Shown one piece after another: positions 1 through 64,000 of a stretch of DNA of 64,000 nucleotides. Source of the stretch: Eledone cirrhosa (lineage: Eukaryota); NCBI GenBank assembly GCA_964016885.1, contig OZ024752.1:6262001-6326000 (forward strand), read 5' to 3'. Under the pieces are notes generated by a model, which searched no databases, was not told the origin of the DNA, and worked only from the letters and a program-made list of their open reading frames with translations. Numbering within the stretch: the stretch's first letter is position 1; each line of letters opens with the position of its first letter. A program made the translations under genes and the position numbers.

Positions 1-146
1 GATGCTTTGAGCGTTTTAAGTTTTTTTAACAACCATTTACCATACCAATGATGAAATATTTGACACAATATGTAAACTCAAAGCATAAAATTAGATTTAG
101 AACTGCACAAAATTCTGCCCCAAAAATATTTATCAACCGTCTATTG

Positions 147-912
147 GACACGGATGTAGGATGTATGTGGTAATATAGGAACTTACTAAGATAGAGAGGT
201 GTATAGTACACGGATGTAGGATGTATGTGGTAATATAGGAACTTACTAAGATAGAGAGGTGTATAGTACACGGATGTAGGATGTATGTGGTAATATAGGA
301 ACTTACTAAGATAGAGAGGTGTCTGGTACACGGATGTAGGATGTATGTGGTAATATAGAAACTTACTAAGATAGAGAGGTGTATAGTACACGGATGTAGG
401 ATGTATGTGGTAATATAGGAACTTACTAAGATAGAGAGGTGTCTGGTACACGGATGTAGGATGTATGTGGTAATATAGGAACTTACTAAGATAGAGAGGT
501 GTATGGTACACGGATGTAGGATGTATGTGGTAATATAGAAACTTACTAAGATAGAGAGGTGTATAGTACACGGATGTAGGATGTATGTGGTAATATAGGA
601 ACTTACTGTGATAGAGAGGTGTCTGGTACACGGATGTAGGATGTATGTGGTAATATAGGAACTTACTAAGATAGAGAGGTGTATAGTACACGGATGTAGG
701 ATGTATGTGGTAATATAGGAACTTACTGTGATAGAGAGGTGTCTGGTACACGGATGTAGGATGTATGTGGTAATATAGGAACTTACTAAGATAGAGAGGT
801 GTATAGTACACGGATGTAGGATGTATGTGGTAATATAGGAACTTACTAAGATAGAGAGGTGTCTGGTACAAGGGTGTAGGATGTATGTGGTAATATAGGA
901 ACTTACTGTGAT
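147..912. repeat. 60-bp minisatellite, ~12.7 copies
   Basis: Unit ACACGGATGTAGGATGTATGTGGTAATATAGGAACTTACTAAGATAGAGAGGTGTATAGT recurs in register on successive 60-nt lines. Confidence 0.95.
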
Positions 913-1407
913 ATATATATATATTTATATATATATATACATATATATATATATGTGTGTGTATATAAATATATACATATATACATACATATATAAATAT
1001 ATATATATATATATATGTGTGTGTATATAAATATATACATATATATATATACATACATATATAAATATATATATATACATACATATATAAATATATATAT
1101 ATACATATATAAATATATATACATATATAAATATATATATATACATACATATATAAATATATATATATACATACATATATAAATATATATATATACATAC
1201 ATATATANNNNNNNNNNNNNNNNNNNNNNNNNNNNNNNNNNNNNNNNNNNNNNNNNNNNNNNNNNNNNNNNNNNNNNNNNNNNNNNNNNNNNNNNNNNNN
1301 NNNNNNNNNNNNNNNNNNNNNNNNNNNNNNNNNNNNNNNNNNNNNNNNNNNNNNNNNNNNNNNNNNNNNNNNNNNNNNNNNNNNNNNNNNNNNNNNNNNN
1401 NNNNNNN
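911..1407. repeat. (TA)n/(TACA)n microsatellite running into a 200-N assembly gap (1208-1407)
   Basis: Seen directly. Confidence 0.95.
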
Positions 1408-1540
1408 AGTCTTGGTCAACTTGTGTGTCCACTTTTTAATGGTGTTAAAGACTAGATGGCTTGTTACAGTCTTGGTCAACTTGTGTGTCCACTTTTTAAT
1501 GGTGTTAAAGACTAGATGGCTTGTTACAGTCTCGGTCAAC
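1408..1540. repeat. 60-bp tandem repeat emerging from the gap (2+ copies visible)
   Basis: AGTCTTGGTCAACTTGTGTGTCCAC... repeats at a 60-nt period. Confidence 0.85.
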
Positions 1541-2509
1541 TCTTATTCAGGCAAGATATATCAGGGAATCCTGTTTCAATTATACAGTCTTTTTCTTGCA
1601 TGATTCCTATACTAAAGACATTGTCATGTCTTCAATGTGACTAAAGTCTTCTCTATACTCTAGCTTGTTACCATTGAATTGCTAACCACTTTACAGAGTG
1701 TACTGGGTGCATTTTGTAGTGGCACCATCATTAGTGAGGATGTGTCCTTGATAAGACTAAAGGGTCCTCTCTACCTTAAGTTGTCTATGTGATCACCTAC
1801 CATTGGGTCTGTTTTAGTGACACCAAAAACAATAACATGTTGTCAGGTGCTCTGCAAGGCTAAGGGGTTATGGTATGGACCTATAACTCTTGAGGGAGTC
1901 ATAGGGGCACTATATTGACATACAGGTATTTCTTAAGACATTTTTAAACCTGGCAGAGCCCATCTCCTCTCCAGATCTGAATGGAGCAGATTTCTTCTAG
2001 AGAAGGAGAGAGAGGTATAGAGGAAGAATGGACCTCAGTAGTAGACTGGTACTTTTTTTTATCAAACTCAAATGAATAAAAGGCAAAGTTGACCTCAGCG
2101 GGATTTGAACTGAGACAGCAGAGAGCTGAAATGAATAGTACAGAGCACTCAATATGCCAGCTATGGGTGGTATCTACTCTAAATGGTTTCTGTTCTTTCA
2201 AGGTGAATGATAATAGAGGGGTGGCAAAGTGGTGACTAAGGAAAACAGGAGAGAGATGAATATTTATTAAAAAGAAAAAAGATATTTAGTAGAGAAGCAT
2301 GAAGTCCAGTAAAGTTTCTTACATAAGATGCTAATTAGTTGTGGGTGTTATTAATAGCAATACTTTTAATCTTTTGTACTTTGACAAACAACTGAAATAA
2401 TCAGCAATTTACAGTGTAAAGATTTAGTTACAGGTTCAGTTCCATATTACTAGTTTATAAATTGTTGTTTTAAAGAAAAATAGTTTTAGGTTTCTTCACT
2501 AAACTTTAA

Positions 2510-2565
<56 letters not shown>

Positions 2566-2567
2566 GT

Positions 2568-2690
2568 GGAGGCACGTGGGTGAGTGGTTAGAGAATTGGA
2601 TTCGCAATCATGTGGATGTGGGTTCGATTCCCAGACCAGGCGATGCATTATATCCTTGAGCAAGACACTTTATTTCATGTTGCTCCTTCT
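2568..2690 (+). mobile_element. tRNA-derived SINE head (5' part)
   Basis: GGAGGCACGTGGGTGAGTGGTTAGAG (A-box like), GGTTCGATTCC (B-box) and CCTTGAGCAAGACACTTTATTTCA core; same family as 41392-41740. Confidence 0.75.
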
Positions 2691-2947
2691 ACCTGGAGTT
2701 GCGACTGATTAGATAGTATGACCAATGGAAACATTGTTTCCTCGGTCCGATTTGACGAAAGTCGATCGAATGTCAATATATATATATATATATTGTAATA
2801 TTTGGGGAGGGTCATATTGTTATAATATTGCCAGAAATATATAATAAAACACACTCACTGTTTGGTTGGGGTTGGTTTTATATCTCTGTAGTTAATTTAG
2901 CTGCCAATCAATGTTTATCATTGATTGGCCAACAGTTAAATATATAT

Positions 2948-3165
2948 CATCATCATCACCATTTTACGTCCGTTCTTCCACGCTAGCATGGGTTAGACGG
3001 GTTGTCCTGTTGTGGGCAGTGCCCGGTCGCCTGACCTTGTCTTGCTCATACCGGAACTGATTCTGGCTTGATTTCTACAGCTGGATGCCCTTCCTAACAC
3101 CAACCTCATTTACAGTGAGTGCTGGGTGCTTTTTTGCCATGGCACCTCCACGACCACTTTGCTGT
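2948..3165 (-). mobile_element. RTE LINE/SINE shared 3' tail, reverse orientation
   Basis: Reverse complement of the tail within 21170-21440 and 41527-41740; ends in a (GAT)n tail on the minus strand. Confidence 0.85.
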
Positions 3166-3229
3166 AGCCTCTCAGAGTTCTTTCGTCTCGAACCTTCACC
3201 CTGGCTTCCACCCTCTCTCCCACTGAACT

Positions 3230-4020
3230 CCAAAACTTTAGAATTGGTACCTTGAACGTAGGCACAATGAAAGGATGATCAAACGAAAGAAAGTTGATGT
3301 TTGCTGTGTACAAGAGGCTAGATGGAAGAGAGGGTCAGCTAGATTCATTGTGGGTAAAAAACGATGCTACAAATTTTTCTGGGTTGGTAATGACAATGGA
3401 CTGAGTTGTGTTGGAATTATGTTAGCAGAAAAATGAGTAGAGTGAATGACAGAATCATTAAAATTAGACCAGTTCTAAATAGGACAACTGTGTCAATCAT
3501 ATCCACTTATGCACCCCAATCTGGTCTACCAGACATTATAAAAGACAGGTTCTCTGAGTCCCTAAAGCACACCACTTCCCAAATAACCGACAGTGACTAT
3601 ATAATCATTGCTGGTGACTTAAATAGACATGTTGGACAATATTGTGATGGCTATAATGGTGTCCATGGAGGTTATGGGTTTGGTACTAGAAATGAGGAAG
3701 GTTTCAGGATCCTGGAATTCTGTGATGCCAATAACCTAACTATCTGTAACATTAACTTTAAAAAATGAGACAATCACTTGATCACCTATAGATCAGGGGA
3801 GCACACCAGCCAGATATATTTTATCCTTACCAGAAGATGAGACAGAATGTCTGTTGTAAATACATTCCCTTCCTGGTAAGGAATGCACCTCCCAACTTAA
3901 CCTAATAGTTAGCAACCTTATAGTTAGGGCTAGATGATCTCAATGACAGAGGACAACGTTGTGGAGAAGAATGTGGAAGTTGAAGGACTGAAGGACCCCA
4001 CAGCCAGAAACAAATCTAGA
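3230..4020 (+). mobile_element. Decayed RTE-clade LINE, AP endonuclease region
   Basis: Fragments RIGTLNVGTM, VQEARWK, STYAPQSG, IIAGDLNRHVG and GVHGGYGFGTRNEEGFRILEFC are typical of the RTE APE domain; stops and frameshifts present. Confidence 0.9.
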
Positions 4021-4739
4021 GACATGCTAGCATGGAAGATGGGCATTAAACGATGGTGATACTAGATGCTTTCAACAGTAAGGAAGAGCGAGAGGAGGCT
4101 GCATCAACACTGGTTTGGTGCTTTATCAACCCCCAAAAGGATGAAAGGTGAAGTGGACCTCAGCAGACACCCTCTCTACTGTCACATTGTTAACCCAGCA
4201 GGACATCTAGAATGTGACAGATAGGAGAACAAGAGTTACACTTATACTGAACTGGTGCTTTTTTTTATCAACCATGATAATATGAAAAGCAAAATGATTT
4301 TTGGCAGGATTTAAATTCAGAACACAGAAAACTGGAACAAATATCGTAGTGCAGTTTATCTGACTCTCTACGAACTGCCTATTGTCCACCTTGGAGCTAA
4401 ATATAGTTAATAGCAACACATTTACTGACCACATGCTTCTAACTGTAAAGAGATTGCTGTATAATTGATGTTGTAATTATTGAGCATTGTCAAGTGCACC
4501 AAAGTGTGCAGAGATATTTAGTAGTGGGAGAAGGTTGAAGGATGTCAACTGTGAAAATAGTATCACCATTTCATGTTTCTCTACTTGCATGGGTTAGACA
4601 TGTTGGCACGTTCTGAGGCTAGACGGGTTAGGTGACCATGTCTTGCTCATATGTGACATTTTGGGCTTGGTTTCTCTGGCTGGATGCCCTTCCTAATGTC
4701 AACCACATTACAGCTTGTATTGGGAGCATTGTTTTGTGT

Positions 4740-5143
4740 TAGAATACCAGCACTACCAACTTACAGGGTGGACTGGGTGTTTTGTGTCATGACACCAGCA
4801 CTACCACTTTACAGGGTGAACTGGGTGTTTTGTGTGGTGACACCACCACCACTACTTTACAAGATGGACAGGGTGTTTTGTGCCATGACACCAGCACTAC
4901 CACTTTACAGGGTGGACTGGGTGTTTTGTGTGGTGACACCACCACCACTACCTTACAGGATGGACAGGGTGTTTTGTGTCATGACACCAGCACTACCACT
5001 TTACAGGGTGTACTGGGTGCTTTATGTGGTAATACCACCACCACCACCACCTTACAGGATGGACAGGGTGTTTTGTGTCATGACACCAGCACTACCACTT
5101 TACAGGGTGTACTGGGTGCTTTATGTGGTAACACCACCACCAC
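4740..5143. repeat. 48-bp minisatellite (~8 copies, alternating A/B units) derived from the LINE/SINE tail
   Basis: Unit ~CCACTTTACAGGGTGGACTGGGTGTTTTGTGTCATGACACCAGCACTA, directly after CTGGATGCCCTTCCTAATG. Confidence 0.9.
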
Positions 5144-5450
5144 CTCACATAGTAATTAGTAGCTCATGCAATGATCCACAGTTTAATTAGATGACCTCAA
5201 CTTCGTTAACACCAGTAGCTTCACAGATGATCAACTATTTATTAACATGTTGGCACAATTGCTCCAATTAGCGGAGAAATCTATGAGTAGGTAGCTATGT
5301 TGTGCCACATACATTCTAGTCTTAGAGAACAACAAAAAGGATGTTTCACCTTAGAAAGAGGGATGACTCAAGAAGAGAAGCATATAAAAAGTCATATTTA
5401 TTAGAATGATTCTACCTTCAAAGGATGCCTCGTTCATTTAATTCCAGTTA

Positions 5451-5619
5451 CCGTATTTCCAGGCATCGAAGATGCTACTTATTTCCTAAAATAAGTCTCA
5501 AAAATCCACCATGGGTCCTGGAGGCCGAAGGTTGTTTATTATTTTTGTTTCAAATTTTTGGTTGTCAAAATTAGGGTGCGTCCTCAAGGACAAAGTGTCT
5601 TCAGTGCCGGGAAATATGG
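5451..5619. mobile_element. MITE, Tc1/mariner-pogo type
   Basis: Imperfect TIR CCGTATTTCCAGGCATCGAAGA / TCTTCAGTGCCGGGAAATATGG, flanked by TA on both sides. Confidence 0.7.
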
Positions 5620-6016
5620 TAATATTGCTTTGGCTAGGGGGAATTGATGTCATCCAACTGTGCCCAACATCTAATGAGTGTTTTGTCTTTGAACCATAAC
5701 AATCCCCTCCCCATTAGTGGCCAGTAATGACCAAATCACTGCCCATCTTCTTCTTCTTTCCAAATAATCTCCTCTCTCCTGTTCCAACAACAGACTCTGT
5801 TGCCATTCTAATTCTTCAACTTACCACTGCCTTCTTCTCTCTTCCTTTCATTCATCTCTGGAAACCTGATTAATTTTTCATTAAGAAATCTAAATCAGGG
5901 CTGTGCCACATATTCCATTGACGGGCCACTTTTGAACATTGGAACAACTATTAGGGCCATTAATATTTATTAAGCACTATTCCAAAGATTCACCACAACT
6001 TCTTTCCATAACATGG

Positions 6017-6460
6017 AACTGGGAAATTATAACACACATAACCCTATCAGTGAAGCCCTTTAGTATAGGTCAACTGGGAAACTATAACACACATAACCCT
6101 ATCAGTGAAGCCCTTTAGTATAGGTCAACTGGGAAATTATAACACACATAACCCTATCAGTGAAGCCCTTTAGTATAGGTCAACTGGGACACTATAACAC
6201 ACATAACCCTATCAGTGAAGCCCTTTAGTATAGGTCAACTGGGAAATTATAACACACATAACCCTATCAGTGAAGCCCTTTAGTATAGGTCAACTGGGAA
6301 ACTATAACACACATAACCCTATCAGTGAAGCCCTTTAGTATAGGTCAACTGGGAAATTATAACACACATAACCCTATCAGTGAAGCCCTTTAGTATAGGT
6401 CAACTGGGAAATTATAACACACATAACCCTATCAGTGAAGCCCTTTAGTACAGGTCAACT
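6017..6460. repeat. 55-bp minisatellite, 8 copies
   Basis: AACTGGG starts at 6017, 6072, 6127 and so on. Confidence 0.95.
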
Positions 6461-6719
6461 AATAGAAAATTGTTTTACGGTTACGAAAAAAATTCTAAAT
6501 AAGCCTACAAGGTTTATTTAGAAAAATTCTAAATAAGCCTACAATAAGCCTACAAATTAAAGACGGTGATCACGGACCACTCTTACTGGTCTGGCGGACC
6601 GGATTGTGGCCTGCAGGCCGGATTGTGGCCCGCGAGTCGCCTGTTGCATGCCCCTGGTCTAAATCTATTCATGAGTTAATGATATTAATATTATTATTAA
6701 TATTTGATTACGGACTTTA

Positions 6720-6843
6720 TGGTCTGAGTTCAAATCCCGCCGAGGTTAACTTTGCCTTTCATCCTTACGGGGTTGATAAAATAAAGTACCAGTAATGTAC
6801 TGTGTAATTGCTGGCCTTGTGCCAAAAGTGGAAACAATTATTA
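6720..6843 (+). mobile_element. SINE family B, 3' part
   Basis: CTGAGTTCAAATCCCGCCGAGGTTAACTTTGCCTTTCATCC...GATAAAATAAAGTACCAGT...GCTGGCCTTGTGCC. Other copies at ~2040-2150(-), 9894-10070(-), 30760-30890(-), 31036-31130(-), 48280-48410(-), 49503-49690(+), 60577-60970. Confidence 0.85.
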
Positions 6844-7151
6844 ATATTTGATTGGTTTACAAGTAAACCCTCATAAAACACCACATGGTAGCTGACAACA
6901 TCATCCCTTTGTTCTAGTGGTAGCTGAGAGAAAACAATTGACAATTGTTTCGGAGTGTTTGCTGCTTATCAAGACTGTATATTCTCTTGTCACTGCTCAC
7001 CACTCAACTGCTACCAATACATAGTATTTTGTACTTTTCAAAAATGTCTTGTTAATGTGGTTTAATCCAAATGTTTAGAGTATCTTTACTAGTGGACAGA
7101 TCATTGTAAACATTCAGGATGTTGAATTAATGTTGTCTTTATTATTTATAG

Positions 7152-7282
7152 GTCTGTACCAAATAACGACCACATTGTTCAACTAAATGAACAGGTTAAC
7201 GAAGTTACACGCTTACTTAAGACCAATGTTGAAAAGATTGTTGAGCATGGAGATAAACTGGATCATCTCCAAACACGCTCAG
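7152..7282 (+). CDS. Synaptobrevin/VAMP-family SNARE, internal coding exon (SNARE motif N-half)
   Basis: tttatag|G...TCAG|gtaaga. Translates SVPNNDHIVQLNEQVNEVTRLLKTNVEKIVEHGDKLDHLQTRS and aligns without gaps to the VAMP motif QVDEV..IM..NV.KV.ER..KL..L. The upstream intron is phase 2; the first exon was not found. Confidence 0.9.
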
Positions 7283-7307
7283 GTAAGAGGTTTGGAAAAC
7301 AGGTGTG

Positions 7308-7379
<72 letters not shown>

Positions 7380-7544
7380 TCATCATTACCGTTTAATATC
7401 CATTTTTTTCACACTAGCATGGGTTAGACGAGTTGTCCTGTTGTGGGATAAGCCAAGTCAGATGACCACGTCCTGCTCATAGAGAACTAATTTTGGTTTG
7501 GTTTCTACAGCTGGATCACCTCCCTAATGCCAACCACAGTTACA

Positions 7545-8127
7545 ATGAATACTGGGTGCTTTTTGTTGTGACACCTACATGACCACTTTACAGTGTGTAC
7601 TGGGTGCTTTTTGTTGTGACACCTACATGACCACTTTACAGTGTGTACTGGGTGCTTTTTGTAGTGACACCTACAAGACCACTTTACAGTGTGGACTGGG
7701 TGCTTGTTGTTGTGACACCTTCACGACCACTTTACAGTGTGTACTGGGTGCTTTGTGTCATGACACCTACATGACCACTTTACAGTGTGGACTGGTTGCT
7801 TGTTGTTGTGACACCTACATGACCACTTTACAGTGTGGACTGGTTGCTTGTTGTTGTGACACCTACACGACCACTTTACAGTGTATACTGGGTGCTTTGT
7901 GTCGTGACACCTACATGACCACTTTACAGTGAATACTAGGTGCTTGTTGTCGTGACACCTACACAACCACTTTACAGTGTGGGCTGGGTGCTTTTTGTCG
8001 TGTCATCTACATGACCACTTTACAGTGTGGACTGGGTGCTTATTGTGACACCTACACAACCACTTTACAGTGTGGGCTGGGTGCTTTTTGTAGTGACACC
8101 TACATGACCTCTTTACAGTGTGGGCTG
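7545..8127. repeat. 48-bp minisatellite (~12 copies) in a VAMP intron, grown from a reverse LINE/SINE tail (7378-7545)
   Basis: Unit GACCACTTTACAGTGTGTACTGGGTGCTTTTTGTTGTGACACCTACAT. Confidence 0.9.
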
Positions 8128-8377
8128 AAAAGTTCATAGGCTGACCAAGATACTCTCATGGAATAACCAAATGAGATTTCTTTTTCAACATAGTCCCTGG
8201 AAATAAATATGCAGTCATTAATAAGAAGAGTTGAAATTAATGCCTGCAAGATTTCACAGCTCTAGCATCACTCCTTCATAATCAGCCTATGAACGTTTTA
8301 GCTGACCTTCATGTATCATACTTCAAATAAAAGTAGTTGAAATAAATATCTAAAACATTTTTTCTCTCTAATTCCAG

Positions 8378-8521
8378 AAAAACTCGAAGACTGTTCAGTC
8401 CATTTCCAGAGAAGTGCAACCAACGTAAGGAGGACGATGTGCTGGAAGAATGCCAAAGCTACTTTAGTTCTTGGATTTGTGATATTTTTGTTGCTTGCAA
8501 TTATTATTGGAATTATTGTAG
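8378..8521 (+). CDS. VAMP-family SNARE, exon with SNARE C-half, juxtamembrane region and TM helix
   Basis: ttccag|AA...GTAG|gtaaag, phase-compatible with the previous exon. Translates (E)KLEDCSVHFQRSATNVRRTMCWKNAKATLVLGFVIFLLLAIIIGIIV; (W/C)WKN plus a hydrophobic TM is the VAMP hallmark. VAMP8/VAMP4-like; orthology unresolved. Confidence 0.92.
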
Positions 8522-8619
8522 GTAAAGTAAACTCTGGTTATTACTTCTTTTACCTCAGCCATTTCATATGTAATCTTGGGTAATGACAGAAAAATACAAT
8601 TGCAAATACAAGCGGCCGA

Positions 8620-9042
8620 AATGGGGTTCCTTTGAAGGGTCATTGGAGTAACGTTACTCATTAGAGTGTGTAACTCGGAGATCAGAGAGTCACTCCAGGT
8701 AGAGCTGATACTCCTCTGAATTGAGAGATCACAGCTCTGATATTACAGGTATGTGGTTAGAATGTCTTGAGAAAGAATCACTGGAGAGTCACTCCAGGTA
8801 GAGGTGCTACTCCTCTGAATTGAGAGATCACAGCTCTGATATTACAGGTATGTGGTTAGAATGTCTTGAGAAAGAATCACTGGAGAGTCACTCCAGGTAG
8901 AGGTGCTACTCCTCTGAATTGAGAGATCACAGCTCTGATATTACAGGTATGTGGTTAGAATGTCTTGAGAAAGAATCACTGGACAGATTTTATGGGCAAA
9001 ATCCCCCAGCTGGAGACCCAGGGATAGAGCCTGAACAAGATG
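8620..9042 (+). mobile_element. Decayed RTE-type LINE C-terminal fragment with an internal 99-bp triplication (8685-8983)
   Basis: Degenerate GVTLL.RV.NSEIRESLQVE...IERSQL.YY..VVRM..ER motif; GAGAGTCACTCC at 8685, 8784, 8883. Same family in reverse at ~22900-23210 and ~50390-50650. Confidence 0.7.
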
Positions 9043-9220
9043 ATTACTGCTCCTTCTCCTTCCACTCTACTCTCACTACTCCTCTCAATTACAACAACTT
9101 AGTGTGACTCCCTCCTCTTCCTTCCACTCTACTCTCACTACTCCTCTCCTAACTCCTTAAGTCACTAGCAACTACTTGATTGTCTCCCTTGTGCTATTGA
9201 CACATTCATTTCAATTCACA

Positions 9221-9353
<133 letters not shown>

Positions 9354-9893
9354 ATCACCAATGTGGCTGGCTTCAGTAATGTAACTTAAGAATTATCAGA
9401 ATTGTGATCCTGCCTCAGTCAACTTTGACTTTCCTTCTTCCGGAGTTTTTGGTTCTGAGTTGAGGTCTGTAGTGGAAGACCAGACTGACATGAGCATGAC
9501 CTAGTAACTGGCCCATGTCAGGGCTTGTGACCATGTGAAATAAGGGGTTGTTGCTATCGACTTTCCTCTTCACTTCAAATTGCTGGCCTTGTGCCTAAAT
9601 CAGAAACCAATTTGTTATTTGAAGGTTGTGAATTGGCAATAATTGGTAGAGAATCGAACTCACAACCTCTCACTTACAAGCCCAATGCTCTAACTACTAA
9701 GCCATGCACCTTCAATAATTACCCGGGCCCTAAACACCCCAGAAATCAATGGAGCTTGCCGGGAAGTTCATATTCTGACTAATATTTCACCTTCAGTTTT
9801 AGTGATATCACACATCAGAGGCTGTGTTAAATGTTTTTAACAAGTTTCATTAGAACCTTTGATGCTGTCAGGGACTATAAACACTGTCTATAC

Positions 9894-10070
9894 TTTTGGC
9901 ACAAGGCCAGCAATTATCCCAGTGCATTACTGGTACTTTATTTTATCGACTCCGTAAGGATGAAAGGCAAAGTTAACCTCGGTGGGATTTGAACTCAGAA
10001 TGGCAAGGGCCGTAACTCTATTCGTCAAAGCATGGCGTCCGACCCTCTACTGATTCTGCTAATCCAGCAG
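9894..10070 (-). mobile_element. SINE family B, near full length, reverse
   Basis: Reverse complement of the 6720-6843 and 49503-49690 family. Confidence 0.85.
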
Positions 10071-10114
10071 ACTGTTAATGTTAACTAATTAATTTATTTT
10101 TCGGTCTTTTTCAG

Positions 10115-10200
10115 GAGTGGTGTATAAAAAAGATGACAAATCTCATTCCTCGACTCCAGTACCACACACAACTTCACATTATCAGCCGTTTGTTTCTTAA
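10115..10200 (+). CDS. VAMP-family SNARE, terminal coding exon (end of TM plus luminal tail)
   Basis: Pyrimidine tract ...tctttttcag|GA; phase 1 matches the previous exon. Translates (G)VVYKKDDKSHSSTPVPHTTSHYQPFVS*. Confidence 0.75.
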
Positions 10201-10494
10201 ACTGTCCAAATACTATGTAGTATCAACCACCATCTCTATCTTACTCCACATCAACCAATATCTATAGGTGTATATATATATATCTATATATCTATATATA
10301 GAGAGAGAGATAAATCAGAACGGATGCAGTAAAAACTAGTTAGACCATTACTCACCAGGGTACTCAATACTTGGGGTAGTAGAGTGGGTAATATGAAGGA
10401 TTCAGGACCCCAACAGCTGAGCTCTGGCCATTTCAACAGCTAGATCCGGATCAAGTTGTTGAAACAGCAGGAGCTCAGCCATTGGGCGCCTGAA

Positions 10495-10579
<85 letters not shown>

Positions 10580-10968
10580 TCTCTCTCTGTAGAAGTTATA
10601 TTTAATTTGTTGGGATACAACAAGCAAATATTTTTATAACTGATATAAAGCACTCAACAAATTTTTGGAGTAAAAATACAATATATTAATAAATGGAAAC
10701 TATATTTATAAAACCATATTTATTTCATTATACATATTTCAAGGACACCAAAGCAAATTATGGTGCACTTTCATCAGATAAAATATAATATAGATCAGTT
10801 TTTCCAACGGCTTAATTTAAATGTATGGGATTTAAACATCTCCGACACTAATTTGCATAATAGACCAATAATAAAATTAATAACCCCACTATCTGGGAGC
10901 TTCCAACAGACATGGTTGCATTCTTTTAAGGGTATGTCAATATTTGTTTATAAAACTGATCTATATTA

Positions 10969-11033
10969 TATTTTATCTGATGAAAGCGCACCATAATTTG
11001 CTTTGGTGTTCTTGAAATATGTATCATGAAATA
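10969..11033 (+). ncRNA. Type I hammerhead ribozyme-like motif in the right arm of a ~128-bp inverted repeat
   Basis: Stem I TATTTTAT/ATGAAATA, CTGATGA (10977), stem II AAGCGCACCA/TGGTGTTCTT, GAAA, short stem III ATA-TG-TAT, triplet AUC. Confidence 0.6.
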
Positions 11034-11071
11034 TATATGGTTTTATAAATATAGTTTCCATTTATTAATAT

Positions 11072-11114
<43 letters not shown>

Positions 11115-11193
11115 GTTTCACAACATTTAATTCACCATTTCTGAGAACAATTTGTTTCACCTTAGACGGATCATCAGCTCAGTTTTAAAAGAA

Positions 11194-11237
11194 TCTGAGC
11201 TGATGATCTGTTTAAGGTGAAACAATTTGTTCTTAGA
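11194..11237 (+). ncRNA. Minimal type I hammerhead-like motif in a fold-back (11139-11238)
   Basis: TCTGAG-CTGATGA-TCTGTTTAAGGT-GAA-ACAATTTGT-T-CTTAGA; weak stem II, near-palindromic stem III. Confidence 0.55.
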
Positions 11238-11329
11238 AATGTTGTGGAACTTTTTCTACCAAACTCATCCCATGGACTGAGTGCTCTACTACTACGGATA
11301 TTACCCCCCCAGTGTTCTACTATTGTGTG

Positions 11330-11366
<37 letters not shown>

Positions 11367-11450
11367 ATAATATATATATATAATACAAGGACGATTTGTT
11401 AAGTCTTCATTATGTTTATTGATTGGTGATGCGGGTTTCGCTACTGATCA

Positions 11451-11503
<53 letters not shown>

Positions 11504-11804
11504 TATTACATTCCCATCTCATCATCTTCTTTCTGGTTTGAGAAATGGAAAAAGTGTTATTTTCTGGAGTTTCCAGCTGTATTCCAGCATGACCGCAGTC
11601 GAACTAAAAACTAGTAAAATATTTTTTTTTTTTTTTTCTTTTAAATCCTAAACTTTCCAGTGATTCCTCTGTTTCTCTTTAATAACCGTATTGCTTCCTT
11701 ATTGTGATGTAAACAAACTATTTGGGGAGCGTTTCACCATTCTAGAAACATACTCACCTTCAATTCAACTTAATTCAAAAATTATAATTCAAAAATTATA
11801 ATTA

Positions 11805-11840
<36 letters not shown>

Positions 11841-12020
11841 CGTTATTTTTCATTTGTTTTTTGTATTTTTTTTTCTTTCTTGAGCAATATTTTATCATTT
11901 GCTAATGGAGAATTATATTTTTATACAATCTTTGAGTAAATCACATGTAAAATATGTTATATTATCATTTTAAATTTGGTTTATTTAACCAGCTTATATT
12001 GACATTAAAATTGCCAAACA

Positions 12021-14413
<2,393 letters not shown>

Positions 14414-14417
<4 letters not shown>

Positions 14418-14507
14418 GGCTTCTACAGGACTAGACCTGTTTCATTCGAAGGAAATCATCAGGAAAAGCCTTCGAATGAAACAGTTCTAGTCCTGTAGAA
14501 GCCATTT
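14414..14507. repeat. Fold-back with 39-bp arms carrying a hammerhead-like core on the minus strand
   Basis: Arms 14414-14452 and 14469-14507 differ at one base. The minus strand reads CTGATGA-TTTCCTTCGAAT-GAAAC-AGGTCTA-GTC; the 5' strand of stem I is missing. Confidence 0.7.
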
Positions 14508-16188
14508 CTATATTAAATATTTATACTCTGCTATGTATTGAGTACCTTATGTACTCTGGTTACCCCCGATTGATCCCGACACACACACACACACACACAC
14601 ACACAAAGGAGTTTGCAATCATTTAGTCCTAAGTTTGAAACTAAAGTATGGTGTGTAGTCTGAGATTGACCCAACTTTTTGAAAGATTGGCAGACTTTGG
14701 AAGCTTATTGGATGGACTGTAGGTGTAATTTAAAGGTCCAGATTTGTCACACATTCTCATGCTGAATCTACCTGACAAGTACATTAAAACTACATGTGAA
14801 GCCACATGGTGAGGAATGTGGACTTAGGGTTATAATGCCATCAGTTCAATTCCTGTACAGGCTGCTGTGTTGTGTTCTCGAGCAAAACACTTTATTTCAC
14901 ATTGTTCCAGTAGACTCAGCTGAGAGTGTGTACCAACTGTAACTGGGGAGTTAATTTTGTGATAGGCCAGCATCCCGTCCAGGGAGTCTTGTACTCTGTC
15001 ACTTAATGGCAAGGAAACTGGGAACAAGCATTGCCCTGATAAGCTTTGAAGGGCTAAGCCAGTTGTACATTAATTGATGAGCAGGTTGTACCATTGAACT
15101 AGAATACTCATCAACCAACAGAAGTCCATCCTATTCCTGTGTGGAAATACTCTGAGTTGACAATTTTATGTAAATCTTTTCTGTGTATTTCTGCCTAAGT
15201 GAAAATTTAATACAATTATGGAATTCTTTACCTGACTATTCAACACCTGAAATGGTCAACATGTCAAATACGATATTGGATTTTTTTAAATTTAGTAAGG
15301 AGATTTTGGGACAGTATTGATGTCATAATCTCGGGGTTAGGGAGTTAGTCCCACTGTGTGGTAGCTTGGACAAGTGTCTTCTACGAAAACTATAGGCTGA
15401 CCAATACCTTCAGAGTGAAATTTGATAGATGGAAGTTGCAGAAGTCCATCATGTAAGTATGTATGAGTGATTGTGTCTGTGTCAGCATCTGTGTTTGTTT
15501 TTATGTCTTATGAATTAGTGGTTCTTCAGAAAAAGATCAATAAAATCAATAACTTGAAACATATATGTACTGGGATCAATATGATTGGATAAATTTCTTT
15601 AAAGCAGTGCCTCAACATGGCCACAATCTGACTGAAATGAATACAAGAATAAAAGATTACATATTTACTCATAGTTATTATATTTGAAGCATGTCTCCTG
15701 AAATTCTAAGACAAAGCTACACATTTTAGAACTCTCAGATGCAGAGATATTTCCCCCCCCCCCCAAAAAAAAAATGTTTTCAAATATGTATTTTGTAATG
15801 TGGTATAACTGTGAGTTCTTTAAAACCAACCAGACTGTTTTGTTTAGGGATCTTTCCACCCTACACAGCTTAATAAATAAACCTTAATTATATATGAGAC
15901 CTTATTTTTCAGAAAATATAACGAGACCTTATTTTGATGGCAAGGTTTAGATGAAAAAAATTTATATTCAGCTCTGCTCTTGTATATTATTATTGTTATA
16001 TTGTTATATACAACTCTTCAGGGTATAAAGTGATGGCAGATTTTCACATGAAATTTTACAGTAAAGAAAAAATATATCATATATACCAGAAAATACAATG
16101 TATGTAGATAGGTACAGATTTATAATATGAGAGCGAGAGAGACACACACATATATATATATGTGTATGTGTGTTTTTATATATGTTTT

Positions 16189-16219
<31 letters not shown>

Positions 16220-16254
16220 ACATATATATCCTGATTCATGCCTGTAACATAAAT

Positions 16255-16407
16255 TATACTACCTTGGGTTTCAAGGCAGAGGTGTGGCAGCCTTTGCTGA
16301 CTGTAAATGATGGTACAGAATGCATGAGGCAGAGCTGTAATCCATAGGCTATCTTGTACAGTCAGCAGATGCTGACATGCCTATGACTTGAAACCTAAGG
16401 TACTGTA
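16255..16407. mobile_element. ~150-bp fold-back/MITE
   Basis: TACCTTGGGTTTCAAG...GCTGACTGTA pairs with TACAGTCAGC...CTTGAAACCTAAGGTA; ends in CTGTA. Confidence 0.65.
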
Positions 16408-17305
16408 ATACATATGTGTATGAATCATAAATTAGCTCTTTTTTTTTTTTATATAGTGCTCTTCTCCTGTTTGTTTCCTACGGACCTTGCACACATTTGT
16501 TAGGTAAATGGATAGGTACAAATTTATACTGAGGTAAAGAATATATATATATGTATGTGTGCATGTATATATTTATATATATATATATATTTTTTTATAT
16601 ATGTATTTATATGTATTTATATATGTGTGTATATATATGTATATATGCACACATACACACATGTTGGGTGTTTGTATATGTTGTTTACATACCTTCAGTG
16701 TATAGAATACAAGCAGATTTTAACATGAAATTTTGGATGTAAAAAAAAAAAAAAAAAAAAAAATCCCTCCATTTTATAGAGCAGAAGATCTGGTTGGTAA
16801 AACTCAATGAAAGTGTTTATGATAAACTAAAATGTGATATATTTGGTTTAAAATGTCTCCACAACTGTCCGATTATCATGAACAATCAAGTGATGTTGTC
16901 TGACATTAGCCTTCCTTTTATTTCCTTCCATAAACAATCGGCTTGAGGAACACTTCTACCATCATTACGACAATGCACCCCTATTTGTATTTTCATAGTA
17001 AATTCTCCTGTGAAACACATACATACTTGCTTCTTTTTGTTCATTTATTCCTTAAATAAAACTTAGGTTTCTGTGCTTTTTTGAAAGCATTTCTATTTTT
17101 TACTACCTGTAAGGAGATATTTTTAAACACACACATGAGCGTGTATATATATATATATATAATCATTTAACATGTTTTCCCTGTTAACAAGGATGGTAAG
17201 GATCATCACAGACCAAGTCACTGGATCCATCAGGTCTCTGTGGAGACGGCAAACCCCCCCCCCCCATCCTATGGAATTACCCTCTTCCCATTCAAAGGAG
17301 GTAGA

Positions 17306-17642
17306 TCATCATCATCATCATTTCATAATACGTCCGCTTTTCCATGCTTGCAAGGGTGGGACGGGAACTGATTCTGGCTTGATTTCTACAGCTGGATGCT
17401 CTTCCTAACACCAACCTCATTTACAGTGAGTGCTGGGTGCTTTTTTGCCGTGGCACCTCCACGACCACTTTGCAGTGGAATGATAGGGACCCCAGTCCTA
17501 TCATCTCATTTCTACTGCTGAGTAAACTGGAGCAAAGTGAAATAAAGTGTCTTGCTCATCAACACATCACCCGGTCTGAGAATTGAACTCACAACCTTTC
17601 GATTGCAAGGCCAATGCTCTAACCACTAAGCCATGTGCCTCC
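17306..17642 (-). mobile_element. SINE family A (tRNA head, core, RTE-derived tail), reverse
   Basis: Closely similar to 43212-43532 and to the reverse complement of 41392-41740. Confidence 0.88.
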
Positions 17643-17695
17643 ATATATATATATATATATATATATACACACGCACATGCACACACACACACACA

Positions 17696-18579
17696 CAGGG
17701 TGTGGACGATATTTGTTCGCAATTTTCAGCTGCTAATTTTATGCAAATTTTGTTTACTTCCGTTGTCACTCTTGTCTTCATAAAAACAGTGACTATATTT
17801 CCATTATTTATTTTCAGAATAATTGATTATGAATAATTTTGAACCTCCAAATTTGTAAAAGAGACACGGAGTTCTTCTTGGAATCCACGCCGGGAGGACA
17901 AATAAGGACCAGAAGATTATCTCCAAGAACAACAGGTGGCTCGCTGTCTCATCCAAAGACGTGCCCAGAGTCATGCAGATAAAGTTTCCAGCGACAACAT
18001 TGGTCTTGGGTGTCGTCAGCAGTCAAGGTGATGTCATGCCACCTCACTTCTTCCCTGAGGGCCTCAAGCTGAACACCGATGGCTACATCCGCATTCTGAG
18101 CGAGGTAGTAAAGCCCTGGATCGACCAGGTAGCTGCAGGTAGGCCGTACGTGTGGCAGCAAGACTCATCGCCCTGCCATACCAGCCGAAAGACCGAAGCC
18201 TGGTTGTCAGAGAACTTCGTCTACCACACTTCACCTGACATCTGGCCTCCCAGCTCGCCTGACTGCAACCCCCTCGACTTCTTTGTGTGGGGCGCAGTGG
18301 AACGAGACAACAACAGATCTAGCTGCAATACGAAAGATGATCTGAAGGCCAGATGACCGCAAGTCCCTTTAGAGGCCTAAGTTGGGGGACAGTGACGAAG
18401 GCCTGTAGCCGGTTCCGAGGATGTCATCAAAGTTAATGGCGGGTTTATCGAGTGAGATCGAAAGAACAAGTCATGAAGACAAACTGACCCAAGTTTGATA
18501 AATATATCTTAAAAAATAAAACTACTGTGTTATTTTTTCCAAGACAGTAATCTTGCGAACAAATATCGTCCACACCCTG
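17696..18579 (+). mobile_element. Internally deleted Tc1/mariner-superfamily transposon, DD37D (maT) type
   Basis: Perfect 27-bp TIRs CAGGGTGTGGACGATATTTGTTCGCAA with TA at the right end. ORF 17961-18356 contains WQQDSSPCH...WPPSSPDCNPLDFFVWG with 37 residues between the second and third catalytic Asp. Confidence 0.92.
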
Positions 18580-18608
18580 TATATATCTCATATTTATATA
18601 TATAAAGA

Positions 18609-18675
18609 TATTTCACCTGATGAACGAAATTCTGTTAGAATCGTCTAACTTCGCGAAACCTTGGGTAATGGAATA
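18609..18675 (+). ncRNA. Type I hammerhead ribozyme-like motif
   Basis: CTGATGA (18617), stem II CGAA..TTAGA-ATCG-TCTAA..TTCG, GAA, stem III ACC-TTG-GGT, triplet GUA, stem I TATTTCA(C)/(A)TGGAATA. Confidence 0.6.
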
Positions 18676-18725
18676 ATTATATTGTGTTTTTTATTACATA
18701 ATTAAATATACATATATATATATAT

Positions 18726-21440
18726 AAACCCGACAACCACCTGATCAGGGGAGCATTCTAGTCAGATAGATTTTATCCTCATCAGAGGACGTGACAGATG
18801 GATGGTCGTAAACACAAAAGCCTTCCCTAGTGAGGAATGTACATCCCAACATAGCTTAGTTGTCAGCGACCTCACAATCAGAACTAGACGAACCTGGAAA
18901 CAGAGGCCAACCTGGAGAAGAAAGATCTGGAAGCTGAAAGACCCCTCAGCCAGTAACAGATTTAAAGATATTTTACTCAACGCCTACGACAGTAAAGAAG
19001 AACAGATACAGACATTCAATGTAGAAGAGCACTGGGAGTTCCTAAAAAATAACTTACTAGAGGCGACGGATGGGGTCTGTGGCTGGAGTAAGACCACAAG
19101 CAGGAGGAGAGTGACTTGGTGGTGGAACAATAAGGTAGATGAGGCAGTTAAGGCCAAGAGACAGGCATGGAAAGAATGGAAGAACGGGGGGAGCAGGGTA
19201 CATTATATAGAGACCAAGAGGGAAGCAGAGGATAGAAAATTAAAGCATGTTTTGCAACGCGAGGACCAGAAACAGGAGGTGTTCAAGATTGCGAGGCAGT
19301 GTGTCAGAGAGAATTGTGATGTCATTGGAGAGAAGTGTATCCGGAATGATAAAGGTGAGCTTGCCCTCACAAGTGCTGAGAAGAAAGATGCATGGAAGAG
19401 TCATTATGATAGATTACTAAATGAGGAGAATGCATGGGAAGAAGAGACCCTACCCCAAGTAGACCCTATGGAAGGGCCAGCAGTACAAGTCAGCAGCAGC
19501 ATAGTAAGTAAGGCAATCAAAGATATGAAGATGGGGAAGGCAACCGGTCCATCGGGTATAGCTGGCGAGATGCTGAAGGCATCTGGGTCTGTAGGTCACA
19601 CTATAACCACACGTATTGTTAACCAAGTAGTACTAGAAGGTGTCATACCAAAAGATTGGTGCAGTAGCATCATTGTCAACTGCTACAAAGGTAAAGGCGA
19701 TGCACTAGATAGAGGAAACTATAGAGGTATAAAGCTGATGGACCAGGTCATGAAAGTAACAGAAAGAGTTATAGCACAGTTGATTAGGGGACCGGGTGAA
19801 ACTAGACGAGATGCAATTTGGGTTTGTACCAGGAAGAGGCACCACTGATGCCCTCTTCCTTGTGAGGCAGTTACAGGAAAAGTACCTAGCTAAAAGTAAG
19901 CCACTCTACCTGGCATTCGTCGATCTTGAGAAAGCCTTTGGCAGAGTTCCACGTGCTGTAATCTGGTGGGCTCTTAGAAAACTAGGAGTAGATGAATGGC
20001 TTGTGAAAGCGGTACAAGCCATGTATAGGGGAGCAGTCAGCAAAGTTAGGATTAGCAATGAGTATAGCGAGGAATTTAGCGTAGAGGTTGGGGTCCACCA
20101 GGGCTCTGTTCTTAGCCCCCCCCCCCCCTGTTCATCATAGTCCTGCAGGCAATAACGGAGGAGTTTAAGACCGGATGCCCATGGGAACTCCTGTATTCCT
20201 GTATGCTGATGACCTCGCACTTGTAGCTGAATCTATGGTAGAACTAGAGAAGAAATTCCAAACTTGGAAGCAGGGACTAGAAAGAAAGGGTCTCAAAGTC
20301 AACATGACAAAGACTAACGTCCTTGTAAGTAGACGAGAAGACAGAACCCAGATCCCCTCAGGGAAATGGCCTTGCTCAGTAGGTAGGAACTCCATTCTCT
20401 ACCCCAAATGCAAACAATGGGTACACAAGAGATGTAGCGGGATCTCAGGAGGCTTAATTAAGAATGTAGGATTCACATGCAGCAGCAAGCAGCAAACAGC
20501 CACAGGAAACAAGTACCACCAATCTCTGGGCGGGCTCTGTAGAAACAATAGACAGCTTCTGCTACCTAGGTGACCGAATTAGCAGCGGAGGTGGGTGTTC
20601 AGAAAGTACAATAACTAGGGTAAGAACGGGATGGAAGAAGTTTAGGGAACTACTACCACTGCTAGCTGCAAAAGGCTTCTCCCTCAAAATGAAAGGCAGA
20701 CTGTATGATGCGTGTATCCGAACAGCGATGTTGCATGGTAGTGAGACCTGGGCGCTGAAGGTGGAAGACTTGCGTAGATTAGAGAGAAACGAAGCCTGCA
20801 TGCTCCGATGGATGTGTAACAGTAATATACGCGAACGATAAAGCATAAATGAATTGAGAGAGAGACTGAGCATAAGAGGAATCAAATGCTGTGTGCAGGA
20901 GAGGCGGTTGTGTTGGTATGGACATGTGATGCGTATGAAGGATGACAGCTGCATAAAAAGGTGCAGAGCACTAGAAGTCGATGGAAACCGCGGAGTGGGG
21001 AGACCCAAGATGACCTGGGATGAGGTGATAAAAGCCGACCTTACCCAATTACACCTCTCAAAGGCGATGACACACGACCATGACCACTGGCGTCACGCAG
21101 TAATACAGAGTACCCGACCTCCCATGGGTACAAGCTGAAGCATATAGACAATATGCCCCCACACCCTCCACTGCAAGGTGGTCGTGGAGGTGCCACGGCA
21201 AAAAAGCCCACACTGTAAAGTGGATGTGTAGGCGCCACGAGAAAGCGCCCAGCACTCACTGTAAATGAGGTTGGTGTTAGGAAGGGCATCCAGCTGTAGA
21301 AATCAAGCCAGAATCAGTTCCTGTATGAGCAAGGCATGGTCAGCCGACCAGACACTGCCCACAACAGGAAAACCCGTCTAACCCATGCTAGCGTGGAAGA
21401 ACGGACGTAAAACGGTGATGATGAGGATGATGATGATGAT
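18726..21440 (+). mobile_element. 5'-truncated RTE-clade LINE (end of endonuclease, reverse transcriptase, 3' UTR, (GAT)n tail), frameshifted
   Basis: Motifs TWWWN, GKATGPSGI, KGKGDALDRGNYRGIKL, QFGFVPGRGTTDA, AFVDLEKAF, GVHQGSVLSP, LYADDL and RLCWYGHVMRM...GRPKMTW across the ORFs in 18802-21138. Confidence 0.96.
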
Positions 21441-21511
21441 ATGTATTGAAGTTTTCGTTGAAAAAGTCATAGGAGCGAAGAATGCTCTATGTAAGTACCA
21501 GAGCTAAATTT

Positions 21512-21868
21512 AATGTATAATAAACAATACAATATAATTACCTCATTCCCAGAGGTTTTCCGAATAAGAGGGTATGTGTATAAATGTGTGTATATTCACT
21601 CACATATGTACATCTGTGAGTGAATATACACACATTTATACACATACCCTAACTATATTTCCTTATTTTATTTTTATATATCTCTTGCATTACTTTTATT
21701 TATATATTTTTTGCCCGTTAAAATTTTGCCTTTCTTGAGATTTTTCAAATATTTCACTATCTTTTAAATTGCCTTGTCTGACGAATGAATGAGGACGTTT
21801 CTTGTATTCGTCTTATTCGGGAAACCTCTGGGAATGAGGTAATTATATTGTATTGTTTATTATACATT
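21512..21868. mobile_element. Fold-back element: inverted 57-bp ends, internal hairpin (21570-21649) and a hammerhead-like motif (21769-21842)
   Basis: 21512-21569 is the reverse complement of 21811-21868. CTGACGA...GAAAC with stem I TTGCCTTGT/ATGAGGTAA, but GGA in place of the GUH triplet. Confidence 0.65.
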
Positions 21869-23364
21869 ATATATATGTATATATAAATTAAAAGATATAT
21901 ATATAGTAGACAACACCTTCCTCAACTCCATGCACCTCCCTGTGCGGTAACAACCCCTCCCCTATTACCTATGTCTGCAATTTCCTCAAACTTCCTGCCC
22001 CCTCCCTAGTTCCAAGACATAAGAACCCAGTCCCCACTGTAAAGTGGTCGTGTAAAAGACGGCTAAAAGAACCCAGTCCCCACTGTAAAGTGGTCGTGTA
22101 AAAGACACGGCTAAAAGAACCCAGCACACACTGTAAAGACATGACAACCTTTCTAGTGCTGGTCCACTCTGGAGAATGACAGTGCAGAAAGATATGTAAA
22201 CATGATGTGGGTCATGATCTGAGAGGTCAGTAGTTCTGATTCAGTACTGATTTGGTCTGTGGCAACCAGTTCAACCCTGTCTACTGGGGAGAATGGACAT
22301 GAACTGATGATATATAGACATATATATATACATACACTGTAGGAAGACATTGTTTAAGTGGTGTGTCTATAGAACTTGGGAGTGATGATGAAACTCCTCC
22401 TCTCACTGCAAGTAGTATACATAATACAGTGTTCTCACCACAAGTAGTATACATAATACAGTGTACTAGAGAGAAGCAAATGATCTCTCTTGAACACTTC
22501 CATCAATCTTACACTGAGGAAGAGAAGGGCGGATAATTAAACAAACGGTACAATGCTCCAATATACTAATGACTACTTTAAAAACTACTTAGATACTACA
22601 AACCCTTGAAACTAGGCCACTTCCTCTTAAATATATTTGACATTAAATGACAACCAACTTATACTCAATACATATTGAACATTAGTATAATGATAACTAC
22701 ATAGTATAGTCTAGAAACAAAACTGTTATATATATATAGTATATTTCAGAGCTTGTGCTTGACTATATAGCACCCTAGTCTAACCTTACAGTGTCCACTG
22801 CTTTCTCATTGTTAGAAGGCCTCCTCTTCTTTTTATTTTTCCTCAGGAAGAGTTGGGGGGGGGGGGGGGGGGCAGAGTGTTCAAACACTCACCCCAGTGG
22901 GTCCTGTCAGAAGTAACCATTTCCAATTGATTAGGCTGGATCCCCCAGTGTGACCAGTCAAGTTCAGGGATGTTATCCAACCATCTTACTAGGGTGGGGG
23001 GTCTACCCCTAGGTCACCTGCTGGCTGGTTTTGCCCGTAAAATTTGTCCAGCAATTCTTTCCTGAGACATTCTAATCACATGCCCTTAATATTGGTGCTG
23101 TGGTATCTCAGTTTGGAGAAGTAGCAGCTGTATCTGGAGCAACTCTCTAATGTCCGAGCTATGCACTCTATCAAGTAATGTTACTCCAAAGATCCTTTAG
23201 AGGAATCTCAAGTTTGGAAGGGTGAAGTACCTAGTGTTTGACACTTGTTGCATACTCTGCTACACAGTCCGATGTTGCAGGGTTTCTTACAGATATTTGA
23301 TGATACCTTCTAACAATCAGTCTCAGAGACCCTGAAAAGAGTCATTGGTGCTATCTAGTACACT

Positions 23365-24848
23365 CTGTAAAGTGTTGGTACCAAGATAAACTGTAGCAGT
23401 ACACTCTGTAACATGGCAGTACCAGTACACTGTTAAGTGGCAGTGTTGATACCAAGATAAACTGTACCAGTACACTGTTAAGTGGCAGTGTTGGTACCAA
23501 GATAAACTGTATCAGTACACTGTTAAGTGGTAGTGTTGGTACCAAGATAAACTGTACCAGTACACTGTTAAGTGGTAGTGTTGGTACCAAGATAAACTGT
23601 ATCAGTACACTGTTAAGTGGCAGTGTTGGTACCAAGATAAACTGTACCAGCACACTGTTAAGTGGCAGTGTTGGTACCAAGATAAACTGTATCAGTACAC
23701 TGTTAAGTGGTAGTGTTGGTACCAAGATAAACTGTACCAGTACACTGTTAAGTGGCAGTGTTGGTACCAAGATAAACTGTACCAGCACACTGTTAAGTGG
23801 CAGTGTTGGTACCAAGATAAACTGTACCAGTACACTGTTAAGTGGCAGTGTTGGTACCAAGATAAACTGTATCAGTACACTGTTAAGTGGCAGTGTTGGT
23901 ACCAAGATAAACTGTACCAGTACACTGTTAAGTGGCAGTGTTGGTACCAAGATAAACTGTACCAGTACACTGTTAAGTGGCAGTGTTGATACCAAGATAA
24001 ACTGTACCAGTACACTGTTAAGTGGCAGTGTTGGTACCAAGATAAACTGTACCAGTACACTGTTAAGTGGCAGTGTTGGTACCAAGATAAACTGTACCAG
24101 CACACTGTTAAGTGGCAGTGTTGGTACCAAGATAAACTGTACCAGCACACTGTTAAGTGGCAGTGTTGGTACCAAGATAAACTGTACCAGCACACTGTTA
24201 AGTGGCAGTGTTGGTACCAAGATAAACTGTACCAGCACACTGTTAAGTGGCAGTGTTGGTACCAAGATAAACTGTACCAGCACACTGTTAAGTGGCAGTG
24301 TTGGTACCAAGATAAACTGTACCAGCACACTGTTAAGTGGCAGTGTTGGTACCAAGATAAACTGTACCAGCACACTGTTAAGTGGCAGTGTTGGTACCAA
24401 GATAAACTGTACCAGCACACTGTTAAGTGGCAGTGTTGGTACCAAGATAAACTGTACCAGCACACTGTTAAGTGGCAGTGTTGGTACCAAGATAAACTGT
24501 ACCAGCACACTGTTAAGTGGCAGTGTTGGTATCAAGATAAACTGTACCAGCACACTGTTAAGTGGCAGTGTTGGTATCAAGATAAACTGTACCAGCACAC
24601 TGTTAAGTGGCAGTGTTGGTACCAAGATAAACTGTACCAGCACACTGTTAAGTGGCAGTGTTGGTACCAAGATAAACTGTACCAGCACACTGTTAAGTGG
24701 CAGTGTTGGTATCAAGATAAACTGTACCAGCACACTGTTAAGTGGCAGTGTTGGTACCAAGATAAACTGTACCAGCACACTGTTAAGTGGCAGTGTTGGT
24801 ATCAAGATAAACTGTACCAGCACACTGTTAAGTGGCAGTGTTGGTGCC
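23365..24848. repeat. 45-bp minisatellite, ~32 copies
   Basis: Unit CTGTACCAGCACACTGTTAAGTGGCAGTGTTGGTACCAAGATAAA; the reverse strand resembles the LINE/SINE-tail subrepeat. Confidence 0.95.
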
Positions 24849-25102
24849 ATGTCAAAATGCAGCCAGTCTATTCTGCCATAGTGCAGCATGGTGTAATGCA
24901 GTGCAGTGCCAGAATAAAATTTGGTGAGGTTCCAAGATGTATAAAGCTTGAACCTCCCCCCATAAAAACATTACAGAAGTTTTCTCACAGAAAGTGGAAA
25001 CATGGGTAAAGGACCTCTATTTTGGGGTAACCCTTGTTTATAATCCAGGGCTGACTGTTAAAGGAGAACTTGTCCAACCCATACAAGTATAGAAAAGTAG
25101 AT

Positions 25103-26685
25103 GATGATTGGTGGTGGTGGTAGTGTTGTTGTTGCTGGTGATGATGATGGTAGTGTTGTTGTTGCTGATAGTGCTGCTGGTGGTGGTGGTAGTGTTGTTG
25201 TTGCTGGTGATGATGATGGTAGTGTTGTTGCTGATAGTGGTGCTGGTGATGATGGTAGTGTTGTTGTTGCTGGTGATGATGATGGTGATGATGGTAGTCT
25301 TGTTGATGTTGCTGCTGCTGGTGATGGTGGTAGTCTTGTTGTTGCTGATAGTGCTGCTGATGATGGTGGTAGTGCTGCTGCTGGTGGTGATGGTGGTAGT
25401 GCTGTGCTGGTGCTGCTGGTGATGGTGGTAGTGCTGCTGCTGGTGATGGTGGTAGTGCTGCTGCTGGTGCTGGTGGTAGTGCTGCTGGTGCTGGTGGTAG
25501 TGCTGTGCTGGTGCTGCTGGTGCTGGTGGTAGTGCTGCTGGTGGTGATGGTGGTAGTGCTGCTGCTGGTGGTGGTGGTAGTGCTGCTGCTGGTGGTAGTG
25601 CTGTGCTGGTGCTGCTGGTGCTGGTGGTAGTGCTGCTGGTGGTGATGGTGGTAGTGCTGTGCTGCTGGTGGTGGTGGTAGTGCTGCTGCTGGTGGTAGTG
25701 CTGCTGCTGGTGGTAGTGCTGCTGCTGCTGTGCTGGTGGTAGTGCTGCTGCTGCTGGTGATGGTAGTAGTGCTGCTGCTGCTGGTGATGGTGGTAGTGCT
25801 GCTGCTGCTGGTGATGGTAGTAGTGCTGCTGCTGCTGGTGATGGTGGTAGTGCTGCTACTGCTGGTGATGGTGGTAGTGCTGGTGCTGGTGCTGGTGGTG
25901 ATGGTGGTAGTGCTGCTGGTGGTGCTGGTGGTAGTGCTGGTGCTGCTGATGATGGTGGTAGTGCTGCTGGTGGTGATGGTGGTAGTGGTGCTGCTGGTGG
26001 TGCTGGTGGTAGTGCTGGTGCTGCTGATGATGGTGGTAGTGCTGCTGGTGGTGATGGTGGTAGTGGTGCTGCTGGTGGTGGTGGTGGTGGTAGTGCTGCT
26101 GCTGGTGCTGCTGGTGCTGGTGGTAGTGGTGCTGCTGGTGATGGTGGTAGTGGTGCTGCTGGTGGTGGTGGTGGTGGTAGTGCTGCTGCTGGTGCTGCTG
26201 GTGCTGGTGGTAGTGGTGCTGCTGGTGATGGTGGTAGTGGTGCTGCTGGTGGTGATGGTGGTAGTGGTGCTGCTGGTGGTGGTGGTGGTGGTAGTGCTGC
26301 TGCTGGTGCTGCTGGTGCTGGTGGTAGTGGTGCTGCTGGTGATGGTGGTAGTGGTGCTGCTGGTGGTGGTGGTGGTGGTAGTGCTGCTGCTGGTGCTGCT
26401 GGTGCTGGTGGTAGTGCTGCTGCTGGTGGTGCTGGTGGTAGTGCTGCTGCTGGTGGTGCTGGTGATGGTGGTAGTGCTGGTGGTAGTGCTGCTGCTGGTG
26501 GTGGTGGTAGTGCTGCTGCTGGTGGTGCTGGTGGTAGTGCTGGTGCTGGTGGTAGTGCTGCTGCTGGTGGTGGTGGTAGTGCTGCTGCTGGTGCTGCTGG
26601 TGCTGGTGGTAGTGCTGCTGGTGGTGATGGTGGTAGTGCTGCTGCTGGTGATGGTGGTAGTGCTGCTGCTGCTGCTGCTGGTGCT
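25103..26685. repeat. Compound trinucleotide low-complexity tract (GGT/GCT/GAT/AGT)
   Basis: Seen directly; phase slips at several GCTGTGCT points. Confidence 0.9.
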
Positions 26686-26999
26686 ATGTGACAGAGTGTG
26701 ACTACAGGAGATGACCTGCTAAACTTTAAGGAGAAAATGACATCTCAAGTATTTCTTCTTTAGTAACTGAAACAAGGTCAGGGGGGGGGGGGTACTGGGG
26801 GTTTTAAAGTGCACCGAAAATGATGCACAATGTAATGTGTGTGTATATATATATATACACACACACATATATATATATATATATACACACACATATGTAT
26901 ATAGTAATAATATTAATAATAAATTAAAATAACAGATTAAAGTTTAAGCAAAGAATCACTGCTTTCACCCTTATTTTAATAAATATATATATATATACA

Positions 27000-27051
<52 letters not shown>

Positions 27052-27534
27052 TATATATAGTGTATATATATATAGTGTGTGTATATATGTATATATTGTT
27101 ATATTTTAGGGATTGTCATATTGTTATAATATTGCCAGAAATAATAATAAAACGCACTCAGTTTGGTCTATATATATATAGTCTGTATATGTATATATAT
27201 ATATAGTCTGTGTGTATATGTATATATATATATATATAGTCTGTGTGTATATGTATATATATATATATAGTCTGTGTGTATATGTATATATATATATATA
27301 TAGTCTGTGTGTATATGTATATATATATATATATATATAGTCTGTGTGTGTATATGTATATTATATATATAGTCTGTGTGTATATGTATATATATATATA
27401 TATAGTCTGTGTGTGTATATGTATATGTATATATATATATAGTCTGTGTGTGTGTGTATATGTATATATATATATATATATAGTCTGTGTGTGTGTGTAT
27501 ATGTATATATATATATAGTCTGTGTGTGTGTATG

Positions 27535-27577
<43 letters not shown>

Positions 27578-28075
27578 GCCGTCTAACCCATGCTAGCGTG
27601 GAAGAATAGACATAAAATAGTGACGATGTGTGTATATATGTATATATATTTATGTGTGTGCATGTGTATATTTATGTGTGTGTGCGTATATATATATATA
27701 CACACACACACCGATATATTTTGTATTATGATACATCCCGTTTACTTGGTATATAGTAGAAAAGACCGTCCCACCAGCATTAGTACTGTGATGCTAAATG
27801 TAGGTGTGGTGAGAGATGAGAGACTGCAGGAGTGATGAGGCCCCTTTAGCATGAAGGGGATGAGATCATCTCCAGTATTACGGTGGGGTCATTCCTGGTA
27901 CCCTTCCCCTCGTGAAGGGGTGGGTGATCAAACCAAGACATGGTGTAGAGATGACCTTCTGGATCTGTCAAGTACCTGGCAACCCCTCTAGTCCTGGTGT
28001 CATGATAAAGTGCACCCAGTACACTCTGTAATATGGTTGATGAGTGTACAGAGACAATATATATATAAGAAAGGA

Positions 28076-30507
28076 GTGTTCTGTCTGGCCCAGAATATGT
28101 TACCCTCTCCCATACAGATATGGTGTCTGGCCCAGAATATGGTAACTTCTCCCATACAGATGTGGTGTCTGGCCCAGAATCTGTTACCCTCTCCCATACA
28201 GATGTGGTGTCTGGCCCAGAATATGGTAACTTCTCCCATACAGATGTGGTGTCTGGCCCAGGATATGGTACCCTCTCCCATACAGATGTGGTGTCTGGCC
28301 CAGAATCTGTTACCCTCTCCCATACAGATATGGTGTCTGGCCCAGAATCTGGTACCCTCTCCCATACAGATATGGTGTCTGGCCCAGAATATGGTAACTT
28401 CTCCCATACAGATGTGGTGTCTGGCCCAGGATATGGTACCCTCTCCCATACAGATGTGGTGTCTGGCCCAGAATCTGTTACCCTCTCCCATACAGATGTG
28501 GTGTCTGGCCCAGAATATGGTAACTTCTCCCATACAGATGTGGTGTCTGGCCCAGAATCTGTTACCCTCTCCCATACAGATATGGTGTCTGGCCCAGAAT
28601 ATGGTAACTTCTCCCATACAGATGTGGTGTCTGGCCCAGAATATGTTACCCTCTCCCATACAGATATGGTGTCTGGCCCAGAATATGGTAACTTCTCCCA
28701 TACAGATGTGGTGTCTGGCCCAGAATATGTTACCCTCTCCCATACAGATATGGTGTCTGGCCCAGAATATGGTAACTTCTCCCATACAGATGTGGTGTCT
28801 GGCCCAGAATCTGTTACCCTCTCCCATACAGATATGGTGTCTGGCCCAGAATATGGTAACTTCTCCCATACAGATGTGGTGTCTGGCCCAGAATCTGTTA
28901 CCCTCTCCCATACAGATATGGTGTCTGGCCCAGAATATGGTAACTTCTCCCATACAGATGTGGTGTCTGGCCCAGAATCTGTTACCCTCTCCCATACAGA
29001 TATGGTGTCTGGCCCAGAATATGGTAACTTCTCCCATACAGATGTGGTGTCTGGCCCAGAATCTGTTACCCTCTCCCATACAGATATGGTGTCTGGCCCA
29101 GAATATGGTAACTTCTCCCATACAGATGTGGTGTCTGGCCCAGAATATGTTACCCTCTCCCATACAGATATGGTGTCTGGCCCAGAATATGGTAACTTCT
29201 CCCATACAGATGTGGTGTCTGGCCCAGAATCTGTTACCCTCTCCCATACAGATATGGTGTCTGGCCCAGAATATGGTAACTTCTCCCATACAGATGTGGT
29301 GTCTGGCCCAGAATATGTTACCCTCTCCCATACAGATATGGTGTCTGGCCCAGAATATGGTAACTTCTCCCATACAGATGTGGTGTCTGGCCCAGAATAT
29401 GTTACCCTCTCCCATACAGATATGGTGTCTGGCCCAGAATATGGTAACTTCTCCCATACAGATATGGTGTCTGGCCCAGAATATGTTACCCTCTCCCATA
29501 CAGATATGGTGTCTGGCCCAGGATATGGTACCCTCTCCCATACAGATGTGGTGTCTGGCCCAGGATATGGTACCCTCTCCCATACAGATGTGGTGTCTGG
29601 CCCAGAATATGGTAACTTCTCCCATACAGATATGGTGTCTGGCCCAGAATATGTTACCCTCTCCCATACAGATGTGGTGTCTGGCCCAGAATATGGTACC
29701 CTCTCCCATACAGATGTGGTGTCTGGCCCAGAATATGGTAACCTCTCCCATACAGATGTGGTGTCTGGCCCAGAATATGGTACCCTCTCCCATACAGATG
29801 TGGTGTCTGGCCCAGAATATGGTACCCTCTCCCATACAGATATGGTGTCTGGCCCAGAATATGGTACCCTCTCCCATACAGATGTGGTGTCTGGCCCAGA
29901 ATATGGTAACCTCTCCCATACAGATGTGGTGTCTGGCCCAGGATATGGTACCCTTTCCCATACAGATGTGGTGTCTGGCCCAGGATATGTTACCCTCTCC
30001 CATACAGATGTGGTGTCTGGCCCAGAATATGTTACCCTCTCCCATACAGATGTGGTGTCTGGCCCAGAATATGGTAACCTCTCCCATACAGATGTGGTGT
30101 CTGGCCCAGGATATGGTAACCTTTCTCATACAGATATGGTGTCTGGCCCAGAATATAGTACCCTCTCCCATACAGATGTGGTGTCTGGCCCAGAATATGG
30201 TACCTTCTCCCATACAGATGTGGTGTCTGGCCCAGAATCTGTTACCCTCTCCCATACAGATATGGTGTCTGGCCCAGAATATGGTAACCTCTCCCATACA
30301 GATGTGGTGTCTGGCCCAGAATATGGTACCCTCTCCCATACAGATATGGTGTCTGGCCCAGAATATGTTACCCTCTCTCATACAGATGTGGTGTCTGGCC
30401 CAGAATATGGTAACCTCTCCCATACAGATATGGTGTCTGGCCCAGAATATGGTAACCTTTCTCATACAGATGTGGTGTCTGGCCCAGAATATGGTAACCT
30501 TTCTCAT
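28076..30507. repeat. 42-bp minisatellite, ~58 copies, with an 84-bp higher-order dimer in its central-left part
   Basis: Unit GGTGTCTGGCCCAGAATATGGTAACTTCTCCCATACAGATGT alternates with a ...TCTGTTACCCTC...GATAT variant. Confidence 0.96.
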
Positions 30508-31644
30508 ATGGATGCTATGATAATATGTAAAGGGATAGTAGTGGTGTCCTGATAAAATGCAGCATGTACCAGGAACATTTTATCATGACTCTGGCATTAC
30601 CACCTTAGAAGATGCACTGGGTGATTTTCATATATATATATATATATTATAAAGTAAAATGACAGGCGCCAAATAGGTTGGATTTCCTTAATGGTTAATT
30701 TTTACATTTCAGTGGCCAGGTTGCGTAAGGTGAGAAGGAGATATAGAAGATGAATCGACCCCAGTGCATGACTGGTACTTTTTTATCGATCCTGATAGAA
30801 TGGAAAATAAAGTTGATCTCGACAGGATTTGAACTTGGAGAGTAGAGAGCTAGAAAAAATGCCTCAACACACTCCATCCAACATTCTAATGACTCTGTTT
30901 ACCAATATATATAGCCAGAAACAGTCCTATATGAGCAAGACATGGTCACCCAACCCAACTTGCCTTTAATGGGACAAACCTGTCTAACCCATGATAGCAT
31001 GGAAAATAGACGTTAATGATGATGATGATGATGATATAATTGTTTCTACTTTTGGCACAAGGCCAGCAATTATCCCAGTGCATTACTGGTACTTTATTTT
31101 ATCAAAAGCCAAAGCTAACCTCAGTGGGATGATAATAATATAATGTCTATTTCAAACAACAACAACAACCTCACATTTGTAGCTCTCTAAAGTTTTTTAA
31201 ATCCCTCTAAAATGACAATTTCAAATAGTCCTGTGTCTCTGTAGTACTAATGATTTCAAAATACAGACATCATGGCTACACTTTGAGGGTTAGGGTTGCA
31301 AAATTGATAATATCAGTACTTAACATGTAATCTGAAAAGTAAAATACAACACTATGATTGCATCACATTAAAAAATCAAGTCTTTACTCTAATACTGTAA
31401 AGAATCTTCCCACTACTAGAATCTGCTGACTACTAAAGATATTATAAATATTTGAATGAAAGAAGCTATTTTTTGATATTTTCAATTAAATCATTACAAG
31501 ATGATAAGATTTAGCTCTAAACATCCTGTATCACATGAAACCATATATGCAAGTTATTTTGAAAAGTATGAAACAGCACTATGACAGTATTACATTAAAA
31601 TGTCTTTACTCAAATACTATAAATGATCTCAATTATCCTAATTC

Positions 31645-31890
31645 AGGGGCTTCTCATCCCTGTTGGAGGAATCCCTCCCTGGTTGACCTACATTTGGGGG
31701 AACCCCTCTCTGGTTGACCTACATCCAATCCAAGGTCTTCTCACTCCTGTTGAAGGAACCCCTCCCTGATTGACTTTCATCAATCCAAGGTCTTCTCTCT
31801 CCTGTTAGAGGAACCCCTCTCTGGTTGACCTACATCCAATCCAAGGTCTTCCCACTCCTGTTGAAGGAACCCCTCCCTGGTTGACCTCCA
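31645..31890. repeat. Diverged ~60-bp tandem repeat, ~4 copies
   Basis: Recurrent CCTGTTGAAGGAACCCCTCCCTGGTTGACCT...CAATCCAAGGTCTT. Confidence 0.75.
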
Positions 31891-31999
31891 CTGCTTTCTG
31901 TCTGGTTTTGGTCATGTCAGGGGTGTAGCCGTACTAACCATGGTTGACTAATTGCGGGTTGGTGAGGCTATTTAACCCTTAGTGAGTGTGGATGGCCAT

Positions 32000-32670
32000 T
32001 GACTTTGTGGAATTCATCCAATCTGTCCACTAGTAAAGATACTATAAACATTTCAATTAACAAATGTTTTCAGATATTTTCTACTAAATCATTAAAAGTA
32101 AAATCACAAAAGGAAGATCTAAGGAAGAACTGTCTGCAAGTGATGTTCATGCCTGAATCAACAAAGCCTGGGCAACTTTAAATAAATTATCAAAGGTCTG
32201 GAAATCTAAGCTTCCATTAAGTTTGAAACGTGATTTCTTTCAAGAGGTTGTGCTGTCAGTTCTGTTATATGGATGTACAACATGCACTTTAACAAAATGT
32301 CTAGAAAAGAAAATTGATGGAACTTGTACAAGAATGCTTTGAACTGATCTGGACATCTGGAGACAACACTCCTGGAATGGACTTCTCTTTGGTAATTTAC
32401 TACCAATATTACACCTCATTAGAGAAAGAAGTAAAAGATTCACTGGACATTGCTGGAGAACAAATTATAAGATCATCATTGATGTTCTTTAGGAACTGCA
32501 CATAGGTATACAAATGTTAATAGACCACATTGAACCTACATAAAGCAGCTGTGTGAGGATTGTGAGTTAATCCAAGAAGACCTACCATGATCAATGGCAG
32601 ACCAAACAGACTGGAGAGAACAAGTCATGGCAATCCATTCAATAAACACAACCAGATGATGATGATGATA
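32000..32670 (+). mobile_element. Decayed RTE-type LINE 3' fragment (second family) with (GAT)n tail
   Basis: Reads VWKSKLPLSLKRDFFQEVVLSVLLYGCTTCTLTKCLEKKIDGTCTRML, then RFTGHCWR, and ends in GATGATGATGAT. Confidence 0.8.
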
Positions 32671-33007
32671 TATTGTAGTTATAACTTGCTAGAAATATCC
32701 AATGTGTAGATCCCTGAGTACTGACTTGGTCTATAATAACCTGGCTTGGTACTGACTTCGTCTATGACAACCTGACTTGGTCTATAACTTAGTTGTAGTG
32801 ATTAATTCAGCTCTTTGCACTCTAAAATGGTCAGAAAACTTTGATATGCGATAAACATAACATGTACATAAATTGTAGCACATATCCAAATAGATGTGTT
32901 TTGGTAGTTTGGGGAGAAAATATGTAGTTATTGGGGGGGGGGGGCTCCCCAGTTCCACCACCCCTACTGTAATAACTTGTCCATAGCATGGAAAAACAGA
33001 CATCAAA

Positions 33008-33297
33008 TGATGATGATGATGATGATTATCACCCTCTTAATATCGTCATCATCATCATTTAACATCATCATCTTCATCCTCACATCGTTATCATCACATA
33101 CCATCATCATCATCACCATCATCTTCATTTAATAACGTCATCATGATCATCCTCACATCGTTATCATCATCATCACTTACCATCGTCATCATCACCCTCA
33201 TCACTTACCATCGTCGTCATCATTACCGTCATCACTTACCATCGTCGTCATCATCTTCACTTAAAATCATTATCATCATCATCATCATCATCGTCAC
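33008..33297. repeat. Degenerate (CAT)n/(GAT)n tract
   Basis: Seen directly. Confidence 0.85.
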
Positions 33298-33736
33298 CTA
33301 ACATTCATTCTGTCAACTAGATGTCTATTATCGTGCTAACAACTGGAGTGGTGTTGTTGGTCATTGACTCGACAGAAGAGTCCCGTCACCTCGGTGACAA
33401 AGAGTGGGACAGATATGACAGGACAATTGTGTATAAGAAGAGGGGAGAAAAAAGTGTGAGGGGGGGGGGGGGGGGTCAAGTATGAAGTCATGGTCGTGTG
33501 ACAATAGGTGGGAGGATACAACTAACAAGTTTGATGCCACGAGTGTATGACATGTGCGATTGAATATAACAGGATGCTGTGGGAAACAAGGTGGGAGGGA
33601 TACACATACATACACAAACATATATCATCATCATCATCATCGTTTACCATCTATCTTCCACGCTAGCATGGGTTAGACGGGAATTGTCCCACTTGAGGCA
33701 AGATTGGTCGGGTGACCGTGTCTCGCTCATATAGGA

Positions 33737-33771
<35 letters not shown>

Positions 33772-34003
33772 GTAGGCCGAATTTGCTTGCACACCGCCAG
33801 AGATTCGATTTTACTAAGTATCCAATTACATATATATATATATATATAATCTTTTCCGAACATATATATATATAAATATATATATGTTCGGAAAAGATTG
33901 TTTTGGTAAAAACAGGAGTAAGCAGGAGAAAGGTCTCAACAATCGTTGTTTTTAGTTACGATGGAGAATTTTATAAAAATAACAAAATAAGATGCTGAGG
34001 TTG

Positions 34004-34035
<32 letters not shown>

Positions 34036-35370
34036 AGTACCAGTCTAATACTGGATCGTTTCTTCCTTACTTCCATTCTCTCACTTTCTATCCTTCTCTG
34101 GAAGAAATCTGTTGTATTCAGACCTTCAGAGGAGATGGGTTCTGCCAGGTTTAAAGGGGGTAGAAACGCCGTATGTCAATACGGCTCCCTCAAGAGTTAC
34201 GGGTCTATGTGTAGATGTACATGTATGTATGTATGTAGTACGTATAATATACATGGACGTTTTTCGCTAGTCCCTGTAATATACACGCTTAGTGTGCAAC
34301 AAAAGAAAGTACTTTTGCCTTTAATGATTAGCTGTGTGTATGTGACACACGAACAATTATTGCAATTTTATGAGTCATTAAACAGACATAAAAGAGAAGC
34401 GAACTACAGTCTCTTATTGTGAACATCACACCAACCTTCCATTACCTAATGAGCTAAGGGACGTAACTCACCTGTCTTATATTTCATAAACTTAACGATC
34501 ACTCTTAGCAGAAACTTTATGTTGTATAACTGAACACATTCATATTTCTTACTATATATTTACCCTGTAATAGTTTAACATCTTAACCACAGACGGTTCC
34601 TTATATATTTAATATTTTCGGTAACTATATGTAATATTTTCTCTGTGTGAGTTTTTTTTTTCCTTTGTAGTTACAGATTTGGTTTTTTTTCCTTCCGTAA
34701 TACAGGAATTAAGGTAACAAATCTATTATATTTTGCTCAGCTGTGACTGTCTCTTTTGTAGCGAAAAAAAACAAAATATATGTTAGTATATTTCTTCAAT
34801 GATATGTCAACAACTGATCGTTAATTTATGTAATTATCAAGTCAAATATTCCAGTTTGTTTATGTCGTTTAATGGTGCAGTTCATGAATATTAATATCAG
34901 AGCGGATTGGATTTTCATCCTTACTCACGATTACTCATTTGTTTACCATTGATCAATGAATCAAGGTGCTTAACGTAAACCCGCTATTGTCGCATTTTCA
35001 CGGACACGAACATCTCGTGTAAGAACAAATATTTAAAAAATCATTTTATTGCTAAAATTATTAACATATGCTACAATATGTATTTAAAATAATATGAATC
35101 AACTTTTCGAATGTATATAAATAATATTTATTTAATAGAGAGATGTTTGAATTAAGACATCATTGATAAAATTACATGTCGTAAAGCAACTGGTCCAACT
35201 TTTGACATAATAGTTTTCGTTTCCACCTCCAAATTGAGAAGACTTTTCAGTTAAAATTATAAAAATTACACTATATATATCATTGATATTTTATTTTATC
35301 TTACATCTTAATTTATTGGAAATTATGATATAATTAATAGATTATATGGTAACAAGTTAGCAGTTAATAA

Positions 35371-35970
35371 CTTCCGTAATTTAACTGAGTTTGCCGGAAG
35401 CCTTAGCTTCGGGTTCTGAAACAATTATCAACATCCTTTTATATTTATTAATAGTTATATAATTAGCTATTGGGTCATCAATATAATTTAGAATATTATT
35501 TTCATTTCTGAACGATTGGAAAGTGATAGGTTTTATCGAACGTATTGTATAGCTGATTAAGATAGAAGGTTAGTATGTGTCCTATTAGTGTATTAGAGAG
35601 AGACAGGAAGAGGAAAGAGAGAATAGAAGAAAATTATCAGATGTTACATTAGTGAGCGATAGACAGAAGGGGAGGGAGAGAGAGAAGACAAGTATAGAGT
35701 CTATTAATGAGAGAAGAGGAAGAGAGAGAGGTAGAGAAGATAAGAGTGTGTGAATTAAGGAGAGAGGTAGAGATCTATTAGTGTGCCAGAGAGAGGAAAG
35801 TGAGAGAGAGAAGATAACTCTATAGTCTTTTAGTAAGAGTAGGGGTGGGAGAGAGAGACAGAGAGAAAGTGAACATTGCTAGATATTGTATTAGTGAAGT
35901 AGATAAAGGGAGATAGAGAGAGAAAGAGAGATTGTTTTCCTCCCACCCTAAGAGTAACCGCCATTTTAAC
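35371..35970 (+). promoter_or_regulatory. Probable Crk promoter region
   Basis: ETS-like CTTCCG (35371) and CCGGAAG (35394), a GA-rich tract, and YY1-like CCGCCATTTT (35958) about 190 nt upstream of the ATG. Motif-level evidence only. Confidence 0.35.
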
Positions 35971-36148
35971 CTAAACCTGGATCCCTTATGCTTTTATACT
36001 CTACAAAAACTGACTGTACTAAAACTATTAGTGAACCAATTGCTGTAGCCACGCTCAGAGGCCACAACAACTTGAAGCTTTATTCAAAACCGAACTTATT
36101 ATTAAAATTATTTAAAGTGAACAGCTATTGTTACTTAAAGAGTGCTTC

Positions 36149-36183
36149 ATGGCCGGAGCCTTTGACCCAGAAGACAAGAACAG
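36149..36183 (+). CDS. Crk: Crk adaptor, coding exon 1
   Basis: ATG GCC...AAC AG|gtaggt; MAGAFDPEDKN(S) matches the Crk N-terminus MAGNFDSEERSS. Confidence 0.9.
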
Positions 36184-37189
36184 GTAGGTTTTTTTTTTTT
36201 TTTTTTATCTAAGAGACTGAAGTTATTATTGGACATCATAACTATATTTCTCTGTCTAACTGTTGATGCTTATATCTCTTCTATTATCCGACATACGATA
36301 TATTTAGACACACATATACATACATCTATATATATACTTGTTCTTCATCCGTTTGTCTCAACTTATAACTTCCATCAGCAAATAACTTGTTGGAACTTTT
36401 ACTAACAACTCCTCAAAATGCTGCGATACTTTCATCGCTTCTTAGACTTTCAACAACGATTGCATTATTGTCTTATTTAGTAAATTAACTAATATATTTT
36501 ATTATTAACTTTTATTACTGTTTTTTTCCTGTTATTGTGCCAAATAATTCGTGTTATTTCAAACTGATTTTCTGTACACAGTACTTGGTTTGTGATGTCG
36601 ACAGTTTTGATGTCTACTTGGAGATAAAAACTGGTCTTACACTTACACTTGACCACACTGCTGACTTTCACTCACTATTATTATATTACAGACATTTAGT
36701 TCTGCTTGGTGCTGGTGTTTTTTATTTGTGTTATTATTCATTAGTCTATGGTGGTGGGTCATTTGTAGATGGACGTCTGACGAGGGAGGGAGACAGAGGA
36801 GGTATGATTGGTCTCTAAACACGAGAGATACTGATGTGAAGGGTGTGGGTTGGCTGGTAGGCGGCTTTCTAGTTGGTGGGTGGGAGCTCAAGACGTCGTT
36901 ATAGGGACTTGGTGTCAACCAACTCTGGCATGTTGATGTGTGTAGGTCAGACAAGAGAAGGGGCACGTTGGTATATGTCTACGATTTGGAGGGACTCCAT
37001 TCCACACAAGATCTAGTTCTAGTTTTTTTTCTTTCTGTTGTGAGTACATCACGTAAGCTATACACCCATTCACACAACATACTCTCGTAACCCACATGTC
37101 AATCATGTATTTAGCACTGATTGCTAAAATAATTAACAGTTTGAAACGGGGCGGGGGGCTATATTTCACGTATAACTTGATCCTACTTG

Positions 37190-37400
37190 GCCTGGTCCTC
37201 TTACCAACTTTGAGGGCCTACGTTTTACAACTGGTCCTATTACCAGCTTTGAGGGCTTACGTTTTACATCTGGTCCCATTACCAGCTTTGAGGGCCTATA
37301 TTTTACAACTGGTTATATTACCAGCTTTGAGGGCCTATATTTTACACATGGTCCTATTACCAGCTTTGAGGGCCTATATTTTACATCTGGTCCTGTTAGC
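37190..37400. repeat. 39-bp minisatellite, ~5 copies
   Basis: TTACCAGCTTTGAGGGCCTATATTTTACATCTGGTCCTA. Confidence 0.9.
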
Positions 37401-38329
37401 AGCTAGTTTTGGATGTGTGTGTGTCTATGGCAACAGTGTATGAATGACAACCTTGGTAGGAAGTTAGCAACTAGCGAGGGTTTGAATTGTGGACCCTTGG
37501 TGAGAAGAAATCTATTTCTAAAGTGTGTAGCCTTGTCAATACTATATGTGTGGCGGCGGTGAAAAGACGTCGTTAAGAAGGGCCACTATTGGTGTATTAT
37601 TTGTGGTTAGAACTAACTGATAAAAGTATTAAATATTACAGAAACTGTAGAAGGGTTAATTCTGGAGTCTCCCCCTCCTTTCCATGGAGAAACCTCCACC
37701 CCTCATCGATGACAAGCTTGGAAAAGTATCAATAACACCCTTTACGATTAACAAACAAAACTGTTAGAAAGAGAAAACCAAAGGCAGCTATAAAGTAGTT
37801 AAACATGTTTGATGTTGTTGAATCTTCGTAGCTTCCATGTTTTGGAAGACATTACTTAACTTAGATCCGGTAGGTTGTCTTTTTGTTATTAAACCAGTTT
37901 TAAAATATCCTTTCTCGCAGACTGTACTCTTACATTGGAACAAACCGTGCCATAAAGTTTCTTGGGAGTTTCCATAAGTTTGGAGTTTGGAGTTTTTTTT
38001 TTTAATTCAACATAGTAGACATGGTTAAAGGACAGATAGTTTCACCAAAGTTGTCAATGGCAGTAACAGTCGCTGTGAAAGGGGGAGGAGTCGCTTCTCT
38101 GTGTTGTTACATACGAAGTCTTACTGATGGTCATTGAAATTGGTGGTGGTTGACGAATGTTTTGATATGTTGCCAGTGACTTTTGTTTGTTTATTCAATT
38201 TAAACGTCCGTCTAGAGCTGGTAAGCCGTGACAGACGAGGAAACGTATCTAATATCTCATATAATTAAGAAACAAACATGCAAGGAGTTAGTAGCTGACT
38301 CAAATAGACAGGTAGGTGTCTCTTGAGAA

Positions 38330-39556
38330 TAAGGTACATTGTCTCGTTAACCCAGAGTGGTGTCCCTCTATAAGGTACAGTGTCTCTTGTTAACCCAGAT
38401 AGAGTGGTGTCCCTCTATAAGGTACAGTGTCTCTTGTTAACTCAGAGTGGTGTCCCTCTATAAGGTACAGTGTCTCTTGTTAACCCAGATAGTGGTGTCC
38501 CTCTATAAGGTACAGTGTCTCTTGTTAACCCAGATAGAGTGGTGTCCCTCTATAAGGTACACTCTCTTGTTAACTCAGAGTGGTGTCCCTCTATAAGGTA
38601 CACTGTCTCTTGTTAACCCAGATAGAGTGGTGTCCCTCTATAAGGTACAGTGTCTCTTGTTAACCCAGATAGAGTGGTGTCCCTCTATAAGGTACAGTGT
38701 CTCTTGTTAACCCAGATAGAGTGGTGTCCCTCTATAAGGTACAGTGTCTCTTGTTAACCCAGATAGAGTGGTGTCCCTCTATAAGGTACACTGTCTCTTG
38801 TTAACCCAGATAGAGTGGTGTCCCTCTATAAGGTACAGTGTCTCTTGTTAACCCAGATAGAGTGGTGTCCCTCTATAAGGTACAGTGTCTCTTGTTAACC
38901 CAGATAGAGTGGTGTCCCTCTATAAGGTACACTCTCTTGTTAACTCAGAGTGGTGTCCCTCTATAAGGTTCACTGTCTCTTGTTAACCCAGATAGAGTGG
39001 TGTCCCTCTATAAGGTACAGTGTCTCTTGTTAACCCAGATAGAGTGGTGTCCCTCTATAAGGTACAGTGTCTCTTGTTAACCCAGATAGAGTGGTGTCCC
39101 TCTATAAGGTACACTCTCTTGTTAACTCAGAGTGGTGTCCCTCTATAAGGTACAGTGTCTCTTGTTAACCCAGATAGTGGTGTCCCTCTATAAGGTACAC
39201 TGTCTCTTGTTAACCCAGATAGTGGTGTCCCTCTATAAGGTACAGTGTCTCTTGTTAACCCAGATAGAGTGGTGTCCCTCTATAAGGTACAGTGTCTCTT
39301 GTTAACCCAGATAGAGTGGTGTCCCTCTATAAGGTACAGTGTCTCTTGTTAACTCAGATAGAGTGGTGTCCCTCTATAAGGTACACTGTCTCTTGTTAAC
39401 CCAGATAGAGTGGTGTCCCTCTATAAGGTACACTGTCTCTTGTTAACCCAGATAGTGGTGTCCCTCTATAAGGTACAGTGTCTCTTGTTAACCCAGATAG
39501 AGTGGTGTCCCTCTATAAGGTACACTGTCTCTTGTTAACTCAGAGTGGTGTCCCTT
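38330..39556. repeat. 47-bp minisatellite (41-47 bp variants), ~27 copies
   Basis: Unit AGAGTGGTGTCCCTCTATAAGGTACAGTGTCTCTTGTTAACCCAGAT. Confidence 0.95.
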
Positions 39557-39677
39557 CTTGAGAATAAGGTACATTGGATAGGATACTGACTGAGGATAAA
39601 ACTCTGGGGTATATTGAGGGAGTGGGTTCTAGGTAGGTGTGTTAGTACATCACCCCACTATACAACACAGGTAAGAA

Positions 39678-40050
39678 ACTACTACCTAGGTATACACAAC
39701 CACATTACCTCACTGTACAATACCACAACTACCTAGGTATACACAACCACATTACCTCACTGTACAACACCAACACTACCTAGGTATACACAACCACATT
39801 ACCTCACTGTACAACACCAACACTACCTAGGTATACACAACCACATTACCTCACTGTACAACACCAACACTACCTAGGTATACACAACCACATTACCTCA
39901 CTGTACAACACCAACACTACCTAGGTATACACAACCACATTACCGCACTGTACAACACCAACACTACCTAGGTATACACAACCACATTACCTCACTGTAC
40001 AACACCAACACTACCTAGGTATACACAACCACATTACCTCACTATACAAC
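39678..40050. repeat. 47-bp minisatellite, ~8 copies (related inverted remnant at ~51083-51200)
   Basis: Unit ACTACCTAGGTATACACAACCACATTACCTCACTGTACAACACCAAC. Confidence 0.93.
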
Positions 40051-40513
40051 ACAGCTAACAAATCCTCTTCAGCTTGTAGACCTTATTAATAAAGGGTTTC
40101 CAGCTGTATTTATGATATATAGTAACATTGTTTGTTACTGTCTGTCTGTATGTTGGTGTTGGAGGCACACAACAGTTTAGCTTGCAAGTTGTTACTTATA
40201 GACGATATTTTGATAGCCAGTCAATACAACAATTACCATTCCTTAATTTCTTTAATAAGGTGATCGTGCTGGTGACATGACAAAAAGCACCCAGTCCACA
40301 CTGGTCAGTGTTAAGATGAGCCTCCAACTGTAGAAACCAAACTAAAATACAGATCTCTTATAAGCAATTTGGTCTCGAGACTTAGGTCATATCTGACCAC
40401 AACAAAACCAATCAATAACGATTTATTCTAAAGATTTGAATTATTAAAGAACATCAACCTCCAGTGAAATCATTCTACCCTTTTTTCACCCCCACCCCCC
40501 ATCTCTCTTTCTA

Positions 40514-40550
<37 letters not shown>

Positions 40551-40760
40551 ACATAAATGAACCTGCTTTTCTTCTCTAAAAACATTTTTTTCTTCTGACG
40601 AAGGACTAGCGTCTGGAATGTTATAACTCTCTTCCGCCTATTTCAAGCGTTAAACTAATATATTCCTTCCATATATTGTACCAATTGAGTTATTATTTCT
40701 GTTTACCCTTTACAAACACACACACACATATATATACATATGTACCTTTATTGTTTCCAG

Positions 40761-40883
40761 TTGGTTCTTTGGGCCTATGGCACGAGAGGAAGCCAATGAA
40801 ATTCTAAAGAATGAAACTAGCAGTGGAATATTTCTTGTCCGTGAAAGTCAGACAATGAGAGGAAACCTTGTATTATCAGTAAA
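40761..40883 (+). CDS. Crk: Crk exon 2 (SH2 N-half)
   Basis: ttccag|T...AA|gtaagt; WFFGPMAREEANEILKNETSSGIFLVRESQTMRGNLVLSV(K) contains the FLVRES SH2 signature. Confidence 0.95.
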
Positions 40884-41061
40884 GTAAGTACAGCTTATAC
40901 TCTCTCTCTCTCTCGTAATAAAGAGGGCTCGATAAGGATTATATATATAAAAACCTGTAGAGCAAATATTTATTATAAGAACAGATCTTCAGAAGATCCC
41001 GTTAAGGGTGAAAGCAGTGACTCTTTGCTTAAACTTTAATCTGTGTATGTATGTATGTATG

Positions 41062-41100
<39 letters not shown>

Positions 41101-41391
41101 CAAATGTTTTCTAATTATTAAGGCCAGTTACTACAATAGTCCCATACCAGGTAAACGTGTTTCATTGGTCAGGAGGAGCAATTTGTTCCACTTGTTTCGA
41201 TGAAAATGAACTCCTTTTTTAACAGTGGTCACCTCCTGATTTACATCAGGATTCTGTATAACACACAAATGCGTGTATACACACGCACATTTATTTTATT
41301 AGAGATGACTTTTACAGGACTATAACTGTTTCCTTACAAATGAATCAGTTCTAGTCCTGTAGTCATTTCTGTATGAAACAAATAAATATAT

Positions 41392-41740
41392 GGAGGCACA
41401 TGGCCTAGTGGTTAGAGCATTAGTCTTGCAATCGAAAGGTTGTGAGTTCAATTCCCGGACTGGGTGATGTTATTTCCTTGAGCAAGACACTTTATTTCAC
41501 ATTGCTCCAGTTTACTCAGCTGTAGAAGTGGTCGTGGAGGTGCCACAGCAAAAAAGCACCCAGCACTCACTGTAAATGAGGTTGGTGTTAGGAAGGGCAT
41601 CCAGCTGTAGAAATCAAGCCAGAATCAGTTCCCGTATGAGCAAGACAAGGTCAGCCGACTGGACACTGCCCACAACAGGACAACCCGTCTAACCCATGCT
41701 AGCGTGGAAGAATGGACGTAAAACGGTGATGATGATAATG
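41392..41740 (+). mobile_element. Full-length SINE family A (tRNA head, core, RTE tail, (GAT)n)
   Basis: TGGCCTAGTGGTTAGAGC A-box and GAGTTCAATTCC B-box; the 3' ~200 nt match the RTE 3' UTR at 21170-21440. Confidence 0.9.
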
Positions 41741-43211
41741 TGTGTCTATGTATACAATACATGTGTATCATCATCATCATCATCATCCTCGTTTAACGTC
41801 CACTTACCACGCTAGCATGGGTTAGACGGGAGTTGTCCCACTTGAGGCAAGGTTGGTTGGGTGACCGTGTCTCGCTCATATAGGACTATCTGGCAGGTTT
41901 TCTACGGCTGGATGCCCTTCTTAACACCAACCACATTTACAGTGTGTATATATATATATATTCACTATATTATATATCTATTATATACAGGGTACAGACA
42001 CTATTCTTTAGCAGTTTTCAACTGCTAATTTGTTGTATACCTTTTACTTATATGTTAGGTAATTCCGAAGAAAAAGCAAAGGACAAAAGAGTGCTCTATG
42101 TATAGAACAGAGCTATTTGATTGGAAAGTGAACAACACAATATATAACTAATCCATTACCAAAGGTTTTGGGATCCTAGACAATATTAATATATGTCCGG
42201 ATCGGTCATCAGACAGAGATGTTATCATTTCCTCTTTTTTACTTATGTTGTCGGTCCTTTTTTGCTTGTGGTTAGAATGTCTCAGGAAAAGATCACGGGG
42301 CTGATTTGACAGGCGACACTCAACGGCGGGGACCCAGGGGCTGAATAACATCCATTAACTTGGCTGGTCTCACTTGGGGATCCAGTTGGATCAATTGGAA
42401 ACAGTTGCTTCTAACAGGACCTGCTGGAAAGAGTGAGAACTCTACCCCTAGGACCCTCTCAGGAATACGTGGGAGAAGAAGGCTCAATATATATATATAT
42501 ATAAAAATTAAAAATGGCGTGCTGTGTTGTTACAAATGTGATATACAAATTAAAATGAAGAATTAGAAATAAGACTATCCATCATAGGTATTTCTTCGCA
42601 TTAAAGACCAGATACCTCAGGCTAGCGCGAACAATAACTAAATTAAGTTATTGGGATAAAAAGAATTGGGTGGAGAAAGAGAGACAGGTAAACAAACATG
42701 AAAGGTGAGGCAACGTAAAGAGAGGAAAACAATGAGAAAATCAAGTCAATGATTCATTTGAACATAAGAACTTGCGAATATTGATGAGAAGACGAGAGAC
42801 ACATCTTAACCGTGTGAAAGTAAGTGAGGAAAGAATTACGCACAGTGTGGGACAAGGGAGGAAGTGAGAGAGGGTGAGTAGCAGAGAGTGAGTGAGTGAA
42901 AGTGTGAGGAAGAGGCTAGCCGAGAGAGGGTGACTAGCAGAGGGGTGAATGAAAGTAAGGGGGAGGAGAGAGAAAGGATAGCAGTAAGGGAAGAGAAAAA
43001 GACAGGTCACAGCAAAGGGGAAAGCATATAGGAATGAAAAATGGCGTGCTGTGTTGTTGCAAATGTGATATACAAATTAAAATGAAGAATTAAAAATAGG
43101 ACTAGCCATCATAGGTATTTCTTTGCATTAAAGCTGGTCTTTAATGTGAAGAAATACCTATGATGGCTAGTCGTATTTCTAATTCTTCATATATATATAT
43201 ATTTATTTATT

Positions 43212-43532
43212 CATTCACGTCCGCTTTTTCCCTGCTTGCAAGGGTAGGACGGGAACTGATTCTGGCTTGATTTCTACAGCTGGATGCCCTTCCTAACACC
43301 AACCTCATTTACAGTGAGTGCTGGGTGCTTTTTTGCCGTGGCACCTCCACGACCACTTTGCAGTGGAATGATATGGACCCCAGTCCCTATCATCTCATTT
43401 CTACAGCTGAGTAAACTGAAGCAATGATAAAGTGTCTTGCTCAAGGAAACAACACATCACCCGGTCTGAGAATTGAACTCACAACCTTTCGATTGTAAGG
43501 CCAATGCTCTAACCACTAAGCCATGTGCCTCC
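43212..43532 (-). mobile_element. SINE family A, reverse
   Basis: Reverse-complement match to 41392-41740 with an internal deletion in the tail. Confidence 0.88.
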
Positions 43533-43858
43533 ATATATATATATATTTACAATCTGTTGTTATCAACTCTGTTATCAACTGTGATGATTCCAGCCTTGTG
43601 CTAGGGTGAAACGATTGTTAGTTATTATATGTTTGAAAGATTAAACATTCTTTGATTGTTATTTGCATTGTATTTCAGCTCAGTATTATATTTGTTACTT
43701 GCTGAGGTACCTGGGAGCGGGGGTATTCTAAATGCCAATAGCCGAAGCGTGGTGGACTCGATGCTTGGGTTAGCAGGGTTAAATATTAGAGGATGTAAAG
43801 TTGGAGTAATAATTTCTCAATGGTATCTATACTTATTGATGTAATCATAAGAACTTCT

Positions 43859-43898
43859 GCCTCTGAAGAGCCCTTCTGGGCGAAACACATGTAAGAGC
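43859..43898 (+). ncRNA. Minimal type I hammerhead ribozyme in Crk intron 2 (sense strand)
   Basis: GCCT-CTGAAGA-GCCC-TTCT-GGGC-GAA-AC-ACAT-GT-A-AGAGC: intact CUGANGA/GAAA/GUH core and a perfect 4-bp stem II. Confidence 0.75.
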
Positions 43899-44014
43899 TA
43901 TATAAAGATTTATTTTAATGGCTTGTAACTCCTTCATTCAATCATTCATTTGCTTTTATATATATATATATATATTTATTTATTTATTTATTAATATATC
44001 TTATTTGTTTTCAG

Positions 44015-44168
44015 AGAGGATTGCAAGATGAGTCACTATATAATCAACAGGTCTCTACAAGGTGGAGTAACAACATTTAAGATTGGTGATCATGAGTTCA
44101 ATAGTATGCCCAGTTTATTGGCCTTCTACAAAGCACATGTTCTAGACAGCACATGTTTAATAGCACCT
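44015..44168 (+). CDS. Crk: Crk exon 3 (SH2 C-half)
   Basis: tttcag|A...CCT|gtaagt; EDCKMSHYIINRSLQGGVTTFKIGDHEFNSMPSLLAFYKAHVLDSTCLIAP (cf. Crk SHYIIN, RIGDQEF, LLEFYKIHYLDTTTLIEP). Confidence 0.95.
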
Positions 44169-44544
44169 GTAAGTATCATCACCATCATCATTTAACGCCC
44201 ATTTTTCCACATTTGCATGGGTTAGACAGGTTGACATATTATGAGACAAGTCAGTCTAGAGACCAACATACACACAAGGATCTGTATTTCTACACCTGGA
44301 TGCACCAGGTTACGGTGTAAGTATGTGTGTGTGAAATAAAGCGTCTTGCTCAAGGACATAACACATCGACTAGTCTGGGAATCAAACTCACAACCTCAAG
44401 GTGGCGAATCCAACTTTCTAACTACTCAGCCACATGCCTGCACAGGAGTTGTGATCATGTGATCAGAAGATAGCATCAGCAATGGAAACATTGTTTCCTT
44501 GGTCCAGTTTGACGAGTTCCACCACCCCACTCAGTAAGGTCTGG

Positions 44545-47065
44545 GATTATTGACAAGACCCCAGGCCTTACTGAGGGATTATTGACAAGACCCCAGGCCT
44601 TACTGAGGGATTATTGACAAGACCCCAGGCCTTACTGAGGGATTATTGACAAGACCCCAGGCCTTACTGAGGGATAATTAACAAGACCCCAGGCCTTACT
44701 GAGGGATTATTGACAAGATCCCAGGCCTTACTGAGGGATAATTGACAAGACCCCAGGCCTTACTGAGGGATTATTGACAAGACCCCAGGCCTTACTGAGG
44801 GATAATTAACAAGACCCCAGGCCTTACTGAGGGATTATTGACAAGATCCCAGGCCTTACTGAGGGATTATTGACAAGACCCCAGGCCTTACTGAGGGATT
44901 ATTGACAAGACCCCAGGCCTTACTGAGGGATAATTAACAAGACCCCAGGCCTTACTGAGGGATTATTGACAAGATCCCAGGCCTTACTGAGGGATAATTG
45001 ACAAGACCCCAGGCCTTACTGAGGGATTATTGACAAGACCCCAGGCCTTACTGAGGGATAATTAACAAGACCCCAGGCCTTACTGAGGGATTATTGACAA
45101 GATCCCAGGCCTTACTGAGGGATAATTGACAAGACCCCAGGCCTTACTGAGGGATTATTGACAAGACCCCAGGCCTTACTGAGGGATAATTAACAAGACC
45201 CCAGGCCTTACTGAGGGATTATTGACAAGATCCCAGGCCTTACTGAGGGATTATTGACAAGACCCCAGGCCTTACTGAGGGATTATTGACAAGACCCCAG
45301 GCCTTACTGAGGGATAATTAACAAGACCCCAGGCCTTACTGAGGGATTATTGACAAGATCCCAGGCCTTACTGAGGGATAATTGACAAGACCCCAGGCCT
45401 TACTGAGGGATTATTGACAAGACCCCAGGCCTTACTGAGGGATAATTAACAAGACCCCAGGCCTTACTGAGGGATTATTGACAAGATCCCAGGCCTTACT
45501 GAGGGATAATTGACAAGACCCCAGGCCTTACTGAGGGATTATTGACAAGACCCCAGGCCTTACTGAGGGATAATTAACAAGACCCCAGGCCTTACTGAGG
45601 GATTATTGACAAGATCCCAGGCCTTACTGAGGGATTATTGACAAGACCCCAGGCCTTACTGAGGGATAATTGACAAGATCCCAGGCCTTACTGAGGGATT
45701 ATTGACAAGATCCCAGGCCTTACTGAGGGATTATTGACAAGACCCCAGGCCTTACTGAGGGATAATTGACAAGATCCCAGGCCTTACTGAGGGATAATTG
45801 ACAAGATCCCAGGCCTTACTGAGGGATTATTGACAAGATCCCAGGCCTTACTGAGGGATTATTGACAAGATCCCAGGCCTTACTGAGGGATTATTGACAA
45901 GATCCCAGGCCTTACTGAGGGATTATTGACAAGACCCCAGGCCTTACTGAGGGATTATTGACAAGATCCCAGGCCTTACTGAGGGATTATTGACAAGATC
46001 CCAGGCCTTACTGAGGGATTATTGACAAGATCCCAGGCCTTACTGAGGGATTATTGACAAGACCCCAGGCCTTACTGAGGGATTATTGACAAGATCCCAG
46101 GCCTTACTGAGGGATTATTGACAAGACCCCAGGCCTTACTGAGGGATAATTAACAAGACCCCAGGCCTTACTGAGGGATTATTGACAAGACCCCAGGCCT
46201 TACTGAGGGATTATTGACAAGATCCCAGGCCTTACTGAGGGATTATTGACAAGACCCCAGGCCTTACTGAGGGATAATTAACAAGACCCCAGGCCTTACT
46301 GAGGGATTATTGACAAGATCCCAGGCCTTACTGAGGGATAATTAACAAGACCCCAGGCCTTACTGAGGGATTATTGACAAGACCCCAGGCCTTACTGAGG
46401 GATTATTAACAAGATCCCAGGCCTTACTGAGGGATAATTAACAAGATCCCAGGCCTTACTGAGGGATAATTAACAAGATCCCAGGCCTTACTGAGGGATA
46501 ATTGACAAGACCCCAGGCCTTACTGAGGGATTATTAACAAGATCCCAGGCCTTACTGAGGGATAATTGACAAGACCCCAGGCCTTACTGAGGGATAATTG
46601 ACAAGATCCCAGGCCTTACTGAGGGATAATTGACAAGATCCCAGGCCTTACTGAGGGATAATTGACAAGACCCCAGGCCTTACTGAGGGATTATTGACAA
46701 GACCCCAGGCCTTACTGAGGGATTATTAACAAGATCCCAGGCCTTACTGAGGGATAATTAACAAGATCCCAGGCCTTACTGAGGGATAATTGACAAGACC
46801 CCAGGCCTTACTGAGGGATTATTAACAAGATCCCAGGCCTTACTGAGGGATAATTGACAAGACCCCAGGCCTTACTGAGGGATAATTGACAAGATCCCAG
46901 GCCTTACTGAGGGATAATTGACAAGATCCCAGGCCTTACTGAGGGATAATTGACAAGATCCCAGGCCTTACTGAGGGATAATTAACAAGATCCCAGGCCT
47001 TACTGAGGGATAATTAACAAGATCCCAGGCCTTACTGAGGGATAATTGACAAGATCCCAGGCCAT
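44545..47065. repeat. 32-bp minisatellite, ~79 copies
   Basis: Unit TTATTGACAAGACCCCAGGCCTTACTGAGGGA with recurring variant patterns. Confidence 0.96.
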
Positions 47066-48769
47066 ACTTACTGAGTAGTTATGTCTAAGATGGAATTGCA
47101 CACTGATAGATCCATTTACAGTAACCTGAGAAGACATTCTACTATATATAAAATAAAGTCTGTCTCAAACTGGCTCATCAGGCTGGTTCTTAACCTGGTT
47201 TCCATGGCATTAAGCAGCTGAGAGTACAAGACTTCCCCTGGACAGGATGCCAGTCCATCACAGGCTAAACCTCTAGTTATTACTGATACTCATTTACAGC
47301 TGAGTATACTGGAGCAACATGAAATGAAGTGTTTTGCTCAAGAACACAACCTAGTCTAGGAATTGAACTCACAATATGATCGTAAGTCCAACACCCTTAC
47401 CACTAGGCCACACACGTCCATATACACCATCTTAAAAAAATACTATCACTATCACCAAATGCTGACGATCTCAAATAAACACACCAAAATAATATCTTTT
47501 TTTACTCCTGTTTAGTCAGCACTGGTTGGACATTGTCCTTGATAGCTTTCAGGGTGTCTGAGACTGGTGGTTAGGAGAGATGAATATATCTTCAACTTGG
47601 AGACCTTGTTTGTATCTATACAACACTGGACTCCACTAAATGCACCAAAGGACCAGATGGTGATGTTAAACTAAGCAAACACACACACACATGCTACGGT
47701 GAAGATTTGGAAAACAATCCCTAAATACTTAATTTGAATTTCTTGGAATGAATATCTACACATGTAAAGTTGTGTGGCCTTGTGGTAAGGGTGTTGAACT
47801 TGGGTTTGTAAGGTTGTGGGTTCAGTTTGTGGACCAAGCAAGATGCTTCATTTTCTGTTGCTTTTCATGATAGAACCAGGAAATCCTTTTTGAGATACAA
47901 CCATGTAGGAGGCCAGCTAAACCACATAGGTGTGAGCTGTAACAGTAACATGATCGGACTGGGGCCCCTTTCATTAAAATACCCAAGGACCTTCCTATGA
48001 GGACAATCTTATAAGAGGGCAGTTAAATCTACTTAGGTGAGAGCTGCAAATTTCATTTTTTTTTTATTCAACATATACACAGCCACACGATACGCACAAC
48101 ATGTATGTATGTTCCCATAACTTCTGTTGGAGTCGTAGGGGCGCTGTAATCACATTCAGTGTTTCTTGGGTATTTTGAGCCTGGGCGAACCTGTCCTTTT
48201 CCAGGTCTGAACACAGCAGATTTTTTGTCCAGAGAAGGATTGAAAGTGAAAGAGAGAAAGATGTAGAGGAAGAATCAACCCCAGTACAGAACTGGTACTT
48301 TTTTTCTCAATCTCAAAAGGATGAAAGACAAAGTTGACTTCAGTGGGACTTTAACTCAGAGAGAAGAGAGCTGGAATTCCACAAATCATTCTTTCTAATG
48401 TTCTAATGACTCTTCCACCAAATACACATAAAGATTAATCACACTCGTACTGAAGTGACATATACACCCATTACATGAGTACCTATATATATATATATAT
48501 ATATATCATCATCATCGTTTAACGTCCATGTTCCACGCATATCTATATATATATATATATATATATATACCTACATACACACCTAAATATATATATATAT
48601 GCACACACAGACTCTCACATATTTACAAATCCCTGTACTATGTCTTTAAATGCAGGAATTCATGTTATACCATGTGGTGAAGCAACTCTGTAGAATTTAC
48701 AGCTTCTTTTGCCACATGAGCTACCAAGAGCCAACCAGTGATGCTGGCAATCAAATACTTGAACAATAA

Positions 48770-49215
48770 CACAAAATTAAGTGTGTCTGGTATTGTAACT
48801 CCCGGGCAGATGTCTCTCAACCTAAACAGAAAATTATGTTTAGTATTGTGACTCCATAATTATGTTTAGTATTGATCTCCAACCTAAACACAAAATTGTG
48901 ACTCCAGGGCCAGATGTCTCTGTCAACCTAAACACAAAAGTGTGTCTGGTATTGTAAATCCGGGCCAGACGTCTCCCGTCAACCTAAACATAAAATAGTG
49001 TCTGATATTGTGACTCCGGGCCAGATGTCTCCCGTCAACCTAAACACAAAAGTGTGTCTGGTATTGTAACTCCGGGCCAGATGTCTCCCGTCAACCTAAA
49101 CATAAAATAGTGTCTGATATTGTAACTCCAGGCCAGATGTTTCCCGTCAACTTAAACAAAATAGTGTCTGATATTGTGACTCCAGGCCAGACGTCTCCCG
49201 TCAACCTAAACACTC
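48770..49215. repeat. Diverged ~55-bp tandem repeat, ~7 copies
   Basis: Recurrent GTCAACCTAAACACAAAA...GTGTCTG.TATTGT.ACTCCGGGCCAGATGTCTCC. Confidence 0.8.
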
Positions 49216-49740
49216 AATTCTGTTTGATGGACTCTTCCCTGTGTCCGACACTCTTCACATACCAAGTCAGATCTAGTCACTTTCTCAGCAGCCTCCAATA
49301 ATTTCCTCGAAAAACGTTTCCTTTCTTTTGCAGTTTGTCCAAGGTTCTTGAGCAGCAAGTTAACCCTAGTTTTAACAAAGTACCTGCCATACAGGTATAC
49401 ATACCTGTATGTACATTTTAACCTATTTCTTATGGAGATATAATTAAATGTTTAGTAAGATGAAAACCTTTCTTTTTATTATATATAATATACAAGGGCA
49501 ATGGATGGGCAGTGGAATCGGTGGAGTGTCAGACGCCATGCTTTGTGGCATAGTTATGTTCCTTTACATTCTGAGTTCAAATCCCGCTGAGGTTAACTTT
49601 GTCTTTCATCCTTACGGGGTTGATAAAATAAAGTACCAGTAATGTATTGGGGTAATTGCTGGCCTTGTGCCAAAAGTAGAAACAATTATATATAATATAG
49701 TTTTCACATTTACTGATTATTCTAATCATTCTCTCTGCAG

Positions 49741-49785
49741 GCTCCTAGAATGAAAATCCGTGCTAAATATGATTTTGCTGGCACT
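49741..49785 (+). CDS. Crk: Crk exon 4 (start of N-terminal SH3)
   Basis: ctctgcag|GCT...ACT|gtaagt; APRMKIRAKYDFAGT. Confidence 0.92.
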
Positions 49786-49805
49786 GTAAGTATTATGTTT
49801 GTATA

Positions 49806-50355
49806 TCATCATCATTGTCGTTTTATGTCCATTCTTCCACTCTAGCATGGGTTAGGTGGGCTCTCCTGTTGTGGGCAGTGCCAGGTCAGGTGACCATGTC
49901 TTGCTCATACCGGAACTGATTCTGGCTTGATTTCTACAGCTGGATGCCCTTCCTAACACCAACCTCATTTACAGTGAGTACAGGGTGCTTTTTATGGTGA
50001 AACCTACACGACCACTTTACAGTGAGGACTGGGTGGGAGCATACTGTCTATATGCTTCAGCTTCGGCTTGTACCCGTGGGAAGTCGGGTCTTCAGTATTA
50101 CTGCATAACGCCAGAGTTCTCAGTCGTGTGTCATCACCTTTGAGAGGTGCAATTGGGCAAGGTGAGCTTTTATCACCTCATCACAGGTCTTCTTGGGTCT
50201 CCCCACTCCAAGGCTTCCATCGACTTTTAGTGTTCTGCATCTTTTTATGCAGCTGCCATCCTTCATACACATCACATGACCATACTAACGTAATCTCTCC
50301 TTCACACAGCATTTGATTCCTCTTATGCTTAGTCTTTCTCTCAATTCGTTTATGC
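49806..50355 (-). mobile_element. RTE LINE 3' fragment (ORF end plus tail), reverse
   Basis: Reverse-complement homology to 20840-21440, including the same ORF-end/tail junction. Confidence 0.88.
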
Positions 50356-51794
50356 ATATATATATATATATCTTCTTCACCCATATATTTCTGGGTGGGT
50401 TGTGGTGGCAGTGCTCAGTTACTCCTTCCAGCGGGTACCTTCAGAAGCAACCATCTCTAATTGATCCGCCTAGATCCCAAAGTGAGACCAGCTGAGCTCA
50501 TGAATGTTATCCAATCATCTTGCTCGGTGTTTGCCCCTGAGTCTCTTGCCAGTTCGTTTTGCCCATAAAATTTGTCCATGTTTGAAATGTGACAGAGAGG
50601 TTGTCCGCATTGAGAGACAAACCTGGTCAGGATTGATTGGCCAGGCCATACCTTGCTCGGGACTGTATGGGATTGTAAATGTGGCCAGGCTTTTACAGCT
50701 GGATGCCCTTCCTAACACCAACCATCATCATTCTATGTCCATTTTTCCATGCTGATGGATCCTCACTGACCAAGTTAGTACTTAACCAGAATTACTGCCC
50801 TCGTAGGTATGCCAGAGGCCACACCTTGCTTACATACTTTCCTGTTTGGGCATGGTTTTTAAAGCTGGATACACCTCCTAAAACCAACCATTTTACAGAG
50901 TGTACTAGGTACATTTTGTCGTGGCAACAACACTAGGGAGGTTTTCATATACCTGACATAACTAAAGAGTCCTCTCAACTCTTGTTTAGCAAGGTATCCA
51001 TGGTTGGGGGCCCTTCCTAAGGCCAACCAGTCTACAGTTGAAAAGATAGTGTCTGATGTCACAGAGCAGCAGTTTCTCTCTAGTGAGGTAATGTGGTTGT
51101 GTTGATGTTGTACAGTAAGGTAATGTGGTTGTGTATACCTAGGTAGTAGTGGTGTTGTATAGTGAGGTAATGTGGTTGTGTATACATAGGTAGTAGTTAG
51201 TGTTGTACTCAAACACACACTCACTCACAAACTCACACATACATTCACAAACTCACACATACACTCACTCAAAACTCACACCCACATTCACAAACTCACA
51301 CACACACACACACTCGCTCACAAACTCACACATTCACAAACACACACACACATACACTCACACACACATCACCATTACCACCACTACCATCATCATCATC
51401 ATCATCATCATCATTGTTTTTCTGATATAATCTCTAATAACAATTAGTTCTAGATAAGTTATTCTAACAAGAACTTTGAACATGTCAAGGAGTTTGATAT
51501 TTTATAATTGACAAAAGTTTCCTTCATTTCACAGTCAACCTTAGTTTTTCTATTATATTGTCTGTGGCAAAATGGAGAAACTTGTCAGTTACAACAGATG
51601 TGACCTATATAGTGTGTAAAGTGTCATCATCATCATTTTACATCTGCTTTTCCCTGTTTGCAAGGGTGAGACGCGTCCTTCTGCTTTTCCCTGTTTGCAA
51701 AGGTTGAACAGGTCATCTTCAGCACAGCATCTCTCCATTTGTCACAGTCCTTGTGTATATATAATTATATATATATATAATACACACACACACA

Positions 51795-51998
51795 CAGTCC
51801 ACCAAAAAACATGTATACACACTTGAGGTAAAGAAAAACTTGTATAAAGATTTAACTTGTTTAAATACTTCTATAAATATAAAACCTCTTTTGAAAGTTT
51901 GATCAAATTACAATAAAACCGTATTGTAGTAAATTAGTATTAAAATATTTATATAAGTCCTTCTTATAAGTGTGTATACATTTTATTGGCAGACTCTG
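51795..51998. mobile_element. MITE, Tc1/mariner type
   Basis: Imperfect TIR CAGTCCACCAAAAAACATGTATACACACT / AGTGTGTATACATTTTATTGGCAGACTCTG(TA). Confidence 0.6.
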
Positions 51999-52028
51999 TA
52001 ACTCAAGTAACTATAGTTTATCAATATA

Positions 52029-52204
52029 CAGTAAAATTTCGTTATAACGAAATTCACAGGGTATAAAATAAAATTTGTTGTAACGAAAAATTCTTTATAA
52101 CGAGATTGATCCAACACATCGAGCGTGTGGCCAGGGATTGAAAAAAATTTCATTATACTGAAAAATTTGTTATAATGGTATTCATTATAACGGAATTTTA
52201 CTTG
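52029..52204. mobile_element. MITE, pogo/Tigger type
   Basis: TA-CAGTAAAATTTCGTTATAACGAA ... TTCATTATAACGGAATTTTACTTG-TA, with internal TTATAAC subrepeats. Confidence 0.7.
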
Positions 52205-52419
52205 TAGAATGTTTTATAACAAGGTTTTTAAGGCCTTACAATTCCCACAATAGGTGCCCTAATCAACACGGAGTCCTTTTCAAGGCAGTTTTACAACTAG
52301 ATGCCATCCTTCATGCCAGTCCTTTTAGGTGTCTCGACATAGAGATATGGTGTACTTAATTCTAAACTGAAGGCTGGGATTCAGTGCAGCTGTCCCTCAC
52401 CTGATACAGGTACACAGTG

Positions 52420-53070
52420 CACTTCTTCTAACCCTGATACAGGTACATGCAGGTACACAGTGCACTTCTTCTAACCCTGATACAGGTACATGCAGGTACA
52501 CAGTGCACTTCTTCTAACCCTGATACAGGTACATGCAGGTACACAGTGCACTTCTTCTAACCCTGATACAGGTACATGCAGGTACACAGTGCACTTCTTC
52601 TAACCCTGATACAGGTACATGTAGGTACACAGTGCACTTCTTCTAACCCTGATACAGGTACATGCAGGTACACAGTGCACTTCTTCTAACCCTGATACAG
52701 GTACATGCAGGTACACAGTTCACTTCTTCTAACCCTGATGCAGGTACACAGTGCACTTCTTCTAACCCTGATACAGGTACATGCAGGTACACAGTGCACT
52801 TCTTCTAACCCTGATACAGGTACATGCAGGTACACAGTGCACTTCTTCTAACCCTGATACAGGTACATGCAGGTACACAGTGCACTTCTTCTAACCCTGA
52901 TACAGGTACATGCAGGTACACAGTGCACTTCTTCTAACCCTGATACAGGTACATGCAGGTATTCAGTGCACCTTTTCTAACCCTCATGCAGGTACACAGT
53001 GCACTTCTTCTAACCCTGATACAGGTACATGCAGGTACACAGTGCACTTCTTCTAACCCTGATACAGGTA
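52420..53070. repeat. 43-bp minisatellite, ~15 copies
   Basis: Unit CCCTGATACAGGTACATGCAGGTACACAGTGCACTTCTTCTAA. Confidence 0.94.
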
Positions 53071-53166
53071 TATAATGACTCTATTCTGAACTAGATACAT
53101 ACAATTTATATTATTACTGTAGTAATTAATATTTTTGTGAAGTAAAATTCTAATTTGATTCATTGA

Positions 53167-53706
<540 letters not shown>

Positions 53707-53939
53707 CACAACAAATAAGTATCGCAATAACTGCGTAAACAGCAATAACACTAACCATGTTAGGGCTGGGCATGGTAGTAGGGTGGCTAGTGTGGCCATG
53801 TGCGACCACCCCCCCGATTGTCATCAAGCAATCAAGAATATCTTTCTCAATTTACTCAATGTTTTATTTCCTTCATTTATTTAAATTTTCTTCCATTTTC
53901 TGATGAAATAACTGATTTAACCTTTTAGCATTTACATTA

Positions 53940-55820
53940 CTCTATCACTGAATCTGCAAACCATGAAGTGATTGCCATTGGTGTACCAGAAGACATAGTT
54001 GATCTTCAGGCATTTGCTGCCAGTTCATCCAAAGACTTGGGCTGTGCTCCCGCAAAGGGTGCTCTACGCCTTGGCCGACCAGGCCCGAAACCCAGGCTAA
54101 TTAGACTGTCGTTTTCAAACTCAACTGAGGCACGTTCATACCTTGTAGCCTCTGATAAAGCTAGGCGTGAAAGTCGGATTGCTTTCCGAACACGCCCTGG
54201 TCTTCCACCTGATGTCTGCCCAAAGTTGCGTGCTGCAGCTTCTTTAAACCGCAGCTTGGCAGAACATGAAAGCTTCAGCCTACGAGATGATGGGCAGATA
54301 TGGAAGTTTGTTAAGGCTGGCGAAACATGGAAAGGAGACACCAGCTGGTCTGAAAACACTGTACCCACAACAACTGACAATAAAGAAACTGAAAAAACTC
54401 AGGGAAACTAAATCAGAACAACCTGCCATCCCTTGCACATAATCATAGACTGGAATCAAGGTACAAATTGTTGTCCTTGAATTCACATAGTCTATGCAAT
54501 AAGATACATCTTTTTGACTCCTACATCAAAAGTATCAACCCTGACTTCATTACAGTCACGGAAACTTGGGCACATCCCTTACTCTATGATGGGGTTTTCA
54601 GCATGACTGGCTACAACCTGTTTCGTAAACACCGCATTAATCGTGGTGGTGGTGGTGTAATAGTCTACGTTCGGTCAAATCTGTCGGCAATTCCTTGTGT
54701 TGATTTGAACCAATCACAGCAGGAAGTTTTTTTCTACAATATACGTATAACACTGCTACTTGGAGTCGTTTACCGTCCCCCAAATTACCATCAGGACACT
54801 CAGCTTTATGATATCCTCAGAGCTGCTGCCAGGAAGACAGCCACTTATGTTTTCATTGCAGGAGACTTCAATCACCCTGAGATTGACTGGGAAACCTTTC
54901 GTTGGCCGCCAAGTGCAAATGACTTCCTTGAGCTGGTGCTGGACTCGAGTTGGTCCCAGGTGGTCACCTCCCCAGCAAGAGGTGACAACACTTTGGACCT
55001 ACTCTTCACCACTACTCCTGAAACGGTCATTAGTGTTACTGCTGAGGAACCTTTAGGTGACTCTGATCATGCTATGATCATTGCCAATCTATCCCTCATG
55101 GGCAGTAACAAGAACCACAACCATCTCCAAACTGCTCACTTTGACTGGAATAAAGCAGACTGGAACTGTTACTGCACCGAGTTGCAACGGCCAAACTGGC
55201 TTGAGTTCTACGACTCTGGAGATGTCAACACTGTACTCCAGAACATCCTGAGCTCAATATGGACAGCATGTGCAGCATTGGGGCCACGTAAGCGGAAAAA
55301 ACATCCCAAAAGCGCAATTTGGGAGACTGCAGCAGTCTGTCTTGCCAGAAAAGAACGGCGCAATGCTGAACGTGAGTACAAACTTCACAAATCAGACATT
55401 AATAGGAAGAGGCGAAATAGATCGTCCAACCACCTCAAACAGGTGACAAAAAAAGGCAGTGCTCCAATTTGAGCAGCGCATAGCAACCAGCCCTGACAGT
55501 GAGGTGTTCTGGAAGTATGTTCACTCAAAGCAGAGGCCTCACTCTCCAGTTGGTCCTCTTCGCAATTCCCACACAAGCCAGGTTACTGACGACCCCAAGG
55601 AATGCGCAGAGCTCATTGCTGAATGTTATGCAGGCATTTTCACTATTGAAGAGCAGAGTGTACCATCTCCACCACCTATGACACCGGACTCTATTACAAC
55701 CATGGAATTTACACCTGCAATGCTGCGACGTCACCTAAAAAATAAACGCAACCATGCCTCTCCTGGTCTTGATGGTGTTACGTACCTGCTTCTTAAACGT
55801 GGTGGGTACTTCCTTCTGGG
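53940..55820 (+). mobile_element. CR1-group LINE: probable ORF1 C-terminus, ORF2 AP endonuclease and linker; truncated at the start of the RT
   Basis: ORF 54468-55472 has ITVTETW, GGGVIVYV, GVVYRPP, IAGDFNHPEIDW, LDLLFT, LGDSDH and NKADW. After a frameshift it continues FWKYV...SPGLDGV..LLLK. ORF 53968-54411 has RLGRP..KPRLI, as in CR1-type ORF1. Confidence 0.9.
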
Positions 55821-58800
55821 TACAGTGGTACAACAAAACTCCAATATCTTGACCAGGCCACAGTGGTACAACCAAACACCAATATCTTGACCAGGCCACA
55901 GTGGTACAACCAAACACCAATATCTTGACTAGGCCACAGTGGTACAACCAAACACCAATATCTTGACCTGGCCACAGTGGTACAACCAAACACCAATATA
56001 TTGACCAGGCCACAGTGGTACAACCAAACACCAATATCTTGACCAGGCCACAGTGGTACAACCAAACACCAATATCTTGACTAGGCTGCAGTGGTACAAC
56101 CAAACACCAATATCTTGACCAGGCCACAGTGGTACAACCAAACACCAATATCTTGACTAAGCTGCAGTGGTACAACCAAACACCAATATATTGACCAGGC
56201 CACAGTAGTACAACCAGACACCAATATCTTGACCAGGCCACAGTGGTACAACCAAACACCAATATATTGACTAGGCCACAGTGGTACAACCAAACACCAA
56301 TATCTTGACCAGGCCACAGTGGTACAACCAAACACCAATATCTTGACCAGGCCACAGTGGTACAACCAAACACCAATATCTTGACTAGGCTGCAGTGGTA
56401 CAACTAAACACCAATATCTTGACCAGGCCACAGTGGTACAGCCAAACACCAATATCTTGACCAGGCCACAGTGGTACAACCAAACACCAATATCTTGACC
56501 AGGCTACAGTGGTACAACCAAACAACATCTTGACCAGGCCACAGTGGTACAACCAAACACCAATATCTTGACCAGGCCACAGTGGTACAACCAAACACCA
56601 ATATCTTGACTAGGCTGCAGTGGTACAACCAGACACCAATATCTTGACCAGGCCACAGTGGTACAACCAAACACCAATATCTTGACCAGGCCACAGTGGT
56701 ACTACCAAACACCAATATCTTGACTAGGCTGCAGTGGTACAACCAAACACCAATATATTGACCAGGCCACAGTGGTACAACCAAACACCAATATCTTGAC
56801 CAGGCCACAGTGGTACTACCAAACACCAATATATTGACTAGGCTGCAGTGGTACAACCAAACACCAATATATTGACCAGGCCAGTGGTACAACCAAACAC
56901 CAATATCTTGACCAGGCCACAGTGGTACAACCAAACACCAATATCTTGACCAGGCCACAGTGGTACAACCAAACACCAATATATTGACCAGGCCACAGTG
57001 GTACAACCAAACACAAATATCTTGACCAGGCCACAGTGGTACAACCAGACACCAATATCTTGACCAGGCCACAGTGGTACAACCAAACACCAATATCTTG
57101 ACCAGGCCACAGTGGTACAACCAAACACCAATATCTTGACCAGGCCACAGTGGTACAACCAAACACCAATATCTTGACCAGGCCACAGTGGTACAACAAA
57201 ACACCAATATCTTGACTAGGCTGCAGTGGTACAACCAAACACCAATATCTTGACCAGGCCACAGTGGTACAACAAAACACCAATATCTTGACCAGGCTGT
57301 AGTGGTACAACAAAACACCAATATATTGACCAGGCCACAGTAGTACAACCAAACACCAATATCTTGACCAGGCCACAGTGGTACAACCAAACACCAATAT
57401 CTTGACTAGGCTGCAGTGGTACAACCAAACACCAATATCTTGACCAGGCCACAGTGGTACAACCAAACACCAATATCTTGACCAGGCCACAGTGGTACAA
57501 CCAAACACCAATATCTTGACTAGGTTGCAGTGGTACAACAAAACACCAATATCTTGACTAGGCTGCAGTGGTACAACCAAACACCAATATCTTGACCAGG
57601 CCACAGTGGTACAACCAAACACCAATATCTTGACTAGGCTGCAGTGGTACAACCAAACACCAATATCTTGACCAGGCCACAGTGGTACAACCAAACACCA
57701 ATATCTTGACTAGGCTGCAGTGGTACAACCAAACACCAATATCTTGACCAGGCCACAGTGGTACAACCAAACACCAATATCTTGACCAGGCCACAGTGGT
57801 ACAACCAAACACCAATATCTTGACTAGGTTGCAGTGGCACAACAAAACACCAATATCTTGACTAGGCTGCAGTGGTACAACCAAACACCAATATCTTGAC
57901 CAGGCCACAGTGGTACAACAAAACACCAATATCTTGACTAGGCTGCAGTGGTACAACCAAACACCAATATCTTGACCAGGCCACAGTGGTACAACCAAAC
58001 ACCAATATCTTGACTAGGTTGCAGTGGTACAACAAAACACCAATATCTTGACTAGGCTGCAGTGGTACAACCAAACACCAATATCTTGACCAGGCCACAG
58101 TGGTACAACCAAACACCAATATCTTGACCAGGCCACAGTGGTACAACCAAACACCAATATCTTGACTAGGTTGCAGTGGTACAACCAAACACCAATATCT
58201 TGACTAGGTTGCAGTGGTACAACCAAACACCAATATCTTGACCAGGCCACAGTGGTACAACCAAACACCAATATCTTGACCAGGCCACAGTGGTACAACC
58301 AAACACCAATATCTTGACTAGGTTGCAGTGGTACAACCAAACACCAATATCTTGACCAGGCCACAGTGGTACAACCAAACACCAATATCTTGACCAGGCC
58401 ACAGTGGTACAACCAAACACCAATATCTTGACCAGGCCACAGTGGTACAACCAAACACCGATATCTTGACCAGGCCACAGTGGTACAACCAAACACCAAT
58501 ATCTTGACTAGGTTGCAGTGGTACAACCAAACACCAATATCTTGACCAGGCCACAGTGGTACAACCAAACACCAATATCTTGACCAGGCCACAGTGGTAC
58601 AACCAAACACCAATATCTTGACCAGGCCACAGTGGTACAACCAAACACCAATATCTTGACTAGGTTGCAGTGGTACAACCAAACACCAATATCTTGACCA
58701 GGCCACAGTGGTACAACCAAACACCAATATCTTGACCAGGCCACAGTGGTACAACCAAACACCAATATCTTGACCAGGCCACAGTGGTACAACCAAACAC

Positions 58801-60050
58801 CAATATCTTGACTAGGTTGCAGTGGTACAACCAAACACCAATATCTTGACCAGGCCACAGTGGTACAACCAAACACCAATATCTTGACCAGGCCACAGTG
58901 GTACAACCAAACACCAATATCTTGACTAGGTTGCAGTGGTACAACCAAACACCAATATCTTGACCAGGCCACAGTGGTACAACCAAACACCAATATCTTG
59001 ACCAGGCCACAGTGGTACAACCAAACACCAATATCTTGACCAGGCCACAGTGGTACAACCAAACACCAATATCTTGACTAGGTTGCAGTGGTACAACCAA
59101 ACACCAATATCTTGACCAGGCCACAGTGGTACAACCAAACACCAATATCTTGACCAGGCCACAGTGGTACAACCAAACACCAATATCTTGACTAGGTTGC
59201 AGTGGTACAACCAAACACCAATATCTTGACCAGGCCACAGTGGTACAACCAAACACCAATATCTTGACCAGGCCACAGTGGTACAACCAAACACCAATAT
59301 CTTGACCAGGCCACAGTGGTACAACCAAACACCAATATCTTGACCAGGCCACAGTGGTACAACCAAACACCAATATCTTGACCAGGCCACAGTGGTACAA
59401 CCAAACACCAATATCTTGACCAGGCCACAGTGGTACAACCAAACACCAATATCTTGACCAGGCCACAGTGGTACAACCAAACACCAATATCTTGACCAGG
59501 CCACAGTGGTACAACCAAACACCAATATCTTGACTAGGTTGCAGTGGTACAACAAAACACCAATATCTTGACTAGGCTGCAGTGGTACAACCAAACACCA
59601 ATATCTTGACCAGGCCACAGTGGTACAACCAAACACCAATATCTTGACTAGGCTGCAGTGGTACAACCAAACACCAATATCTTGACCAGGCCACAGTGGT
59701 ACAACCAAACACCAATATCTTGACCAGGCCACAGTGGTACAACAAAACACCAATATCTTGACTAGGCTGCAGTGGTACAACAAAACACCAATATCTTGAC
59801 CAGGCCACAGTGGTACAACCAAACACCAATATATTGACTAGGCTGCAGTGGTACAACCAAACACCAATATCTTGACCAGGCCACAGTGGTACAACCAAAC
59901 ACCAATATCTTGACCAGGCCACAGTGGTACAACCAAACACCAATATCTTGACCAGGCCACAGTGGTACAACCAAACACCAATATATTGACTAGGCTGCAG
60001 TGGTACAACCAAACACCAATATATTGACTAGGCTGCAGTGGTACAACCAA
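55821..60050. repeat. 38-bp minisatellite, ~110 copies (4.2 kb) in Crk intron 5
   Basis: Unit CCACAGTGGTACAACCAAACACCAATATCTTGACCAGG with interspersed TAGGCTGC/TAGGTTGC variants. Confidence 0.97.
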
Positions 60051-60271
60051 AATTTTGACACCACAAAATAAATGAAAAGTAAATAAAACTTGTTTTTTCA
60101 ACATTTCCAAGTGGTTACTTTAGTACACTAATACAACTCCAAAAGTATGTCGATACAATAATTATCGTTAGTTTTTATTGTAGATGTTTTACATAAAATT
60201 TGGTTTCTTTAATGTAAATTTTATTTATAAATTTTTATCCATTTTATTTTTGGTTTAATTCAACATGTTAG

Positions 60272-60361
60272 TACGACCCAAACCAGCAACAACGATTAAG
60301 TAATTCTCAAAATAGAGATTTTCAGCCTATACTTCCATTCACACCTTTAATTAATCCAAAG
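60272..60361 (+). CDS. Crk: Crk exon 6 (inter-SH3 linker)
   Basis: tgttag|TAC...AAG|gtaagt; 90 nt, phase 0-0, open: YDPNQQQRLSNSQNRDFQPILPFTPLINPK. Supported by splice sites and frame rather than by homology. Confidence 0.78.
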
Positions 60362-60576
60362 GTAAGTTCACTTTTACTGTGTTATTTCTTTCTCTAAAGC
60401 AAAGCTTCTCAAACATTTTACTGGATAAACTACTTGGAACAAAATTTAACCTTTAATCACACCCCACTGCCAAACATATTAATTATAAAATTACAAAATA
60501 TTACTAATTTACCTGTGATTAATACAATTAAATATATATTTTACATTAAACACAATGAGACATCTGTAAATAATAA

Positions 60577-60970
60577 TATTGTTTGTACTTTTGGCACAAG
60601 GCCAGCATAACCCCAGTGCATTACTGGTACTTTATTTTATCGACCCCCGTAAGGATGAAAGGCAAAGTTAACCTCGGCGGGATTTGAACTCAGAACGTAA
60701 AGGGCCGTAATGATCAGAGTTCAAATCCCGCCGAGATAATAATATTTGTTTCTACTTTAGGCACAAGGCCAGCAATAACCCAGTTCATTACTGGTACTTT
60801 ATTTTATCAGTAATGAACTGGGTAATTGCTGGCCTTGTGCCTAAAGTAGAACGCCGAGATAATAATATTGTTTCTACTTTAGGCACAAGGCCAGCAATTA
60901 TCCAGTACATTACTGGTACTTTATTTTATCGACCCCGTAAGGATGAAAGGCAAAGTTAACCTCGACGGGA
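60577..60970. mobile_element. Cluster of rearranged SINE family B fragments with internal fold-backs
   Basis: Three reverse tail copies plus short forward pieces; hairpin at ~60751-60852. Confidence 0.8.
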
Positions 60971-62176
60971 TATTTAGATATATATATTAGTTCCTTCATG
61001 ATTCTCTGCCTGCATTACTGTGGTAACATGTCAAGAGTTATCTCTCTTACTGTGGCAACACCTCAGGAGTTATCTCCCTTACTGCAACAAATTCTTTTTT
61101 TTTTCTTCCAAAATCAAAAGTGTATCTGTGTGTGTTGGACCTCTGAGTGATAAGTTGACAGAATATTCCACTGTCACATGAATCCTTTAGGTAATTCTCA
61201 GGAAGATTCATCATGAGACAGTGTCTTATAAGGCTGGTCCTTTCAATTATAGGTACTATTTTTTTCTAGCTAAGTGGTCTGTAAAATAAAGGACATAGCA
61301 CTCTGCTAGGAATAAAGCTTGTAAGGCAAAACCCCCTAACCCCTAAATCATACATATGTACTGTGATATTTATCTAAGCTTGGTCTAAATGGGGTCTGGC
61401 AAACACCCTAACCCCTAAATCATACATAAGTACTGTAATATTTATCTGATAAGTTTGGTCTAAATGGGGTCTGGATTTCTAGATACAAATTAAATATACT
61501 TTATAATCATCATTTAACGTCCACTTTCTCTACTAGCAAGGTTTGACAGGTCTTCACAGACTGAGTCTGTACTAAAGTGAGGTCACCGACTTCCCAGACA
61601 GGTTGGGGAGGGGGGGGGGTCATCTTGCTTACATAAGGTTCCACGTACCAAGTGTAATTTATCTTGGCACCAGCACTTTGACATAACTGGAGGGTCCTCT
61701 CAACCCTTTGTTGGGAGGCTTTCTACAGCTGGATGCCCTTCCTAATACCAACCACTTTACAGCGTGTACTGGGAGTGTTTATCATGTAGATTACTAACAC
61801 TAGGGAGGTTGTTGTGCCATTGACACAACTGAGGGTCCTTTCAACCCTTTCAGGCATAGTTTCTACAGTGTGGTACCCTTTCTGTTGCTAACTACTTTAC
61901 AGAGTGTACCTGGTGCATTTTCGTGGCACCATCACTTGAGAGGTTGTTGGTCATAGTCCCAACATATACTGACTGTTCCACTGAGAGTAGTGAGGGTGAA
62001 GATGTCTGAATCTGTCACTGCATGGCTACCTAAACTCCTTAGTGAAAGTTTGCTATAATTTACCAAGTCATACTCGATTCTGAGTGATGGCCGTAGTTTT
62101 TGGTTTTTATTTCAAATGTATATATGATTTCCAAAAGTGTTACGTGAGCATCATTTCTCAATTTTGTGTATTTTAG

Positions 62177-62254
62177 GTCAAATTACCAGCTCAAGCTAAA
62201 GTAAAACAACAGCGAATACCAAATATATATGATAAAACACAGCTAAAACTTGAG
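62177..62254 (+). CDS. Crk: Crk exon 7 (start of C-terminal SH3)
   Basis: ttttag|GTC...GAG|gtaggg; VKLPAQAKVKQQRIPNIYDKTQLKLE (cf. RVPNAYDKTALALE). Confidence 0.94.
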
Positions 62255-62429
62255 GTAGGGTTTTCATTTATATAACAAAACTCTAGATTTGTTTAACCCT
62301 TTTGATTTTAAACCAACGAAACTGTCCATGGTGTGCAACAATACAATACTGTTTAAAGTGTTTATCTAAAAACTGTCCATCATACTTATCTGTAAGAACC
62401 TTTGACTGGATGCCCTTCCTAATGCCAAC

Positions 62430-63368
62430 TACTGTTACAGAGTGTACTGGGTGCATTTCATCGTGGTACCAGAACTGCCACTTTACCGAGTGTACTGAAT
62501 GCGTTTTATCATGGCACCAACACTATTATTTTACAAAGTCTACCGGATGTATTTTATTGTGGCACCAGCACTACCACTTTATAGAGTGGGGTTGGTGCAA
62601 TTCATCATGACACTAACACTTTACAGAGTGTACTGGGTGTATTTTATCATGACACCAGCACTACCATTTTACAGAGTGTACTGGGTGTATTTTATCACGA
62701 CACCAACACTACCACTTTACAGAGTATACTGGGTATATTTTATCATGACATAAACACTACCATTTACAGAGTGTACTAGGTGTATTTCATCATGACACCA
62801 ATACTATCACTATACAGAATGTACTGGGTGTATTTTATCATGACACCAGCACTACCACTTTACAAAATGTACTGAGTGTATTTTATCATGATACGAACAC
62901 TACCACTTTACAGAGTGTACTGGGTGTATTTTATCATGACACCAGCACTACCATTTTACAGAGTGTACTGGGTGTATTTCATCATGACACCAACACTATC
63001 ACTATACAGAGTGTACTCGGTGTATTTTATCATGACACCAACGCTACCACTTTACAGAGTGTACTGGGTGTATTTTATCATGACACCAACACTACCACTT
63101 TACAGAGTGTACTGGATGTATTTTATCGTGGCACCAGAACAACCACTTTACAGAGTGTACTGGGTGTATTTTCTCATGTCACCAACACTATTACTTTACA
63201 GAGTATACTGGGTGTATTTTATCATGACACCAGAGCCACCATTTTACAGTGGACTTGGTGTATTTTATCATGATACAAACACTACCACTTTACAGAGTGA
63301 ACTGGGTGTATTTTATCATGACACCAACACTACCACTTTACAGCATGTACTGGGAGTGTTTTATCGCG
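62430..63368. repeat. Diverged 48-bp minisatellite (~19 copies) from the LINE/SINE tail, filling Crk intron 7
   Basis: Unit ~CCACTTTACAGAGTGTACTGGGTGTATTTTATCATGACACCAGCACTA, after CTGGATGCCCTTCCTAATGCC. Confidence 0.9.
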
Positions 63369-63437
63369 GTTTTAATATTTATGCATTATAATATTTAAGT
63401 GATACAATTTATTGGCTATTTTTTCTCTATTGATTAG

Positions 63438-63611
<174 letters not shown>

Positions 63612-64000
63612 ATTTCTACAGAAAGACCAGCTCTGATTAGTGGCTGGCACCATTGGACACTTTTTTATTTCCAAATATTGAAATAGCCAAAATAAGGATT
63701 ATTAAACCCGCAAAAAAATTAATATCTATATTTGGCACCCAACAGAACATAAGTGCGTGTGTATTGTGTGTGTAAATATGTGTGCGCAAGTGTGTGTGCG
63801 TGCGTGTGTATATATGCACACATCGATGTGTGAGTGCATATGTGTGCTTCCTGAAATAATAACTTTTATATTGCTATATACATACACGCCAACTATTGAA
63901 AAAAGAAACAAAAAAACAGTTTATTTGTTGCAACTCTGTTCGTTGCAGACGTCAGATTTAAAACTCTATCCTCGTTCTCCTTCATTTCTCTTTCCATTAT

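Follow-up and report, generated by a model that had tools for sequence, protein, structure and literature searches.

The question raised by this locus is whether an octopod gene of the R-SNARE class carries histidine in place of the arginine at the ionic zero layer and, if so, whether this residue serves as a switch. The window (the whole stretch of 64,000 nucleotides of Eledone cirrhosa DNA that was analysed) contains the codon CAT at positions 7246–7248 of the forward strand, and the earlier note had read it as an encoded His lying one A-to-I edit away from Arg in a gene that otherwise looked intact. If the central charge were switchable, whether because the His takes up a proton or because ADAR restores Arg in particular tissues, this SNARE would be a naturally occurring control of fusion strength and would put the purpose of the 3Q:1R layer to a natural test. 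The strong conservation of this layer, although its mutants are often mild, is treated as an open question in the accessible part of PMC2600744. Should the His be no more than tolerated, the finding would add a minor detail to what is known of a molluscan brevin that has received little study. We conclude that the locus is a real, rare, lineage-restricted and seemingly unreported variant of a known family; a switch is possible but unsupported, and we regard a switchable central charge as improbable. A literature search of partial coverage, with subscription papers mostly outside it, found no prior report of this gene or of any R-class SNARE with His at the zero layer.

Results

The zero-layer codon and the structure of the gene

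The CAT codon was read in the window sequence and lies in a coding exon at 7152–7282 of the forward strand, which is preceded by AG and followed by GT. The translation of this exon (...NVEKIVEHGDKL...) includes the zero-layer His and covers SNARE layers -7 to +3. The next coding exon (8378–8521, forward strand) encodes layers +4 to +8, a basic, Cys-containing juxtamembrane stretch and a transmembrane segment seen as a hydrophobic stretch after the basic linker. The last coding exon (10115–10200, forward strand) adds a Ser/Thr/Pro/His-rich tail past the membrane segment and the TAA stop. With their AG/GT ends, the three exons join into an open frame of 119 codons ending with TAA. When the orthologue of Octopus bimaculoides was aligned with VAMP4, VAMP2 and VAMP8 from the PDB, no gaps were needed and the His stood opposite their zero-layer Arg. 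The codon reading and this alignment bear out the claim of a His (CAT) at the zero layer of an R-SNARE gene.

The accompanying claim that the rest of the gene is intact holds only for the three exons, with their open frame and splice ends. As the first base of exon 7152–7282 is codon position 3 and no in-frame Met lies just 5' of it, an upstream exon is required. It was not found by a narrow scan of the 37 kb upstream, a stretch that includes a run of 200 N. Five upstream candidates with AT directly before GT were considered, and none of them was convincing. We infer that an upstream intron probably divides the start codon between AT and G, in which case the N-terminus would resemble those of the relatives P0006 and P0009; this placement follows in part the structure of vertebrate VAMP genes. 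Residues 1–9 of the O. bimaculoides model XP_014790153.1 (P0007) parallel the translated intron end at 7126–7152 of the window. Because these nine residues mirror the translated intron of the window gene, the N-terminus of that model is probably a mis-prediction.

Exon 7152–7282 has a single match across the 3.0-Gb genome, which rules out a second, Arg-bearing copy of the gene. Three sequencing contig runs over 6500–9200 were dominated by repeats, with an exon depth of approximately 2–4, and position 7247 was absent among the 40 rows listed (there are 278 further ones). Elsewhere in the window, the regions 18745–19848, 54393–55472 and approximately 3200–4100 hold fragments that by eye resemble LINE endonuclease or reverse-transcriptase genes, and the remaining long open reading frames downstream derive largely from tandem or simple repeats.

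The His gene belongs to the synaptobrevin family as an extra brevin

The Pfam profile PF00957 (curated cut-off of 26.4 bits) matched exons 7152–7282 and 8378–8521 at 32.5 and 46.7 bits, respectively, and the O. bimaculoides protein at 93.6 bits. An atlas search confirmed the synaptobrevin family as well. The residues of the 16-layer SNARE motif are in register in the gapless alignments, and the single-chain model of the orthologue has a continuous helix at the membrane segment, although at low confidence (mean pLDDT of 62, pTM of 0.24). Under the literal definition, which calls for Arg at the zero layer, the protein is not an R-SNARE, the residue being His; we therefore file it, on sequence grounds, as R-class by descent. 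The protein may assemble with Qa, Qb and Qc helices into a fusogenic bundle, although a predicted complex of this kind would follow already from likeness to solved structures. As regards a longin domain, the relatives are approximately 100–146 aa long and PF00957 is the only profile matched by the six proteins that were scanned, the window gene entering this comparison without its start exon.

The gene is not the orthologue of VAMP2, VAMP4 or VAMP8. These are matched better by other genes of the genome, which has distinct genes closer to synaptobrevin (C28), VAMP4 (C3) and VAMP8/VAMP4-like brevins (C19), and in the tree the window gene falls among molluscan proteins (83/81). The VAMP4 and VAMP8 labels come from PDB matches, VAMP4 and VAMP8 being tied for the C19 gene. 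The other R-class genes are ones that we take from their motifs to be synaptobrevin-, Ykt6-, Sec22- and tomosyn-like. All six of the synaptobrevin-, VAMP4-, VAMP8-, Ykt6-, Sec22- and tomosyn-like genes, in which the zero-layer exon is visible, have Arg at this position, encoded by CGT in three of them; only a downstream exon was seen for a VAMP7-like gene. Since the genome has separate synaptobrevin-, VAMP4- and VAMP8-like genes, the His gene is, judged by its sequence, an extra molluscan brevin paralogue and not the main synaptic one.

The zero-layer histidine is shared by two octopods

The O. bimaculoides protein XP_014790153.1 and its isoform X2 carry the same His, with 83% identity over 115 columns, a similarity that also speaks for an octopod origin of the window. 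Because this other species has it too, the CAT codon is hardly conceivable as an assembly error or a private variant. The sequence cluster of the His protein has two members and holds no transcript-derived octopus protein. Arg is found at the zero layer of the Argonauta hians orthologue (GAB1604895.1) and of the other close relatives.

In a profile search there were 5720 hits among 1.84 billion representatives, and the best 150 of these hits were examined. Their 159 aligned stretches have Arg at the zero layer in 153 cases, a gap in two, and His, Ser, Lys and Asn in one each; the only His among the 157 stretches with a residue is that of the octopus query member. The proteins with Ser, Lys or Asn (P0111, P0121 and P0139, the last from Rigifila ramosa) are synaptobrevin-like. 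Synaptobrevins without the Arg also occur in ciliates, on which we found no paper.

A tree was built from 47 rows: the window protein, four close relatives, P0010, three paralogues from the genome and 38 top hits. Hits of at least 200 aa, P0014, P0016, P0034 and everything below P0059 were left out, and vertebrate reference rows are absent. The two His rows pair with support of 89/58, short of the threshold for a star, and the clade that joins them with Argonauta is starred (99/92). This clade lies within an 18-row group (83/81, unstarred) that includes bivalve and gastropod proteins, namely those of Solemya (KAL5007679.1), Sinanodonta (KAL3842063.1), Haliotis (XP_067654990.1), Lottia (XP_009053857.1) and Candidula (CAG5127945.1). 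When the group was aligned together with seven cluster members, omitting short fragments and two duplicates, Arg was present in 23 of the 25 rows, some of which are near-copies. The comparison of molluscan orthologues at this column, proposed in the earlier note as a check, thus gave His in both octopods and Arg in Argonauta, the bivalves and the gastropods. Arg is likely to be the ancestral state. As the Argonauta, bivalve and gastropod relatives have Arg, the His most likely arose once, on the branch to the two octopods, within a thin sampling of cephalopods. It should be noted that the database labels of the molluscan short brevins (P0015, P0017–P0022 and P0024) are inconsistent, ranging over VAMP4-like, VAMP8-like, synaptobrevin-1-like and hypothetical. 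No functional study of the molluscan extra brevins was found.

The SNARE motif stayed constrained after the change

The two His species are identical at 55 of 59 motif positions and at all 16 layer residues, compared with 16 of 28 positions in the tail (Fisher p of 1e-4 for motif versus tail). When the last eight residues of the tail are set aside, 14 of 20 positions are identical and the difference has a p of 0.014; both tail comparisons rely on the predicted O. bimaculoides gene model. The four motif differences all fall outside the 16 layers, which is not significant alone (p of 0.27), and the nine differences in the motif and the membrane segment together are conservative. Against the Arg-bearing Argonauta protein, the motif of the His octopods is identical at 49 of 59 positions, and Val/Leu at layer +1 is the only other layer difference. 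These comparisons indicate that the motif stayed constrained after the His had appeared.

Editing of A7247

The base that editing would change is A7247. That the codon is one A-to-I edit away from Arg is true, but it is uninformative, as every His codon qualifies: all seven in the 119-codon frame are one A>G change from Arg. Any one-step change from Arg to His is a G>A at codon position 2, so the one-edit distance is automatic. Altogether, 81 of the 117 A's in the frame would recode if edited. Meanwhile, because Arg is likely ancestral, A7247 is formally a potential restorative editing site: the genome has A, and the edited codon would give the residue found in Argonauta and the other molluscs. 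The C-A-U context of the site is not favoured by ADAR.

Folding of the surrounding RNA predicted a weak local hairpin at 7241–7283 of the forward strand, consisting of 6 bp, an asymmetric loop with A7247 unpaired, and 7 bp. It does not exceed chance (z of -0.90; 34 of 200 shuffles as good). The best distant partner of the site reached -26.5 kcal/mol versus -26.7 ± 2.2 kcal/mol for shuffled queries (n = 20). The pairing probability of A7247 was 0.04–0.12 in three folds of 101–401 nt and 0.72 in an 801-nt fold. Thus, neither locally nor at a distance was a double-stranded partner including A7247 found beyond the level of shuffles, by a kind of prediction that some genuine ADAR substrates escape. 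A (TA)n hairpin lies 60–130 nt downstream of the site and excludes it. The two main exons are enclosed by two inverted copies of a dispersed repeat that is extremely abundant: the upstream arm at 6723–6843, which excludes A7247, and the downstream arm at 9878–9999, whose complementarity is 95% over 80 nt and 85% over another 39 nt. An arrangement of this kind can give rise to dsRNA or promote the circularisation of exons.

Among potential restorative sites of O. bimaculoides, 0.6–0.95% are edited per neural tissue and 0.03–0.23% elsewhere, and approximately 90% of the edited ones show 0–20% editing (PMC6881472 supplement 1, apparently in its uncorrected version). The correction lowers the overall restorative incidence (PMC8249491, accessible part). 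No VAMP or synaptobrevin entry was found in the editing tables of the readable supplements of PMC8382921 and PMC9068888.

Possible Q-SNARE partners

A search of the genome with PF05739 gave 17 matches, four of them over the cut-off. As introns split the layer, few Q-SNARE zero layers were visible, and all of these were Gln. Two similar loci (L038 at C4:296642026-296642184 and L040 at C3:92511110-92511262) are presumably syntaxin-5-like. L038 lies within an open frame of 322 aa, looks intronless and is possibly a retrocopy.

Discussion

We consider it probable that the window gene is a working vesicle SNARE with a genomically encoded His, whose bundle is somewhat weaker and is under neither editing nor pH control, the residue being tolerated in a spare paralogue. 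A single G>A transition of the CpG type (CGT to CAT) would have occurred on the branch to these octopods, and the product may have been tolerated because the gene is an extra paralogue. Zippering would proceed through the unchanged hydrophobic layers. A mostly neutral imidazole could replace the guanidinium by hydrogen bonding to some of the three Gln carbonyls, with fewer bonds and a less stable bundle as the outcome. The sequence itself shows the His together with hydrophobic layers that have not changed and a membrane segment, and Arg is kept by all six further R-class genes of this genome whose zero-layer exon was seen. The accessible parts of several studies support partial tolerance: VAMP2 R56L rescues spontaneous release with minor changes of affinity while lowering evoked release probability (PMC12595502), R56A lowers zippering energy (PMC4744192), the zero layer of yeast Sso1 tolerates all but three residues in vegetative growth (PMC2600744), and a natural His stands at the zero layer of the fungal Qc-SNARE Syn8 (PMC11204939). 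Against tolerance, the position is not generally free, because 153 of 157 stretches from the best 150 of 5720 hits have Arg and no other has His. In addition, exocytosis is slower with R56L, a variant found in human disease (PMC10102358, accessible part), and any change of Sso1 Q224 impairs yeast sporulation (PMC2600744, accessible part).

That two diverged species have both kept the His could point to selection rather than just tolerance, and two species do not suffice to tell these apart. A fixed tuning that weakens or retargets the complex in an octopod secretory pathway, through other Q-SNARE partners, faster NSF disassembly or competition by a low-efficiency SNARE, would fit a His kept at so conserved a site while the tails came to differ at 12 of 28 positions, and in yeast the specificity of SNAREs can be determined by their binding energy (PMC2600744, accessible part). 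Just two His-bearing species were available, no layer change accompanies it except +1 Val/Leu relative to Argonauta, and no compensating Q-SNARE appeared among the few zero layers visible in a very incomplete check, so we hold tuning to be unlikely. Relaxed selection on a decaying or barely expressed gene is less probable still. The start exon missing from the narrow upstream scan, an O. bimaculoides model that seems to open with translated intron and the long cephalopod branches in the family tree are what decay would predict; the frame, however, has no stop or frameshift, its splice sites are canonical, the changes in motif and membrane segment are all conservative, and the motif is far more conserved than the tail.

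In a pH-titratable SNARE, a protonated His would mimic Arg, and acidification of the cytosol would stabilise the bundle and promote fusion. The chemistry of His and its retention in two species agree with this, but the SNARE motif is cytosolic, where pH moves little and within a narrow range, a buried His tends to remain neutral with a lowered pKa, and the few Q-SNARE exons inspected, in an incomplete check, revealed no partner with an acidic zero layer. We thus rate a pH switch as very unlikely. Editing of A7247 in some tissues, yielding a mixture of His and restored Arg, is at least as doubtful. It would be in keeping with the likely ancestral Arg, the flanking inverted repeats, the nearby (TA)n hairpin and the pairing seen in the widest fold. 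In the accessible parts of the literature, coleoid restorative sites are enriched for strongly edited ones (PMC8382921, PMC8249491), and a position where such a conserved residue has been lost is one that the harm-permitting model would expect (PMC6881472). On the other side stand the edited share of less than 1% of potential restorative sites per tissue (PMC6881472 supplement 1, apparently uncorrected), the chance-level local fold and complementary elements and the low pairing in the three shorter folds. The sequence context of the site, unfavoured by ADAR, also speaks against editing.

A tolerated substitution thus remains the reading that we prefer. The Argonauta protein with Arg and the two octopod proteins with His form a natural pair of orthologues, with a motif identity of 49/59, for a clean comparison of the zero-layer residue.

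Compared with known systems, the window gene shares with VAMP2, VAMP4 and VAMP8 (PDB 2kog, 2nps and 7bv6) the layer register, a basic/Trp juxtamembrane stretch and one membrane segment, and it differs from them by its zero-layer His, where they have Arg, and by a tail past the membrane. With the molluscan extra brevins of Argonauta, Solemya, Sinanodonta, Haliotis, Lottia and Candidula it has in common a short N-terminus, a motif before layer 0 and, for most of them, the juxtamembrane Cys; the tree groups them with moderate support, and all of them, unlike the window gene, have Arg. Like the restoratively recoded A-to-I sites of coleoids, it has a genomic A where the residue of the inferred ancestor would be the edited one, but no duplex above chance is predicted at the site. 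Natural layer-0 residues other than Gln or Arg are also known from the fungal proteins Syn8 (His), Sft1 (Asp) and Bet1 (Ser), according to the accessible part of PMC11204939. These three, however, are Qc-SNAREs whose bundles keep the Arg, whereas the bundle of the window gene would be without a fixed positive charge.
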